A DNA stretch of 64,000 bases from an uncultured Nitrososphaerota archaeon (GTDB lineage Archaea; Thermoproteota; Nitrososphaeria; Nitrososphaerales; CADDZS01), in assembly GCA_963799845.1 (NCBI GenBank), contig CAWCYI010000006.1, positions 992,001 to 1,056,000 on the forward strand, read 5' to 3'. The translations under genes were made by a program, and so were the position numbers. Every line of letters begins with the position of its first letter. The stretch's first letter is position 1. Shown here piece after piece: positions 1 through 64,000 of the stretch. The notes beneath the pieces are model-generated. The model was not told the DNA's origin. It searched no databases and saw nothing but the letters and a program-made list of their open reading frames with translations.

Positions 1-349
1 GAGAAACAGATCGAGCTAGAGGTTAGAAGGGAATTGACAAAACAAGAACCCTACAAGGCAAACCTGGTTTTTTCCTTCTAGCGAGAAGATCAACCTTCAT
101 TTTTCTCACCCTAATCCTTCTTGCTTAGCGTCCTTCAAACTTTCTAACTTCATCTTAATCAGGGGAAACTTTCTGTGATACTCTTCATGCAATCCAGCTG
201 CTTCTTGGCTTGGTAGCGTACCATTCAGCAAAAGAAACAACGTAGGGATTGGCTTTCTGTAGCTAGGACTATATGCGTAGGTACCGTAAGTTTTCGGTTG
301 TTCTCTGAATGAATCTTTATACATCAGTGACAAGATCCTGCACTGAGTC

Positions 350-934
350 TTGACTGTAACAAAATTCGGTGCTCTCATGGTTGTCTCAATTATCTTTGCA
401 GGCCTCGCTGGAGCAACCATTCAATATTATCGTGATATTCAGGTTCCTATATCTAAGGGGAATACTTTGACCGTCTATCGGACGGTAACCACTAGCTCGG
501 TTGTCACTCTTGTCCAGCTTGCAACGACCACTGATGTAAACACAGCAACCTATTCGTCCAGCGTCGAGGTAAAGGGTTTCGTATATTCTGAGGTCTATCC
601 TTCACTATTCGTGTATTTCATACACTGCCTTCCTGTTGCATATGTTGCCTGCGACACCTATCCCGCCAGAGTGACGAGCACGAGTAATTTTACGGAGAGC
701 ATTGGAAATTCAACCTACGTATCCTACAATGGAAGCTATGTCGTTGATGTGCCAAACAACGAATCCTACGGTATCTCAGTCCGTCTTGCATCCTACAACA
801 CCGGCTCGTCTGTTACTGCCCTAGCTGTGCTTCCACTTTACGCACTCACGCCGATCATAGGCGATTACAACATAGATTGCTTCTTTCCGAATTCGAACCA
901 CAGCTTCTCCAACATTAACTGTGTGAGCGAATGA
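350..934 (+). CDS. Membrane-anchored/secreted hypothetical protein
   Basis: N-terminal hydrophobic helix, Thr-rich linker, beta-rich Tyr/Asn domain with Cys pairs. Confidence 0.65.
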   Translation: MTVTKFGALMVVSIIFAGLAGATIQYYRDIQVPISKGNTLTVYRTVTTSSVVTLVQLATTTDVNTATYSSSVEVKGFVYSEVYPSLFVYFIHCLPVAYVACDTYPARVTSTSNFTESIGNSTYVSYNGSYVVDVPNNESYGISVRLASYNTGSSVTALAVLPLYALTPIIGDYNIDCFFPNSNHSFSNINCVSE

Positions 935-966
935 ACACTCAGATTTCGAAGTTCTCAGACAAACGA

Positions 967-1764
967 ATGAAGATCCTTTACGTCAATCCAGTGGGCACCT
1001 TACTCTTTGATAAATCGATGAAGCAGATCCTCAAGGAAGCAAGGAACCCGGGAACCGAAGTGGATGTCGTCTCCCTCAAGAGAGGGCCGTGGCATGTTGA
1101 GTATCGTTACTACGAGTCGCTCGTTATGACAGACGTGTTGCACGTGGTCAAGAAGGCGGAGAATGACGGCTACGACGCGGTTGTGCTCGGCTGTTTCTAC
1201 GACCTTGGCCTGCAGGAGGCGCGAGAGATAAGTAGCAAAATGGTTGTCACCGCGCCTGCGGAGTCTTGCATGCTCCTTGCATGCAGTCTAGGAAGCACAT
1301 TCTCGATAATAGTCGGACGAAAGAAGTGGATTCCTCAGATGATGGGTAACGTCGTCCAATACGGACTCGGGGACAGACTCGCCTCCTTCAAGACTCTGGA
1401 CCTAGGAGTTCTCGATTTTCAGGAAGACAAGACGAAAACCGAGAAGCGACAAATCGAAGCCTCCAGAGAAGCGATTGAGAAAGACGGAGCTGAAGTGATT
1501 ATACTTGGCTGCACAGCCGAATTCGGCTTCTGGAAAGTGCTCCAAGAAAAGTTCAAGGTTCCCGTCTTAGATCCGATCATCACACCCTTCAAGCATGCAG
1601 AATACCTTGTCACGTTGAAAGACATGTTCGGCTGGACGACGAGCAAGATAGGTGGTTACGAATCTCCCCCAATAAGCGAAATAAAGAAGTGGAATCTCGG
1701 AAGGGATTTCAAGACGAAGGTTTGGGATGCCCCAATGAGAATAAAAAAAACCGAAGTGATTTGA
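967..1764 (+). CDS. Hydantoin/allantoin racemase (Asp/Glu/hydantoin racemase family)
   Basis: MKILYVNP start (ATG 967); catalytic Cys motifs LGCFYDLG and ILGCTAE; VPVLDP. Confidence 0.9.
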   Translation: MKILYVNPVGTLLFDKSMKQILKEARNPGTEVDVVSLKRGPWHVEYRYYESLVMTDVLHVVKKAENDGYDAVVLGCFYDLGLQEAREISSKMVVTAPAESCMLLACSLGSTFSIIVGRKKWIPQMMGNVVQYGLGDRLASFKTLDLGVLDFQEDKTKTEKRQIEASREAIEKDGAEVIILGCTAEFGFWKVLQEKFKVPVLDPIITPFKHAEYLVTLKDMFGWTTSKIGGYESPPISEIKKWNLGRDFKTKVWDAPMRIKKTEVI

Positions 1765-1770
1765 AAAACA

Positions 1771-2295
1771 TTGGAACTGGTGGAACTTCTAAGACGTAGA
1801 CGCATGTGTAGAGAGTTTGATTCTGTTCCAGTTGAGCATGAAAAACTCGAAGAGCTTGTGAAAGCAGGTAACAGAGCGCCTCAGGGAGGGAACATGTCCG
1901 TGAGGGAGTACTTAATAGTCAGCAACCCAAACTACGTAAATCTCGCAAGGGGTATCACACCGAGCTTCCTTGCAAATGCACCCGCGGTCATAGTTATCGT
2001 AACAGACCTCCCAAAAGCTCTTGAGGTCATGGGCATTCATGGAAGGGATGTGCTCTCACTCTTGGATGCAGGGGCTGCTGCTGAGAACATCGCACTTAGG
2101 GCAATGGAGCTTGGGCTTGCAGTTTCATTCGTAAGGTCTGCGACGACCGGAGCCCTCATGCATGTCTTGAAGATTCCGGAGAGATTTAGGATCGATCTTT
2201 TGATTGGAGTAGGTTATGCAAGTAAGATGGGTCTTTCTGCACCTATGAAAGGTCAACCGCCTATCATTCATCAGAACACGTACGGAGGGAATTAG
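1771..2295 (+). CDS. Nitroreductase family protein
   Basis: RRRMCREF, APQGGN, DAGAAAENIALRAMELGL motifs. Confidence 0.9.
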   Translation: MELVELLRRRRMCREFDSVPVEHEKLEELVKAGNRAPQGGNMSVREYLIVSNPNYVNLARGITPSFLANAPAVIVIVTDLPKALEVMGIHGRDVLSLLDAGAAAENIALRAMELGLAVSFVRSATTGALMHVLKIPERFRIDLLIGVGYASKMGLSAPMKGQPPIIHQNTYGGN

Positions 2296-2297
2296 CG

Positions 2298-2597
2298 ATG
2301 GAGAACAAAAATGATGCGCTCTTTGAACTAGCGACATACCTGATAGCAAGCGCACGAGACTGCCTTGAGGAACCGCAGATCTACGGCCCACTGAGGATGA
2401 TTGTGGGTGTAGAGAAAATCATCGAGATGGGTAAGCTAGATCCTTCTCTTCGTGATGAGTTTCTCGAAGCAAAGCGTGGAACGATCGCGAAAGAGACTCT
2501 TGCAGTAATGAGCGACAGGAAGGCGTTTTCGAGGACGCTGGACGAAATACTTCTGGCTTTCTCAGACGAGATGAGTAGAAGGAAGATCAAAACCTAA
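2298..2597 (+). CDS. DUF6092-like small helical protein
   Basis: LFELATYLIASARDCLEEPQIYGPLR motif; 2-nt gap after nitroreductase. Confidence 0.7.
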   Translation: MENKNDALFELATYLIASARDCLEEPQIYGPLRMIVGVEKIIEMGKLDPSLRDEFLEAKRGTIAKETLAVMSDRKAFSRTLDEILLAFSDEMSRRKIKT

Positions 2598-3625
2598 GCT
2601 ATGTTTGGCAATATAGCTTCTGGCTTACTCGCTGGGTAGAGGTGGCAGCAAGTAAGATGGGCCCTTTCAACCTCGATCAGCGGAGGATCCACGGTTTTAC
2701 AGACGGGCATTACGAAAGGACACCTCGGGTGAAAACTGCATCCAGGCGGGAGATTTAGAGCCCCTGCTATCTCTCCAGTGCTTATGATTTTCTCCGGCTT
2801 GGCTTTTTCCTCTGCATCAGTGACCACCGGTATTGACGAAAGCAGCATCTTCGTGTAAGGGTGCAGTGGATTCTTGAAGAATTCATCGGTGGCCGCAATC
2901 TCTCTCACCTTTCCCAGATACATGATCATCACTTTGTCAGAAACGTTCCGCATGAGACTCAGATTGTGGGTGATGAACATGTATGAGAGATTAAACTTTG
3001 TTCTCAACCTCAAAAGAACATTGATGATCTTCGCCTGAATCGAAACGTCAAGCGCCGAAGTTGGCTCGTCGAGGACTATGAAAGAAGGACTAGTGGCGAG
3101 AGCTCTAGCAATCGCAACCAACTGCTTTTCTCCACCTCCCAACTCCGCAGGATACCTTTCCGCAAACTCGGGAGGGAGGTCAACCATTTCTAGGAGCTCC
3201 TCTACCTTCTCGCTGACTGACTCCCCTTGTATCTTGTGAACGTTGAGTGGAACTTCAAGCGCTTGCTTTACCGTTCGTTTTGGATTCAGAGAAGAAGCAG
3301 GGTTTTGGAAAACTATCTGGATGTCCCTCTTCGTCTCTTTCGATCTGTGCTTTGCGCTCTTTGAAATATCCATTCCCCTGTACGTAATCTTCCCTAATGT
3401 TGGCGGATAAATCCCTATGATCATGTTGCCGAGAGTGGTTTTCCCTGAGCCGGATTCCCCAACGACTCCGAGCACTTCTCCTTCCTTCATCTCAAAGCTC
3501 AGTTCATCGACTGCCTTTACTATGCCCCGGGAAGTCTTGAAGTATTTCCTGAGGTTTTCGACTTGAATGATGGTTTCAGAACTCTCCAAGTAATTTCTCA
3601 AATCTACTTGTTGTAAAGATAACAC
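2594..3625 (-). CDS. Oligo/dipeptide ABC transporter ATPase (OppF/DppF-like)
   Basis: Walker A GESGSGKT, LGGGEKQ signature, LDEPT, HPYT and Cys-rich C-terminal domain. Confidence 0.95.
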   Translation of the reverse strand: MLSLQQVDLRNYLESSETIIQVENLRKYFKTSRGIVKAVDELSFEMKEGEVLGVVGESGSGKTTLGNMIIGIYPPTLGKITYRGMDISKSAKHRSKETKRDIQIVFQNPASSLNPKRTVKQALEVPLNVHKIQGESVSEKVEELLEMVDLPPEFAERYPAELGGGEKQLVAIARALATSPSFIVLDEPTSALDVSIQAKIINVLLRLRTKFNLSYMFITHNLSLMRNVSDKVMIMYLGKVREIAATDEFFKNPLHPYTKMLLSSIPVVTDAEEKAKPEKIISTGEIAGALNLPPGCSFHPRCPFVMPVCKTVDPPLIEVERAHLTCCHLYPASKPEAILPNIA

Positions 3626-4608
3626 GCGACTCTGTGACCGCTTTCCACCTCATACATCGGCGGCGGCTGATTGTTGCAAATCTGCATCGCAAACGGACAC
3701 CTCGTGACGAACCGGCATCCCTGAGGAGGATTCATGTAACTGGGCACCTGCCCGAGGATACCTTCGGGTACCCCTCCTCCGGTGAGCTTAGGAACGGAAT
3801 CAAGGAGCATTCTTGTGTAGGGGTGCTTTGCGTTGTTGAATACAACATCGGTCGGACCCTCCTCAGCCACTGTCCCCGCGTACATCACGTATACTCTGTC
3901 GACAAAATGCTTCACCGTCCCGAGGGCGTGCGCGATCAAGATTACAGAAATTTGCTTGTCCTCGACTATTTTCTTCAAAAGCCTCATGATCTGGTCTTCA
4001 ATTGTCACGTCAAGCGAGGTGCCCGGCTCGTCCGCGATAAGTATCTCGCGAGCAGAGACAAGCGCCATCGCGATATTGACCCGTTGTTTCATCCCTCCGC
4101 TGAGTTGGAAGGGGTAGCTGTCGAGAATCCTTTCGGGTTCTGGCAGCGCCGCCTGCTTCAGATAGCTGACCGCCGCTTCGTGGATTTCCTTTCTCGAAAG
4201 GTGGGTAGCCGAAGAGTACTTTACGACGTCATAGAGCTGTTGGCGTATTGTGAAGACGGGATTTAGAGCGGCTGAAGGATCCTGAAAGATCATTGACATG
4301 CTCCTCCTTCTCAGAGCAAACAACTTTCCGCGAGGCATCGAGAGGATGTCCTGTCCCAAATAATTGATCTTGCCTCCAGTTATCGTTGCGTTGTCGGCAA
4401 GCAGGCGCATGACGGCCTTCATCGTTGAGGTTTTCCCGCAAGCTGATTCACCGATAATTCCTATTTTCTCCCCTTTTGCAAGAAGGAGATTCACGCCGTT
4501 GAGAACTTTGAGCATACCCCCGTAGACTTTGTATTCGAGCTTAAGGTTCTCGACTTCAAGTAGCGGAGCGGAGCCCTTACCCTCCTCCAGTTGTTGACTT
4601 TCCATCAT
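3604..4608 (-). CDS. Oligo/dipeptide ABC transporter ATPase (OppD/DppD-like)
   Basis: GESACGKT, LSGGMKQR, IADEP, HPYT, GCRFxxRC. Confidence 0.95.
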   Translation of the reverse strand: MMESQQLEEGKGSAPLLEVENLKLEYKVYGGMLKVLNGVNLLLAKGEKIGIIGESACGKTSTMKAVMRLLADNATITGGKINYLGQDILSMPRGKLFALRRRSMSMIFQDPSAALNPVFTIRQQLYDVVKYSSATHLSRKEIHEAAVSYLKQAALPEPERILDSYPFQLSGGMKQRVNIAMALVSAREILIADEPGTSLDVTIEDQIMRLLKKIVEDKQISVILIAHALGTVKHFVDRVYVMYAGTVAEEGPTDVVFNNAKHPYTRMLLDSVPKLTGGGVPEGILGQVPSYMNPPQGCRFVTRCPFAMQICNNQPPPMYEVESGHRVACYLYNK

Positions 4609-4614
4609 GGTGCA

Positions 4615-5505
4615 TCAAGTGATCCCGGAGGAGAACATGTCATTGACCCCATCGCCTAGGAGATTGAAACCAAGTATAACCACGACAATGGCAAGAGCAG
4701 GAAAAATGCTGATCCACCAAGCTGTATCTAGATAAGAAGAGCCGTTTGAAATCATCGTGCCAAGGTCTGCAGTGGGCGCCTGCGCACCGAGACCCACATA
4801 ACTTAAGGCTGCCCCGATAAGGATCACCCACCCGCCGTCCAAGCTAACCTTGGTAAGAATTGAACCGAGCACATTTGGAAGTATCTCCTTAAACATTATG
4901 TGGAAGGGGCCCGCGCCGACCAGCTCCGCCGCCTTCACAAAATCCTCGTTCCTGATTGATGATGCGGAGCTGTAAACAAGCCTAGTGTACCATGGCCACC
5001 ATGCGAGAGAAACTGCCATCATAGCGTTTATGGCGCTGGGAGTGAGCAACGACGCAACCGCCAGAGCCAACAGAAGGGCCGGCACTGCGACGAAAATATC
5101 AGCTAGCCTCATGATTGCATTGCTCAGTTTTGTGTTTACGTAATATCCTGCAACGAGACCAAGGAAAACTCCGGGTATCACCGTGATTCCAAGTACTACA
5201 ACCACGAGCATCAGTGAGTATCTGAAACCAAACATTACTCTTGTGAGAACATCTCTTCCAAACTGGTCTGTTCCGAAGAGATGCGTTGCAGAAGGAGGAA
5301 GTAGTTGCGCAGGAAAGTTGACGTAAAAGCCCACCGTTTGAAACGGATACGGCGCGAGAAATGGCGCAAAAATCGCAATTATAACGACTGCGACTATTAC
5401 TCCCAGTCCTACAACTGAAAGCTTGTTTCTACGGAATTTGTACCAGTATTTTCCGTACTTCGAAGTGATTCTCTTGGCGAACGTCGTCGTAGCGATTATC
5501 GTCAT
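4615..5505 (-). CDS. Peptide ABC transporter permease (OppC/DppC-like)
   Basis: HLFGTDQFGRD and EAA-like loop DFVKAAELVGA; likely start MTIIATT near 5505. Confidence 0.92.
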   Translation of the reverse strand: MTIIATTTFAKRITSKYGKYWYKFRRNKLSVVGLGVIVAVVIIAIFAPFLAPYPFQTVGFYVNFPAQLLPPSATHLFGTDQFGRDVLTRVMFGFRYSLMLVVVVLGITVIPGVFLGLVAGYYVNTKLSNAIMRLADIFVAVPALLLALAVASLLTPSAINAMMAVSLAWWPWYTRLVYSSASSIRNEDFVKAAELVGAGPFHIMFKEILPNVLGSILTKVSLDGGWVILIGAALSYVGLGAQAPTADLGTMISNGSSYLDTAWWISIFPALAIVVVILGFNLLGDGVNDMFSSGIT

Positions 5506-5509
5506 GCTC

Positions 5510-6541
5510 TCATTCCTCACTTGACACTTGAAGACGAATTCTCGGGTCGAGGTATCCGACCAGAATATCAACCAAGATGTTCGCGACGACGAAGATAATT
5601 CCAGCGACCATTACTACCGCAACTATAGCGTTCAGATCCTTGCTCAGCATCGCGTTAAGCCCGTATCTCGAAAAGCCCGGCCAGTTGAAAATCAACTCTA
5701 CGAGAAATGCATTCCCTATCTGTGCAGAAATGTCAAGGGCGTAGATTGTTATTGTGGGAATTAGAGACGGCTTTAGCAGATACTTTAGGATAATCAATCT
5801 TTCCGGAATCCCATGCGATACTTCTGCAAGAGTGTAATCCTTTCCAAGATTTTCAACAACACTTGAGCGCATTATTCTTGCTTCCTGTGCAATCGGACCA
5901 AGGGCTAGTGCAAACGCCGGAAGTATCAAGTGCCACAACGCGTTAGTAACCGCATTGAAATTCAGGGTCAACAAACCATCGAGAACATACATTCCCGTTA
6001 TCCTAGGAGGAGGAGCGACGTTCTGACTGAGTCTTCCAATTATTGGGAAGAGATGCAGGCCGTAACCGAGCGTCAGTTGGAGAATGATTGCAACGACGAA
6101 GGATGGGACAGCTATTCCAACGTACGAGATGATTCTGACCGTGTTGTCTACCGCGGAGTTTGCTCTCCTTCCTGCGAGGACACCCAGAGGAATCGACAAC
6201 ATGAGGTCAATAATCGCGGCAGTCAGGATCAGTTCAATAGTGGCGGGGAGATACTCCTCAACGTCTAACAGAACATTTCTGTGTGTGAAAAGTGACAGTC
6301 CCCAGTTTCCGGTGAAAATCCCTCCAAGCCAGTACACGTATTGGACATATAATGGCTGATTGAAATGGAGCGAGATCTTGCACGCATTAACAGCTGACTG
6401 AGGTGCGTTCGGCCCCAGCGCGACTCGACACGGGTCTCCTGGCAACACCCGAGCTATGACAAAAATAAGTATCGAAAGACCAAGTAGCGAGATCCCAGAA
6501 TAAGCTAATCGCTTCGCTATGAAGGTCCAGGATCTTGCCAT
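5510..6541 (-). CDS. Peptide ABC transporter permease (OppB/DppB-like)
   Basis: LPGDP, PATIEL, VELIFNWPG, DPRIR. Confidence 0.95.
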   Translation of the reverse strand: MARSWTFIAKRLAYSGISLLGLSILIFVIARVLPGDPCRVALGPNAPQSAVNACKISLHFNQPLYVQYVYWLGGIFTGNWGLSLFTHRNVLLDVEEYLPATIELILTAAIIDLMLSIPLGVLAGRRANSAVDNTVRIISYVGIAVPSFVVAIILQLTLGYGLHLFPIIGRLSQNVAPPPRITGMYVLDGLLTLNFNAVTNALWHLILPAFALALGPIAQEARIMRSSVVENLGKDYTLAEVSHGIPERLIILKYLLKPSLIPTITIYALDISAQIGNAFLVELIFNWPGFSRYGLNAMLSKDLNAIVAVVMVAGIIFVVANILVDILVGYLDPRIRLQVSSEE

Positions 6542-6650
6542 TAATGGTCAAACACTGTCCCACACCCAGGGTATTAGCTCAGGTGTGTTAAGATGCTTTT
6601 GTGTAGTTACATAAATCCGCGATGATGCGGAGGCCCCCGACCATAACTAC

Positions 6651-8443
6651 CTAAAGGGCGGCCAGCGCGGAGGGATTGAATCCGATGTCTCTGAAGTAGA
6701 AGTCGTATCCCAAGTCTGCGATTGGGTGACCGTTCGCGGCGTACCAATTAACAACGCTGGGATAGTAGGCCCTAATCTCGTAGACATCGAACGCGTAGAT
6801 AGATGGGTACAGGTTGTATATCTCCTGCTGTAATGTGTAGTATGCCTGGAAGCGCTGAGTCTGGTTCACTACGGAGAGCGATGAGAGGATTTGGTTGTTG
6901 AGCGTCTGGTTGTTCATCCACTCGTCCTGCTCCCAAGTTCCCTGAGACGCGATTGTGTATCTTGACTGCAGAATAGAACCAGCCTCAAAGTAGCTTGCGC
7001 CATCCTCAATCGAGACAACGTTCGGAGAGCTACTCTCGTTCCCAAGGTCGGCGACCACCGTCAACCAAGGAGTACCAACCACATTCACGGTGATGCCAAT
7101 CTTCGCCATATCTGACGCAAACTCCAGCGCTAGCGCCTGTTCAGCTGGGACGGCGGTCACCCAGTAGTATTGGACCGTGCCAGAGACCTTTCCAGGTACT
7201 GCTATCGTAGTACTTTGATTGCTTGATAATTTGCTCCGCGAGCGTGAGGTTTTGTGCAGACACTGATATGTTGGGATCGTGTCCAGGCAGTACCGATGCA
7301 ACAGGGCCAGACGAAGGCTTGCTTCCCGCGAATGGACCGCTGGGGGCTATGATCGCAGAGTAATTCAGGGCATATGACATGGCTTCCCTGACGTAGACGT
7401 CATCCGTCGGAGCCTTCGCAGTATTCAGCATGAGGTACATCTCGTCGACAGTAGGAATCGATACCATCTGAGCTCCCTTCAGCGCCGCTAGAGACTGGAT
7501 GGTTGTGTAGGGCTGCCACTGGTCTGTAATCTGTGTTTGGTGGCTGCTGAATAGTGCTGTGACGGTGGTCGTGGCGCTAGTGCCGTAAAATTGCACATAG
7601 GCCGGCTGGCTTGGATTCGTGCCATTCCAGTAATTAGTGTATTCTCCTAAGACCATGTTCAGCTTCTGGGTTGAGCGAGACCATGTAGTAAGGACCTGAA
7701 CCTGCGTCGTGCGTGAGAAGCCAAGTCGAACCGTAATCAGTGCCATTTGCGTAGGTCCCGGAGACTTCATGCGCAATTACCTGAGACTCGTCAAGCACGT
7801 ACAATCTGACTAGGGCAGAAGTGAACGGGCCAAATGTCGACTTTAAGTTGATAACAACCTGTGTGGGAGAGGGTGCCGATATGTTTGCAACATACGGAGA
7901 AAACAGATAGGAGTAACCTTGGGCCATGCTCAGCAGACGGTTCATCGAGAACACTACATCCTGAGCTGTCAGTGGATCTCCGTTGTGGAATGTAACACCT
8001 GATCTCAGATTGAATGTGTAGGTCAGACCGCTTGAAGAAATGCTCCATGTAGTTGCCAAGTCAGGTTGAATTCCTCCCGACGCAGTTGGGAATACTAGAG
8101 TATCGTAAAGATTTGCTAGCGCGGCTGAACCCGCTTCATCTGAACCTATTGCAGGATCTGTAGTAGGCACGTTTGCAAAAGTCAGACTGAGAGCGGTAGA
8201 ATTAGAAAAGGGCTGAGTTGTTGACGTAGATGTCGACTGCGATGTAGTGGTTGACACCGCGGCCGACGAGGTTGTTGTCGAAACAGTCGTCGGTGTTGTT
8301 GTCACAGTCGTGCTTGTGTTCACATAGAAAGCATAGTAGGCTCCGCCTGCAATGATCAGGATTACGACAATTATTATTGCAGCAATGATAGTCGTACTGA
8401 TACCCTGACGATGATTATTAGCAATTAGCTTGCGGGTATTCAT
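6651..8443 (-). CDS. Peptide ABC transporter substrate-binding protein (family 5), split by two frameshifts
   Basis: Three overlapping ORFs (7634-8443, 7141-7776, 6651-7301) join into one SBP; YTFNLRSGVTFHNGDPLTAQDV, GSGPY, VREAMSYA; N-terminal TM plus Thr/Ser linker. Confidence 0.9.
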
Positions 8444-8583
8444 TCGTCTATAAACCTAAGAAGCTGGCTCATAGCGAACTATTTATTCATTGCTTAATGT
8501 TTCGAATTGAAAATCCACTCTAACTATAAGGGCACTCCGGCGCCGACTGAGGATTTTGATTTATCTTGCATGCTTAAAACCAA

Positions 8584-10300
8584 CTAAGATCTATATTCTC
8601 GGTCGGCCGTGCCTCTCAATGGGTCTACAACTACGCCGTAGTCCATTCTGGCGGATTCAATGGTAATATACTCATTTATCACATCGTTCAGGACATTTTC
8701 TGGATCGCGTTGAAGGGGATCTCCATACCCTCCCCCACCACCGGTCTTGAGTCTTACCATGTCGCCCTTTTTCATCGATTCTGCGGCGATCTTTCGAAGT
8801 CGTCTTGGCTCTTTGTTGCTTTCGTAAAGAATGAAATAGTTGGACGTCCCATTACTTCCTCCTTTTGTACCCCAACACGGATAGAGTGATCTTCCCATTG
8901 AAGAAGTGAAGCTCACATTCGAGTTGTTAATCCTGTAATCCTTGATTATGCCAAAGCCGCCTCTGAATTTGCCCTTCCCGCTACCATCTTCAATATTTAG
9001 AGCATACTGCTCGACTACTATTGGGTACCTTACCTCCATCACTTCGTTTGACATTATGTACGTCTCTCCGTCTCCCGAGCAGACGAGGCCGCTTTCGCCA
9101 TCCTTCGACATGCTCCCTCCCCAGCCTCCAGGTTGCGGCTCCACGATTGCGAAAGGTTCATTAGTTCTATCGTCTACTCCGCCAACGATTGTTCCGCAAA
9201 CGCTAAGGAAGTGACCGGCGGGAAGTCTTTCGGGCATTTGCGGCGCAAGTGCCTTCCACACCAAATCGGTGATGAAACCCATCGACTCCCAGTATGTCGA
9301 CGTCGGAGCGGGCGGGAGAGGATTGAATATAGTCCCGGGATCCGCGATGACCTTTAGGAGTCTGAAGTTGCCTTCGTTTGCTGGACCGTGAGGGTCGGTC
9401 ACCGCTTTGAATATCGCTCGTGCAGCGGAAACGGTCGCACACCATGGGCAGTTGATTGAACCCCTTACTTGCTTACCTGATCCTCTCAAGTCCACGACGA
9501 ACTCATTCTTGCTGATGGTGACCTTGACTTCGACGTGGACGGGATTGTCGGTAATCCCATCATCGTCAACTGTATCTTGCGCGGTGAAGACACCTTGAGG
9601 AAGATCCTTCAACTTAAGCCTCATCAACTTCTCACCTTTCTCTTGGATGCGGTCGATTGCGTCAAGAACGGTATCGACCCCGTACTTGTTGCACAATTCC
9701 TCGATTCTTTTCCCACCGACACGTAGCGAAGCGGCGTGAGCCTCCATATCTCCAAGCGTCATGGCCGGTGTGCGCACATTTGCCCTAATAATATCGACTA
9801 CCTGTGGAATGACCTTGCCTCTTTCGAAGAGTTTGATCGGCGTGAAGATCAGTCCCTCCTGATAGATTTCTGTAGAGTCTGAAGTCCAGCTCCCGAAGTG
9901 CATTCCGCCAACTTCGCTCCAGTGTCCCTTGATTGTCGAAAACGCAATCAATTCGCCCTTCACGAATACTGGCATGACCAGCGTGACGTCGTTGAGGTGA
10001 GTTCCGCTCGTGTAGGGTATATTGACCATGCAAATGTCGCCGGGTTCGAACCCGTTGCGCCCGAACTTTTTGATGCAGTCCTGCGTGGCTGATATCCAAA
10101 GTACCAAGGAATCCAGGGACGCCGTTTGCCTGAGCAACGAGTTTCCCTTTGCTGTCCGTGAGACCGGCGGCATAGTCAAGCACTTCGTATATCACAGGAC
10201 TCTTGCTCGCCCTTCCAAAAGCGGCAAAAGACTCTTCGGCCGACGCGATTAGGCTGTTCTCTATGATGTCTAAAGTAAATTCGGATATCTTCTTAACCAA
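8584..10300 (-). CDS. Hydantoinase B / 5-oxoprolinase beta subunit, one frameshift near 10095
   Basis: SPVIYEVLDY in one frame continues as GTHLND, GHWSEVGG, TEIYQEG, TGGGGGYGDP in another. Confidence 0.92.
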
Positions 10301-10305
10301 CTTCT

Positions 10306-12354
10306 CTATACCTCGATCACAAGATTCCTGAATCTGTCATTGGTCAACACATTCCCCTCCCGGAGAATAGTCGTCGCGGTCTGCTCCTCGATTATGGCGG
10401 GCCCATTGATCTTGGCGCCGACCCGAAGTGCGTCTCTTTCATAGATTGGGACTCTCTTGAATCCGCTCTCGTCGAAGTAAACACGCCTGAATGTCTTCGG
10501 AATGATCTTCTTTCCCTTGGCTACGATCCTTTCCGGTTTCAGGGGCGCCTTCTTCACGCGCCCGAATGCGGTTAGTCTCAAGTTAACGACCTCCATCGGA
10601 TCTTTCAACGAAAAGTCGTACTGCTTTTCGTGCAGCTGATTGAAGCGTTTTTGTACCGGCCCTATGTTTCCCGACGTTGAGATCTCGGGAGCTGGAGTTG
10701 CGACCGTATGTTCCTGGCCCGAATACCTGATATCCAGAACTGGTTCGAATCGCATGTCGGCTTCAGTCACGTCTTCCGATTCCAACTGCTCGATGGCGCT
10801 CGACTTCATCCGGTCGAGTGTGGCTCGAATTTCGTTCAGGGTCTCCATCTCGAATTTCATAACCTTCGTTTGTATGTAGTCATGACGAATATCCGTCATC
10901 AACATTCCCCAAGCCGAGAAGACTCCTGGCACCCTACCAATGACCACTTTTCTCAAATTCAGTTCTTCGGCGATTGAGGTGGAGAACATCGGACCTCCTC
11001 CACCGAAGGCTATGAGAGTAAAGTCGCGCGGATCGTAACCTCGTCTCACCGAGACAAGTTTGATTGAGTTAACCATGTTTGCAGTCGCAATCTCAATCGC
11101 GCCAATGGCGACCTCAAGAGGAGTCATGTGCAGTTTCTCTGCAACTTTTCTATAGGCCCTCTCCGAGAGCTCGGGTTTCAGTTTGATCTCACCCCCCAGA
11201 AAGTAGTTCGGGTCGATCACCCCCGTCAGGACGAAGGCGTCCGTAAGCGTCGGCTCCTGGCCACCCTTATCCTGACAAGCTGGTCCGGGATCTGCTCCAG
11301 CGCTGATTGGTCCAACTTTCAAAGAACCCAGCTCGTCCACCCAAGCTATGCTTCCGCCTCCCGCACCAATCTCCACAATATCGACGACCGGAACTTTTAC
11401 CGGGTAACCACCGAAGAACTGGCTCCTTTCTATGAAGTACTCGCTGCTTATTTTGAATCTACCGGAATCTATTAGAGCAGTCTTCGCGGTCGTGCCGCCC
11501 ACGTCCAGAGTGATTATGTTGTTCGTTCCGACTTCCTTTCCGACAACCTGCGCGCCTATAACGCCGCCTATCGGACCAGATTCTACTTGGTAGATGGGTG
11601 TCTTTCTTCCTTCTTCGAATGTTGCAACGCCCCCGTTGCTCTGCATAACGTGGAGAGAAATCTTGGCACCCATTTCTCTAAGCTCGCTTTCGAGCGCCGT
11701 CAGGTAAGCGTGGACTTTGGGCTGGACGTACGCATTGAGTACAGCGGTGTTAAACCGCTCGTACTCTCTCCATTCCTTGGTCAGAGCATGCGATACGGTG
11801 ATGTGGGGCGTATTCACCTTTTCCTTAAGAATCTTGTAGGCTTCAAGCTCGTGCTTGGGGTTCGCGTATGAATTGTAAAATGCTATCGCGACTGCTTCGA
11901 TGTTTTCCTTTTCGCAAAGTTCAGCGGCTCTATGGACATCCTCTTCCAACAACGGCCTGAGTTCCTCGCCCGAATACCCGATCCTTTCATCCACCTCGAG
12001 TCTGAACCGCCTTGGGACGAACGGTTTCGGCTTTCTGTAAAGAAAATTGTAAAGATCGGTTCTGTTCGACCTTTGGATCTCCAAAACGTCCCTGAATCCC
12101 TTAGTTGTCAGTAGTAGAGTCTTCGCTCCCTTCCTTTCGGTTAGAGCATTAATCACCATCGTTGAGCCAGTGCCGATGAATCGATCCAATTTCTTTCCTG
12201 GAATCTTACTTTTTCGGATTACATTGATCACGCCTTCAGCATAGTTTGAAGGTGTTGTGGAATCTTTTACAAACGTGTACAGTCCAGTCCGCTCGTCAAC
12301 GGCACAAAAATCTGTAAACGTGCCTCCGACATCGATTGAAGCTCGAATCGGCAT
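10306..12354 (-). CDS. Hydantoinase A / 5-oxoprolinase (N-methylhydantoinase A) subunit
   Basis: DVGGTFTD, ESGP, DVGGTT, GAGGGSIA, SAGADPGPAC, FGGGGP. Confidence 0.95.
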   Translation of the reverse strand: MPIRASIDVGGTFTDFCAVDERTGLYTFVKDSTTPSNYAEGVINVIRKSKIPGKKLDRFIGTGSTMVINALTERKGAKTLLLTTKGFRDVLEIQRSNRTDLYNFLYRKPKPFVPRRFRLEVDERIGYSGEELRPLLEEDVHRAAELCEKENIEAVAIAFYNSYANPKHELEAYKILKEKVNTPHITVSHALTKEWREYERFNTAVLNAYVQPKVHAYLTALESELREMGAKISLHVMQSNGGVATFEEGRKTPIYQVESGPIGGVIGAQVVGKEVGTNNIITLDVGGTTAKTALIDSGRFKISSEYFIERSQFFGGYPVKVPVVDIVEIGAGGGSIAWVDELGSLKVGPISAGADPGPACQDKGGQEPTLTDAFVLTGVIDPNYFLGGEIKLKPELSERAYRKVAEKLHMTPLEVAIGAIEIATANMVNSIKLVSVRRGYDPRDFTLIAFGGGGPMFSTSIAEELNLRKVVIGRVPGVFSAWGMLMTDIRHDYIQTKVMKFEMETLNEIRATLDRMKSSAIEQLESEDVTEADMRFEPVLDIRYSGQEHTVATPAPEISTSGNIGPVQKRFNQLHEKQYDFSLKDPMEVVNLRLTAFGRVKKAPLKPERIVAKGKKIIPKTFRRVYFDESGFKRVPIYERDALRVGAKINGPAIIEEQTATTILREGNVLTNDRFRNLVIEV

Positions 12355-12408
12355 GATTAACGATACTTGGCTACGAGTTATTTAAGATCTGTTTTGTCAT
12401 TGGAAATC

Positions 12409-12540
12409 TTACGGTTCAGTTGTGCCAGACTCTCTATGGGCCTTTGTTACAGCCTTACGCACTGCGGCCGTGGCGTACTTGTGCTCTGGAAATCTTTCAT
12501 CGAGCCAGTAGATCCAATAGTTTGAATCTACATACATCAT
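12409..12540 (-). pseudogene. Truncated PIN-domain (VapC) toxin
   Basis: MMYVDSNYWIY start overlapping the antitoxin stop; ends after 43 aa. Confidence 0.7.
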
Positions 12541-12797
12541 TTAGTCCAGATATCCTTCAACTTTAGCGGATCGGATAGCTGAACTGGAGTTCCATTTTTC
12601 AAGACCCCCTCCATCTTCTGAATAAACTCATCAGGCTGAACATTCTTTGTCAAAACAATTGTTCGATTCTTCACTGTTACCTTGAGTTTTGATCCAGACC
12701 TAATCCCAGATCTCCGTCTGACGACTTCCGGTAAAAGTACCCTGTGTTTGGAATCGACCTTCGCTGTTTCTCCCAAGATTCCCACTTTCGTTCCCAC
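12537..12797 (-). CDS. AbrB/MazE/SpoVT-type antitoxin
   Basis: KVDSKHRVLLPEVVRRRSGIRSGSKL swapped-hairpin pattern. Confidence 0.85.
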   Translation of the reverse strand: MGTKVGILGETAKVDSKHRVLLPEVVRRRSGIRSGSKLKVTVKNRTIVLTKNVQPDEFIQKMEGVLKNGTPVQLSDPLKLKDIWTK

Positions 12798-12849
12798 CTC
12801 GTCTGAAATAACCCTCCTCTTACTTAAAATGTCCAGTTTCTCTTCTCCT

Positions 12850-13203
12850 TTACATCCATCGGAAGAAGTAGCCCCTGCGACGCAACTCGGAGTCTAGTTC
12901 TTCCAATCTTGCCCTGACAACCTTTGCAATCTCAAGTAAATTTTCATCGGACCAATTCCTCAATTCTGCAGGTTTCAATATTTGATTGCAAATCCGGTCG
13001 GACATCGCTCTTTTGTCCAAGAACTCGTCTATTTTCCTTGTATCAGCTGATCCAGCCCTCCTTCCAACAAACTCAGACAGGGCTGTACGAAAAATTTTAG
13101 TGATATCCGTCCTCTCCTCCTTAGCTATATTTAGGGCAGCGTCCAAAACAGGTTTGTCTTCGAGCCGCATGTTGACAGGTATGGTCCAGTGTTCCCTGAC
13201 CAC
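12850..13203 (-). CDS. Putative ribbon-helix-helix DNA-binding protein
   Basis: N-terminal strand-helix-helix pattern (IAKEERTDITKIFRTALSEFV). Confidence 0.55.
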   Translation of the reverse strand: MVREHWTIPVNMRLEDKPVLDAALNIAKEERTDITKIFRTALSEFVGRRAGSADTRKIDEFLDKRAMSDRICNQILKPAELRNWSDENLLEIAKVVRARLEELDSELRRRGYFFRWM

Positions 13204-13265
13204 TATGTTCTACACCAGAGATTATGCACTGCGAGCAGCACTGCAAAAGTTCTAATCATTTTACG

Positions 13266-13640
13266 TCAACTCTCCCTCTCCTCGATTAGAACGGCTTCGC
13301 GATTTGTGTAGCGAGGTCTCCAAAGTTCTCTCTCCTTGAGTGCTCGCTCAATCCCCTTGATGGTTATTCGCCAGACTCCGATCGGCGCACCCTCGCCGGC
13401 AGGAAAGATTTCACCCTTGATTGTGAGATTTTTTCTACCGAACTTGATGACGCTGTTCGTAATTTCTTTTCTTGACAAGGGATACCTCGCATCGAGGTCA
13501 TCCTCGCTGAGCTGAAACCATTTCGCACCTCTCACTTCTTGAAGGACGATCTTTGTTGGCACTCCCGCTTCTGGCGCCCTCGACAACACGCACAAGATGG
13601 GAATTTCGGTGCTAGCGCAGGCGGACGCGCACGCTCTTAT
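13266..13640 (-). CDS. Stand-alone Mrr N-terminal-like winged-helix protein (start uncertain)
   Basis: EIPILxVL...LSEDDLDARY...GVWRITIKG resembles the Mrr_N domain; the ORF's 5' extension is repeat R1. Confidence 0.55.
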   Translation of the reverse strand: MRACASACASTEIPILCVLSRAPEAGVPTKIVLQEVRGAKWFQLSEDDLDARYPLSRKEITNSVIKFGRKNLTIKGEIFPAGEGAPIGVWRITIKGIERALKERELWRPRYTNREAVLIEERES

Positions 13641-13674
13641 CCGCGTGATTACTTTAATTGATTTGTTTTGCACT

Positions 13675-13789
13675 CGTTTCGGCGAATTTTGATTCTCGTT
13701 TCCTTGGATCCACTTTCTTTCAACTGACTGGAGTTCCTTCATGCCGGAACGGCGTCAGAACTGAGGGGTTTCAAAAAACTTGTCGTCTG
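13675..13789. repeat. Dispersed repeat R1, copy a
   Basis: Aligns by eye to 24204-24324 and ends GAGGGGTTTCAAAAAACYTGTCGTCTG. Confidence 0.85.
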
Positions 13790-13874
13790 CTAGTGCAGAC
13801 GACCCCAGTCTGGCTTGTATCTTGCGGTAATATACAGCTACAGCATTAAGACATTTGAGGGAATACTAGGGCGG

Positions 13875-14015
13875 TTAATGATGCCTCGCCCTAACTCTCA
13901 GCTGTCGCCCTCCCTCCCTTTCTTGCTACTTCTATCCGCTTTTTTTTGACATTGCTGCGAAACCCGTCTTCAGTTTCCTCTTCCCAGTACGTACACTCGT
14001 ATTTTTACCCTTCAT
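13875..14015 (-). pseudogene. KGG-motif general stress peptide, copy 1 (one deletion plus one insertion)
   Basis: Paralog of 53849-53989 with the same 141-nt span; KLKTGFAAMS..RIEVARKGGR. Confidence 0.7.
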
Positions 14016-14063
14016 GTCGATTTATCATGATAATCCGAGACTTCCCATATTTTTATCATGTTC

Positions 14064-14239
14064 GGTTATAGCGAAAAGTCAAGCCAGGACTAATGCCTGA
14101 GACTCAGCCTTCATTTCCGCATGTAGCATTTCATCGAAGTTCAACTCAGTTGATTCGCAGGCTCTCTTTTAGAAATCGAATTAAAGAAAAAAATCTCTTC
14201 GAAGAGGATAAGAAAAATTACAGGTAGAGTGCAAAAACC
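14064..14239. repeat. Dispersed 176-bp repeat R2, copy a (MITE-like)
   Basis: Near-identical to 25767-25942; ends GGTTATAGC...GCAAAAACC form an imperfect terminal IR (7/9). Confidence 0.9.
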
Positions 14240-14306
14240 CTTTACATACCTAGGCCGTTTCTGACAGCCTACTAGAGGCCGCTCCCGAGCCAGAACTACG
14301 CCGAAT

Positions 14307-16913
14307 TCAACTTTCCGAATTTGGTTTTGACCTTGACAAAGCCAGAATCAAAGGCGACCCGCTCACCAAAGCCAACTCATATGAAATTACCGCCGCAGCA
14401 GAGGGAGTTGAGGTAATTGACAGTGGAAGGCCGAATAATCCTGACGATATTTTATTGTCAGAAGTCCCAGTAGGCGTAGCAGGAATCTGAGTACGATCGC
14501 TAAACGAAGATTGCGATACAGTCACGCTTACTACACCTGTTCTGGAAGATGAACCGCTGGTGATGGTCGCTGAATTTGTAGCCAAAGCTTGGTCCGAACT
14601 GTTGCTGACTGATATGGAAGTAACCGGAGCAGACGATGTTGATTCGAAAGATGAAGTCGAAATGACGCTCTGTGACGAGCTATCAGTTTGTGTTGATGAA
14701 GTAAAGGAGGTCTCTGTATTTGCACTCAAGGTCGATGTTGCACTTTTACTGGCTGATAAAGTCTCAGTGCTCACTCCACTGGTTTTGACAGTTGACGAGC
14801 TCGAACTCACACTTGTCGAAGTTGCCGAATCTGTCGTAATGGTTGAAGTTGCCGAATCTGTCGTACTTGTCGAAGTTGCCGAAGCTGTCGTAATGGTTGA
14901 AGTTGCCGAATCTGTCGTAATGGTTGAGGAGGTCTTTGTTGTTGAGGTCGAAGGCAATGTGGAGGTGGAACTGGTCGTGCTAGTTCGAGTCGAAGTCGAC
15001 GACTTGGATGTCGAATCTGTCGTAATGGTTGAGGAGGTCTTTGTTGTTGAGGTCGAAGGCAATGTGGAGGTGGAACTGGTCGTGCTAGTTCGAGTCGAAT
15101 CTGTCGTAATGGTTGAGGAGCTCTTTGTTGTTGAGGTCGAAGGCAATGTGGAGGTGGAACTGGTCGTGCTAGTTCGAGTCGAAGTCGACGACTTTGTCGT
15201 GGTTAATCCCATCGACTGCAAGTACAAGTTGACAAACTGATCCCCTCTCACAGCGACGTAGTTCGGCCCCAGCTGATTCATCACTTGCTGAATAAATGGA
15301 AAGCCAGGGTTTTGCGCATTCATGACGAGGTAGACAAAGTGGCTATTCTGAGCGACACTCTGAACTTTGGAAACTGTGGAACTGACACTGCTTGATCCGC
15401 CGGTGGATGGAACTGAATAGCTCTCATACATCACCGGGACTCCATCTACCATCTGCGGCGATCTTCCTACTGCTTGCCAGTTGAAGATTGCAGTCGCTCC
15501 AGAACCTTGAACGTAATTAGTTATGTCCGTCGAAGTAAAGTTGAACCTGTCTCCGAAAATTACGAACCGAATGTTCTCCTGTGCATTGGTGTCGAGCTGC
15601 CCCACCATTCCGAGCAATCCATTTTCGTTGGGGAGCATGTCAGGATGTACGTACGGTCCGCCGCTGGGGCCCGTCACAAAATCGGTCAGGGGCGACGCGG
15701 TCGAATACCATTCGTTCATTATTGGTGGGGCTAATTCCGCAAGCATCGGATTGAACTGCCAGTCTGTTGCGACCTCGTCGCGGTAAGGCTGATTCGTCGC
15801 AGGATCAATTGTATTCCACGTATCCCAATTCGTGTACATCAAATATTGCGCGACCGCATCTCCCTGAGTGAATTGCCACATCACATACGTCTTGGACGAA
15901 CTGTAAGTTACGGGGGCAGCAGTCGTTTGTTGCAAATTCATTGCATTAGGGAAACCGCTGTAAAATGAGAGGTCTGCGGCATCGTCAGAAACCGTCATCA
16001 TCATCTCTCTCTGAGAAAGGTTGGAGATCGTGTTTCCCTCGCCGCCCAAACCAAAGAAACCCATTACGGGAGTCATGGGAGGATAGTTTGACAAAATCGA
16101 ATCCGCAACGGACATGTCCGATTGATTTACGCCTTCGGTGTCGGCGAACGAAAATATGAATGCCTTCGATTCAACTGCGTAGTCAGTGAGCCCCGTCCTG
16201 GCAGAAGGAGAAATCACGAGCAAATTCTTGGTAACCATGCTTCCCACCTGGTTCCACGCCCACTGGTACGCAACCGCACTATTCGTGAACATCCCTTCTA
16301 GATTATACAGAGTATCGATCTTCGACCCAAAGATGCTCTGTATCGTGGAAAGCGCGTCAGAAGGAACCGGAAGTGCGGAATAGACTCCCGCTAGCGTTCT
16401 GGCGATATTGACCTGAGTCGGAAAGATAGGATCATTGGAATCGTAAAGGACTATCTTTACATTCCCGTTGCTATCCTCCACGTAACTCGCGAATTGTTGA
16501 AGAATTTGGGTGGTGGACTCATTTTGATAGGACAGTCCGTAATATTTCGCGGTATACTGAAGCCATGATTGATCGTCAGAAGTTGTGATTGCGAATATCT
16601 TCGGCTGCGTCCGAGCCACAATTCCCTCAAGTGCGATAAGAGTGTACGAAAGAGGCCCCTGGGCATTGACAACGTCTATGGAAGTCGCCGGAAGTGGGCT
16701 TTTCATTATCGGGTAGGAGAGCGAATTAGTCGATGCCTGCGTCTCCGTTGTAGTTGATTCCGAGATATAGGCATGTGAAAAAAACGGACCAGCAAAAGAG
16801 GAAGATAATACAATCATGATTCCGAAAATGCCTGCAATCGTTCCGAAAACTGCCTTGTTGGACGAGAGACCTCTCTTGGAAGATAGAACTCGAATGAGAC
16901 CGTTTCTTCTCAA
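14307..16913 (-). CDS. Membrane-anchored GxGYxYP-family putative glycoside hydrolase with a Ser/Thr-rich stalk
   Basis: LEGIVARTQPKIF, LTDYAV, TQGD, LAELAP, GPSGGPYVHP; N-terminal TM; long S/T tail. Confidence 0.8.
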   Translation of the reverse strand: MRRNGLIRVLSSKRGLSSNKAVFGTIAGIFGIMIVLSSSFAGPFFSHAYISESTTTETQASTNSLSYPIMKSPLPATSIDVVNAQGPLSYTLIALEGIVARTQPKIFAITTSDDQSWLQYTAKYYGLSYQNESTTQILQQFASYVEDSNGNVKIVLYDSNDPIFPTQVNIARTLAGVYSALPVPSDALSTIQSIFGSKIDTLYNLEGMFTNSAVAYQWAWNQVGSMVTKNLLVISPSARTGLTDYAVESKAFIFSFADTEGVNQSDMSVADSILSNYPPMTPVMGFFGLGGEGNTISNLSQREMMMTVSDDAADLSFYSGFPNAMNLQQTTAAPVTYSSSKTYVMWQFTQGDAVAQYLMYTNWDTWNTIDPATNQPYRDEVATDWQFNPMLAELAPPIMNEWYSTASPLTDFVTGPSGGPYVHPDMLPNENGLLGMVGQLDTNAQENIRFVIFGDRFNFTSTDITNYVQGSGATAIFNWQAVGRSPQMVDGVPVMYESYSVPSTGGSSSVSSTVSKVQSVAQNSHFVYLVMNAQNPGFPFIQQVMNQLGPNYVAVRGDQFVNLYLQSMGLTTTKSSTSTRTSTTSSTSTLPSTSTTKSSSTITTDSTRTSTTSSTSTLPSTSTTKTSSTITTDSTSKSSTSTRTSTTSSTSTLPSTSTTKTSSTITTDSATSTITTASATSTSTTDSATSTITTDSATSTSVSSSSSTVKTSGVSTETLSASKSATSTLSANTETSFTSSTQTDSSSQSVISTSSFESTSSAPVTSISVSNSSDQALATNSATITSGSSSRTGVVSVTVSQSSFSDRTQIPATPTGTSDNKISSGLFGLPLSITSTPSAAAVISYELALVSGSPLILALSRSKPNSES
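14815..15190 (-). repeat. Intragenic tandem repeats encoding the S/T stalk
   Basis: Three copies of a ~85-105 bp unit (RTSTTSSTSTLPSTSTTKxSSTITTDS) and four 27-bp units (SATSTITTD-like). Confidence 0.9.
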
Positions 16914-17746
16914 AATTTTATTATCCCTTGACTGATTAGCGGTGGAGAATATGCTTCTTGCGAAGCGATAGCATCGATCAACGAGATGGATTCATATGCT
17001 GCATCGGGATTTGATGTACGTCACGTGACCTGCATTCTTGCAAATCTTCAGAATTTTCAGAACAAAGGAATCCCGTTTTAAAGTCCCATGATTTTGGAAA
17101 TTTTTCTCAGATCGAAACTACTGAACGTCTTTTCGCAAATCGAGATGGTGATTAATGATGCCAATGAATTCAAATTCACGAACCTGATCATTTTATTTCG
17201 CAAAATTGAATATGTTTAATTCACGTACGTTCGAATGCACTTGATTTGTCGATCACTCTGAGAAAAAGGGATCTGAATTCTTTAGGCCGAAACAGATCTG
17301 CCTAACAATTCGGCCTTGATGTTCCCAGAGCACGTGTTACTCAAACCTTCCTGACCGATTTTCTTACAGTCGAATTACCTCATTCTCGTTGGGCGATTCA
17401 CCGATTAACATTAAAGCAATAGCTATTAGAGCAATTTTTCAATGCCCAGCCTAGGCGAAGAATGGTTGGTCTCTTCTGGAACGGATTTCTACAATGCCTC
17501 AAAGAGAACAAGAACCTGAATCAGAACCAAGGCGTTTCTTCATCAGCCGATATGATTTACCAGACAGAATCAACTAGCTGATGAGGCTTAAGATCATTCT
17601 GGCATAGCGGATTGGTCCCATCTTCTTCATGAGTTGGTAGTATTCCTGCGAAGGTTTGGTTCGCTGTTCCTGTATGAACTAATCTCTAATCAAGCAAGCT
17701 AGGAAACGTTATTACCACCATGTAACCTGAGGAACCGAGTTTCGTT

Positions 17747-18854
17747 ATGAAACAGAAACGCGCCATTGGCACTATCATTGTCGTCGTGATTATCGTAATT
17801 ATCGTTCTCGTTGCATCCGTGGGGGCTATCTTATTTCTAGGATCAAAGCCATCCACGATCACATCTTCTACGGCGGTCACCTCTTCTACTTCCAGTTCGA
17901 GTTCAAGCTCGTCGTCCTCATCTCTTTCTAGTTCGAGTTCAACTTCAAGTTCACTAGCTTCCTCTTCCTCCTCTTCCTCCTCTTCCTCCTCTTCGTCCTC
18001 CTCGCTGGCTAGTTCGAGTTCAAGCTCAAGCTCATTCAGCTTCGTCCACATCAACCTCTACATCCACAGTCGCACCCTCATCGTCGACCACACTCTCCTC
18101 AAACACGACGACCTCCGTTTCCGTGACAGTAAACGCCACGACCGCTCTCGGATTCGACAGCAATTCGAGTCTCCCCCAGTATCAGACGACCGCATTTTGG
18201 GCGAACGACACTGAAATGATATCCTGGGAGAACATTACGAACATCCAGCCCCAGGGCGGACCCATTAGTTGGGAGTGGTTCTCTCCGCAGGGAGTCAGCT
18301 TCGCGAACGCTTCGGCAACCATACCCTCCTCTTCTGGAGGGTACCTTTGGCAGGTCGTTTACGGGACTCTTTACATTAGAAATCATCCAGCCTCGTCCAT
18401 GCCTGGGACCTGGCAGGTTATCGTGGACTATAATGGAGCAAAAATAGCGACTCAAAATTTCACAATCCAGTCCACTCAACTACCCCCACCTTTGACCATT
18501 GGGAACGTCTCTCTAGCGATGGGTGTCAACACGACCACTAACGCCCCGATAAATGCAACCACATCTTTTTCCAATACTAGTCCGGCGGTCTACAGCTGGT
18601 TGAATTTTACCAATGTGCCCAGACCGTCGCATAATGTGACTTGGACTTTTCTCATGCCCAACGGAAGCCTATACGAGAATCAAGTCACGTACATGACCAC
18701 CGATCCTGGAGCCAACGGTCAATGGTCGTGGGATACCGCATATGCGTACGCCTCCATAAACGGATACCCCGCGGCGAGCGTGACGGGTACGTGGAAAATT
18801 GACGTCTACATCGACGGGCGGCCCTCCCTCGTTCAGAATTTCACCATCAGCTAA
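17747..18854 (+). CDS. Secreted/membrane-anchored protein with poly-Ser linker and two Ig-like beta domains, frameshifted in the linker
   Basis: KRAIG plus hydrophobic helix (class III-like signal); duplicated module W.F..P.G...PA.S..GTW...Y.G...QNFTI. Confidence 0.7.
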
Positions 18855-19018
18855 TTCCAAAGGCGGCTCCTAGGGAACCCCGTATGCTCGTGGATTTCGA
18901 AGTGCCGAGTGATGTCCCTCCGCTGACTGCTTTAGGCGCCCAGGCATCCCATCCAACAATGGTTATTTAGTAAAAAAAAGTAGGCGGGAAGCTGCGCAAA
19001 AAATTTCGCGCAGCTTTA

Positions 19019-19345
19019 TGGAAGTGGTCCCCCCAAAAGGAGAACGTTTTTTCGCTCTGAAGGTTCATGCTTTTTCCTCCCTCATCTCCCAGTAAGATAA
19101 GAATTCGTACGGCGTTTTGTATCCGAGTGATGAGTGCGGTCTGTCTTCATTGTAATCTTTGAATGCCTCGGCGATCGCGATTTCTGCTTCCTAGTAGTTT
19201 TTGAAATCCTGCGACCACAGATACTCCTTCTTCAGTGTCTTGTGAAAAGATTCGATGTGTCCATTCTGTTCCGGCGTGTTGTAGTAGATGAATTCAAGTT
19301 TGACACCGAGAGCTCTCATCGACTCCCTGAACGCGCTGCTTCGAT
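19019..19345 (-). mobile_element. IS3-family remnant (integrase C-terminus plus right IR)
   Basis: TPEQNGHIESFHKTLKKE and YNEDRPHSSLGYKTPYEF with internal TAG at 19191-19193; terminus TGGAAGTGGTCCCCCCAAAAGG. Confidence 0.85.
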
Positions 19346-19527
19346 CGCCTTCGCGCATTGAAGTATTGATTCGTTCATTATTCGGAGAATTACGCGATCC
19401 TCGAGCCTGAGAGCCTTTTCAAAATACGGCCAGGATTCCAGCTCTTCTTTCAGTTTGGAGCCTTCAGGGAGATCGTACATCTAAGAGATAGATAGCACAT
19501 CTTCGAGTAATAAATGGCATAAAGGCA

Positions 19528-19650
19528 GTTTTCCCCGGGGTCTTTCAGCTGTGAAAAATGGTATCTGATTCGAAATTCTTCGTTGATGGTGCCCCGGGAT
19601 CCAACTTGATCGTTGTCTTCTAGACCGCTCTCGCCATTGGGACTGATCGA
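19528..19650 (-). repeat. Dispersed repeat R4, copy a
   Basis: Reverse complement matches 36662-36770 (ACAACGATCAAGTTGGATCCC..GGGGCA...AAAGACCCCGGGG). Confidence 0.8.
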
Positions 19651-19665
19651 AATTTTCATTTACAT

Positions 19666-20424
19666 TTAGGTTGTTATCTGGAAACTTGATCCTGAATCAG
19701 TCAATGGACTAATAGAAGTTCCAGCAGCTTCCAAAGTAACTAACGCATATCCTTTCTTGCTGGCAGTAGTCCCGAAAGTTGAGTGAACGCGCCATGGTCC
19801 AGCGACAGCAGAGTTTCCGACTTTGGTATATTGAGCACCGAGACTTATCACTGGATTCTTGAAAGCGGTTAGAGTATGCCCATCTGAACTTAGAATCAAT
19901 GCAGCTGAGTTATCAACTGGTTTGAATCCTGACGGCGAATGAGCATTCGTATCGGTCATCTGTCCAGTAGTCTTGTCCTCAATATTCGTATTCCAATTAA
20001 CCGGAGTGTCTCCGATTGGTCGCCATGTTCCCTGAGCTTCGATGATGTCACCCGGTTTTATGATCATTCCAGAGACATCTCCATGACCATAGAAAGATGT
20101 CATTGGATAGATGTTGACAAATGCTCCATAGGAAGCTACTCCATTAGTACAATCCTGATACGTTCCGATTTCCATAGCATCACCTTCTCCATTTATCCCA
20201 TCGATGATTGTCGAGATATTCGATACTGAGTTTGGAGTCGCAGCACAATTTGCTGTCGGGACTATCCAAGATCCTTCAGCTCTAAGAGTCGAGAATGGTC
20301 CAGTCACTTCATATCCAGAATAAAGACTAGTTACTTGAGTTTTCGCAGCTACTAATGGGAATGCTGTTGCACTAAACAATAGCAGCATTGCCATCGTCAG
20401 TAAGACTTTAGGAATGCTTTCCAT
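19666..20424 (-). CDS. Secreted G1 (eqolisin) glutamic-peptidase-like protein, catalytic residues apparently altered
   Basis: Signal peptide; YSGY, GSWIVP..C, IDG, IGTYQDC..G...Y.A...YP, IKPGDII. Confidence 0.7.
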   Translation of the reverse strand: MESIPKVLLTMAMLLLFSATAFPLVAAKTQVTSLYSGYEVTGPFSTLRAEGSWIVPTANCAATPNSVSNISTIIDGINGEGDAMEIGTYQDCTNGVASYGAFVNIYPMTSFYGHGDVSGMIIKPGDIIEAQGTWRPIGDTPVNWNTNIEDKTTGQMTDTNAHSPSGFKPVDNSAALILSSDGHTLTAFKNPVISLGAQYTKVGNSAVAGPWRVHSTFGTTASKKGYALVTLEAAGTSISPLTDSGSSFQITT

Positions 20425-20796
20425 GTAGGTTTTGTCGAGTTGAATCTTAATAAATAGACTCGACTAGTTATTTCTTTGTTTAGTATGGATAATCCTCTAG
20501 CACCTGCAAACAATTCTCCATTATCGGTTAATTTTCTACTTTTTCTATCGGCCCTTAGTTGTCCTGTTGGTCTGGCCAACATCGTTTTGTTTGGATATTG
20601 ATAAGATCTAAAGCATCTAATACACTTTGGATCCGGCCAGCTCATTTCTTTCCGTTGCCTTTCTCTATCCAGTCCCGGATAGCTTCCTCGATTGCGATCT
20701 GGAGCCGCGATCGGCAGCCCAGGCAGCGATTAGCCAAAGCTTTCTTTCGCAATCAGTATTAAGCTGACAAAGCGATCGATGAAAAAAGTAGAACTC

Positions 20797-20982
20797 TTAA
20801 TGGAGAAAGTTGTTTGCTACATCCAATTCGTATTTCCGGTGACAAGAAAGACATTCGTAATTGCGATATCTTGGATGTTTTACTCCATTGATATCTTTGT
20901 AGTATCCTTTCGATATTGTTGGTCGTCCTCTCAATTTCATTCTAGTGTGACAATTCGGGCAACTTTGATACGATCTAGTCAT
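20797..20982 (-). CDS. Small C4 zinc-ribbon protein
   Basis: CPNC...YECLSC, 61 aa from ATG 20982. Confidence 0.6.
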   Translation of the reverse strand: MTRSYQSCPNCHTRMKLRGRPTISKGYYKDINGVKHPRYRNYECLSCHRKYELDVANNFLH

Positions 20983-21124
20983 ATTCTCAGAACCTACTTC
21001 TCTTCTTCTTCCCTTTCTCTTTCTTCTTCTCTTTCTCCACTTGATCATGCCAGCTCAGATGAGTTCGATAGACTTCGGAATCTAGCAGGACGACTTGACA
21101 GAACGGACAGATCCATCCGGGGGG

Positions 21125-21286
21125 TCAGAGCTCATTTCTTGCCCTTCCCCCTTCTCCATATTTCTGAAGCGAAAATAAAAATCTGACCGTTTCAGGAATA
21201 TTGAAAAGCTTCCTTTTCTTTCGTTCTACCTCAAGAGCTTTGTACATCTTATCTGTGACAGAGAGCATGATCTTTTTCATCGGCAT
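21125..21286 (-). CDS. Small RHH-like DNA-binding protein
   Basis: Manual translation MPMKKIMLSVTDKMYKALEVERKKRKLFNIPETVRF (53 aa, below ORF-track cutoff). Confidence 0.55.
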   Translation of the reverse strand: MPMKKIMLSVTDKMYKALEVERKKRKLFNIPETVRFLFSLQKYGEGGRARNEL

Positions 21287-21737
21287 GTCATATTCGTCCG
21301 GTGACAGTTTTTTTCACTTTCCTTACTCTGACTTTGACTGCTTTGTCAGATACTGTCCAAATGTAGAGGTTATTTTGAAACTACGGATTCCAGCGTGTTT
21401 CTCTGCCCTCAGCACAAAGAACAGGTACGATTGCAACGTGAAAGAAGGGAATTAGAGAAAACTTGCCCGGTATGCAATACCAATCTTGGATCTAAGTTAG
21501 CGCTGAATGAATACAAATGGAACGTCCACGCGTATTAGTCCCTTATGAAACTTGAAGTTCAAAGGAAAGAAGTGCAAGATAGATGGCTCAATAGAAAGGC
21601 TTCAGATCTTCATGGTTATTGCGGCCCATGTTATTACGATATTCAGTTTGACTCTTGCGGGTAGAGACCTGTCGACAACCGTAATGTAAGGTTGATTTAC
21701 TCGTGTATATCTTCTCTCGTCCATTAGATGGTTAACC

Positions 21738-22997
21738 TTGAATCACAAAGTTACAGTAATAACTGCGATAGCCCTGTGCATGCTTTTTTCAGTAATGCCT
21801 TCTCTGTTTGCAAGCGTCTCTGCCTTTAGTGCGACCACGGCAATTAATCTCAGCAATGACTCATTCAACGCAACATACCCAAATGTTCAGAATGTCGGAA
21901 GCGCAGTCTATGTAACTTGGTCTGAACATAGTCACGGCGTTTGGTTTAGGACGAGCCCCGATGGAGGAGTAACTTGGTCAACAGCAATTCGGTTAAGTTC
22001 TAGTGGTACTACTTCTTTCCCTTGGATGGCTGCACTTGGAACTGACGTGTATGTTACTTGGGCACAAGCTGGAAAGATCTACATTGCTATTAGTACTAAC
22101 AGTGGCTCTTCGTTTTCAACAGCAGTCGTGATTAGCGGAGCTGTTCTGTCCTGCGAGACGCCATCGATTGCAGCTTATGGAAATGACGTTTATGTTGCAT
22201 TCGACGGCGGAGGACACGCCTACGTAACCGCTAGCTCTAACAATGGAGCAGCTTGGACCACACCTTTCCAATATTCATCTGGTGGCGAACCGCAGATAGC
22301 AGCTTGGGGTACGAACGCTTACGCGATCGCTGACACTTCTAGCAGAGCCACTACAACCATTGCAGTATCTACGAACAATGGTATGACTTGGACTAAATCT
22401 GGATCAGGAGGCGGTTCTGAACCAATGATTGCGGCATACGGTACAAACGTTATTGCGGCTTGGGAGTCTAAAGGCACGGCAAGCACTGTGCACGTGATCA
22501 CAGGTACTGATTCTGGCAAGACATTTACAAAGCCATTTCTACTTTCGTCTACTGTCCCTAACTCATGGGCTCCAATGCCTACTATCTTTGGCAACACTGA
22601 ATATGTAGCGTGGCGATCTCACCCTGGTTCTTCACTCTCACAGGAATATGTTTCTGTCTCGCTCGACGCTGGAAAGACCTGGAGTTTAGCAACAGCGATT
22701 GGTGTCGCTGGAAGAGACAACTCGTGGCCAGTTACAGTTGCAGCTACCAGCAATACAGCATTCATCGCGTGGTATCAAAAGACAGGTACGACTTCTACTG
22801 CTTCATGGCAAGCCGATATAGTCGAGGGAACAAATGGAAACTCATGGACAATTTCACCAACACGTCTTGGTGGTTCTATTGCTGAGAGTGACATAGCGAC
22901 TGCTTCTATCTCGTCTTTCGGGTCCACAGTCTTTGCCGTATGGACTAACACGACAACATCAGGAAACACTCAAGTCTATTTCTCATCAGGATCCTAA
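21738..22997 (+). CDS. Secreted BNR/Asp-box (sialidase-like beta-propeller) protein
   Basis: Signal peptide; repeated S-x-D/N-x-G-x-T-W/F boxes and VYVTW blades. Confidence 0.85.
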   Translation: MNHKVTVITAIALCMLFSVMPSLFASVSAFSATTAINLSNDSFNATYPNVQNVGSAVYVTWSEHSHGVWFRTSPDGGVTWSTAIRLSSSGTTSFPWMAALGTDVYVTWAQAGKIYIAISTNSGSSFSTAVVISGAVLSCETPSIAAYGNDVYVAFDGGGHAYVTASSNNGAAWTTPFQYSSGGEPQIAAWGTNAYAIADTSSRATTTIAVSTNNGMTWTKSGSGGGSEPMIAAYGTNVIAAWESKGTASTVHVITGTDSGKTFTKPFLLSSTVPNSWAPMPTIFGNTEYVAWRSHPGSSLSQEYVSVSLDAGKTWSLATAIGVAGRDNSWPVTVAATSNTAFIAWYQKTGTTSTASWQADIVEGTNGNSWTISPTRLGGSIAESDIATASISSFGSTVFAVWTNTTTSGNTQVYFSSGS

Positions 22998-23347
22998 AGA
23001 CCCTCTCTTCTTCAGAGAAAGCAGGAGTGAAAGTCGAGGGTCAAAATAAGTCATGACTTCCACTAGCTCATGTTCTTGAAGACACATCTTCTCGGCGATC
23101 GTCTTAGGGTTATTCAGATAGAATCCTCTCGTAACAAGCTTGTCATATTTTCTTGAACGGCTCTTGGTATGTATTAGGGGTACGGTTAGAGTAATTTTCA
23201 GCTCTGGTTCAGATACTTGAGACATTCTAGTACGCTATCTTATCGAGACGCTTCGGCCTTAACTGTTTCGCTCGCATGAGCCATGCTTTCAAAAGGCATG
23301 ATTTAGTGAAGAAGGTCTAAATCTCTCTATTCTTGAGAGTTCTGAAG

Positions 23348-23629
23348 ATGCCAAAGGACGATCACGAAATCAAAAGAATGCTTCAAGATGGAATTAACGT
23401 CTCTGTTTCTGCACGAGATTATGATTATTACACTCTAAAGCGCCTAGCTCGGGAAGCAAGGGAAGGGAGGGCTTCTCTTAGTATCTCCGACTGTGATAAA
23501 CTCGAAAGAAGTGAAATGAGAAGAATATCCGAAGAGGGAGAGGATTCTGTTACCTTTGACTTTCCTCACCGAGCGCCCGAAGAGAATGAAGATGAGGAAG
23601 CCGAGAAGGATGAGGAAGAGAGTCAATAG
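23348..23629 (+). CDS. Hypothetical protein with acidic tail
   Basis: Compact ORF with internal duplication and protein-like composition. Confidence 0.55.
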   Translation: MPKDDHEIKRMLQDGINVSVSARDYDYYTLKRLAREAREGRASLSISDCDKLERSEMRRISEEGEDSVTFDFPHRAPEENEDEEAEKDEEESQ

Positions 23630-23806
23630 GGAGCTTTGGAGAAAAAGATCCCAAACTCTGATCTTTAAGCGAAATCCGAAATCAGAACCCTTCCTGGAGT
23701 TAATCCCACCGGAGATTCGGATTCAAGTTCTGGGCCAAGTCGAGTAATTCTCTGGAAGGAATTTCTTCTCAGCGGCAGAGATTGTTCAAGGCTCACCATC
23801 GGACTA

Positions 23807-24043
23807 TCAACCCTCGACTACTATCATGGTCAGTGTCGAACGTACTTTCTCAAGCGTTCGGAGCCTGTGCGTAACAGTATCCTTCACCTTGTCCAAGGAT
23901 TCAGCCTCGACTTTGACGACAATGTCATAGACTCCGTAAACGACGTGAACCTCGGCCACGTTGGGAACGCTCTTTATCTGATTGAGTATGTCTTGCTCGG
24001 CTCCGAGGTCCGCATTTATCAAAACAAAGGCTTTGGCGGTCAA
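23807..24043 (-). CDS. Stand-alone Lrp/AsnC ligand-binding (RAM) domain protein
   Basis: AFVLIN...VYGVYDIVVKV...VRSTLTMIV; likely TTG start at 24043. Confidence 0.9.
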   Translation of the reverse strand: MTAKAFVLINADLGAEQDILNQIKSVPNVAEVHVVYGVYDIVVKVEAESLDKVKDTVTHRLRTLEKVRSTLTMIVVEG

Positions 24044-24203
24044 TGCGCTCTTCGTGGAGAAAGGCTTGCCACCATAAAAGTCATCCGTCGCATTATTTGC
24101 CGCTTGTAGGCTGTGGAGAAACAAGCAAACAAAAATCTTGATTCTCCGCATTCGAATGCAACAAGAAATATAACTTGAAGGAGTTTGCCCTCGATATTTT
24201 CTG

Positions 24204-24324
24204 CGTTTCGGTGACTTTTGATTCTCGTTGCTTTGAATCCACTCTCTTTCAACTTGAAGTTCATTCATGCCTTAATTTCAAGAACCGCGTCAGAACCGAG
24301 GGGTTTCAAAAAACCTGTCGTCTG
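24204..24324. repeat. Dispersed repeat R1, copy b
   Basis: Matches 13675-13789 in the same orientation. Confidence 0.85.
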
Positions 24325-24493
24325 AAATGACCGACGATTGGTCTGCGGTGGGTTACGACTTCATTTCCAGACCGAACGTTTCTAGTTTCATCAGAACGAG
24401 TACATTAGAGTCCTCAGGCTAAATGGTGCCTTGTAAACTTGTGAATATCTATCTTTTATAGACCCAATAAACTCCAAGCTTCATCGACGACGA

Positions 24494-25735
24494 ATGAAGA
24501 GCGAAAAAATATCTGACTTCGAATCGTACACTGTTTCTGTTCCTATAGAGGCTCCGATCAGACATAGCAACGGTGTGCATCCTGGCTGGTTTACGATGAC
24601 CCTTGTCAAAATTCAAACCTCCTCTGGATATGAGGCTTGGGGCGAAGTGGGAGGCGGTGGGTTCAGTCTCCAATCATTTCTTCGGTCGATCGGTACAAGA
24701 ATTATTGGAGAGGATATCTTCAACATTCAAAGAATACAGTGGAAATACACCTCGCCAATAACAGCAACATACTATAATCAGCTTTTGCCGCAAATTTGGT
24801 TTCCGCTTGAGACTGCTCTTCTTGATGCTCAAGGTAAAGTTCTTGATCTTCCAGTCCATTCTATTTTAGGCGGCAAGCTCAGAGATGAAATTGAGGTCTC
24901 TGCTTATTTCTTTCCTCGTTATGAGCGCAATGGTGAAGGTGGCGAAGCTACTCCCGAAGAGGCGCTGAACCTACTAAAAAGATGGAAACAAAAATTCGGA
25001 TTCAGAGTACACAAGATCAAGGGAGGGGTTTTCATTCCTCGGCATGACTTGGACTTGATGATGTTTCTAAATGAGAACCTACCGGGAGATACCTTTCGAT
25101 TGGATCCAAATGGCGCATGGAACGTGGCTGATGCTGCTTTAGTAGCGCGAGAATTGGAGCACAACCGCGTCCGAATGGAGTATCTTGAAGATCCGGTGTG
25201 GGACCTTGGAGCGCTCGCTAAAATGAGAAGTCATACTAGCATACCTCTGGCAACTAACACCTCTATTACAGGATTTGAAGACATCCTAGCCGCTCAGAAA
25301 CTAAATGCAGTCGACATAATCTTGGGAGACCCCCATTGGTGGTGGGGTGCACGCGGATTCCAACAATTAGGGAAGGTCTGTCAAACTAATGGGTTCGGGC
25401 TAGGTATGCATAGCCCTGGAGAACTTGGGGTCGGACTAACAGCAATGGTTCATGCCGCCGCCGCAACAGTTCAACTCGGCACAGCTATTGATACTCACTA
25501 TTGCCATCTTGTCGATGACGTCATAAAGGGCCGTGTTAAGATAGAGAATGGAAGAATACGTGTTCCGGACAATGCTGGTTTAGGTGTCGAAGTTGATTAC
25601 GAAAAAGTCCAGGAATATTAGAATCTCTACGAGGAAAGAAAAGAATATTCGTACTCGGTCGATCCTGAAAGACCGAATTGGTATCCAATGATACCGGAGC
25701 ATTCGTATGCCAATTGCACTTGTCATCATGACTGA
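24494..25735 (+). CDS. Enolase-superfamily glucarate-dehydratase-like protein with in-frame TAG at 25619-25621
   Basis: HKIKGG, RLDPNGAW, YLEDP, LATN, MHS, DTHY; frame continues (NLYEE..RPNWYPMIP) to TGA 25735. Confidence 0.85.
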
Positions 25736-25766
25736 AACAACGAGCAGGTTTAATGCATGGTTAGTT

Positions 25767-25942
25767 GGTTATAGCGAAAAGTCAAGCCAGGACTAATGCC
25801 TGAGACTCGGCCTTCATTTCGGCATCTAGCATTTCATCGAAATTCAACTCAGTTGATGCGCAGGCTCTCTTTTAGGAATCGAATTGAAGAAAAAATCTTC
25901 CTCGAAGAGGGTAAGAATAATTACAGGTAGAGTGCAAAAACC
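25767..25942. repeat. Dispersed 176-bp repeat R2, copy b
   Basis: Matches 14064-14239; overlaps the last codons of the MFS gene. Confidence 0.9.
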
Positions 25943-27063
25943 AAGACTAGTGCAAATAACGCTCCTGCAGGCCACGCTACACTGTACCCAGCACTTGTCA
26001 CGATGGCTGAAAATAGGACAGGAGCAACAAACCCTCCGAGAAGGGATATGCTATCAGTCCAGGCGACCGTGATCGATTCGTACTCGTTCCTGATCGATTT
26101 CCCAATTTGTCTCGCCTTCGTAAGCCCTATAGTATACCCGGTACTTGCACCGATTGCGACCAGAACAGACGACAAGATTGCCGCGTCAGCGGTCCCAAAT
26201 GTTGTAACCGCTACTCCGCCAGCTACAACGAATGAAGAGAATAGCATCCACATTTTTAGCCTCCCGGTCCGATCGTAGTATCTCCCAATGACTGGGGCTG
26301 TGAAAGCAAATAGTGGTCCTACACCTCCTATCAAACCGGCCTCGCCCGGCGGAAGCCTAGCTTCAGTTTCAAGAAAGTAAACTAGAAAATTGGCAGTAAT
26401 ATTTGAGCTCGCACCAATTCCAAAGAGTGAAATTGTCAGCAACGAAATTTGTCTGTTTGAGAAGGCTAACCTCAGATCGCCGATCGACAGTTTAAAGTTC
26501 TGCAGTCCGGTTTCGAGCTTCGGAAGCGAAATGACCATCAATATCCCGAGTCCGGCAGAAAGAAGTCCTCCCAACAGAAGGCTCAGCCTCCATCCCAGTA
26601 TTGAGCCAAGGATCGCCCAACCAGCTAAACCAATAACACTGCCCAAGTTATACGAAAGGCTGTTCCAACCGATCGCGGCTCCTTCGGATCCGCTCTTGAA
26701 GTAGCGCGTTAGAATAACGATTACCGGGGGAAACGCGGCCCCGATCCCAACTCCTACTGCAAATCTCGTTACGAGAAAAATCGAGAAGTTTGTAGTTAGC
26801 GAGCCCAGGATGGATGAAGCTGCGCAAAGAAACATCATGTAAGCGATCGCATTTCTCGCTCCAATCCTTGCTTCCAGTATTCCCCCTGGAATTTCTGCAA
26901 TACAAATGCCGAGAAACATCAGAGAACTGGCAAGCCCGAGTCCGGCGACTCCCTGTCCAAAGTCCGGACCGACGAGGGAGAAAAGCGACGCTAAATTGGA
27001 TTGTAAAACGGAAATCAAAAGATTGGAAGCAAGGATTATCACGATGCGGGAGCGGTTTGTCAA
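25921..27063 (-). CDS. MFS transporter (12-TM)
   Basis: GILEARIGAR motif-A variant, RFAVGVG, GRYYDRTG. Confidence 0.9.
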   Translation of the reverse strand: MTNRSRIVIILASNLLISVLQSNLASLFSLVGPDFGQGVAGLGLASSLMFLGICIAEIPGGILEARIGARNAIAYMMFLCAASSILGSLTTNFSIFLVTRFAVGVGIGAAFPPVIVILTRYFKSGSEGAAIGWNSLSYNLGSVIGLAGWAILGSILGWRLSLLLGGLLSAGLGILMVISLPKLETGLQNFKLSIGDLRLAFSNRQISLLTISLFGIGASSNITANFLVYFLETEARLPPGEAGLIGGVGPLFAFTAPVIGRYYDRTGRLKMWMLFSSFVVAGGVAVTTFGTADAAILSSVLVAIGASTGYTIGLTKARQIGKSIRNEYESITVAWTDSISLLGGFVAPVLFSAIVTSAGYSVAWPAGALFALVLVFALYL

Positions 27064-27073
27064 GAATATCCAC

Positions 27074-28489
27074 TCAGGGCAGGATCCTTCTCCCGCGGAG
27101 GAGGGACGGGATTATTGCCACCGCGTTGACTACAGCGAGGACAAGGTAGACTAGATGGAGACCCCCGGCGAAGGTTGTCCTCTCCGAGAGGCTGAGGGCG
27201 GTGGGGTTTATCGAAGATATCATGTTAGTAATGAGGGAATAAGGTACATTGACCACCATCAGGAGGATGGCAACGTTGAAGCTTACCGTGTATCCAACGT
27301 TGAAGAAAGTCGCCCTTAGTGCCGACGCAACCCCGCGACTCTGAGCCGGGACCGAGCCCATGATGGAACTAATGTTCGGCGAAGAGAAGAGCCCTGTCCC
27401 CAGGCCGCCTAGAACCAGGAGCAAGAGGATGTTGAAGTACGGTGTGTTGACAGATGCCTCCGAGAAGAGAAAGAGGGACGCACTGATGACCACCAGGCCC
27501 GAGGTGGTGAAAGGCAAAACGCCATACTTGTCGGAGAATCGGCCGCTGAGCGGGCCTGCTACTAGGAACCCGAAGTCGAACGGGAGCAGTGCCAGCCCCG
27601 CGCGGAGCGGCGAAAACCCCTCGACGAGTTGCAGGTATAGGCTGACAACCAGGATGAATGCGCCCCAGGCGATGCTGCTGATCATCTGAGCTACAGAGCC
27701 ACCGGTGAACTCCCTTATGCGTAATAGACTCAGGTCGAGAAGCGGATGCTCGATACGGTGCTCGAGGTACACGAATGCAGCCAATGAGACGGCCGCGAGG
27801 ACAATCAGCCCTATGACCAACGGGAACTCAACAAACCCGTAAGCCGCGAACGTCAGAGATAGCAGCAGAGAAGTGATGAAAACTGTGAAACTGATGAAGC
27901 CGGGCCAGTCCCACGGCGCTGTCCGCTCCATCTTGCCTACCTCGTGCAGGCGCCTGAAGGCCCAGACGGTGCCGAAGATGCCCACTGGAATGTTGATGTA
28001 GAAGAGGTACCTCCAGTCGAGGACCGCCAGGATTAGTCCGCTCAATGTGAGGCCGGCAATCGAGCCCGCCCTAAATGCGATCTGGTTGATCCCGAGCGCC
28101 GTACCGAGCTGGTTGTGCGGGAACGCGTCGGTGATGATGGCCGCGCTGTTCGTGAAGAGGGCGGCCGACCCGAGGCCCTGAAAGATCCTGGCCGCGATGA
28201 AAGCGTTCGGGTCACCGGAAGAGGCCGTGAGGAGAGAGCCGATGGTGAATATTGTGAACCCCAGAGAGTAGACCTTGACACGGCCGAACATATCGCTGAC
28301 CCTTCCGATGAAAAGGAGCGCGATCGTGCTTCCTATCGTGTATGCCTGGGTAAACCAGATTGCCTGTTCGGCGTCGGCATGGAGAGCAGCGGCTACGACT
28401 GGGAGGCCAATTACCACTATCCTCCCGTCGATTCCACTCATCAGAACCCCGACGGTTGTGACTGTGAGCACAGTCCACTTGTACTGCAT
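27074..28489 (-). CDS. MFS DHA2/EmrB-QacA-type drug efflux transporter (14-TM)
   Basis: GRVSDMFGR, RIFQGLG, WRYLFYINIPVG, PLLDLSL. Confidence 0.92.
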   Translation of the reverse strand: MQYKWTVLTVTTVGVLMSGIDGRIVVIGLPVVAAALHADAEQAIWFTQAYTIGSTIALLFIGRVSDMFGRVKVYSLGFTIFTIGSLLTASSGDPNAFIAARIFQGLGSAALFTNSAAIITDAFPHNQLGTALGINQIAFRAGSIAGLTLSGLILAVLDWRYLFYINIPVGIFGTVWAFRRLHEVGKMERTAPWDWPGFISFTVFITSLLLSLTFAAYGFVEFPLVIGLIVLAAVSLAAFVYLEHRIEHPLLDLSLLRIREFTGGSVAQMISSIAWGAFILVVSLYLQLVEGFSPLRAGLALLPFDFGFLVAGPLSGRFSDKYGVLPFTTSGLVVISASLFLFSEASVNTPYFNILLLLVLGGLGTGLFSSPNISSIMGSVPAQSRGVASALRATFFNVGYTVSFNVAILLMVVNVPYSLITNMISSINPTALSLSERTTFAGGLHLVYLVLAVVNAVAIIPSLLRGRRILP

Positions 28490-28979
28490 TTGAGTCAGCC
28501 GAGAGCTGTCCCGAAGTCTGTTATTCCTCTTCCGTAGAACAAATTGTTGAAACGGAACTAACTGACTAGCTTAAGCACCAAAGTAGCTTCTTTTCTTCTC
28601 CCACTTTATCGCTGTTCAACGTCGAAGTACTTTCTCGAATCTTCGTTGAATACGCTATCAAATTTCCCGGTTCCGAAAGAGAAAGGCGACGGAGTGGTTG
28701 AGAAATCTGTTTTCTCTGCTCATCAAAATTCTGTCGAAAAGTACATGCCTTTCCGGTGTCAACTTCAATTTTGTAGTGCGCCGAATTTCTCCGCCTCATA
28801 CTCTTTTCATGAAATTTTGCTTTTCAATGGTATTTACAATATGTGATATACTCATCAGGATTGTTCTCGGCGAAGTAATTTTTTGTGATACGAGTGTCGG
28901 CAAAGGCGGAAGGATAGCTGATCTCAACGATTCTCGACCTCCCTTTTCATACGGCTGACCTATGTGCACGAATTTTCAA

Positions 28980-28998
28980 GTTTGGGCTTACTAGTAAA
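28980..28998 (-). repeat. R3 terminal motif, inverted copy
   Basis: GTTTGGGCTTACTAGTAAA is the exact reverse complement of 29888-29906. Confidence 0.8.
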
Positions 28999-29105
28999 GG
29001 CTCAATTCAGAAAGAATCACAAAATTAGTACTAGTCAAGAAGCTGCTAGTCTTCAATTGAAAGAAGTTATTAATTTGGACTAGTAGTCAGAGGATGACCA
29101 TCTAA

Positions 29106-29600
29106 ATGCCTGAAGATATGATTGAACTTGAAAATGATCCTGACAACCCATGTTTCGGTTGTGGCCCGAACAATCCCGTTGGTCTGCACCTCCATTTCTT
29201 CAAAAAAGGGAATGAAGTTTTCGCGGAGAAAACCTTTGGAAAAGGATTCGATTGCTGGCCAGGTCAGCTTCACGGAGGAATCATTTTCGGGATACTTGAG
29301 TGCACCTTGCAGTGGACATTCTACTCAGAGACAGGGCATGTGGGGCCGACTAGAAAATTCACATTTGACCCTTCAGGTCAAGTGTTTATCGGAAGACCGG
29401 TCAAACTTCTGGGCTGGGTGACCAAGCGTAGTCCTGATAGCATTTTTCTCAGGGCAGAAGTTATCCAAGACGGCACCGTTAGAGCATCTATCGACAGCGA
29501 GATAGCAATGATCTCATCGATAGAGGAATTCAAACGGCTTCGACCCACAGTTGAAATTGATGATGTCATGAGACGAAATCTTGCGAACTTTTCGACCTGA
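29106..29600 (+). CDS. PaaI/hotdog-fold thioesterase
   Basis: CFGCGPNNPVGLHL and WPGQLHGGI. Confidence 0.88.
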   Translation: MPEDMIELENDPDNPCFGCGPNNPVGLHLHFFKKGNEVFAEKTFGKGFDCWPGQLHGGIIFGILECTLQWTFYSETGHVGPTRKFTFDPSGQVFIGRPVKLLGWVTKRSPDSIFLRAEVIQDGTVRASIDSEIAMISSIEEFKRLRPTVEIDDVMRRNLANFST

Positions 29601-29763
29601 AAATTTTCCGAATCAGGCTGAGGAAACTGGTCCTTTCTCATCGGTACTCTGTTAGCACTTGCCTTCAGCTGGAGCCACCGAAAGTCTCTAAGTTACACAC
29701 AGGAGAATAAACAGGAACTCCTTACGAGGCACTTTTTAAATAGACTGAAGTATCTCACTTTAT

Positions 29764-29912
29764 CTCTCCAGGGCAACTCGCTGTAGAATCGACTTTACCG
29801 AAATGCTGAGCCAAGATACGAACAGAGGGGTCCTGGGAGTTAGAATTGAACCAAGTTAGGTCGGAATCCCATCCTAATTTGGCAATTTTTACTAGTAAGC
29901 CCAAACCCAAAC
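29764..29912 (+). repeat. Dispersed structured repeat R3, copy a
   Basis: Aligns to 32354-32490; 3' tail matches 43264-43290. Confidence 0.88.
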
Positions 29913-29979
29913 CTCTGACGTAGATCTCGTTGTTTCTTGGAGTTCACGTTTTGCGTCCTTGCAATTTACTTGCGAAAGC

Positions 29980-31107
29980 TCAGTAGGGGGTCAGAGGCCC
30001 GAACGAAGCTAAGGGCAGTACGTTGTTCGGCGGAAATATCCTGATTCGTGTCCACCCTGCAGAAATAGACGCGGAGTTTCCTATCCACACCAGTAGTGTC
30101 CATGGCAAAGCAATCTTGGGGATATCAGAGGAAGTGGTAAGCTGGCTACCGTAGTTCAGTTGTTGATACGCTCGGGATGTTGTCCATGAATCAGTCCAGA
30201 TTGCGTAACCACTCGGTTCTGATTGAGATAATGTATATTGTTGTGTTCCGCCTCTCTGAGTAATCAAAAGAACCAGGCCAGAATCGGCATATCCCGTAAC
30301 AACTCCATTCTGATTTATCGTGCTTGTTTGTTCGGGCCCGATATTCATGTAATAACTTCCGACTGCTGCGCGCGTTAGAGAATCAAACGTAACATTCGGC
30401 GAATAAGTCGTCTTTGTCTGGATTCCGCATCCGTAGCAGTTTGAAGTGGATACAGTTAATCCATTATTAACGGTGAATGCTGGTTTTCCAAATGTACTCA
30501 TACAACTGCATAAGGAAGTTCCATTGAAGTTGTTATAAAATGTAAATACCCGCGGGCCGTTATCGTACTGCCCATACGTGGAAGTGAAAGTTGGATATGC
30601 TCCCCAAAATCCTAGAGAGCTGTACTCATTTGTCGACGTTGGAAAGATCCACAAGTAAATCTTCTGTGTTCCGAAAGCGGCAATCGAATGATCGTCTTTG
30701 ATCCAAACTTTTGAGTAAATCTGCGAACTGCCGCAGTTAGATTCGCACCAAGCAAAAAGCGGTTTTCCCAAGCGATCCGTGAATTCAACGTTCCTAACAT
30801 TTGGGGCAAGATGACTCATGTATCTGTTCCAATCAACACTCAAGAGAATTTGAAGGTTTGATCCAGTAGGTGCAGATTGATCATTTGATAGTGTTATTCG
30901 GACGCAATACGAAGGGGTTCCCAAACCTTGGAAAGTCGGACAAGTTTGTTTCGCAGCTGGAAGCGCACTTACGCTATCGCGAGTGCTGGATTGCGCAGCT
31001 GAAGATGATGCAAAAAGTAGAGGAAACGAAAAACCCACCAACGTCGAGACAACAAAAATTGAAACAGCGATTCCCGAAACGAGAGCAACGGACAATTTTT
31101 TTTCCAT
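29980..31107 (-). CDS. Secreted DUF2341-like surface protein
   Basis: ITLSNDQS.PT, NVRNVEF, AWCES, VWIK, YGQYDNG..VF.FYNNF.G, W.RIR..PPN.V.P. Confidence 0.7.
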   Translation of the reverse strand: MEKKLSVALVSGIAVSIFVVSTLVGFSFPLLFASSSAAQSSTRDSVSALPAAKQTCPTFQGLGTPSYCVRITLSNDQSAPTGSNLQILLSVDWNRYMSHLAPNVRNVEFTDRLGKPLFAWCESNCGSSQIYSKVWIKDDHSIAAFGTQKIYLWIFPTSTNEYSSLGFWGAYPTFTSTYGQYDNGPRVFTFYNNFNGTSLCSCMSTFGKPAFTVNNGLTVSTSNCYGCGIQTKTTYSPNVTFDSLTRAAVGSYYMNIGPEQTSTINQNGVVTGYADSGLVLLITQRGGTQQYTLSQSEPSGYAIWTDSWTTSRAYQQLNYGSQLTTSSDIPKIALPWTLLVWIGNSASISAGWTRIRIFPPNNVLPLASFGPLTPY

Positions 31108-31304
31108 TCTAGATAACTACGGCAATCCTTGAAAGGTAATTATCTCATATATCAAAATAGTATATCGATTTTCGATGTGCGAAGCTAGCCCCTGCCTAAG
31201 CTGAGTTTTCCACTCATCAACTGAAAGTCTCCTTTATCACTTGTTACCACCAGTTAGCAACTGGTTATCTAGGGTAGTTCAAGAAAACGTGGGGGAAATA
31301 AAAC

Positions 31305-31793
31305 ATGACAGATGAGATTCTTTTGAAGCCCATAGGAGTCGTGCATACAAAAGCAGGGCCTGACGAGATAAGAAAGAGAACTCCGGGGATCGAGTCAGTC
31401 GTGGAGATTTTTCCGGAGTATCAGGACGGATTGGAAGGAGTGGAAGAATTCTCCCATATTTTTGTACTGGGGTACTTTCACAGTCTTAGACCCGAGCAGG
31501 TCGGACCACTTAGGGTGAAGCCGAGAGGGCTGCTCAGACTGGGACTGAGGCTAGAGGATCTCCCAACAGTGGGTGTCTTCTCACTTGATTCTCCCACCCG
31601 CCCTAACTCTATCGGTCTTTCACTAGTCCCTCTCATCAGGAGGCAGGAGAACAAACTCACAGTCTCAGGGCTAGATTATTTTGATGGCACCCCAGTGCTC
31701 GATCTCAAACCCTATCAGTCAAGCTATCGAGTTGAAGACTACAAAATCCCGGAGTGGCATACGAAGTTGCTGCAAAAGGCACGCCGCATCTGA
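31305..31793 (+). CDS. tsaA: TrmO/TsaA family tRNA m6t6A37 methyltransferase-like protein
   Basis: LKPIGVV, FSHIFVL, GVF..SP.RPNSIGLS, GLDYFDGTPVLDLKPY. Confidence 0.88.
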   Translation: MTDEILLKPIGVVHTKAGPDEIRKRTPGIESVVEIFPEYQDGLEGVEEFSHIFVLGYFHSLRPEQVGPLRVKPRGLLRLGLRLEDLPTVGVFSLDSPTRPNSIGLSLVPLIRRQENKLTVSGLDYFDGTPVLDLKPYQSSYRVEDYKIPEWHTKLLQKARRI

Positions 31794-32049
31794 GAGCAAA
31801 AGCTATCAATCGACCAGGTCGATCGGCGCTCAGATGTTTAACAGATTCGAGCCCTGATGAAAAAGATAGGTATTCCGTGGTAAATTAGCTAAAAGAGGGT
31901 ACTCATCGAAATCGGAAAATATTCTTTCCCTCTAAGAATCTCGGCTGTATTTAGCATTCTACCAAAAGCGATAGCCGTCAGACGAACGTAACTGTATTGA
32001 ATATCGGCGCAGTGGTTTTTCCCGTAAACAACGGAAGCTTACTCGAGGA

Positions 32050-32308
32050 ACTGCGACATAGAAGAGGCGAGAAAAATAATTGAGAGCTTGGAGAAAAGCT
32101 CGAAGGAGTGCCCCATCGCTGGCGCGATAACAGCAGTCTACCTGGCTTTGGGAGACCTCGAAAATACTTTTCTCTAAGCCGAAAAAGCCTTCGAGGAGCA
32201 CAACCCGGGCTTTCTCAGTGCCCTAAACACAGTATATGAGTGGACAGCGTCCGTTCCGACCCAAGATTTATCGCACTGCTTGAGAAAGCAGGTCGGAAGG
32301 TCGATTAA
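32050..32308 (+). pseudogene. C-terminal TPR fragment of a TolB-like/adenylate-cyclase-type protein
   Basis: AVYLALGDLE..*AEKAFEEH..VRSDPRFIALLEKAG, with a stop and a frameshift. Confidence 0.6.
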
Positions 32309-32353
32309 GATCATGTTCCCTTGATTCGGTTATCTGAAATTATCTCTAGTTAC

Positions 32354-32535
32354 CTCTCCAGAGCAACTCTATGTAGAATCGAATATTCTACTTTGTTGCT
32401 GAGCCTGGATACGAACAGAGGGGTCCTGGGAGTTAGAATTGAACCAAGTTAGGTCGAATCCCAACCTAATTTGACAATTTTTTACTAGTAAATTCGTGCG
32501 GGGGCCACATTCCGCACTCATGATTTACTAGTAAA
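32354..32535 (+). repeat. Dispersed structured repeat R3, copy b (longest)
   Basis: Nested hairpins plus two TTTACTAGTAAA palindromes flanking a GTGCGG..CCGCAC hairpin. Confidence 0.88.
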
Positions 32536-32871
32536 AGTTTTCTGACTTTGTTTTGGACTCGATTTTGATTCCCGTTATCAATTAAAACTTGCATTTTCCA
32601 GTTACCGGCTGGAAATCCGAGTAAGGAGCAAATGGCGAGAATACTTTTCCCGTTGGAGTAGTTGTTCCAGTTACAGTTGCAGTGAACTTTGCACTGCAAG
32701 CAGATGCGAGACCACGACAAATCATATTTCCTGTACCATCCCAGGGGCACGGACTACTGTTGAATAAATAACCTCTGCAGGCCACCATTCTACTTGAGCC
32801 GCGATTCCCAGGATTGATAATCGTCTGCATTGTTTATTTCATTCTAACATTGTGAAGGTAAATGAATTGCA

Positions 32872-33666
32872 ATGCCCAAAATGAGAGTGAATGACATCGA
32901 AATCTACTATGAAGTGCATGGCGAAGGCTTTCCATTAGTGATGGTTCACGGGTTAGGTGCAAACTTAGATTGGTGGGATCCGAGCATGGTCCAAGAACTT
33001 TCCAAGAGATTCATGACGGTCACGTTTGATAACAGGGGGGCTGGACGCACCGACGTATCTGACAGAAAATATACCATCAGACTGTTTGCCGATGACACAG
33101 CAGGTCTGATGGATGGCTTGGGGATTTCCAGGGCTCACGTGCTTGGGCTTTCAATGGGTGGAATGATAGCGCAAGAGCTGGTGCTCAACTACCCCCAGAA
33201 AGTCGAAAAGCTTGTTCTCTGCTCCACCAACTGCGGAGGCGTAGAGTCAATTCGAGCATCTAATGATGTGTTGAGAATGCTCGTGGTCGATAGAAGCACT
33301 TTGTCCCAGAAAGAAATATCCAAAATGATGATTTCAGTTACTCTGACCGAAGATTTCGTCGAGAAGAGCCCTGACCTGGTGGAGCTTATCATACAACGGG
33401 GCCTCAAGGCTCCGATTTCAGACGAAGCCTACAAGCGTCAATTGAGCGCGATCTCGGGATTCAACACCCGTGATAGGCTACTTCAGATTAAGGCCCCCAC
33501 TCTGATATTAGTTGGCAAGAAGGATATTCTCATTCCTCCTGAGAATGGTTCAATCTTGGCTGAAGTCATTCCCAACGCTAAGCTTGTCTATCTTGAAAGG
33601 TCAGCCCACGCTCTTACAGAAGATATGGATGAAGTAATCAACTCTGTAAGAGGTTTCCTTGGCTAA
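32872..33666 (+). CDS. Alpha/beta hydrolase (enol-lactone hydrolase/MenH-like)
   Basis: HGLG, DNRGAGRT, GLSMGG nucleophile elbow, GKKD, SAH. Confidence 0.92.
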   Translation: MPKMRVNDIEIYYEVHGEGFPLVMVHGLGANLDWWDPSMVQELSKRFMTVTFDNRGAGRTDVSDRKYTIRLFADDTAGLMDGLGISRAHVLGLSMGGMIAQELVLNYPQKVEKLVLCSTNCGGVESIRASNDVLRMLVVDRSTLSQKEISKMMISVTLTEDFVEKSPDLVELIIQRGLKAPISDEAYKRQLSAISGFNTRDRLLQIKAPTLILVGKKDILIPPENGSILAEVIPNAKLVYLERSAHALTEDMDEVINSVRGFLG

Positions 33667-33810
33667 CTTTTGCACTATCGTAAATGAGTACGTGGAAGTT
33701 CCTCTTTCTTTGTGTAATTAGTCTGAGCTTGGACTGTTTGCATAGCGAAGACGATTCCGTGACAATCTTTAGGGCATCCAGAACATAATCACTACGGTGC
33801 CAGTTAACAA

Positions 33811-34289
33811 GTGAAAGGCGTTTACATTTTGCTCTTCAGAATCACAAACGATTTCTCAAGATCTGTTGGATTACTCGGACGAGTGCATTTCGAAAAGGGG
33901 AATTATGCTTATGTGGGCTCGGCCCAGTCTTCTCTCTTTCCCAGATTGGAAAGACATTATGCAAAGAAGAAGCGAGTGCATTGGCATATCGATTATTTGA
34001 CGACTTCAAAAAACACGAACATTAAGAGCGCTATCTATTCTGCCGCAGATACGAAAGAGATCGAGTGCCGATTGAGTGCGATGCTCTCAACATTGAGCTT
34101 TTCGAAGCTGTTCCATCTCTTGGCGTAACCGACTGCGAACATGGGTGCAAGTCGCACCTCTTCGTTATGAACGTACCTTGGAAATGCATTACATCTTCGA
34201 TAATTGAGATTTACGAGAAGCTGGGTCTTCGGGCAGTGCTATACAAACATAGAATGCGAACCGTATGCGCGGCAACGGAAACTAACTAA
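33811..34289 (+). CDS. GIY-YIG nuclease (DUF123/Uri family), frameshift near 34110
   Basis: KGVYIL, YAYVGSA, RLERH, HWHIDYL, then TDC..CKSHLF in another frame. Confidence 0.85.
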
Positions 34290-34380
34290 ATCGAATTCGT
34301 CAGTACATGAGGTTATCACATGTAAGAATCGTGTTGATACTTTATAGGCTGATTCGACCCAGTAACTAGATGTTTTACGA

Positions 34381-34584
34381 ATGATAACGTGCCCGTCTTG
34401 CGGAAAAGAAAACAGTGATGCGGATGCAAGCTATTGCACTTACTGCGGAGTGAGCTTGCAAGTCGAGCAAGAGCTTGGTCTGACCGGCGCGACTCGATCG
34501 ATTGGGCTTTTGGCACACTCAAATTATTCATCAGGAGGAAGGTTATCATTGCCCCCGTCAATCCGAAGAATTGTTTATGGTTAG
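34381..34584 (+). CDS. Zinc-ribbon protein (possibly truncated)
   Basis: CPSCGKEN..DASYCTYCG. Confidence 0.6.
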   Translation: MITCPSCGKENSDADASYCTYCGVSLQVEQELGLTGATRSIGLLAHSNYSSGGRLSLPPSIRRIVYG

Positions 34585-34596
34585 GCGAACAAGGAA

Positions 34597-36651
34597 ATGC
34601 CCGTCCCAGAAGAGAGTTCATCAAAGCCTTTCCTAACCGGACAAGGAATGTTTGTTGACGACCTTCATCTTGAAGGAATGTTGCACCTCAAGATTGTCAG
34701 GAGCCCTTTTGCACGCGCCCGAATTCTCAAGGTGGAAGGTGGTATAAATGGATCTGAACTCAAGGCAAATTTGGCCTCAGTGGGAGAAGGATCTTGGGGT
34801 GGTGGAGCCGTTTCCGTCCCGTATCCTGTGCTTGCGTCTGATTATGTAAGCTATGTCGGCCAGCCAGTGGCTGCAGTTCTTGCGGATGATCGGTACAAGG
34901 CCGAAGACCTGATGGAAGAGATCAACGTCGATTACGATGCCATGAGATCACTTGTAAATCCGGAGGATGCCTTTGACTTCGAACCGATACATCCCGGCTC
35001 AAAGTCAAACATCATTAGTAAGGTGGAATTGGGTGAGGATTTTCAGATCGACGCTCCAGTTGTCTTGGAAGATACACTTGTGAACTCGAGGATTTCTCCA
35101 AATCCCATCGAGCCGCGAGGACTCGTCGCAAGCTACGACGGATCGAAGCTAACTGTCTGGGCTTCAACGCAATCTATTCACAGTTGGAAGGACGGAATAA
35201 CTGGCGTTACGAAACTCCCTCCGGAATCCGTTAGGATAATACAAATGGATACGGGAGGTGCCTTCGGGACAAAGAGTGGGCTCTATCCAGAATACGCAAT
35301 CGCCTGTTACGCAACTATGAAGATGAAGAGGCCGGTAAAGTGGATAGAAACAAGGTCAGAGCATTTGCTTGCGACTTCACACGGAAGAGGTGCAAGAGGC
35401 AGAATCAAAGTCTACGCCGATACACAAGGTCACGTGAGTGGTCTCAAAGCAGATCTGCTCATTGACAATGGTGCGTTTGCTACTGGAATTGGAGGTTTTA
35501 TGTCTAGTTGGATTGGTTTCCAGCTTACTGGTCCTTACGCAATCGACAAAATATTCGTGACTGGCGCTTCAGTGTTCACCAACAAAGTGCCACTCGGACC
35601 ATACAGAGGAGCAGGAAGACCAGAGGCTGCCTTTTTCTATGAAAGAACGATGGATCATCTTGCCGATGAGCTGCATATTGACCCCGTAGAAGTGAGGTTG
35701 AGGAATGTGAGTGCAAAGCCGTTTACCTCATCACTTGGTTTGAGCATTGAGCCATTCGAACCTTTTCTGAGATCCGCGATAAAGGAACTTGGGTATTCGA
35801 ACGCAAGCAAATCAGAGACTAACAGTGGTTTCTCATGTTTCATACTTGTTTCATCCATCGCACCTGGAGAGTCCGCCAGGATTTCTGTCGGCGAGGGAAC
35901 CGTTAGAGTCTGGATGGGCGGAAGCCAAGGCGGGCAGGATCATGAGACCATTGCTCGCGACCTTGTCAGTCAAGAATTAGGAATCCCGCCTTCGGTAATC
36001 AGGCTTGAACGTGGCGACACCGAGCAATTGGACCAGGGAGCAGGTACCTGGGGGAGCAGATCAGCGGTTGTCGGCGGAGCTGCTCTAATCGAAGCTTCAA
36101 AGAAGATAAGGGAGCAGGCGAGGGCCGAACTGGGTAACTTCACGACCGAAGAATTGTTGAAGCACAACTTCGATGTCACCGTATTTCATGACGACTCTGA
36201 GCCAGTAGTGTCGTTCGGAGCAAATTTGGCGAAAGTTTCAGTTGACAGAGAAACCGGAATGGCAAGCCTAAATGAATGCGTTGCATATTACGATGCCGGC
36301 AGAGTCCTGAACCCGTTCATGGCAGAGGGTCAATCTACGGGTGGGACGGTACAGGGAATAGGCCAGGTGCTGTGGGAAGAAGCCATGTACGATAAAGATG
36401 GTCAGTTGATTGTGGGCACGATGGAGGATGCAGGTATTCCCAGCGCATCACTGATTGGCAGGATAACAATTCAGCTCGTAGAACACGCCTCCGAGCTTGG
36501 CTACCCTATCAAGGGAATCGGTGAAGCAGCGACCACGGGTGTGCCCCCTGCAGTTATTAGAGCACTTGAGAAAAATCTCGGCAGTAGGTTATGCAGGACG
36601 CCTGTCCGCGCAGAAGAGATTCTTGCACTCTTACTCCGTCGATTCTCTTAA
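34597..36651 (+). CDS. Xanthine dehydrogenase-family molybdopterin large subunit (CoxL/CutA-like)
   Basis: GGAFGTK, RPVKWIETRSE, PYRGAGRPEA, TWGSRS, KGIGEA. Confidence 0.92.
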   Translation: MPVPEESSSKPFLTGQGMFVDDLHLEGMLHLKIVRSPFARARILKVEGGINGSELKANLASVGEGSWGGGAVSVPYPVLASDYVSYVGQPVAAVLADDRYKAEDLMEEINVDYDAMRSLVNPEDAFDFEPIHPGSKSNIISKVELGEDFQIDAPVVLEDTLVNSRISPNPIEPRGLVASYDGSKLTVWASTQSIHSWKDGITGVTKLPPESVRIIQMDTGGAFGTKSGLYPEYAIACYATMKMKRPVKWIETRSEHLLATSHGRGARGRIKVYADTQGHVSGLKADLLIDNGAFATGIGGFMSSWIGFQLTGPYAIDKIFVTGASVFTNKVPLGPYRGAGRPEAAFFYERTMDHLADELHIDPVEVRLRNVSAKPFTSSLGLSIEPFEPFLRSAIKELGYSNASKSETNSGFSCFILVSSIAPGESARISVGEGTVRVWMGGSQGGQDHETIARDLVSQELGIPPSVIRLERGDTEQLDQGAGTWGSRSAVVGGAALIEASKKIREQARAELGNFTTEELLKHNFDVTVFHDDSEPVVSFGANLAKVSVDRETGMASLNECVAYYDAGRVLNPFMAEGQSTGGTVQGIGQVLWEEAMYDKDGQLIVGTMEDAGIPSASLIGRITIQLVEHASELGYPIKGIGEAATTGVPPAVIRALEKNLGSRLCRTPVRAEEILALLLRRFS

Positions 36652-36661
36652 ATCTCGATTG

Positions 36662-36770
36662 GTCGGTCCCAACTGGCGAGGACAGTCAAGAACACAACGA
36701 TCAAGTTGGATCCCCGGGGCATCGAAACGTCTATTCCGTATATGCTTCACAAAAAGACCCCGGGGCAATT
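36662..36770 (+). repeat. Dispersed repeat R4, copy b
   Basis: Matches the reverse complement of 19528-19650. Confidence 0.8.
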
Positions 36771-36839
36771 ATCCTATCCAACGTAGCCTAGCGCTTCTCA
36801 ATAGATATTTATCGGCCTCAATATTTCAGTAATTTTTGT

Positions 36840-37115
36840 TTGAGTACAGATTCCCCGCCGAAGAATGTTCCGATTATGATCAGGGAGCTTAGCGGTAGAA
36901 TGCTATCAGGTATAATCAGCGGAATGTACACACGCCGAGATGGTACTTTTGTGGCTCAATTATCGAAAGTCTCAATCCTCGAAATAAGGGGATTGGGAAA
37001 AGGACTAGAACCGATTTACGATAAGAAAAGCAAGATCAATGGAATTGTCAATGTTCCACTTGACAAGATAGTTTTTTGGGAAAAGCTACCCGACTATCTG
37101 AAACTTGATCCCTGA
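36840..37115 (+). CDS. Hypothetical protein, possible Sm/LSm-like fold
   Basis: IMIRELSGRMLSGII...L..V...GIVNVPLDKIVF resembles Sm1/Sm2 spacing. Confidence 0.5.
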   Translation: MSTDSPPKNVPIMIRELSGRMLSGIISGMYTRRDGTFVAQLSKVSILEIRGLGKGLEPIYDKKSKINGIVNVPLDKIVFWEKLPDYLKLDP

Positions 37116-37384
37116 AAGGTTCTTTTCCTGAAGAGGAGCTACCAAAACGCGAAATTAAAACTTTGTACATTAAATCAAATAATGAGAATTAGAACAAAAA
37201 TCATAGTCATTGCTACCATTTCGATTGTTAGATTATTTCTATTTGCGCCGATTATTCCGATGAATCCACTTTTTTTCTACGGTTCTGGTAGCTACTATCT
37301 CAATGGAATCTGTGGACAATGGTTCTTCAACCGTGAGCTTGCTCATGCCACGTACTCATTTTCGTTCTAATCCAATTTTCTTGA

Positions 37385-37601
37385 TATACCAAAATGCAAG
37401 CTCAGAGAGCAGACGCGAGTTAACAGGAGGCCATGTCGTCGTAGCCGTCGGTTTGATGATTCTAATCAATGGTTTATTCTGAGAAATTCCTGGGGAAGTG
37501 TATGGGGATTGCAAGGATACTTTACACTTCCGTACACTTACCTCCTCAACCAGAATCTTGTAAGCGATTTCTGGACAATTCGCCTAGTCAGTGGCAAATG
37601 A
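37385..37601 (+). pseudogene. C-terminal fragment of a C1A papain-like cysteine peptidase
   Basis: GGHVVVAVG / DDSNQWFILRNSWGSVWGLQGYF...SDFWTIR with one frameshift. Confidence 0.8.
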
Positions 37602-37960
37602 TTATGTTAACCGAGGTCCAGTGAAAAATCCTTGAAATACCGTAACCATGAAGTTTGATAGATAAAAGATTTGATTGCCCTTGATTCTTCTAGAATTGCT
37701 TGGATATTCCAATGTGCATACGTCAGATTACAACAATTCTTCTACCGATTCAGACAGAAGGTCTCTCCATGTCCCAGTCTTTAACTATTCAGTTTATCCT
37801 TTGCGAGAACAGAAGGTTCCAAGAAACATGATGAACAATGAAAAAGTCTGATGTGGCCGTTTTGAAAGGGCCTACTAGATAAGGCGAGAAAGGTTCTGAA
37901 ATCACCAAGAATTGATCACTGAAATTTATCACTGGTAGATTAAACAGAATGGAAATTATG

Positions 37961-38605
37961 CTACATTCTCGCAAATTTCTCCCCAGTAACTATGAACACC
38001 ACAGATTCACCTATGTAGGAGGAGTGATCTGCGATCCTCTCTAGATACCGGAGGATCAGCATCGCCGATATGTCACACTTTTTGGGAGAAGGATCGCTGA
38101 TGATCTTCGCGATGTGCATGCGGTATTTTTCATCAACGTAATCATCGAGTTTCTTTACGTTCTTCCCAAGCTCGGCGTCCCTGTTTGTGAAAGCGTCGAT
38201 GCTCATACGTATCATCTCCTTCGTGGTCTTGCCAGTCAGTTCGACGGTGGTATGATCGCATTTTGATTGGTCACCAAACATATCCAAAACTTCCGCGATG
38301 TCCAGGGCATATCTTCCAAAGCGTGAGAAACCATATGCTATCTCGATACTCGCCTTGATGAAACGTAGATCCGAAGCAACGGGTTGGTATCGTGCGATCA
38401 ATTCCAGAGCGACTTCGCTGACCTCTTCCTCGTCTCTCCTGAGTTCGTCCGACCAAGCACGGATCTCGCCCGTAACGTTCTTGCCGGATACGTAAGCGTC
38501 AATTGATGTTGCAACTGATTTTTCAGAAAGAGCTGCCATGCTTAGTAACGTGTTAGACAGCCTTTCCAGTCCTACGTCCATGAGTCTTGGCAAATTTCTG
38601 ATCAC
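37961..38605 (-). CDS. phoU: Phosphate signalling complex protein PhoU
   Basis: IARYQPVASDLRF, LDDYVD, RYLERIADH. Confidence 0.9.
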   Translation of the reverse strand: MIRNLPRLMDVGLERLSNTLLSMAALSEKSVATSIDAYVSGKNVTGEIRAWSDELRRDEEEVSEVALELIARYQPVASDLRFIKASIEIAYGFSRFGRYALDIAEVLDMFGDQSKCDHTTVELTGKTTKEMIRMSIDAFTNRDAELGKNVKKLDDYVDEKYRMHIAKIISDPSPKKCDISAMLILRYLERIADHSSYIGESVVFIVTGEKFARM

Positions 38606-38698
38606 CAGATAGTTGATTCACAAATGTACAGGATAAGTTACTCCAGTTGAATATGCAAGCACGAATCCAAATACAAACTTTGAATCAAAATCCCATGG

Positions 38699-40447
38699 TT
38701 ATATCAAGACACCTACACTTGTCCTCTTCAGGCAAATTCGGGAAATGACAGCGCTCTTGACGATTTGTATGCCTAAATGCTCCATTAGCTTAGGCTGGGA
38801 CTGTTGTCTTTCGAGCTTCCCCACTAGGATCTTACCTGGGCGTGCTTTGTAGTCGGGAATCCCAACTCCAATTGCGATCATAGCGCTTTTTGCAGAGGCA
38901 TGTGGAGAAAAGAATTCTGTAATCGCGTCGTCGTAAAACGTCGAGCCCGAAGCTCCTAAGTTGAGCGAGTATGAAGATAAGTAGACATTACCAGCGATCA
39001 CTCCTGCTTCAAGCTGTGCAACTCTGTAGCCTCGATTTCCCATTGCTCGAAAGAGAAATGACAAGTCGGCCATTGTAAAGAGGACGGCACTTGCATCGCC
39101 AAACAGAGGTTGCTCTAAGCACAAGTAACTAGACATATTTCGAAAGTTCCCAAGCTTCAGTAGCTCGAGAGATTGATTAGCATGATTGTGAAAGTAAGAT
39201 CCTGAAGAAAGCCCGTCTACAGCGTTGGCAATCATGTATATGTCATTAAACTGGGTCATGGAATTACCAGAAAGCGGAACTCCTCTAGTTGAAGAATGCA
39301 AAATCCACGATAGCTTTGCAAATGGAATTGGTCTCCTTGCAAATCTGCGGGTGGAACCTCTGCGAAGTATCGTCTCTGATAAAGGGAGGCCTTTCAATCT
39401 AGTCTCTTCCTGCAATTGAAGGGCGACTATCTTGTCATGAGGATTACTTTTTGGTTCTCTGTTTTGTAAAGAAACTTCAGCTAGTTTCTCGTTCCAAGAC
39501 GTAACTTGCTTTTTCTCAAAAAGGGAGGAAGCTTCGTTCATTTCCCAAATCAATGGATAACTGTGCTCTTCGCTTGAAAGCGGAACCGTCTCAAGCACCA
39601 GAGGAACTGATGTTTCGTTTCTTGACAGATTGTCAGGAGGAGAGAAAGATTCTGGTCCAGCCCCAACGGGTACGAGAGCAATCACCGCTTCTTTTCTATC
39701 CTCTAGTCCGAGAAGCTTCTCAATCTCACGATCCACAAATCCCGTAACGACGCACGCTCTGAGCTTTTCGGAACTACAGATCGCGAGGAGGTTGGCGGCT
39801 ATTACACCTGAATCCCAGAACCAGTGACGATACGACCGAGCCTCATATTTCCAGGCATTCCTCCATGCATGTGAAGTAAAAATGACAGTAAGGGGAGACG
39901 AAATGATATCCGCATTGTTGCCTGCAATTGAAGAAAGCTCACCTCTGTTATCTCCACTGCGTAGTTGTGTGAGAGCGAAATCCGCGGGAGCAAAATGATA
40001 CACCCCGGCCTTCAACCCAAGCAAGTCCTTGCAAATTAGATACAACTCTATCGGATAGAGCGCACCCGTCGCCGAGGCAGCTCGCATGTAGTAAACTTCC
40101 CCGCCGATGTGCATCTTCCGCGTGAGGCCTGCGCAAAAGAAAAGGAGCTCGGCAACTTTCTTGAGATCAATACTCTCTCCAGAAGCGCCATTTAACGCAG
40201 AAGCAAGAGCATCCAGCGAGTTAGTCTTAGGTTGAGGAAACTCATGCGGAAGAGGAATTGAAGATAAATTGCTCTGATAGATCTTGAAGGGGATCGGTTT
40301 GTTTGCAAAGTCCAATCTGTGGCTGTTAATTCTTATGCTAAACTCTGAGTGCTTCGTCGCCTCATGGTATTGCGAGGCGATTTCAATCTCATTGTTGTCG
40401 GACAGGTGACCTGACAATGTAAGACCAACACAACCTTTGACTCTCAC
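38699..40447 (-). CDS. SagB/ThcOx-type double nitroreductase-domain dehydrogenase
   Basis: YHEATKH, RAASATGALYPIELY, WKYEARSYR, second domain RRGSTRRF..RGYRVAQLEAG..FYDD. Confidence 0.88.
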   Translation of the reverse strand: MRVKGCVGLTLSGHLSDNNEIEIASQYHEATKHSEFSIRINSHRLDFANKPIPFKIYQSNLSSIPLPHEFPQPKTNSLDALASALNGASGESIDLKKVAELLFFCAGLTRKMHIGGEVYYMRAASATGALYPIELYLICKDLLGLKAGVYHFAPADFALTQLRSGDNRGELSSIAGNNADIISSPLTVIFTSHAWRNAWKYEARSYRHWFWDSGVIAANLLAICSSEKLRACVVTGFVDREIEKLLGLEDRKEAVIALVPVGAGPESFSPPDNLSRNETSVPLVLETVPLSSEEHSYPLIWEMNEASSLFEKKQVTSWNEKLAEVSLQNREPKSNPHDKIVALQLQEETRLKGLPLSETILRRGSTRRFARRPIPFAKLSWILHSSTRGVPLSGNSMTQFNDIYMIANAVDGLSSGSYFHNHANQSLELLKLGNFRNMSSYLCLEQPLFGDASAVLFTMADLSFLFRAMGNRGYRVAQLEAGVIAGNVYLSSYSLNLGASGSTFYDDAITEFFSPHASAKSAMIAIGVGIPDYKARPGKILVGKLERQQSQPKLMEHLGIQIVKSAVISRICLKRTSVGVLI

Positions 40448-40619
40448 TTGAATATTTAGTCAAAAGGTTATTCTCTACCAGTCTATAATCCTAGGATTTA
40501 TGCTGGTGAGCCCAGAATATAAATCGGAGGCGCGAGGTGATTTTTAATTCGTCCCTTATGGAGAGAGTCAACCCCGGATTGTAATCATCGTTCGCGGAGT
40601 GCTTACAATTAATGTAGAC

Positions 40620-41078
40620 TTAGAAATTACCCATAAGCAATTTTGTTGTCTTTTCATCGAAGTGGTAATTGGCACGATACTTCCTGCAAAGGTCAATGAT
40701 TTCTGGTAGTTTGCGCTGAACGGCCTCCAGCGTCTCTTGGGCAAGTGGATCAGTGTCAGCAAATTGAGTTTTTGTGCCTGTCGATAATTCGATTTTGAAA
40801 GTTCTCCCTTGCTTCTTAGTTTTACTGTTAATCACTTTCGACCTTTCGTCTTCTTTCTGCGAATTTTTCTCCGTCGAATCTCTCTCTGCCGAGGTCCGCA
40901 GGACTAACCATATTTCATAATTCATGAAAGGTGAAACATTCGCTCTAGGCTCGACCAGGGATTGATGGGTCTCATAAGAAATCAGAATGCGATAGCTCCC
41001 TCTTCCTTCTTTGCATACACTCTCGAAGTATTCTGGAAGCGTTCGAGGCAGTCCAAAGAGCTTGTAGCCGAGTGTCAA
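40620..41078 (-). CDS. Hypothetical protein
   Basis: 152-aa ORF with protein-like composition, no family recognised. Confidence 0.5.
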   Translation of the reverse strand: MTLGYKLFGLPRTLPEYFESVCKEGRGSYRILISYETHQSLVEPRANVSPFMNYEIWLVLRTSAERDSTEKNSQKEDERSKVINSKTKKQGRTFKIELSTGTKTQFADTDPLAQETLEAVQRKLPEIIDLCRKYRANYHFDEKTTKLLMGNF

Positions 41079-41364
41079 CCTGATGATATTACCTCGAAGC
41101 TATTCTCCGACAATGAAGTGATTTTCCCAATATTTTTCTACGTTAATTGAAGCCAAGGGCGCTGATCAACTCCTCCTTCCGAAGAACTTTTTCACCTCTT
41201 TCTCATGATGCTCCAATATTTTACTATACGTCGGTTATCCACTTCCGAAGAGACATTTGTTTGGCTATGGAAATCTCCAGAAAAAGGAGCTTTGACAGGG
41301 GATAAATGATTCAACTGTATATAGTAGAAAGTATGATGTCTAGGAGTGGGAACCGAGCGATGTA

Positions 41365-41508
41365 ATGGTAAGTTCTGACTTTTGCGATATCTGCGGATCT
41401 GACGAAGAAATAAGTTACTGCACGTTCCACAAGAAGTTTCTCTGTCTGGCTTGCGATTGGAAATTGCATTCGGTTGAAATTAAACGGGCATACGAACTTT
41501 ATAGTTAG
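41365..41508 (+). CDS. Stand-alone B-box-type zinc finger microprotein (47 aa)
   Basis: Manual translation MVSSDFCDICGSDEEISYCTFHKKFLCLACDWKLHSVEIKRAYELYS; TATA-like TGTATATA ~45 nt upstream. Confidence 0.65.
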   Translation: MVSSDFCDICGSDEEISYCTFHKKFLCLACDWKLHSVEIKRAYELYS

Positions 41509-42783
41509 TTGCAGATCAAAAATTTGACCACTTAGACGTTCCTGCTAGTCAATGTGGATCCTCAGACCCAAACGGAGATGTTCAAGGAGTTGAAATCAAC
41601 TCAAAAAGTCAGGGAGGTTTATCTGATATGTGGAGTCTAGGTTCTGGTAACTATTCGGGACATAGAACCAAATTCTAAAGGTGTTAACTAGAGGGACATG
41701 ACGAATTTTAGATCTATGAGGAGTTTTGAGCATTCAACACAAACTCTTACGAATTTTCCTTCATATTGAATGGATTCCATGTCTCTAACTCTGGTTGTTT
41801 TGTCGCACCTATGGCACTTCGTTATACGATTCAAAGTGATCTCACTCAACTTGAGAGATGAAAGAGAGGTCTATTTCAACATGAAATAGCCAAGTTCTGG
41901 TAACCTATGGGGTGACATGAAAAGGGCTGTTAACCAGATAAACATGAGGATCCGACACGTTACAGTAGTCCAGCATTATATAACAGTACGGCGATGATCA
42001 CTATTATCACAAATATCAAAGGCAAAATATACAGCCAAGGCAATCCTTTCTCTTGCTTCTTTCGACGCCTTGCGCTGATATCTTTAGTCATGGTTCGTGA
42101 TCAAGTCTCTTTATCGAACGTCAATTAGCATACCATTTTCAAAAACAATTACCCTTGCGTTTTAGTGCGATGGCTTTTGATTTTCCATTCAGTCCTCTGA
42201 ATCCAAGTGATGAACTTCTGTTCATCTTCCTCTAAAGTGTAAAGAAATCTGAACGTTTATTGGTAATCATTTCGCAACACTTCTTGCAAGTTCCCGAAAT
42301 GTCTTAATGAGAAAAACAGGAAACAAGTATTTCTTGTTTTCCCAAAAAACGAGCATGGCAACGTTTTTCTCAAACGACAATTACAACTGGTTTGATCTCG
42401 ATAACCGCTTTCAGCCTCTCGCACAACCAATACTTCTCGTGAGCCAGAAGACCGTGAATCTCCAGCTCTATCGGCTATCGAAAATAAGTTTGCAATCAGG
42501 ACGCTTGACCAATTTCATGTTCTTACCTCCTGCCAATTCGAGAGATCAACTCTGTGATTATGAACGTTTGAGTAATATGATTTTGCCTATTTTTCTCACT
42601 TTCCAGGTAATCGTCTCTTTTACCATTTTCTGGGTTTCAGCTTCAATTTTACTCCTCCAAATATCCGAGAAATTGGAATTCGGATATCCGTCGCCGAGCA
42701 TATGACTTTAAGTTCAGTGCGGTAATTTCACAGTTTTCGACATCTTTTCGGAATAAATTTCTTCTTCATCAAGCGAAGGGGAT

Positions 42784-42827
42784 GGATTTAATCCCATAAT
42801 GGGTTCGAATCCCGTACATCGGCTCCA
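42784..42827 (+). other. Degenerate tRNA 3' fragment (Thr-like), possible att-site scar
   Basis: T-arm ATGGG-TTCGAAT-CCCGT followed by CATCGGC-T-CCA; no 5' half present. Confidence 0.55.
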
Positions 42828-42864
42828 CAAATTCTGCCAAAAACAAGTGAGGGGTGAATGTCCC

Positions 42865-43191
42865 TTACTCCAAACCCATGAACGTGTGAGCTTTGCTCTC
42901 GGACATTCCATTCCTTAATGTTACAATAGCATCGTTAGCTGGCATCGGAGCCCTCGGTCTTTCATCATCTAAGTTTCTGAGTAAGTAGCCATGGTCGCTT
43001 CTCAGGATGCCAATTTTCTTTTTAGTTTCTGGCAATTGGAATTTCGCTTCGAACAATGGAATGTCCAGAAGCATTGGCGTTATGCTGACCACTATCTTGA
43101 CTCTGTCATTCACTATTGTCACAGCTTCGACTTTCCCTACAACTTCCTGCCACTCATTCAGATGTATTGGATTGACTTGCATCTTGGTCAA
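42865..43191 (-). CDS. Hypothetical beta-rich protein next to the tRNA fragment
   Basis: 108-aa ORF; OB-like alternating pattern (EVVGKVEAV...KIGILRSD). Confidence 0.5.
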   Translation of the reverse strand: MTKMQVNPIHLNEWQEVVGKVEAVTIVNDRVKIVVSITPMLLDIPLFEAKFQLPETKKKIGILRSDHGYLLRNLDDERPRAPMPANDAIVTLRNGMSESKAHTFMGLE

Positions 43192-43213
43192 ACTGATCTT
43201 TGCACGGATTCAA

Positions 43214-43290
43214 TATTAGTAAAGGTCAATTTCATGTGCGGGGGTCCCACATCTCGCACTCGGGATTTACTTGTAAGTCCAAACCCAAAC
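43214..43290 (+). repeat. R3 3' module, copy c
   Basis: GTGCGGGGGTCCCACATCTCGCAC hairpin plus GATTTACTTGTAAGTCCAAACCCAAAC. Confidence 0.75.
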
Positions 43291-43528
43291 TATAACCAAA
43301 GCTGCAATGAGAAAGGAATCAGGAAATTAGTAACCACCATATAGGTAACCGCATAGAAGGTACTTATGATGAAGTCGAGTTAGTGTACGTGCAAACGCCC
43401 CAATCGGAAAATGAAGTTGAGTACCCCAGTGTCTCCGAAGTTGAAACATTAGTATCTGCGATTCATATGTGATCTGAATACAATATGTGTAAACAAATAT
43501 TATAAACATGCAAATGTGGTATCTATCC

Positions 43529-43753
43529 ATGTCGAGTGTCTACAGTATCAGAGTGCCTAAGAAGCTCAAGAAAGACATCGAAAGCTTGGATAATATTGAC
43601 TGGCAAAATGAGACTAGGACCTTTCTAGAGGAGAGAGTGAGAAAGGAGCGTATCGGTCGTCAACTCGAAGCAGCAAGAAAGAACAAGGAACGTATGAAGG
43701 TCACGCTCAATGTCGCCCAACTAATAAGAGAAGATCGGGAACGCGTTCGCTAA
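43529..43753 (+). CDS. Type II antitoxin (VapB, RHH-type)
   Basis: MSSVYSIRVPKKLK...IDWQNETR..AQLIREDRE, upstream of a PIN gene. Confidence 0.85.
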   Translation: MSSVYSIRVPKKLKKDIESLDNIDWQNETRTFLEERVRKERIGRQLEAARKNKERMKVTLNVAQLIREDRERVR

Positions 43754-43798
43754 GTGTAAGAGGAGGAGAACCACCTGGAAGGCCTCCCTCCTAGTGCT

Positions 43799-44227
43799 TT
43801 GCAATCTTCAGTTATCGTCCTTGATTCATCCGCAATTGCATCGATTTTCTTCAAAGACAAGTCTGAACAGCGTGTTGCCCAAGTTATCAAAGGATATGAC
43901 AAATTCTCAACTGTAGACGTGGCCTATGCTGGGGTTGGAAGTGTTGCTTGGAAAAGTGTGGTACTATTCAAGGAAAAGATTGAACTAAGTCATTTAGCTC
44001 CCAAGCAAGCACTAGATTTCATTCAGGATAACTGTGAGGTGGTGTCAAGCAGGGAACTCTTGAACCAAGCATTTGAACTGGGAACAAAATGCAACTTACA
44101 GATCTACGATTCCTTGTTCCTCGTTCTAGCGAAGCAATTGAGAACCAATGTTCTTACGACCGATGAGAAGTTGTGCAATAAAATAAACTCGATCAAGGAA
44201 CTGCGCGGAATTACGGTTTTACCTTGA
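43799..44227 (+). CDS. VapC PIN toxin (second acidic residue appears to be Gly)
   Basis: IVLDSSA, IYDSLF, LTTDEKL. Confidence 0.85.
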   Translation: MQSSVIVLDSSAIASIFFKDKSEQRVAQVIKGYDKFSTVDVAYAGVGSVAWKSVVLFKEKIELSHLAPKQALDFIQDNCEVVSSRELLNQAFELGTKCNLQIYDSLFLVLAKQLRTNVLTTDEKLCNKINSIKELRGITVLP

Positions 44228-44682
44228 AAGAGTTGACTAGATAGAAAGCAAGGGGGCAAATTCGGTTTCTCAGTAGATGTGATGATTTTTTGGATTTTAA
44301 ACTAGACCGTTTGTCCTTTCGTGACTTGCTGCCGAACTAGTCCGTGCGGCGGTGAAATATTGGCTAGCCAGAATCAGCGTAATAACTGTGAAGATTAAGA
44401 GCGAGCAATTTTCAAACTGGGATGGCTGCGGGAATTTTCTGGTTAAGCTTTCCAAATTTCCATATCGAAAATCGGGATTTAAGTGGTTCGTGCGTGAGCA
44501 CACTCAAAAATTGATGATCTAGAAATATACGAGCTCCAACTGCTAAGAACGCGGAAATTACAAACGTGTCCCCACGCCAAGACTTGGACAGGGGGTAGCA
44601 CTATACAAGTTAGATCGACTACACTTGGCCCAGAAAAAATCACAAAATCATGAAATAGCCAAGTCTCATTAAATTCACAAAA

Positions 44683-45717
44683 ATGGAACCATACATCGCA
44701 GTCTGCGTCCAGAGTCGGATCGCAGACGCAAGGAACAAAGCTGACGTCATCGTCAACGCGAAGCACATCTCAGAATGGATCGACGCTGCAAATTATGTCA
44801 ACTCGATGGAAGGCACCGTCAAGATTGTCGCATTCCCAGAAGGAGCTCTCCAGGGTTTTCCAGATGAAGGTCTGGGAGCAATGAATCCTGACGATTACTA
44901 CGAGAAAGTAGCGATTGATGTTCCTGGAGAGATCACCGACCTGGTCGGAGAAGCGGCGAAGAAGAACAACACGTTTGTCCTGGTTCAAGCGAGAGTAAAG
45001 CTTCCTGAATTCACGGGAGATTATTTCAACGCCGCCCTTATGATCTCTCCAGCTGGAAGGGTAATCTATTCTACCTACAAACACGCTGTTTACGTTTCGG
45101 AACCCTCGACGACTCCGCATGATGTCTATGAAAAATGGGTGAGCACCTTTGGAGAAGATTCATTCTTTCCGGTTGCGAAGACCGAAGAAATTGGAAATTA
45201 TGGAGGAGTAATCTGCTTTGAGAGAGACTTTCCCGAAAGCGCGAGGGGATATGCTCTAAACGGAGCGGAGGTGCTCTACATGCCGAGCGGCCTTGAGCCT
45301 AGAGTAGCTCGCGGAATCTGGGATCTCCAGAGCAGGAGTCGAGCCTTGGATAACACGTGCTTTGTTTTGGCTCCAAACTGCGGCCCCTTTTACTCTGACG
45401 TCCAAAAGAAGAGCTGGAAGCCTGGATTTATTTGCGGAGGAAGATCAATGATAGTCGGCTATCTTGGTGAGGTTCTCGCTCAGGCGGTCGATTCGCAGGA
45501 GGCGTTTGTCGCCGCTCCGATCAATATCGATGCTCTAAGATATCACAGGAAGACCTCAACCAGGTTTAACCCGCTGATAAACCTCAAAACCGAGATCTAT
45601 TCTGGAATATACAAAAAGTCAATTTATCCACCCAACACCCGACCCAGGTCACGCTCAGAAAGAGAGCAAGCTCTTAGGCTTTCAAAGGAAAGACTTGAGA
45701 AAATGAAAGTCATTTAG
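44683..45717 (+). CDS. Nitrilase-superfamily carbon-nitrogen hydrolase
   Basis: E-K-C triad: FPEG, YKH, ICFE..FPESAR. Confidence 0.9.
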   Translation: MEPYIAVCVQSRIADARNKADVIVNAKHISEWIDAANYVNSMEGTVKIVAFPEGALQGFPDEGLGAMNPDDYYEKVAIDVPGEITDLVGEAAKKNNTFVLVQARVKLPEFTGDYFNAALMISPAGRVIYSTYKHAVYVSEPSTTPHDVYEKWVSTFGEDSFFPVAKTEEIGNYGGVICFERDFPESARGYALNGAEVLYMPSGLEPRVARGIWDLQSRSRALDNTCFVLAPNCGPFYSDVQKKSWKPGFICGGRSMIVGYLGEVLAQAVDSQEAFVAAPINIDALRYHRKTSTRFNPLINLKTEIYSGIYKKSIYPPNTRPRSRSEREQALRLSKERLEKMKVI

Positions 45718-45760
45718 GACAGCCGCGAGTTTCTGTCTAAGAATCGACAATCCGGTCAGC

Positions 45761-46132
45761 TCAGATCCACTTTACGTGGGGGAGACCCCTGAAGTGCTCA
45801 TCGCTAGTACATAGCTGTATTTCGAAACGACGGGCCGTTGCATAGATCAATGCGTCTGAGAAATGAAGCCCGTACTCCAAGCTATAATCAGCCGCTTCCA
45901 GCGAAAGTGTGTCGTCAACGGGCACTACGTGAGTCTGCGTAAGTGCTGCGACATTTTCCAATGCGATTTGCTCGCCTTTTATCTTCTTTACCTTCCTGTA
46001 CACATCGTACAGCACGACTACCGATGTAACTATCTCGGCCGGTCGAGTTTGGTCTATTATCTCATTATACTTATTGGCCTTTGGGCCGTTTGTAAATCGC
46101 TCGATCCAGCCGTAACTATCGATAGCAATCAT
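45761..46132 (-). CDS. VapC PIN toxin
   Basis: IDSYGWIE, LHFSDALIYATA, TSDEHF. Confidence 0.9.
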   Translation of the reverse strand: MIAIDSYGWIERFTNGPKANKYNEIIDQTRPAEIVTSVVVLYDVYRKVKKIKGEQIALENVAALTQTHVVPVDDTLSLEAADYSLEYGLHFSDALIYATARRFEIQLCTSDEHFRGLPHVKWI

Positions 46133-46338
46133 TCAGGATCAGTTTCATCACGGAGCTCTTTTGTATCCAATCCAGGAGTCATGCCCTTGGTTTCTTTGAG
46201 AGACCGCACTGGAATGTAGTGAAGGATTTTGTGTTTTGAAATCGCGATCATTTTGTCCCCGGGCTTGATTCCGGCCTCTTTGCGCAGCTTCTCTGGAATT
46301 ACTACTTGATACTTTTTTGATACCTTCACTGTCTCCAT
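46129..46338 (-). CDS. AbrB/MazE-type antitoxin
   Basis: VKVSKKYQVVIPEKLRKEAGIKPGD; ATGA overlap with the toxin. Confidence 0.92.
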   Translation of the reverse strand: METVKVSKKYQVVIPEKLRKEAGIKPGDKMIAISKHKILHYIPVRSLKETKGMTPGLDTKELRDETDPE

Positions 46339-46352
46339 GGTTCGCCCTATCG

Positions 46353-46402
46353 TAATACGTTGGATGTATCGATTAATACGTTGGATGTATCGATTAATAC
46401 GT
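46353..46402. repeat. 21-bp tandem duplication in the TA promoter
   Basis: TAATACGTTGGATGTATCGAT twice plus TAATACGT. Confidence 0.9.
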
Positions 46403-46679
46403 ATTGCGATCGTTGCTCTCTTCGATAGCCGATTTCCGAAAGAGTCTTGGTGACTTCAGAAGTGATCGACATTCTTACGAGCTACCGATAACAGGAATTC
46501 AATAGATTCCCCATGTATGATACTGCCTCACCAGCAGAAAAGTCCTCGAAACCAATGGAAAATTTCCGCTCTCGGCGTCTTGCGACCCACGTTGGATGAA
46601 TGTACTTAAACAAACGATGCAAATATCACGAAAATCAATCCATAAATATCCTCACACACATATATACACAGACTAGCTT

Positions 46680-46892
46680 TTGGGAACGAGGAATATCTCA
46701 ATATCCGACGAGGCTTATTCTAGACTCGCCGCACAAAAGAAAGAAAACGAGAGCTTCACTGATGTAGTTAACCGATTGACTGGCAAGCGATCGATCCTGG
46801 AGCTTGCGGGAATCCTCACAAAAGCTGAGGGCAAGGAGATTGCTTCCCGTATCGAAAAAGTGAGAAGGGAAAGCCGACGGAGAATTTCTTGA
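46680..46892 (+). CDS. VapB antitoxin (DUF217-like)
   Basis: TRNISISDEAYSRL..KKENESFTDVVNRL. Confidence 0.9.
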   Translation: MGTRNISISDEAYSRLAAQKKENESFTDVVNRLTGKRSILELAGILTKAEGKEIASRIEKVRRESRRRIS

Positions 46893-47302
46893 CGGGGATT
46901 GTGAATTTTACGCTAGCAGATACTACATTTCTAATAGATCTCATGGTAAATGATCCGAATGCTCTGGAAAAGGCGACCCAGCTTGAACAAGCTGGCATAT
47001 CTATTTCCGTGGGGACGCCAACGGTCTTTGAACTGTATGTCGGCGTATCGTTGAGCAAAAAGGCCCAGAAAGAAAAATCAAAAATAATTTCGACACTTTC
47101 TGCGATGGCACAGGTCCCACTCGATCGCGAGTCAGCAATTGCCGCCGGTTCTATCTATGGAGACAAAAAGAGGATCGGCGCCACGATCGATCCCGAAGAT
47201 GCAATGCTGGCGGGCATTTCAAAGGCAAGGGGCGAGCCGGTCATTACTCGAAACCTTAAGCATTTTTCCAACATCGACGGAGTCAAGGTCGAAACTTACT
47301 GA
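46889..47302 (+). CDS. VapC PIN toxin
   Basis: ADTTFLIDL, VFEL, EDAMLAG, TRNLKHF. Confidence 0.9.
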   Translation: MTGIVNFTLADTTFLIDLMVNDPNALEKATQLEQAGISISVGTPTVFELYVGVSLSKKAQKEKSKIISTLSAMAQVPLDRESAIAAGSIYGDKKRIGATIDPEDAMLAGISKARGEPVITRNLKHFSNIDGVKVETY

Positions 47303-47654
47303 CAGCTCACTTATTCTCTTTAGATTCTCACGTGGACGCGTAAAAGGCGAGCTAGGGAAAACTGGTGAACACTTGGGCTAAAAGTAACACTTGAGAGCTT
47401 CACTCCTTTTCGATGATAACCGTCGGTACACGTACTCTACGGGTGAAATTTGTTTCGACCTTTTGAAATCCAATTTATTTTTTTAATCCTCAAAACTGAT
47501 ATTCCAAATTTTCATTGTATTTGCCAAAGCCAGAGATGTTGGGATGAGTCTTTGAACTTCAAACCGTTGATCTCTTCTGGCATCTAGTGTTTGTGTCATC
47601 CCCTTAACTTAACTACTGAAAGTAGCCTTCAAAATCAACATCGGAGTTTGTGCT

Positions 47655-48081
47655 TTGTCCGCAGATGATTCACGAATCGCTCTATTCGAAGCGATACCGC
47701 TCTTCAGGGGTCTGAGTAAAGATGAATTGAAGGAAGTTTCGGACGGCTCTAAGGAAATGAGCTTTCAAACTGGAAACGCGATAGTCAAAGAGGGAGATTC
47801 GGGCCTGGGATTCTACATCATGGTAGACGGAGAGGCCGTTGTGAAGCGCAAGGGCAAGACGCTGTCCAAATTGAAAAGGGGAAGTTTCTTCGGCGAAATG
47901 GCGCTCATCGATGATCAGCCGAGATCGGCCGATGTTGTCGCGACGGAGCCAACAAAGTGCTTCGTTTTGATGAGATGGAATTTTTGGTCAATTGTCTCGA
48001 AGAAGCCCATGATAGACTCGCGGACTGCTTCAAGAGATGGCGCGACGCGTGCGAGCAACGAACAAAGCATTGACTGACTAG
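47655..48081 (+). CDS. Stand-alone cyclic-nucleotide-binding domain protein (1-nt indel near 48016)
   Basis: IPLFRGL, IVKEGD, GSFFGEMALIDDQPRSADV phosphate-binding cassette; corrected tail ARGLLQEMARRVR. Confidence 0.9.
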
Positions 48082-48159
48082 CGCCGGAAGCTCCGAATTA
48101 CAAAGAGATAGCTCTGAAAAAAGTTAAGACACCCAGAGCTTCGTTCCTGATCGCAGCAG

Positions 48160-50838
48160 ATGTCCGTTCGTTCGGTTGACTTGAGTTCATTTTATGAGCT
48201 TCTATACAATCCCGGCTATGCACCCGAGCGATCGCCAAAAGGGCATATTGAGAACCTGACCGTGGACGGGAAACCCGCCTTCATTTTGATGAATGAGGGA
48301 ACCGGGCAGTACTTCGAAGTGGATGAGACAACCAACGCCATCTGGAACCTGATGAATGGCAAGAACACACTAAACCAGATCTACGAAGAAGCAGTAAAAT
48401 TGGACGATTCCCTCACCGAAAAGGAAGTCAAGGATATCGTTGTTTCTTTTGCTGAAGAAGGTCTGGTAGAGTCAACCGAGCCTGAAGTCGAAGAAAAAAG
48501 GGTCAGAATAGTATCGGCGTTTCAGCTCGACATCAGTCTCTTGAAAGACTGCTCGAAGACACTTTCCGGATTTTTCAAAGTGACTCGCAAGTTGATCAAA
48601 AAACCGGAACTCTGGATCGCCATCGGAATCGTTATCGTGGGCTCCGTGCTTTTTGTTGGGAGCTTTTTACAGATTTTCTCAAACCCGAGCGATTTCGCTG
48701 TCCTCGGTTCGATCCTGCTCGGCTTGTTTTTTTATGATTCGATAATACTTTTGCCTGTATATCTGATTCACGAGCTTGCGCATGCTGTGGCGTGCGATTA
48801 TTACGGCGGAAAGCCTCGCGAAATTGGAACTGGTCTGTACTATCTCACTCCATTCTTTTACTGCGACACCTCCGACTCCTGGAGACTGGGAAGAAGGGCT
48901 AGGATAATGATATCCATCGCTGGACCTCTATCGACGTTGGTTATAGGATCGCTTTTCGTCTTTGCCACATATTTCCTCCCTCCCGGGTTTAGCAGAAACG
49001 TGCTTCAGATTTCGGCCTTTTTCTGTTTCTACGGGACCCTCATCAACTTCTCACCCTTTATCGAAACAGATGGCTACTACATAATTTCAGACATTTTGAA
49101 TATTCCTAACTTAAGAGACGAATCTTTCAGATATCTGAAAACAAAATTGTTAGGCCTTCTTGGTAGACCCGTAACTCAAGCGAGGTACAGCAAAGCTAAG
49201 AAGCGGATTTTTCTGATTTTTGCCCTCATCAGCTTCGGTTGGCTCTTATTCTTCGGCTATACCACGATCCGCTTGACATATCTCTATGGTCAAGACGCCT
49301 ACCGTGCGTTGTTAAATCTGCTCGAGACTTTGTTTAGACTACACCCCTTCAGCCTGACCGCGGTCGTTGTAAGTGCGGCAGCGGTGACTTACTTTGCACT
49401 CCTAGTGTCTGGATATTTCGTGATGGGAGTCGTAGGTTACAAGAAATTGCAAATGGGAAAGGTGAAGCTAGAGACAATCCATGACAAAAGGGTAGCGATT
49501 TTCCTTCCACTTCCGGCCTTTCTTCAACGTGATCAGGTTGCGGAACTTCTCAGCAACGCCAAGAAGATATCTCGCAAGTTCTCTCGCTCTTTTTCAGTCA
49601 TATGGGAGCCGCCGCTTAGCGTTGTCAGCATGAAACTTGGTAAAGTGGATCAAAGCCTGGACGATCTACGAAAGGATATGCTCACCGTAGAGCAATCATT
49701 CAAATCAGCACACAATAGTTTTCTTTCAAAAAAATTGAACAACTTCTTGACGGAAGGAGCTGATAGCAAGAAAATAGTTCGCGAGTATCTTAACGAGCTG
49801 GCAGATCAATTTCCCCCCTTTGAGCGGAGTGTCACTGTCCGGCAAGTTCCAAGGTTTCTCAAAGAGCAAAATGCACAGATTAGTTATCTTGTCCGGTCGG
49901 CGTTTGGGACTGTCTGGACACTGGAGCTGCCACCAAAAGATTACTCCAGATTAAGGCGCGATCTGTTCCCAAGCTTAATTGCCGAAGACCTTGCAGTGAT
50001 CGAGTCTGAAAGTGGACTCGAACACTTCAAAATTCATACCGTTTTCGGCTTGGATGCGTTAGCCAAGCTCTCTTTTGAAATCGAGAAAGATGTGAGTCAG
50101 GTTTACAGGCGGCCCGAGGTCTATCAAGCTACAGCCTTTATCGAACCGATCAGGAGCAGCCTAGTCTTCGTCGGAAGAACTGAAGGAGTGGAAGGCTCGA
50201 CAGTTTGGCTGGGCGGCCTGTTTCTGTATCAGGCCTGGGTCGGATATATCAGCGAGATTTTGTATGAATCCACGCTCGGATTAAGGTCAATCAGGCAAGC
50301 CCAATCTCACTCGTTCACGAAATCCCAAATGGCGAAACTCCTGGATCTGGAGATTGAAAAGCTGAGAAAAGACATGGATCAACTAAAGGGTCTGAAGAGA
50401 GCAGTCGACGCGTCCGTTGACAGGATAAGGAGCACTTTTCAGAGCGCAAGAAATTTTCACGATTCTCTCGTTTCCCTGCTCACCCAACAGAACTTCGACG
50501 TTGGATTGTACAGGCCCATTCTTACGACAAATGAAGACCGCCTGGCTAACGTCAAAGAGAAGATCCAGATGTTTCAAGATGAGTTCAACGGGGTGCTCGA
50601 CCTACTAGGCAAGATTACCGAAACGATTGACGAACTGTATGTGAAAAGGCAAGCTAATCTGCAAGATTCTACCGCGAAGAAAACTGGATATAGTGATTCT
50701 ATTTTCTCAAAGCTTCATATCGGCAACAAACCAGAGTCGTACCAACATACACCACCGTACGATTCCGCTGTCAAAGTATTATTCGCCACAGCTCGCTTGA
50801 CGTACAATGTCGTCCTTGTCAGTGATATTGTAATATGA
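48160..50838 (+). CDS. PqqD/RRE - M50 (site-2) intramembrane metalloprotease - unknown coiled-coil domain fusion
   Basis: N-terminal PqqD pattern (QYFEVDETTNAIWNLMNGKNTLNQI..FAEEGLV); HELAH; YCDTSDSW; AGP; NFSPFIETDGYY; ~450-aa soluble tail. Confidence 0.85.
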   Translation: MSVRSVDLSSFYELLYNPGYAPERSPKGHIENLTVDGKPAFILMNEGTGQYFEVDETTNAIWNLMNGKNTLNQIYEEAVKLDDSLTEKEVKDIVVSFAEEGLVESTEPEVEEKRVRIVSAFQLDISLLKDCSKTLSGFFKVTRKLIKKPELWIAIGIVIVGSVLFVGSFLQIFSNPSDFAVLGSILLGLFFYDSIILLPVYLIHELAHAVACDYYGGKPREIGTGLYYLTPFFYCDTSDSWRLGRRARIMISIAGPLSTLVIGSLFVFATYFLPPGFSRNVLQISAFFCFYGTLINFSPFIETDGYYIISDILNIPNLRDESFRYLKTKLLGLLGRPVTQARYSKAKKRIFLIFALISFGWLLFFGYTTIRLTYLYGQDAYRALLNLLETLFRLHPFSLTAVVVSAAAVTYFALLVSGYFVMGVVGYKKLQMGKVKLETIHDKRVAIFLPLPAFLQRDQVAELLSNAKKISRKFSRSFSVIWEPPLSVVSMKLGKVDQSLDDLRKDMLTVEQSFKSAHNSFLSKKLNNFLTEGADSKKIVREYLNELADQFPPFERSVTVRQVPRFLKEQNAQISYLVRSAFGTVWTLELPPKDYSRLRRDLFPSLIAEDLAVIESESGLEHFKIHTVFGLDALAKLSFEIEKDVSQVYRRPEVYQATAFIEPIRSSLVFVGRTEGVEGSTVWLGGLFLYQAWVGYISEILYESTLGLRSIRQAQSHSFTKSQMAKLLDLEIEKLRKDMDQLKGLKRAVDASVDRIRSTFQSARNFHDSLVSLLTQQNFDVGLYRPILTTNEDRLANVKEKIQMFQDEFNGVLDLLGKITETIDELYVKRQANLQDSTAKKTGYSDSIFSKLHIGNKPESYQHTPPYDSAVKVLFATARLTYNVVLVSDIVI

Positions 50839-50955
50839 CAAGCGGGCGGGCTCAGCACTTTATTTCGGGATATCTTCCTGTGAGAATGGGGCGTTCTTGA
50901 AAGTAACCAATCTTTGGGGAAGGGTAAAAACTTCGATACGGAGTTTTAACTTTCT

Positions 50956-51150
50956 TCAATGAACCAGACTTTCCTTGAGACAAGCCAAGATGAGTAAGAT
51001 TTTTGCGCAGGTTACAAGAAACGCGAAAAAGAAAAAGAAACGGAGAGACGTACGTCGTCCCTCCGTGATACGCCGAGCGATTGCTAACGTAGGCCTTTTA
51101 CGGACTTGTTCTGTCTTTTCTTTCAGCTTCTTGATTCTTTTTTCAGCCAT
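50956..51150 (-). CDS. 64-aa peptide with Lys/Arg-rich N-half and Phe-rich hydrophobic C-half (candidate protease substrate or precursor)
   Basis: ATG start, TATA-like ATATATTT ~40 nt upstream, divergent from TrmB and convergent with the M50 gene. Confidence 0.5.
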   Translation of the reverse strand: MAEKRIKKLKEKTEQVRKRPTLAIARRITEGRRTSLRFFFFFAFLVTCAKILLILACLKESLVH

Positions 51151-51344
51151 TTCTTAATTCAGCGAGCTTACAAGATACACCCGTGAAATATATCTGCTCC
51201 TACCACTGGCGAAACTGAGCAGTAGTAAAAATTTGGCTCTGCCAATCTGGCCAGAATTAGAATGCATATATTCGATGCGTTATTTCACAAACGAGTAGCC
51301 GGACATTCTTTATCCATTGGCGCTAGGAGATTGATCTACAGCTG

Positions 51345-52637
51345 TTGTCCTCATTCGCATCGGCGGAAGATCTGGTACCTCTCTTTCATCAACTAGGGCT
51401 TAATCTCTACGAATCCAAGGCGTACGCCACCCTACTTGCAAAAGGGCATGTCTCTCCGAGGGAGCTTGGCGGGTTGACATCCATCCCCCAAAGCAGAACT
51501 TACGACACTCTCTTGAGCCTGAAGGGGAAGGGTTTTGCCCTAACCACTCCTTCATCGTCGATGGCGGTCTACACAGCCGCTGATCCTTCGAAGCTCCTCT
51601 CAAGCCTATACTCAAAGAAAAGGAAAGAGATCCAGGAACAAATGATAAAGCTCCACGAGGAAACGGAACGTAAGCTCGAGACTCTCTACGATGTCTATTC
51701 ACAGGCATTGGAGAAGGTCGCTTCACTTTCTGAACAACGGCCAGCCCAGATTGCAACCGAGCCCGTCTTTGTAATCGAGGGCAACGACAACATCGAGAAT
51801 GCCATGCTGACAATGATAGGCAAGGCGGAGAAGGAGTTTCTTCGAATCACAAGGCCTCCATCGATCGGGAAGTGGATGTTTGACCCTTTTTACTTCACGA
51901 AAGGACGAACATCTGGCCGTCTGAACGAAGCGCGAGAGCGGGGAGTAGCAATTCGAACGCTCAGTTTACCGAGCGAGATTCCCTCGCTGCTAGGATTACA
52001 TATCGAAGTCGAAGAATTCAAGGAAAGGAGGTATCTTGACAAGGCCGACGACATTTACGAAAAATTTATTCTCGTGGACGAACGGATTGCACTTCTCAAT
52101 CTCAGAGATCCTGTATCGAAGACTTTCGGCTCTATTGCGCTCATGATTGAATCAAAGCCGACATGCTCGATTCTTAAGCAACACTTCGAGGTAATGTGGA
52201 AAAAGGGGAACAACGTTTCAAACATAGTGAAAAGAATGAATGAAGCAACAATAGAAGCGTGTCTCGCGATGAGGGAGACAGATTTTCCCAAACTAGAATG
52301 CGCGATATACAAAATCCTTGCAAATGAAGGCGCGATGGATGAAGACTCCCTTGCAACTCGGCTCGCGGTAAGGGGTCGAACCTTGACGGAAGTTCATCAA
52401 GTCTATCAAAAAACTCGACAAGCGAGGTTTCCTACTTGGAAGCGATTCGCCAAAGCTTGTAATGGCAGAGAACCCTCTGAAGCTCCTTTCGGATCTTGGT
52501 CGCAAGAGGACTCGAAGCACAGCGAGTTCAAAGAAGGTGAGAGGTTAGACAGAAAAGTCGATTCTACTGATAGATGCTCTGAAAAGATAACTCGAGTTAA
52601 TTCAGCTAAGAATTATTCTTTGAAAGCTCAGCAGTAA
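51345..52637 (+). CDS. TrmB-family transcriptional regulator with extra C-terminal wHTH (frameshift near 52395)
   Basis: LGLNLYESKAY..IPQSRTYDTLLSLKGKGF; effector domain KFILVD; second HTH ECAIYKILANEG. Confidence 0.85.
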   Translation: MSSFASAEDLVPLFHQLGLNLYESKAYATLLAKGHVSPRELGGLTSIPQSRTYDTLLSLKGKGFALTTPSSSMAVYTAADPSKLLSSLYSKKRKEIQEQMIKLHEETERKLETLYDVYSQALEKVASLSEQRPAQIATEPVFVIEGNDNIENAMLTMIGKAEKEFLRITRPPSIGKWMFDPFYFTKGRTSGRLNEARERGVAIRTLSLPSEIPSLLGLHIEVEEFKERRYLDKADDIYEKFILVDERIALLNLRDPVSKTFGSIALMIESKPTCSILKQHFEVMWKKGNNVSNIVKRMNEATIEACLAMRETDFPKLECAIYKILANEGAMDEDSLATRLAVRGRTLTEVHQVYQKTRQARFPTWKRFAKACNGREPSEAPFGSWSQEDSKHSEFKEGERLDRKVDSTDRCSEKITRVNSAKNYSLKAQQ

Positions 52638-52976
52638 TTCCCGCGGCGGTCATTTCAATGCCCTCGGCAGGGTGATCGCCAACTACTCATGCATCATGTC
52701 CCGGTGGCACAGAACACACGTCCCCTGGTCCGCTTTCAAATTCGGTTCCGTCTTTCAGCTTCCAGTGTAACCTACCCGAAATCTGATATTGAAGGTGGGA
52801 AACCTCGCACCACTCTGTCTTGACTATCGGCTTAATATCACTCGACCATCTCCACCCCTTTTGAGCTACAAACCTGGCTACTTTCATGCGTCCGACGTTA
52901 ACCAGTTCTATCTTTGCGCGCTCCATTTCTCTATCTCTTTCGAGTCTGAAACATTCTTCTGCTCATAGCTAGGCAT
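52606..52976 (-). pseudogene. Cupin-domain protein with a frameshift and a TGA where TGG is expected
   Basis: GWRWS..IKP..TEWCEVSHLQY..GPGDV..VPPGHDA*VVGDHP. Confidence 0.75.
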
Positions 52977-53570
52977 GGCGCATCTCTCTCAATGCCATTT
53001 TTGTTTTTGTCTTGTTGTTCGTCATTCATCAAACAACAGCGTGTATTAGGGGTCGGGTCCAGTTAGTCTAAGAAAAGCATGAGGCAGAGATTGGCAAGGT
53101 CCCCAAGGGAGCAGGTATTTATGGAAGGTTGATGCCAGAAAATGGTAGAACGCGCTTGACAACCTTCCGATCGGAAACCGGGTTTTTTGTTTTCTACTCC
53201 GTACTCGGCTTTTGTTTTGTCTGCGTTCCCGTTGAAGCAATCGGGAAAGCTGTGGGCATGAGCATTGAAACTCTTCTCATCACGTTGCTGGCATTCACAA
53301 TCGGATCAGCAACGTTGCTCAGCATGAATTCGCACGCTGCAGCGAAAGAAGAACCATAACGCCAAATGAAAGTTATACCATTAGAAGGATCCTTTGCGAA
53401 GTCTTCCGTGATGAAAATTGCTTCTCGTCGAGAAAGTCGATCACCGAAGCACTGTGTATGAGTAACTACTCAGCGACTAACATCGATTCGAGCGACAGAT
53501 GCATAAATAGGTAGAGCAAATTCTCTAAACTTTTTTCAGTCCTTTTAATACCAGTTCCCATTGATTCATA

Positions 53571-53745
53571 AAGAAAAAAATTTTCTGCGTTTCTACACAC
53601 GTGAGCACATTTTAGCCGAAGAGCTGACGTTCAAGCTCTGTTCAATTGAAGCAGCTCAGAACTAGCACTGTAAGCTCAGAAGAGCTGACGGACAAGCTCG
53701 AAGACCTGATGAACGCTTCAGATGAAAGAGCTGAACCTAGTTCGG
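53571..53745. repeat. Dispersed palindrome-cluster repeat R5, copy a
   Basis: GCCGAAGAGCTGACGTTCAAGCTCTGTTCAAT shared exactly with ~62508-62539. Confidence 0.8.
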
Positions 53746-53848
53746 GGAAAGACCGCTTTCAAACCAAGCTATGACCCTTTACAGGAACATTGCGATATTG
53801 ATGAATACAGGGCTAGTGCAACAAAATGCTGGAGGAACGCAGGAGAGG

Positions 53849-53989
53849 TTAGTGTCCCCTCGCCCTGGCTCTTGCCGCGGCCCTCCCGCCCTTTCTTGCT
53901 ACTTCTATCCGCTTTTCTTTTGACATTGCTGCGAAACCCGTCTTCAGTTTCTTACTCCCCGTCTGTCCACTCGCTTTCTTACTCTTCAT
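53849..53989 (-). CDS. KGG-motif general stress peptide, copy 2 (46 aa)
   Basis: MKSKKASGQTGSKKLKTGFAAMSKEKRIEVARKGGRAAARARARGH fits the GFAxMxxExxxExAxKGG pattern. Confidence 0.75.
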   Translation of the reverse strand: MKSKKASGQTGSKKLKTGFAAMSKEKRIEVARKGGRAAARARARGH

Positions 53990-54095
53990 GGAGATTTATC
54001 GTGTGTAGCACAAACCGCCCTATTATTATCATATTTGGTTAGTACAGATTTGTTACACGAAGTTTTCTGAGCAGTAGTCTGGAAGGTCGATCCGG

Positions 54096-54605
54096 CTAGA
54101 TTATCAATTTCTGAATGACCAGCGCGGCTCTCACGGAAAGAATCAAAGAGGAAACTACGAAAGCAAGCTCATTCGTAATCAGATTTCCCAGGCCAATGAG
54201 GGCTATCCAATCGGCTGCCTGTCTCGTCCACCAATAATTTGGATAGGGATTGAAGTAAAGAGAGATCTCGAACAGAAAGATATTCAGACTCAGGAATAGA
54301 AAAACTGAATCCAATACAGTTCTCAGATTGAGGTTCTTATCGATTTTGAGAAGAACAAAACCAAGGGTAGCGAACATCAGAGCAATCGTAATGACGATTC
54401 CATCGATGAGCCCGTTGGGAATGAGGTGATGCATCCCAAATGCCGCAGCCGACCAGAAAACGGTCAATCCCGAAACGACAAGCGCGAGACCAATCTGCTT
54501 TTCCGCAGTGAAATCCATGTCGAGTTTTAGCATGCAGAAATTGAGAGAGACGCAGTACCCGAGTTTTTTTAAGAATTCGCTTTCCTTGCCCGGAATTGAG
54601 TTCAA
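54096..54605 (-). CDS. Hypothetical 4-TM membrane protein
   Basis: Four hydrophobic segments; start uncertain. Confidence 0.6.
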   Translation of the reverse strand: MNSIPGKESEFLKKLGYCVSLNFCMLKLDMDFTAEKQIGLALVVSGLTVFWSAAAFGMHHLIPNGLIDGIVITIALMFATLGFVLLKIDKNLNLRTVLDSVFLFLSLNIFLFEISLYFNPYPNYWWTRQAADWIALIGLGNLITNELAFVVSSLILSVRAALVIQKLII

Positions 54606-54638
54606 AACATATTTTTGGAGAATTCAGGGAAAGCTGAC

Positions 54639-55526
54639 TCATCTCGTGACTAGAACTGAACTGTTCGCATAGTGGACAACGCCGTTAGCCACGCTTCCGA
54701 GGAGCACCTTCCTGAGGCCCCCAATCCCGCGCGTGCCAACTACGATTAGGTCGAACTTTCCCTCGTCGGCAAACTTGGTAATTGCCAAAACGGGGCTGCG
54801 ATTGTTGTCAATCACCTTCGTGGTTGCGATAACACCACTCTCCGTTGCTACCTTGCTCGCTTCGGAAACGATCCGCTCGCCATACTCTCTGAGATCGTCA
54901 TAGATTTTGTCTATCGTTGGCACCCATCCCATATACGCGACCGGCTGCATGTAGACGACATACGCGATTGTAAGATCTGCCCCCACGCTCTTTGCAATAC
55001 CGACCGCAAATTCGACGGCTTTGTTTGCGCTCTTAGATCCATCTGTTGCGACAAGTATTCGTCGCAGCTCTATCTGAATTTTGTAAACTCTCTTTCTAAC
55101 CACCAGAACGGGACAGGATGCGTGATTCAAGAGGTTTGTAGAGACGCTACCTAGGACCATTCTTCGAAACCCTCCCACACCTCTTGTTCCAGCAACCATG
55201 AGATCGACTTTCTCGTCGGTTGAGAAATCAATTAACGAGCCAGCGATTGAGTCCTTGGAGCGGAGAATCCTGGTCTTCGCCTCGATTCCCTGCTTGTTCA
55301 GCTGTGACTCCATCTTCAGGGCTTCGATGTTGGCCTTGTTTTCAATACTCGCTTCGTACTCCTCCCTAACGGGGGCCGTCAGGATAGTGATTGATGGCAG
55401 GACGTGTGCTATGATGACTTTGGACTTGTAACCTTTGGCTAGTATCGTCGCAAACGCGCAGGCTTCTTTCGAATTTGGAGATCCGTCAAAAGCAACCAGA
55501 ATCTTATGAAAATCTGTGAGCCCCAT
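54639..55526 (-). CDS. Tandem-domain universal stress protein
   Basis: Two USP domains (ILVAxDGS; GTRGxGG..LGSV). Confidence 0.93.
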   Translation of the reverse strand: MGLTDFHKILVAFDGSPNSKEACAFATILAKGYKSKVIIAHVLPSITILTAPVREEYEASIENKANIEALKMESQLNKQGIEAKTRILRSKDSIAGSLIDFSTDEKVDLMVAGTRGVGGFRRMVLGSVSTNLLNHASCPVLVVRKRVYKIQIELRRILVATDGSKSANKAVEFAVGIAKSVGADLTIAYVVYMQPVAYMGWVPTIDKIYDDLREYGERIVSEASKVATESGVIATTKVIDNNRSPVLAITKFADEGKFDLIVVGTRGIGGLRKVLLGSVANGVVHYANSSVLVTR

Positions 55527-55716
55527 ATTCTCTTCTCGCACCGAACAGCTGCAAACTATTCTTCAAATAAGTACTTAAGCAGATGATATGGTTCTCGAAA
55601 TCGAGAATAGTCAACTGGAATTGGAACGAGAGCATTATCACAGTTGAGAATCGTATCGCCTTGTTATATAACTCGCATTCGCTAAGATCAGTAAGCGAAA
55701 AGGAGAGTTGGATTCA

Positions 55717-56013
55717 ATGGAAAAGACAGAGGTATATGAGGTTCCCAACGAAGAAGAGATCGAGAAGGATATGGAGGCGCTCGAGCAGGCACTTCCCTTC
55801 GAGGATTACGAAAAAGACCAGGAAAAACTGAGAAAGATCATTGGGCAACTTGAGAAACAGTACGATCAAAGAGAGAAGTGCATAGACCACATCATGAAAT
55901 ATGGCACCGGTATCGAAAGCGAGAAGGCTCTGAGAATGTTTTCAATTCCCGTTCTGGAAAAATGGGAAGATAGCTTGGAGAGCTTCCGCGCAGAGAAACT
56001 GATGAAAAAGTAG
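55717..56013 (+). CDS. Hypothetical acidic helical protein
   Basis: ~98-aa ORF preceded by TTATATAA and GGAG. Confidence 0.6.
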   Translation: MEKTEVYEVPNEEEIEKDMEALEQALPFEDYEKDQEKLRKIIGQLEKQYDQREKCIDHIMKYGTGIESEKALRMFSIPVLEKWEDSLESFRAEKLMKK

Positions 56014-56076
56014 GCCCCTATTCCAATCTTTCTCTCAGTTTGAAATCAGAAGGGTAAGTGGAAATTCGGCTGAAAT

Positions 56077-57048
56077 TTAGATCTTGCCGAAGACCAAGTT
56101 GTTTATTCTGGACCAGATCTTCTGACCGGGCCCCTTCTTTGGTTTCGGCTTCTTTTCTTTCTTCGCCGCGCGCACGACCCACGTACTTCGCTCACCCCTG
56201 GATTTCGAGCGGCTGATCCTTTGCGACTCCAGGATGACGCTCGTCATCCCCAATACAACAGAAATCAGAAGCGCAAACCCGTAGTACAGAACAAATTCAA
56301 AGTCCGGCTTCAGCCCAGTCGCGCTCCACAATTCCAAGTGAACGAAAGCCATTACCGCGCATGCGCTCAGCATTCCCACAGAAGGAATGCCAAAGAAAAT
56401 AACCGGGTATTTCAGAGCAATCAGACTCGTAATTCGATCTAGCATCGGTTCCGCGCTTTTTTCCCTCACAGTTACTTGCGGAGACTCAAGGGCGTCGATC
56501 CTCGGATATTCTTTGACCCTGAGCCCCTGCTGGTCCGCGAATTCGAGAACATCGCTTTCTCCTACCACGCTCGTCGTACCGGGAGGTGCGATCATCGCAA
56601 GCGCTCTCTTTCCATATACCCTCAGGAGCGATTCGGGATCGCTCAGACCGGCAGCCGCTCCGGAATCTCTAACGGAATCAATGACTCTGGAACCAATAGC
56701 GATGTCACAATCTCCGCTGCGTACAGCTTTAAGCAGAGTTTCCAAATCTTCAATCTTATAACAGGCACCGGTCTCGAGGGTTATCATCTCGCCTGCCCTC
56801 AGCCTTCTTGCCGCAAGAAAAAGTGAGGTGATGCAATCCGATCTGCCGAGCATCCTCGGATGTTTTATTACCTTGCACCCAAGTGCCCTTGCAATATCTT
56901 CGGTCGAATCCGTAGATCCATCATCGCAGATCACAACATCTCCGAGCCCTGAGAGCTTGACTATCGTCTTGGCAATCGAATCCTCCTCGTTGTGGGTCGG
57001 TATCCCGATGATTATTCTCGATTCCTGAATTCCAGGCTTTGAATCATG
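56077..57048 (-). CDS. GT2 (DPM1-like) glycosyltransferase with degenerate DxD and 2 C-terminal TMs; 5' indel
   Basis: IIGIPTHNEE upstream in frame; CDDGSTDST; DIAIGSR; DxD position reads LETG. Confidence 0.75.
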   Translation of the reverse strand, partial: HDSKPGIQESRIIIGIPTHNEEDSIAKTIVKLSGLGDVVICDDGSTDSTEDIARALGCKVIKHPRMLGRSDCITSLFLAARRLRAGEMITLETGACYKIEDLETLLKAVRSGDCDIAIGSRVIDSVRDSGAAAGLSDPESLLRVYGKRALAMIAPPGTTSVVGESDVLEFADQQGLRVKEYPRIDALESPQVTVREKSAEPMLDRITSLIALKYPVIFFGIPSVGMLSACAVMAFVHLELWSATGLKPDFEFVLYYGFALLISVVLGMTSVILESQRISRSKSRGERSTWVVRAAKKEKKPKPKKGPGQKIWSRINNLVFGKI

Positions 57049-57483
57049 CCGTGCGCTATTTCTGAAAGCCGGATCCTGTTCTCAGCTGCTGTTGCGAAAG
57101 AATGGCAGTCTTCTGAGGCCCGTCCTCCGAATCCGTGCTACTTGATTCTTTCCGCCAAAAGAATTTGCCCGATGGAGATTCCGACAAAATGCTAAATCTT
57201 AGATTAAACGGCCCATTCCGAAAATATCTACTTGCCGGAATAACAATTATTCTTGGCATCGGAACGCGTTCGAGAGATAGATTAGTGATCTGATTTGGTA
57301 GGAAGGATTGGGAAATCAGATAACGACAGTTGCTTTTGCTAAAATCTGATGGAAGAAACTTCCAAGAGAATCGGATCTTCAGTCGAACAGAAATGATCTT
57401 CATTGCAAAAGCTATTTCCAGGCCAGCAATGCATAATTAAATCGGATATACCGTCTTTGGATACATTGCCGTCCCCAAAGGCC

Positions 57484-58407
57484 ATGGGCCTTGTCCTGGC
57501 ATTGATCATCGTTGGTATCACGGCAGGTGCTCTTCTTGTGAGTTCTGGCGTCGCAACGCCGGGATCTTCCACGGGATTGAGTTCCGAACCACAAGCAGAA
57601 ACTTCTGTCGTTATTCAGACGGTCGACCTAACTCAGACATATTCGGTGACCACAACAATACCAGATGTCGGCAGCTCCACGGTCACGGTTACCACTTCAT
57701 CCACTGCTCTAAATTATTCTCAAACGACTGTTCGAGTGTACCTCTCGAATTTTTCGACTGACGTCGTCACCGCTAGCTCCGTCTCGTATGTAACAAGCAC
57801 GATCTATTCCATCGGCCAACAATATTCGTACGTGACAAAAACTGTAGGGACAACCAGTCTTACAACGACTATCACCGTCAACTCCGGCTCTGCTCTAACG
57901 ACCGTAACTGCGACAACCACCCCTACGGTAACATCGACAGAATTTTCGACGGTCACTGTCTCCACCGGTACGTTGACTGGAAGCACCACTGTGTTTTCTA
58001 CGACTACAGTACCTGGTGCAACATCCACGACTACCATTGTGATTCCTGGGACTACGGTAACTCAAACTACGGATATCCCCGGTACTTCCACTACTGTTAC
58101 TCATTTTGTTACCTCGACCATCTCCGGTCCAACGAGCACTGTAAGCGAGACGATAACTAGCAGTCTACCGGGAATTTCGACGACCATCGTCGAGACAATT
58201 ACCACAACTATTCCAAGCAGCACGACGATCACCGAAACCCTTCCCGGTACGACCGAAACAACAACTTCGATTGGCTCGACGACTCTGACCTTCACGACTA
58301 CGCTCCCTGGAACAGACTCGACGGAAACTACCACGATCACGGTTCCCATAACCACCACCGAAACTGATACCGTAACAACGACGGAAACTTGCACGACTTC
58401 ATGTTAA
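57484..58407 (+). CDS. Membrane-anchored Thr-rich surface protein
   Basis: N-terminal TM; T/V/S-rich with PG-T periodicity; C-terminal CTTSC. Confidence 0.7.
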   Translation: MGLVLALIIVGITAGALLVSSGVATPGSSTGLSSEPQAETSVVIQTVDLTQTYSVTTTIPDVGSSTVTVTTSSTALNYSQTTVRVYLSNFSTDVVTASSVSYVTSTIYSIGQQYSYVTKTVGTTSLTTTITVNSGSALTTVTATTTPTVTSTEFSTVTVSTGTLTGSTTVFSTTTVPGATSTTTIVIPGTTVTQTTDIPGTSTTVTHFVTSTISGPTSTVSETITSSLPGISTTIVETITTTIPSSTTITETLPGTTETTTSIGSTTLTFTTTLPGTDSTETTTITVPITTTETDTVTTTETCTTSC

Positions 58408-58594
58408 TAGGCCTGGCTTTCGTCTAGAGCATATCGTTGATTCAGTCTCTTATTGGTGCGAACACAAGGCGACTGGAAACGGTCTAGATCCAATTAAACG
58501 AGGGCCGCGCTAGGAATTCATCTCGGTCAGGTAATAGAACAAAAATCAGTTCTATCTTAAATAACTGAAAAGACCCGCAAGTTCCCGAATAGTG

Positions 58595-58717
58595 ATGTCC
58601 GAGAACGACGAGGAAAAAGCCGAGGACGAGTGGGAAGAAAAAATCGCGAAAAAGCCACCACTTCCGAAGAAGCTCGGGAAAGCGAAAAAGGACGATTCCA
58701 ACGAAGAAGTTGGCTAG
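58595..58717 (+). CDS. 40-aa charged microprotein
   Basis: MSENDEEKAEDEWEEKIAKKPPLPKKLGKAKKDDSNEEVG; CTTAAATA TATA-like box upstream. Confidence 0.4.
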   Translation: MSENDEEKAEDEWEEKIAKKPPLPKKLGKAKKDDSNEEVG

Positions 58718-58789
58718 TTTTCATTCCCTCTCAAGGAATCAAAGGGAGCATGGAATATTTCGTCTAACTCAGAAAAAAATCGAATAACT

Positions 58790-58978
58790 TTGACCGTCAA
58801 ATGCCCTGTCAAAGAATGCACTCAAAGCTATCCCGTATATTCCTACTCTTTAGCGTACCACATTCATCAAGATCACAAGCTGGCAAACGCGAAAATAAAA
58901 ATCCGCTTTAATTCCAAAAACGAAGCCTACGCCGAATTACACCAACAACCGAATTTTGACAGTGAGAAATTTGACTGA
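58790..58978 (+). CDS. Small C2H2-type zinc finger protein
   Basis: CPVKEC...LAYHIHQDH. Confidence 0.55.
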   Translation: MTVKCPVKECTQSYPVYSYSLAYHIHQDHKLANAKIKIRFNSKNEAYAELHQQPNFDSEKFD

Positions 58979-59106
58979 AACGACGAAGATTTGACTGAAC
59001 CATAAATTTCCGTCGTCTTGCGGTCGCGCAGGTCTTTTTAGCGTGCCCGTGAACCAGCTTTACTTCCTAAAGCCATTGATTTATTTTCATTGATATATTA
59101 TGCGAT

Positions 59107-59186
59107 TTTCTCCTTTTTCTACACGGAGGCGCAATTCTGCGTACCGAAGAGCTCGTTTCAAGCTCTGTTGGCCGCTAACAGCTTGA
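59107..59186. repeat. R5 copy b (short)
   Basis: TTTCTACAC...CCGAAGAGCTCGTTTCAAGCTCTGTT. Confidence 0.65.
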
Positions 59187-59200
59187 TTTTGGGACTTCTA

Positions 59201-60324
59201 ACCTGGCCGACATAAGTTCATAGACACCTGTTGGTCAGAAGGAATTTCTTCATGTCAAGATGCGAGCAAAACCTTCGCGTTCGATAGTATTCTGCCAGGA
59301 TTGATTTCAGTTCTTTCAATGACGTCGGAAAGGTTGGAAGCCTTGAGAGATCCTTCTCACCCTCGCGCCAACACTCCTCCATCATGTTGAACTCTGGCGA
59401 AGCTGTCGGGATCCATCTGACTCTGAGAGTCTTCCTGTTCTTACCCAAATAATCAGTTACGATCCTGGTTTTGTGGTGTTGCCTTGCTTTGTCAAGGAAG
59501 AGATAGAGTGATCCAAACTTCCTGTGCACCTTCTTCAGGTAGTCGAGGAATGTCTCGCCATTGAATTTCTCGTACTGCCTGAAGATTTGTGTCCCGTCCA
59601 GGCTGATCGCTCCAAACACCACGGTGTTGCCGTGCGAGCCTGACACAATCCGAATCGGTCGAATCCCTTTGACCGCCCACACCCTTTTGGTTTCTATGTT
59701 CTGGACGAAGATTGATTCGTCTTCGGATGCTACGGTGAAGCCTTCCGGGATATTCCTGAGGAGTCTTGCGGTCCTTTTTTAAATTCGAGCCTCTCTTCGA
59801 GGGAAGCCTTGTGAAGTAACCTCTTGTCAGGGACAATTGCTCTCACTCCCCACTTCTGCATCAACCTGTAGATGTGTCTCTCAGTGTATGCCACGTCTGC
59901 TTCCTTGCGGATCATCTCCCTGACCTCCTTCACGGTCCAGCCGCATTCGTTCTTCACGACCTTCCTCTTCACCGCAATGAACTTGTTGTGATCGAGCTTC
60001 GGAGGTCTCCCGCTCCTTTCCATCGTCTTGAGTCCTTCTAGCCCATCTTTCTCGAAACGTCTAAGCCACGGTGTCGTCCATGATTTGTGCCGGTGAACTT
60101 CCCTTGCTACGTGCGACGCCGGGACACCCTCGTACTTGACCTTCAGAACGAGGAATATCCTCTTGCTTACGTTTGCGTCCCTCTCCTCTCTATAAGCCTC
60201 TTCAACAATCTCCTTCGGTGCCTGTAATCGAGACATACAACCTGAGATAGGAAGGGAAGTTGGCCAAAAATGAGAATGTCTAGGTCTGTGGCCCTTTCAG
60301 TCTAATAATTTATGTCGGCCAGGT
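59201..60324 (-). mobile_element. Intact IS630-family insertion sequence (1124 bp)
   Basis: Perfect 15-bp IRs ACCTGGCCGACATAA / TTATGTCGGCCAGGT with TA duplication in a CTAG target. Confidence 0.93.
59218..60236 (-). CDS. IS630 transposase (HTH ORF plus DDE ORF joined by a -1 frameshift)
   Basis: RSGRPPKL HTH region; TTTAAAAAAG shift site near 59775; D(EDES), D(FLDKA), E(SPEFNMMEECW). Confidence 0.9.
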
Positions 60325-60420
60325 TAGCAAGAGGTCATGAGTTTGAAAGTTACTTTTGAAAATCACTGGGCTACGCAGGTCTCTTGTTTGCACCTAAAAA
60401 TCCATGGAGAGGAAGTCCGC

Positions 60421-61020
60421 CTACACCCTAGTAATTGAGGAGATCCAAGCGCGCCCTCCATCCTTATGGAAGTTGGTTTCGAAGCGAGCATCTTTGATGT
60501 AATTTATCGACCAACCCCCGGAAAAGCTCTCTTCAATTTCTAGTCTAGTGACCCGCCTTGGTCCTCCCCAGCTTAAAGGTTCAAGATCGCTGAAACAAAG
60601 CATGAAGTATTTTCCATTCACAGTAAGGACGGATCGAATGCTCCTTACGAATTTTCGACGCTGGATATCCGTGAATGTGTGAAACAGCCCGCAGTCGATC
60701 GCGTTGTCAAAACTCCTCCTCAATTCTGAAAGATCAAGTGCGTCCGCAGTTTCGAAGGTCACGTGCTTGATTTCGCGCTCTCTTGCTTTCTCCTTGGCTT
60801 TCTGTATCGCCCTCGTCGATGAATCCACACCGACGACGTCGTGCCCACGAGATGCGAAAAAAAGCGAATTCTCTCCGGTTCCGCAGCCAACATCCAGCAC
60901 CGAGCCTTTGACTTCGCCATTCCGTTCCAGCAGCACAAATTCCCTTTGAGGGCGGCCGATGTCCCAGGGAGGAGTGCCTCTGTAGGACTCGTCAAATTCG
61001 TTCGTTGCTTGAATCTCCCG
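60421..61020 (-). CDS. Class I SAM-dependent methyltransferase
   Basis: PPWDIGRPQ upstream in frame; VLDVGCGTG; DCGLFH; start codon unclear. Confidence 0.9.
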   Translation of the reverse strand, partial: REIQATNEFDESYRGTPPWDIGRPQREFVLLERNGEVKGSVLDVGCGTGENSLFFASRGHDVVGVDSSTRAIQKAKEKAREREIKHVTFETADALDLSELRRSFDNAIDCGLFHTFTDIQRRKFVRSIRSVLTVNGKYFMLCFSDLEPLSWGGPRRVTRLEIEESFSGGWSINYIKDARFETNFHKDGGRAWISSITRV

Positions 61021-61273
61021 AGATCGTTATGAGGGCTTCATCATGAAAATGTTTGGGCGAGAACTTGAAACGAAAAAAGAAGCCAAAACTAGTTAGGAAT
61101 GAGCCAAATCTGGAGACTTCTGTTTCTCATTTTCCAGAATCGGAAACTGCTTTGCTGAATTTTTTGCACTCTTGCAATTTTAACTGATCGAAACAGCATT
61201 TCAATTTTCGAAACATGCCGGAGCTCGATACTATTTTTGGCGATCAGTTAAAATCGTTGAGAAAAGAGTTAAT

Positions 61274-61477
61274 TTGTGTGATCTTGAATTGTGCATGAAC
61301 CCGTCAGCGGTCAATCCCCGAAACGTGTCAGAAATCAGCTCAGCGCTTGAATCTCATCAGTGGGAAACCAAGAGTGCAGACAAGAGTCCGCTGGGAATAA
61401 TATCAAGGTTCGCGTGCGCAAATTGCGGCGACGAGTATGTAGCTGATGCTAACTTCAAGAAGAAACCTCGAAGATAA
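61274..61477 (+). CDS. Small putative metal-binding protein
   Basis: HQWE...FACANCG pattern. Confidence 0.4.
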   Translation: MCDLELCMNPSAVNPRNVSEISSALESHQWETKSADKSPLGIISRFACANCGDEYVADANFKKKPRR

Positions 61478-61540
61478 GACTGCCCAACTCGAAGTGAGCG
61501 CCGAGAATGTTGTCTTGAGTTAGGTTCTCGAACGTCTCAT

Positions 61541-62140
61541 TTGCTTCGCGGAGCGAAAAATACTTTTTATCCTAGTTGTTTTTGCTCTAACGACGAATTG
61601 AATTCTATAACTCTCGCAAGGATAAGCGGAATACTGTTACTGGGCGTTTTCTTGGTAAACATCTATCTTGGATTTTACGATTCAAACCTTCGGACGTTCA
61701 ATCCGACTCACTACGACTTGAACTGGCTGATCGCAATCGTCTCGCTGGTAGCCGCTTTAATTCTAATCCTGAGACCCAGGTCTAAGACATGGCTGACTCT
61801 CGGAGGAATAATCTGGCCGGTCGTCTACGTACTCTCCCTGGGCGTCGATGTCGAAACGAAACTCTGTTCGGGCGCCCCTTCAAGTTCCTGCTGGCCCAGC
61901 CACACGGCGGCGTTCGACTACTTGGTACTGAATTATTCGAGCATCCCAAACGCCGCAGGCTATGGTTGGAAGCTGGCCCCAGTCATGCCAGTCGCAATCG
62001 CGTTGCTAGCTCTCGTCTTCATACTCTCGTTGATAGCGGTCAACTCGATGAGAAAGCCGGCTCGTAAGCTCCCCTTTCAGCCGAGCGGATCGGAAACGTC
62101 TTCCGGCAGTGATCAAGCTCCGAGCAATTCCCAACCATGA
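61541..62140 (+). CDS. Hypothetical 4-TM membrane protein
   Basis: Four hydrophobic helices and a Cys-pair loop. Confidence 0.65.
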   Translation: MLRGAKNTFYPSCFCSNDELNSITLARISGILLLGVFLVNIYLGFYDSNLRTFNPTHYDLNWLIAIVSLVAALILILRPRSKTWLTLGGIIWPVVYVLSLGVDVETKLCSGAPSSSCWPSHTAAFDYLVLNYSSIPNAAGYGWKLAPVMPVAIALLALVFILSLIAVNSMRKPARKLPFQPSGSETSSGSDQAPSNSQP

Positions 62141-62466
62141 AAGAGAATAGACTTCCTTAAGATTTTTATTGCGAGTGCGTTACCTTGTTCATCTCGAAAT
62201 GCTCGATACCAAAATTTCGATCAAGTGGAGATGCCCCGCGTGCGAACGAAGCTTTGTAGACGACGATCCGTTGAGGCTTCATTTCCGGGCAAAACTCCAC
62301 ATCGAGGTGCACGCCGCGATGGAAGATCTGATCTAATTTCTGAAATAAAAAATGACAGCTCTTGTCTGGGCTAGCGAAGAATTGTAGATTTTTTGGATTC
62401 CGCGGAGCTTGGAAAGTACAATAAAGCTCTCCAGATAATATGCTAGCTCTCAATTGATTCTCATAT

Positions 62467-62610
62467 AGAATTTTTTTTCTGTGTTTCACACGCGGGCATG
62501 CTTTTTGGCCGAAGAGCTGACGTTCAAGCTCTGTTCAATGCGTTCAGCTCGTTTCAAGCTCTTCTGAGCTTACAGAGCTCGAAACGTCGAGTTCAATTCT
62601 TAGCTCTTTA
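62467..62610. repeat. R5 copy c
   Basis: Shares a ~32-bp core with copy a and carries an inverted sub-segment AGCTCTTCTGAGCTTACAG. Confidence 0.8.
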
Positions 62611-62885
62611 GTTTTTCTGGAGCGACCTAAGATCTAATCAATCCAGTACAGGGCGGATGCGTCGTGTTTGAAAGTAGTGTTGCATTTTGGGCATGTTTCC
62701 TCCATTTCGCCACCGATTATCGGATTCGTTCTAAACATCTGCTCGGTCTTCGATTGTATCGACGTCGATTGAAAGCTCATTTTGCAATTTGGGCAATCAA
62801 TCATTACTGGCAAAAACTACTTACACCAAGGAATTTGAAAATTAATCATTGCAGTTGATTTTTCTGTTCAGAAGCGGATGAAACT

Positions 62886-64000
62886 TCAACTTCGTAATCC
62901 TTGCCCTCCCACGAATTGCGTGATTTCCAGAAGAAAGTGAATCTGATCGAGCTGACATAGATCATTTATTTCGGAAGTTGGAATATCTACGTAGTCGACT
63001 CCCAACCTGGTCGATTGGGAATCGGAATCGAAGATAGTTGTCCAGTCATCTGGAGACCAGTGGAGTCGGAAGACTTCCGATGCCTGAACCCTCAATATCG
63101 TTCCCCCTTTGACGGAAGCCGGTTGCCGTCTATGTTTCCATATCTCAATTTGAGGTCCAAGCCCTCTGGATGTTATGTACCTCTCGGCAACTTCGGGGAT
63201 AAGGTCGAAGACCGCTCCGTCGCTTGCGGACCTCAGAAGCTTGATGTATTCCGCATGCGCCCACACCAGCGGCTTTACCGAACCCGTTGATCGCCCAAAT
63301 CTCATATGAGTTTCCCGGATATCTTCAGAGTCCCACACCTGCTCCGGCAGATGAGCTGTCGCTGAGGCAAACTTTTCCATCGTTTCAACGTATGGTTTGG
63401 CATCGTTTCCCGCCGCCAGCTCGTAATGTCCTCTTTCTCCAGTCAGTAGTGGCCATAACCTTCCCCGTCCCCATCCGTCAAATGGAGACCCGTCGTCCTT
63501 CTGGCCGTACCCGTCGAAATTATACCTGTGCCAGCAGGGGCCGAATGGGGTGTCGGTCTTCAGAACGGCGTCCACCACCTTGAGGGAGTCGACTATCAGT
63601 TTGTCATTCGGCGATCGAATTCCGTATCTTACTAGCTCGAGAAACCCTGGATCCACGATGTCCCTCGCGGGGTACTCATGCCTTCCCCACGCCGGCTGAT
63701 TGGCGAGTGTCAGGACTCCTTCATTCGGATCTTCGTTTGGCGTAGGATCGTTGACATCAATTGGATTTATCCGGATGTAGTGGTTTGTTATCCCTGGCAC
63801 GAGCGACCCCATCGTCGTACAAGTCCATGCTTCAATGTGAGATTCTAGAAAATCCGCGTATTCCTCCAGATACTTTCCGGTCTCATCGTCTCCGCGACCG
63901 CGGGCAAACTGGGCCGCGCAGATCAGCGCAGCGATGTTCGTCGCCAGTGTAGACGGAGAATAACCGCTTGCCTCTTCCCATCTGTCCTGTTGGGTTACGG
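62886..64000 (-). CDS. GH15 glucoamylase/glucodextranase, 5' part outside the window, frameshifted
   Basis: QDRWEEASGYS; VDPGFLELVRYG; RYNFDGYG; WPLLTGERGHYE; LPEQVW; PLVWAHAEY. Confidence 0.9.
   Translation of the reverse strand, partial: VTQQDRWEEASGYSPSTLATNIAALICAAQFARGRGDDETGKYLEEYADFLESHIEAWTCTTMGSLVPGITNHYIRINPIDVNDPTPNEDPNEGVLTLANQPAWGRHEYPARDIVDPGFLELVRYGIRSPNDKLIVDSLKVVDAVLKTDTPFGPCWHRYNFDGYGQKDDGSPFDGWGRGRLWPLLTGERGHYELAAGNDAKPYVETMEKFASATAHLPEQVWDSEDIRETHMRFGRSTGSVKPLVWAHAEYIKLLRSASDGAVFDLIPEVAERYITSRGLGPQIEIWKHRRQPASVKGGTILRVQASEVFRLHWSPDDWTTIFDSDSQSTRLGVDYVDIPTSEINDLCQLDQIHFLLEITQFVGGQGLRS

Follow-up and report, generated by a model that had tools for sequence, protein, structure and literature searches.

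An RRE-bearing predicted site-2 protease linked to a stand-alone cyclic-nucleotide-binding gene and a TrmB regulator in Nitrososphaerales

The window, by which we mean the whole 64-kb stretch of DNA that was analysed, comes from contig C6 in the genome of a soil archaeon (4.6 Mb, 9 contigs). On its plus strand it carries, in order, a gene for a small cNMP-binding protein, a gene for an 892-aa membrane protease whose homologues bear the names Nitrososphaerales or Thaumarchaeota, and a gene for a TrmB-family regulator (Table 1). Three PIN/VapC-type modules and one CN-hydrolase lie 5' of this group within the window, and a cupin fragment, a membrane protein, a tandem USP, a GT2 and an IS element lie 3' of it; an Rfam scan of the 64 kb returned zero matches. 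The protease is present in 3/60 related genomes, and its locus is an accessory module.

Table 1 Features of the protease locus, with positions numbered along the window and the evidence used for each.
Feature	Position	Strand	Evidence or remark
cNMP-binding protein, ~141 aa	47655..48081	+	PF00027, PBC motif, 33 relatives, alternative frame, contig indel
RRE-S2P protease, 892 aa, family-specific C-terminal domain	48160..50838	+	Pfam, NCBIfam, alignment, AlphaFold/Foldseek
PqqD/RRE domain, ~residues 20-105	48217..48474	+	PF05402 above cut-off; Foldseek
S2P/M50-like membrane core, ~6 TM helices, residues ~148-433	48601..49458	+	Hydropathy, motifs, NF041824, Foldseek
HELAH codons	48769-48783	+	Within S2P core of the 892-aa protein
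NxxPxxxxDG codons	49045-49074	+	Within S2P core of the 892-aa protein
Cytoplasmic C-terminal domain, residues 437-892, 456 aa	49468..50835	+	AF2 model, fold and profile searches
64-aa ORF	50956..51150	-	Proposed substrate; fails chance, codon, conservation and leader-profile tests
TrmB-family regulator	51345..52548	+	PF01978, 12 locus-linked relatives aligned, frame reading

An earlier sequence-only reading of this DNA had placed a stand-alone cNMP gene directly upstream of the 892-aa protein, and this is what we find. PF00027 matches the ORF with E 1.1e-17 and 64.2 bits (cut-off 27.5), and the phosphate-binding cassette FGEMAL...PRSA is intact, with G80, E81, R90, S91 and A92 invariant among 34 aligned sequences. 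With the model above its cut-off and the cassette intact, the product is assigned to the cyclic-nucleotide-binding domain proteins and is predicted to bind a ligand. As assembled, the ORF runs from 47655 to 48077 (+) and encodes 140 aa, the final 27 of which are out of frame relative to all 33 aligned relatives, including one that is 87% identical; reading the +1 frame from 48019 restores the conserved C-helix exactly as in that relative. The stop at 48077 results from one extra base at 48016, and the conserved frame leads to a stop at 48081. A short-read contig (run X2) is one letter shorter at 48016, in agreement with a loose end in X3, so the frameshift probably reflects either misassembly or variation between strains. 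PF00027 has two matches genome-wide, one of which is this protein; the other cNMP-binding protein adjoins an MFS transporter. Orthologues of the protein in the window are named CRP/FNR-like by JGI.

The protease gene is single-copy and carries the only PqqD domain of the genome. PF05402 (PqqD) matches residues 42-102 with 29.3 bits against a cut-off of 23.4, and the modeled N-terminus consists of strands at 28-35, 38-45 and 50-54 followed by three helices. Foldseek aligns this model with TbiB1, lasso B1 and PqqD (TMt 0.61-0.66, prob 1.0), and several of the matched structures are leader-bound. The N-terminal PqqD-like domain that had been proposed is thus assigned as a PqqD/RRE fold by profile and model alike, and leader-peptide binding is predicted. 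The M50 site, also read as intact from the letters, comprises HELAH at residues 204-208 and a distal motif formed by N296, P299, D304 and G305. Across an alignment of 48 sequences no substitution occurs at H204, E205, H208, P299, D304 or G305, and 90% or more of the sequences keep N296; both motifs lie inside hydrophobic segments. Hydropathy indicates ~6 TM helices between residues 150 and 430, and positive-inside counts of Lys and Arg put both termini in the cytoplasm.

Profile searches give a graded picture of what kind of M50-like protein this is. The best HMM match is NF041824 (daptide biosynthesis intramembrane metalloprotease), with E 5.6e-53 and 180.4 bits over residues 40-367, which does not reach the equivalog cut-off of 300 bits. 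PF02163 (Peptidase_M50) falls short of its gathering score (20.0 bits vs cut-off 27.2), weak matches below the cut-offs are found to NF058609 (YydH/LiaK, E 2.7e-11) and DUF3267 (E 7.5e-4), and Pfam detects no CBS or PDZ domain. The full-length AlphaFold model (pLDDT 82.5) has MjS2P as its top PDB match in Foldseek (3b4r, E 5.9e-3, prob 1.0, TMt 0.43), with SpoIVFB (8vjl) next; the E-values for the S2P fold are modest. Motifs, NF041824 match and fold together place the core in the site-2 protease/M50 clan, with catalysis predicted. Because Foldseek returns MjS2P, SpoIVFB and leader-bound RREs, the N-terminal two thirds of the protein is best read as an RRE fused to a site-2 protease. A protein atlas that includes the homologue P0022 gave structural rows that were all below TM 0.5 and no feature match.

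The remainder of the protein had been described as a coiled-coil tail of ~450 aa that could not be assigned, which is right in that no family or fold can be assigned to it and wrong in that it is not a plain coiled coil. When the domain was folded alone with AF2, using 53 sequences, it gave a compact model that combines alpha/beta and helical parts (pLDDT 87.1, pTM 0.86), built from beta-alpha-beta-beta units and long helices. Comparison with the PDB by sequence profile yielded coiled-coil noise alone, Foldseek returned weak ferredoxin-like pieces and nothing at E <=1e-3, and VIA gave helical bundles with a best Z of 8.6, which is below the meaningful level for helical models. A HMMER scan of 1.84 billion representatives found 45 proteins in total. 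Among the listed proteins longer than 850 aa the domain extends from ~residue 400-475 to the end, except in P0117 (1696 aa), and matches shorter than 850 aa are mostly stretches of the domain. On these matches, the C-terminal domain is specific to the architecture of the RRE-S2P protease family.

The sequence-only reading had a divergent TrmB following the protease. A TrmB gene does begin at 51345, on the same strand as the protease, and it is divergent only relative to the 64-aa ORF. PF01978 matches its product with 56 bits (cut-off 25.6), identifying an N-terminal TrmB wHTH; none of the equivalog cut-offs for TrmB, TrmBL1 and TrmBL2 is reached. The ORF as assembled reaches 52637. In comparison with 12 locus-linked relatives, the conserved C-terminus shifts to the +1 frame from ~52395 with a stop near 52548, and the true protein is therefore ~400 aa and not 430. 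An apparent one-base frameshift thus affects both the cNMP ORF and the TrmB ORF in the present assembly, and if the shifts are genuine and do not stem from assembly, this strain may be losing the module. Elsewhere in the genome, an MFS gene is likewise split between two overlapping ORFs.

Between the protease and TrmB lies the 64-aa ORF that had been put forward as the peptide substrate. The ORF exists, its product being basic at the N-terminus and hydrophobic at the C-terminus; it is the proposed role as substrate that does not hold up. An ORF of at least 64 codons was the longest in 904/3000 shuffles (30%) of the 506-nt spacer. With a codon-usage score of -0.055 it ranks under 99.7% of 881 genuine coding segments and resembles non-coding ORFs, and the controls (cNMP, TrmB, the protease end and VapB) all scored as coding-like. 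No homologue of it was found in the other loci compared, and the 21 Thaumarchaeota-clade loci with downstream DNA, Nitrososphaerales included, contain no conserved small ORF 3' of the protease. It is also absent from the 760 matches (up to E 1000) of a profile built from the 29 bathyarchaeial leaders described below. The ORF is probably spurious, not a gene, and the Nitrososphaerales substrate does not appear to be encoded beside the protease.

The surroundings were likewise searched for other parts of a peptide-maturation pathway, which had been said to lack adjacent tailoring enzymes or an exporter. No exporter lies within ~10 kb of the protease, no HlyD match occurs in the 892-aa protein itself, the daptide gene set is missing among the neighbours within ~10 kb, and no recurrent tailoring enzyme was found at the other loci. 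The claim needs one amendment, as a two-domain SagB-family peptide dehydrogenase is encoded at 38699-40447, 7.2 kb upstream. We considered this gene as a part of the system and rejected it: no homologue is present at any of the other loci compared, and YcaO is absent from the genome.

To see which neighbours travel with the protease, we compared 21 genome loci, 80 metagenome loci and those of related genomes. Merging of near-identical copies left 22 unique loci whose protease is at least 45% identical to that of the window, 20 of them with at least 600 nt upstream. In 18/20 of these informative Nitrososphaerales relatives the cNMP gene is directly upstream and co-directional, and in 17/20 a TrmB homologue is present, 16 times divergent upstream and once co-directional; linkage of the protease to both genes is therefore conserved. 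The exceptions are L032 and L061, which are without the cNMP gene, and the short L047. Gaps at the Nitrososphaerales module loci are usually 23-89 nt, and the cNMP-protease-TrmB trio is kept among relatives at 46-60% identity with differing other flanks. By eye, from equal lengths of the longest contig, 26 of the protease clusters P0001-P0068 pair with a cNMP orthologue cluster. The window departs from the common arrangement in that TrmB sits downstream of the protease, having moved away while the cNMP gene and protease stay adjacent. A k-mer search for a common operator in the TrmB-cNMP spacers yielded nothing clear. In a deeper thaumarchaeal clade (~38% identity) TrmB is kept and the cNMP gene is absent, and both genes are missing from a bathyarchaeial clade and from one Asgard locus. 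The absence of the cNMP gene from these deeper clades indicates that it is a lineage-specific addition.

Evidence from outside the Nitrososphaerales also connects this protease type with cyclic nucleotides. P0082, a protein of 1122 aa from Anaerolineae, aligns with residues 20-372 of the protease, that is the RRE plus core, at 27% identity, and ends in two cNMP-binding domains (E 4e-49). PF00027 occurs in 118/120 P0082 relatives among the matches listed (483 at E <=1e-5), and by these matches the P0082 family is a large, independent Chloroflexota fusion of the RRE-M50 core with cNMP-binding domains. Class III cyclase genes are found in the flanks of 6/22 relatives and at 2 deeper thaumarchaeal loci. 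The present genome has 24 cyclase-domain matches, none of them in the 64-kb window, vs 2 cNMP-binding proteins.

The bathyarchaeial relatives suggest what an RRE-S2P protease of this family might cleave. Their protease genes have a divergent two-wHTH regulator as one neighbour and an AbrB/MazE-like gene as the downstream one. Of the 38 unique loci that extend 450 nt or more downstream, 29 have a convergent ORF 45-230 nt past the protease stop, encoding a conserved leader at the N-terminus and, after it, hypervariable basic repeats in tandem. The repeat unit varies by locus (ARAP, AKAP, SPAR, TRAS, TMKP, QTRA and others). The leader approximates to M-E-E-K...K-P-x-E-K-x-K-I-Y-P-K-L and is strictly present in 16/29 of the ORFs. 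Its variability at codon positions 1/2/3 is 14.9/13.1/26.9, and the excess at position 3 shows that the strand and frame are coding. A leader-repeat protein of this kind is likely to be the substrate of its adjacent protease, judging from gene order and sequence. Indeed, the finding supports a peptide substrate for the family as a whole, because a conserved recognition segment is encoded next to an RRE-protease, as would be expected of an RRE substrate. RRE-guided peptide processing, as put forward in the earlier reading, thus gains support as a general idea for the family (29/38 bathyarchaeial loci) and loses the 64-aa peptide as its example here. A genome-wide scan of the present archaeon revealed no leader-repeat ORF, a degenerate pattern of the leader motif gave 8 matches vs 4 for controls, and searches of the genome for the bathyarchaeial accessory genes (TM98 and a 147-aa protein) turned up no convincing homologue.

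Taken together, we lean towards a reading in which the cNMP protein, the RRE-S2P protease and TrmB make up a single conserved module in which regulated intramembrane proteolysis is tied to signalling by cyclic nucleotides, and consider this somewhat better than an even call. The small cNMP-binding protein would bind cAMP or cGMP supplied by the numerous class III cyclases of the organism and might then dock on the cytoplasmic face of the protease, at the C-terminal domain or at the RRE, and thereby permit or block substrate entry, as synteny and the Chloroflexota fusion suggest. The RRE may capture a short recognition segment of the substrate and feed it to the active site, and transcription of the operon would be under the control of TrmB.

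Synteny alone would fit a cNMP protein that partners either the protease or TrmB. If the partner were TrmB, the two could constitute a split CRP-like regulator, with sensor and HTH on separate polypeptides, that confers cAMP-dependent transcription on a protease which is its regulated target, with no gating of the protease protein itself. TrmB is linked to the locus as often as the cNMP gene (17/20 loci), the divergent promoter region is usually common to them, and the JGI designation of the cNMP orthologues as CRP/FNR-like points in the same direction. However, in the Chloroflexota fusions the partner of the cNMP domains is the protease and not an HTH, the window retains adjacency of cNMP and protease after the relocation of TrmB, and deeper clades retain TrmB without a cNMP gene; on balance we judge a split regulator to be unlikely. 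Coupling of the cNMP protein to the protease is favoured because the corresponding domain fusion exists in another phylum.

Two further explanations concern the protease itself. It may be the leader peptidase of a bacteriocin- or RiPP-like peptide, comparable to daptide MpaP, YydH/LiaK or TmcP, with a precursor encoded by the 64-aa ORF or elsewhere and a cNMP protein that tunes production. The order of the family matches (NF041824, E 5.6e-53, then YydH/LiaK, 2.7e-11), the RRE fold, the adjacent leader-bearing peptide gene of the bathyarchaeial relatives and the basic N-terminus and hydrophobic C-terminus of the 64-aa ORF would all fit. We nevertheless think this quite improbable, given a score of 180 bits that is below the equivalog cut-off of 300, the lack of a recurrent tailoring enzyme, of an exporter and, genome-wide, of YcaO, and a 64-aa ORF that fails on chance length, codon usage, conservation and leader profile. 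It is also conceivable that there is no mechanistic coupling and that a general or stress-related S2P stays with its neighbours only because they are regulated together or have moved together on a mobile island. The patchy distribution (3/60 relatives) and a position amid three VapBC modules with an IS element close by are what such a history might leave, but the trio is conserved at 46-60% identity despite differing flanks, and we regard the absence of coupling as very unlikely.

A more ambitious joint reading goes beyond the module of cNMP protein, protease and TrmB. In soil Nitrososphaerales, an RRE-guided S2P gated by a dedicated, stand-alone cAMP/cGMP receptor would be one of the main outputs of a cyclic-nucleotide network otherwise poor in receptors (2, as against 24 cyclase domains). 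The 456-aa domain would represent a new receptor-docking fold, and the bathyarchaeial proteases would process leader-tagged, histone-tail-like basic repeat proteins of a hypervariable class. We offer this only tentatively, as a possibility that we think less likely than not; if true, it would amount to a previously unrecognised archaeal peptide-processing and signalling system. To our knowledge, archaeal cyclic-nucleotide effectors are hardly known, and little is known of what archaeal site-2 proteases cleave or how they are regulated. The conserved pairing of a cNMP receptor with an RRE-protease, fused in another phylum, suggests a concrete way, open to testing, in which a second messenger could lead to proteolysis; the bathyarchaeial leader-repeat genes are natural candidate substrates for working out the chemistry of the family, and the C-terminal domain offers a confident model without a known fold.

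The arrangement had been noted as one not described in archaea, and searches of the full-text literature agree: the archaeal members, the C-terminal domain, the cNMP pairing and the Chloroflexota fusions went unmentioned in the text covered, which for an RRE survey (PMC12710340) was a term search; supplementary lists might contain such fusions. Among characterized systems, the daptide leader peptidase MpaP is described in its preprint as an intramembrane site-2 protease that carries an RRE fused at its N-terminus (bioRxiv 10.1101/2023.03.08.531785). The archaeal protein resembles MpaP in having an N-terminal RRE followed by the S2P core, and NF041824 is its best HMM match. It differs in scoring below the cut-off of that model (180 vs 300 bits), in lacking nearby the daptide set of precursor, oxidoreductase, aminotransferase and methyltransferase, and in adding the 456-aa C-terminal domain and the cNMP and TrmB partners. 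TmcP, the leader peptidase of TMcin, is described as a DUF3267 protein of the S2P clan with 4 TM helices, and the available text mentions no RRE (PMC13252029). Both TmcP and YydH/LiaK, the metalloprotease of epipeptide maturation, have in common with the archaeal protease an S2P-clan core with HExxH and distal Asp/Pro. The archaeal protein scores below the cut-offs of both types of model, and compared with the 4 helices of TmcP and the lack of any RRE in its available description, it has ~6 TM helices, an RRE and the C-terminal domain.

Regulation of an S2P through a cytoplasmic sensor domain has a precedent in SpoIVFB, which carries a CBS domain. Similarity to SpoIVFB and to the M. jannaschii S2P extends to the fold matches (8vjl and 3b4r) and to the idea of a nucleotide-sensing module on an S2P; the archaeal system differs in that its putative sensor is a separate cNMP-binding protein, its attached C-terminal domain has no known fold, and CBS and PDZ domains are lacking. 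A HlyD-type fusion to M50 exists elsewhere (P0083), and the archaeal locus stands apart from such HlyD-fused or exporter-coupled systems in having no HlyD or ABC exporter fused or adjacent. The cNMP-protease-TrmB module is conserved and, in the literature searched, undescribed. The Chloroflexota P0082 family (~1,110 aa), annotated as 'cyclic nucleotide-binding domain-containing protein' or 'putative peptide zinc metalloprotease', is bacterial, lacks the archaeal C-terminal domain and has two cNMP domains fused at its C-terminus after extra TM segments, yet it shares with the archaeal pair an RRE-like domain and M50 core coupled to cNMP-binding domains.

At the bathyarchaeial loci (L019-L111), a gene convergent with the protease lies immediately 3' of it in 29 of the 38 unique loci. 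Its product (52-191 aa) opens with a conserved leader (…EKxKIYPKL…), after which come tandem basic repeats that are hypervariable, with units that include ARAP, AKAP, SPAR, TRAS, TMKP, QTRA and ATRAA among others. Variability at third codon positions supports this reading frame as coding. The bathyarchaeial proteases and the other deeper-branching members (L016, L018, L051 and L010) carry an additional hydrophobic hairpin in the C-domain, the C-terminal part of the protease (residues 437-892 in the window's protein), just ahead of its conserved final helix; this hairpin is absent from the clade of the window's protease. A 98-aa protein with three TM segments and a 147-aa protein both recur near these deeper-branching proteases. 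At L061 (6001-8692), a protease 58% identical to that of the window is split as two overlapping ORFs with a cyclase gene upstream; neither the cNMP gene nor the TrmB gene was found at this locus.

Apparent one-base frameshifts interrupt both the cNMP gene (window 48016) and the TrmB gene (window ~52395), and an MFS gene elsewhere in the genome is split in two (L115:2451-3933). The extra base at 48016 is missing from short-read contigs of a related run. These observations suggest that the assembly contains indel errors.

Within the window itself, the SagB-family protein scores 167 bits against TIGR03605 (cut-off 78); no YcaO was found in the genome of this archaeon, and linkage of the SagB-family gene to the protease was not found at other loci. 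Two of the three clustered PIN-domain genes have antitoxin partners.

Features in the window, elsewhere in its genome (contig C4) and at bathyarchaeial loci (L numbers)
Feature	Location	Strand	Remark
SagB-family protein, 581 aa	window 38699-40447	(-)	TIGR03605; two peptide-dehydrogenase domains
PIN-domain (VapC-like) gene cluster, n=3	window 43799-47302		
MazE/AbrB-like antitoxin	window 46129-46338		partner of PIN-domain gene
VapB antitoxin	window 46680-46892		partner of PIN-domain gene
IS630-like transposase	window 59218-60236	(-)	split: HTH part + DDE_3 part
Second PF00027 protein	C4:345000-345452		adjoins MFS transporter
Leader-repeat gene, example	L078:8838-9164	(-)	bathyarchaeial locus
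Leader-repeat gene, further examples	L094, L110, L091		

Genome-wide, 24 class III nucleotidyl-cyclase domain matches stand against only two cNMP-binding (PF00027) proteins. In Chloroflexota, a large family of ~1,110-aa proteins (P0082 and relatives) has an RRE-like domain and M50 core fused to two C-terminal cNMP-binding domains, with PF00027 carried by 118 of 120 family proteins among the matches listed; P0083 is an M50-HlyD fusion.
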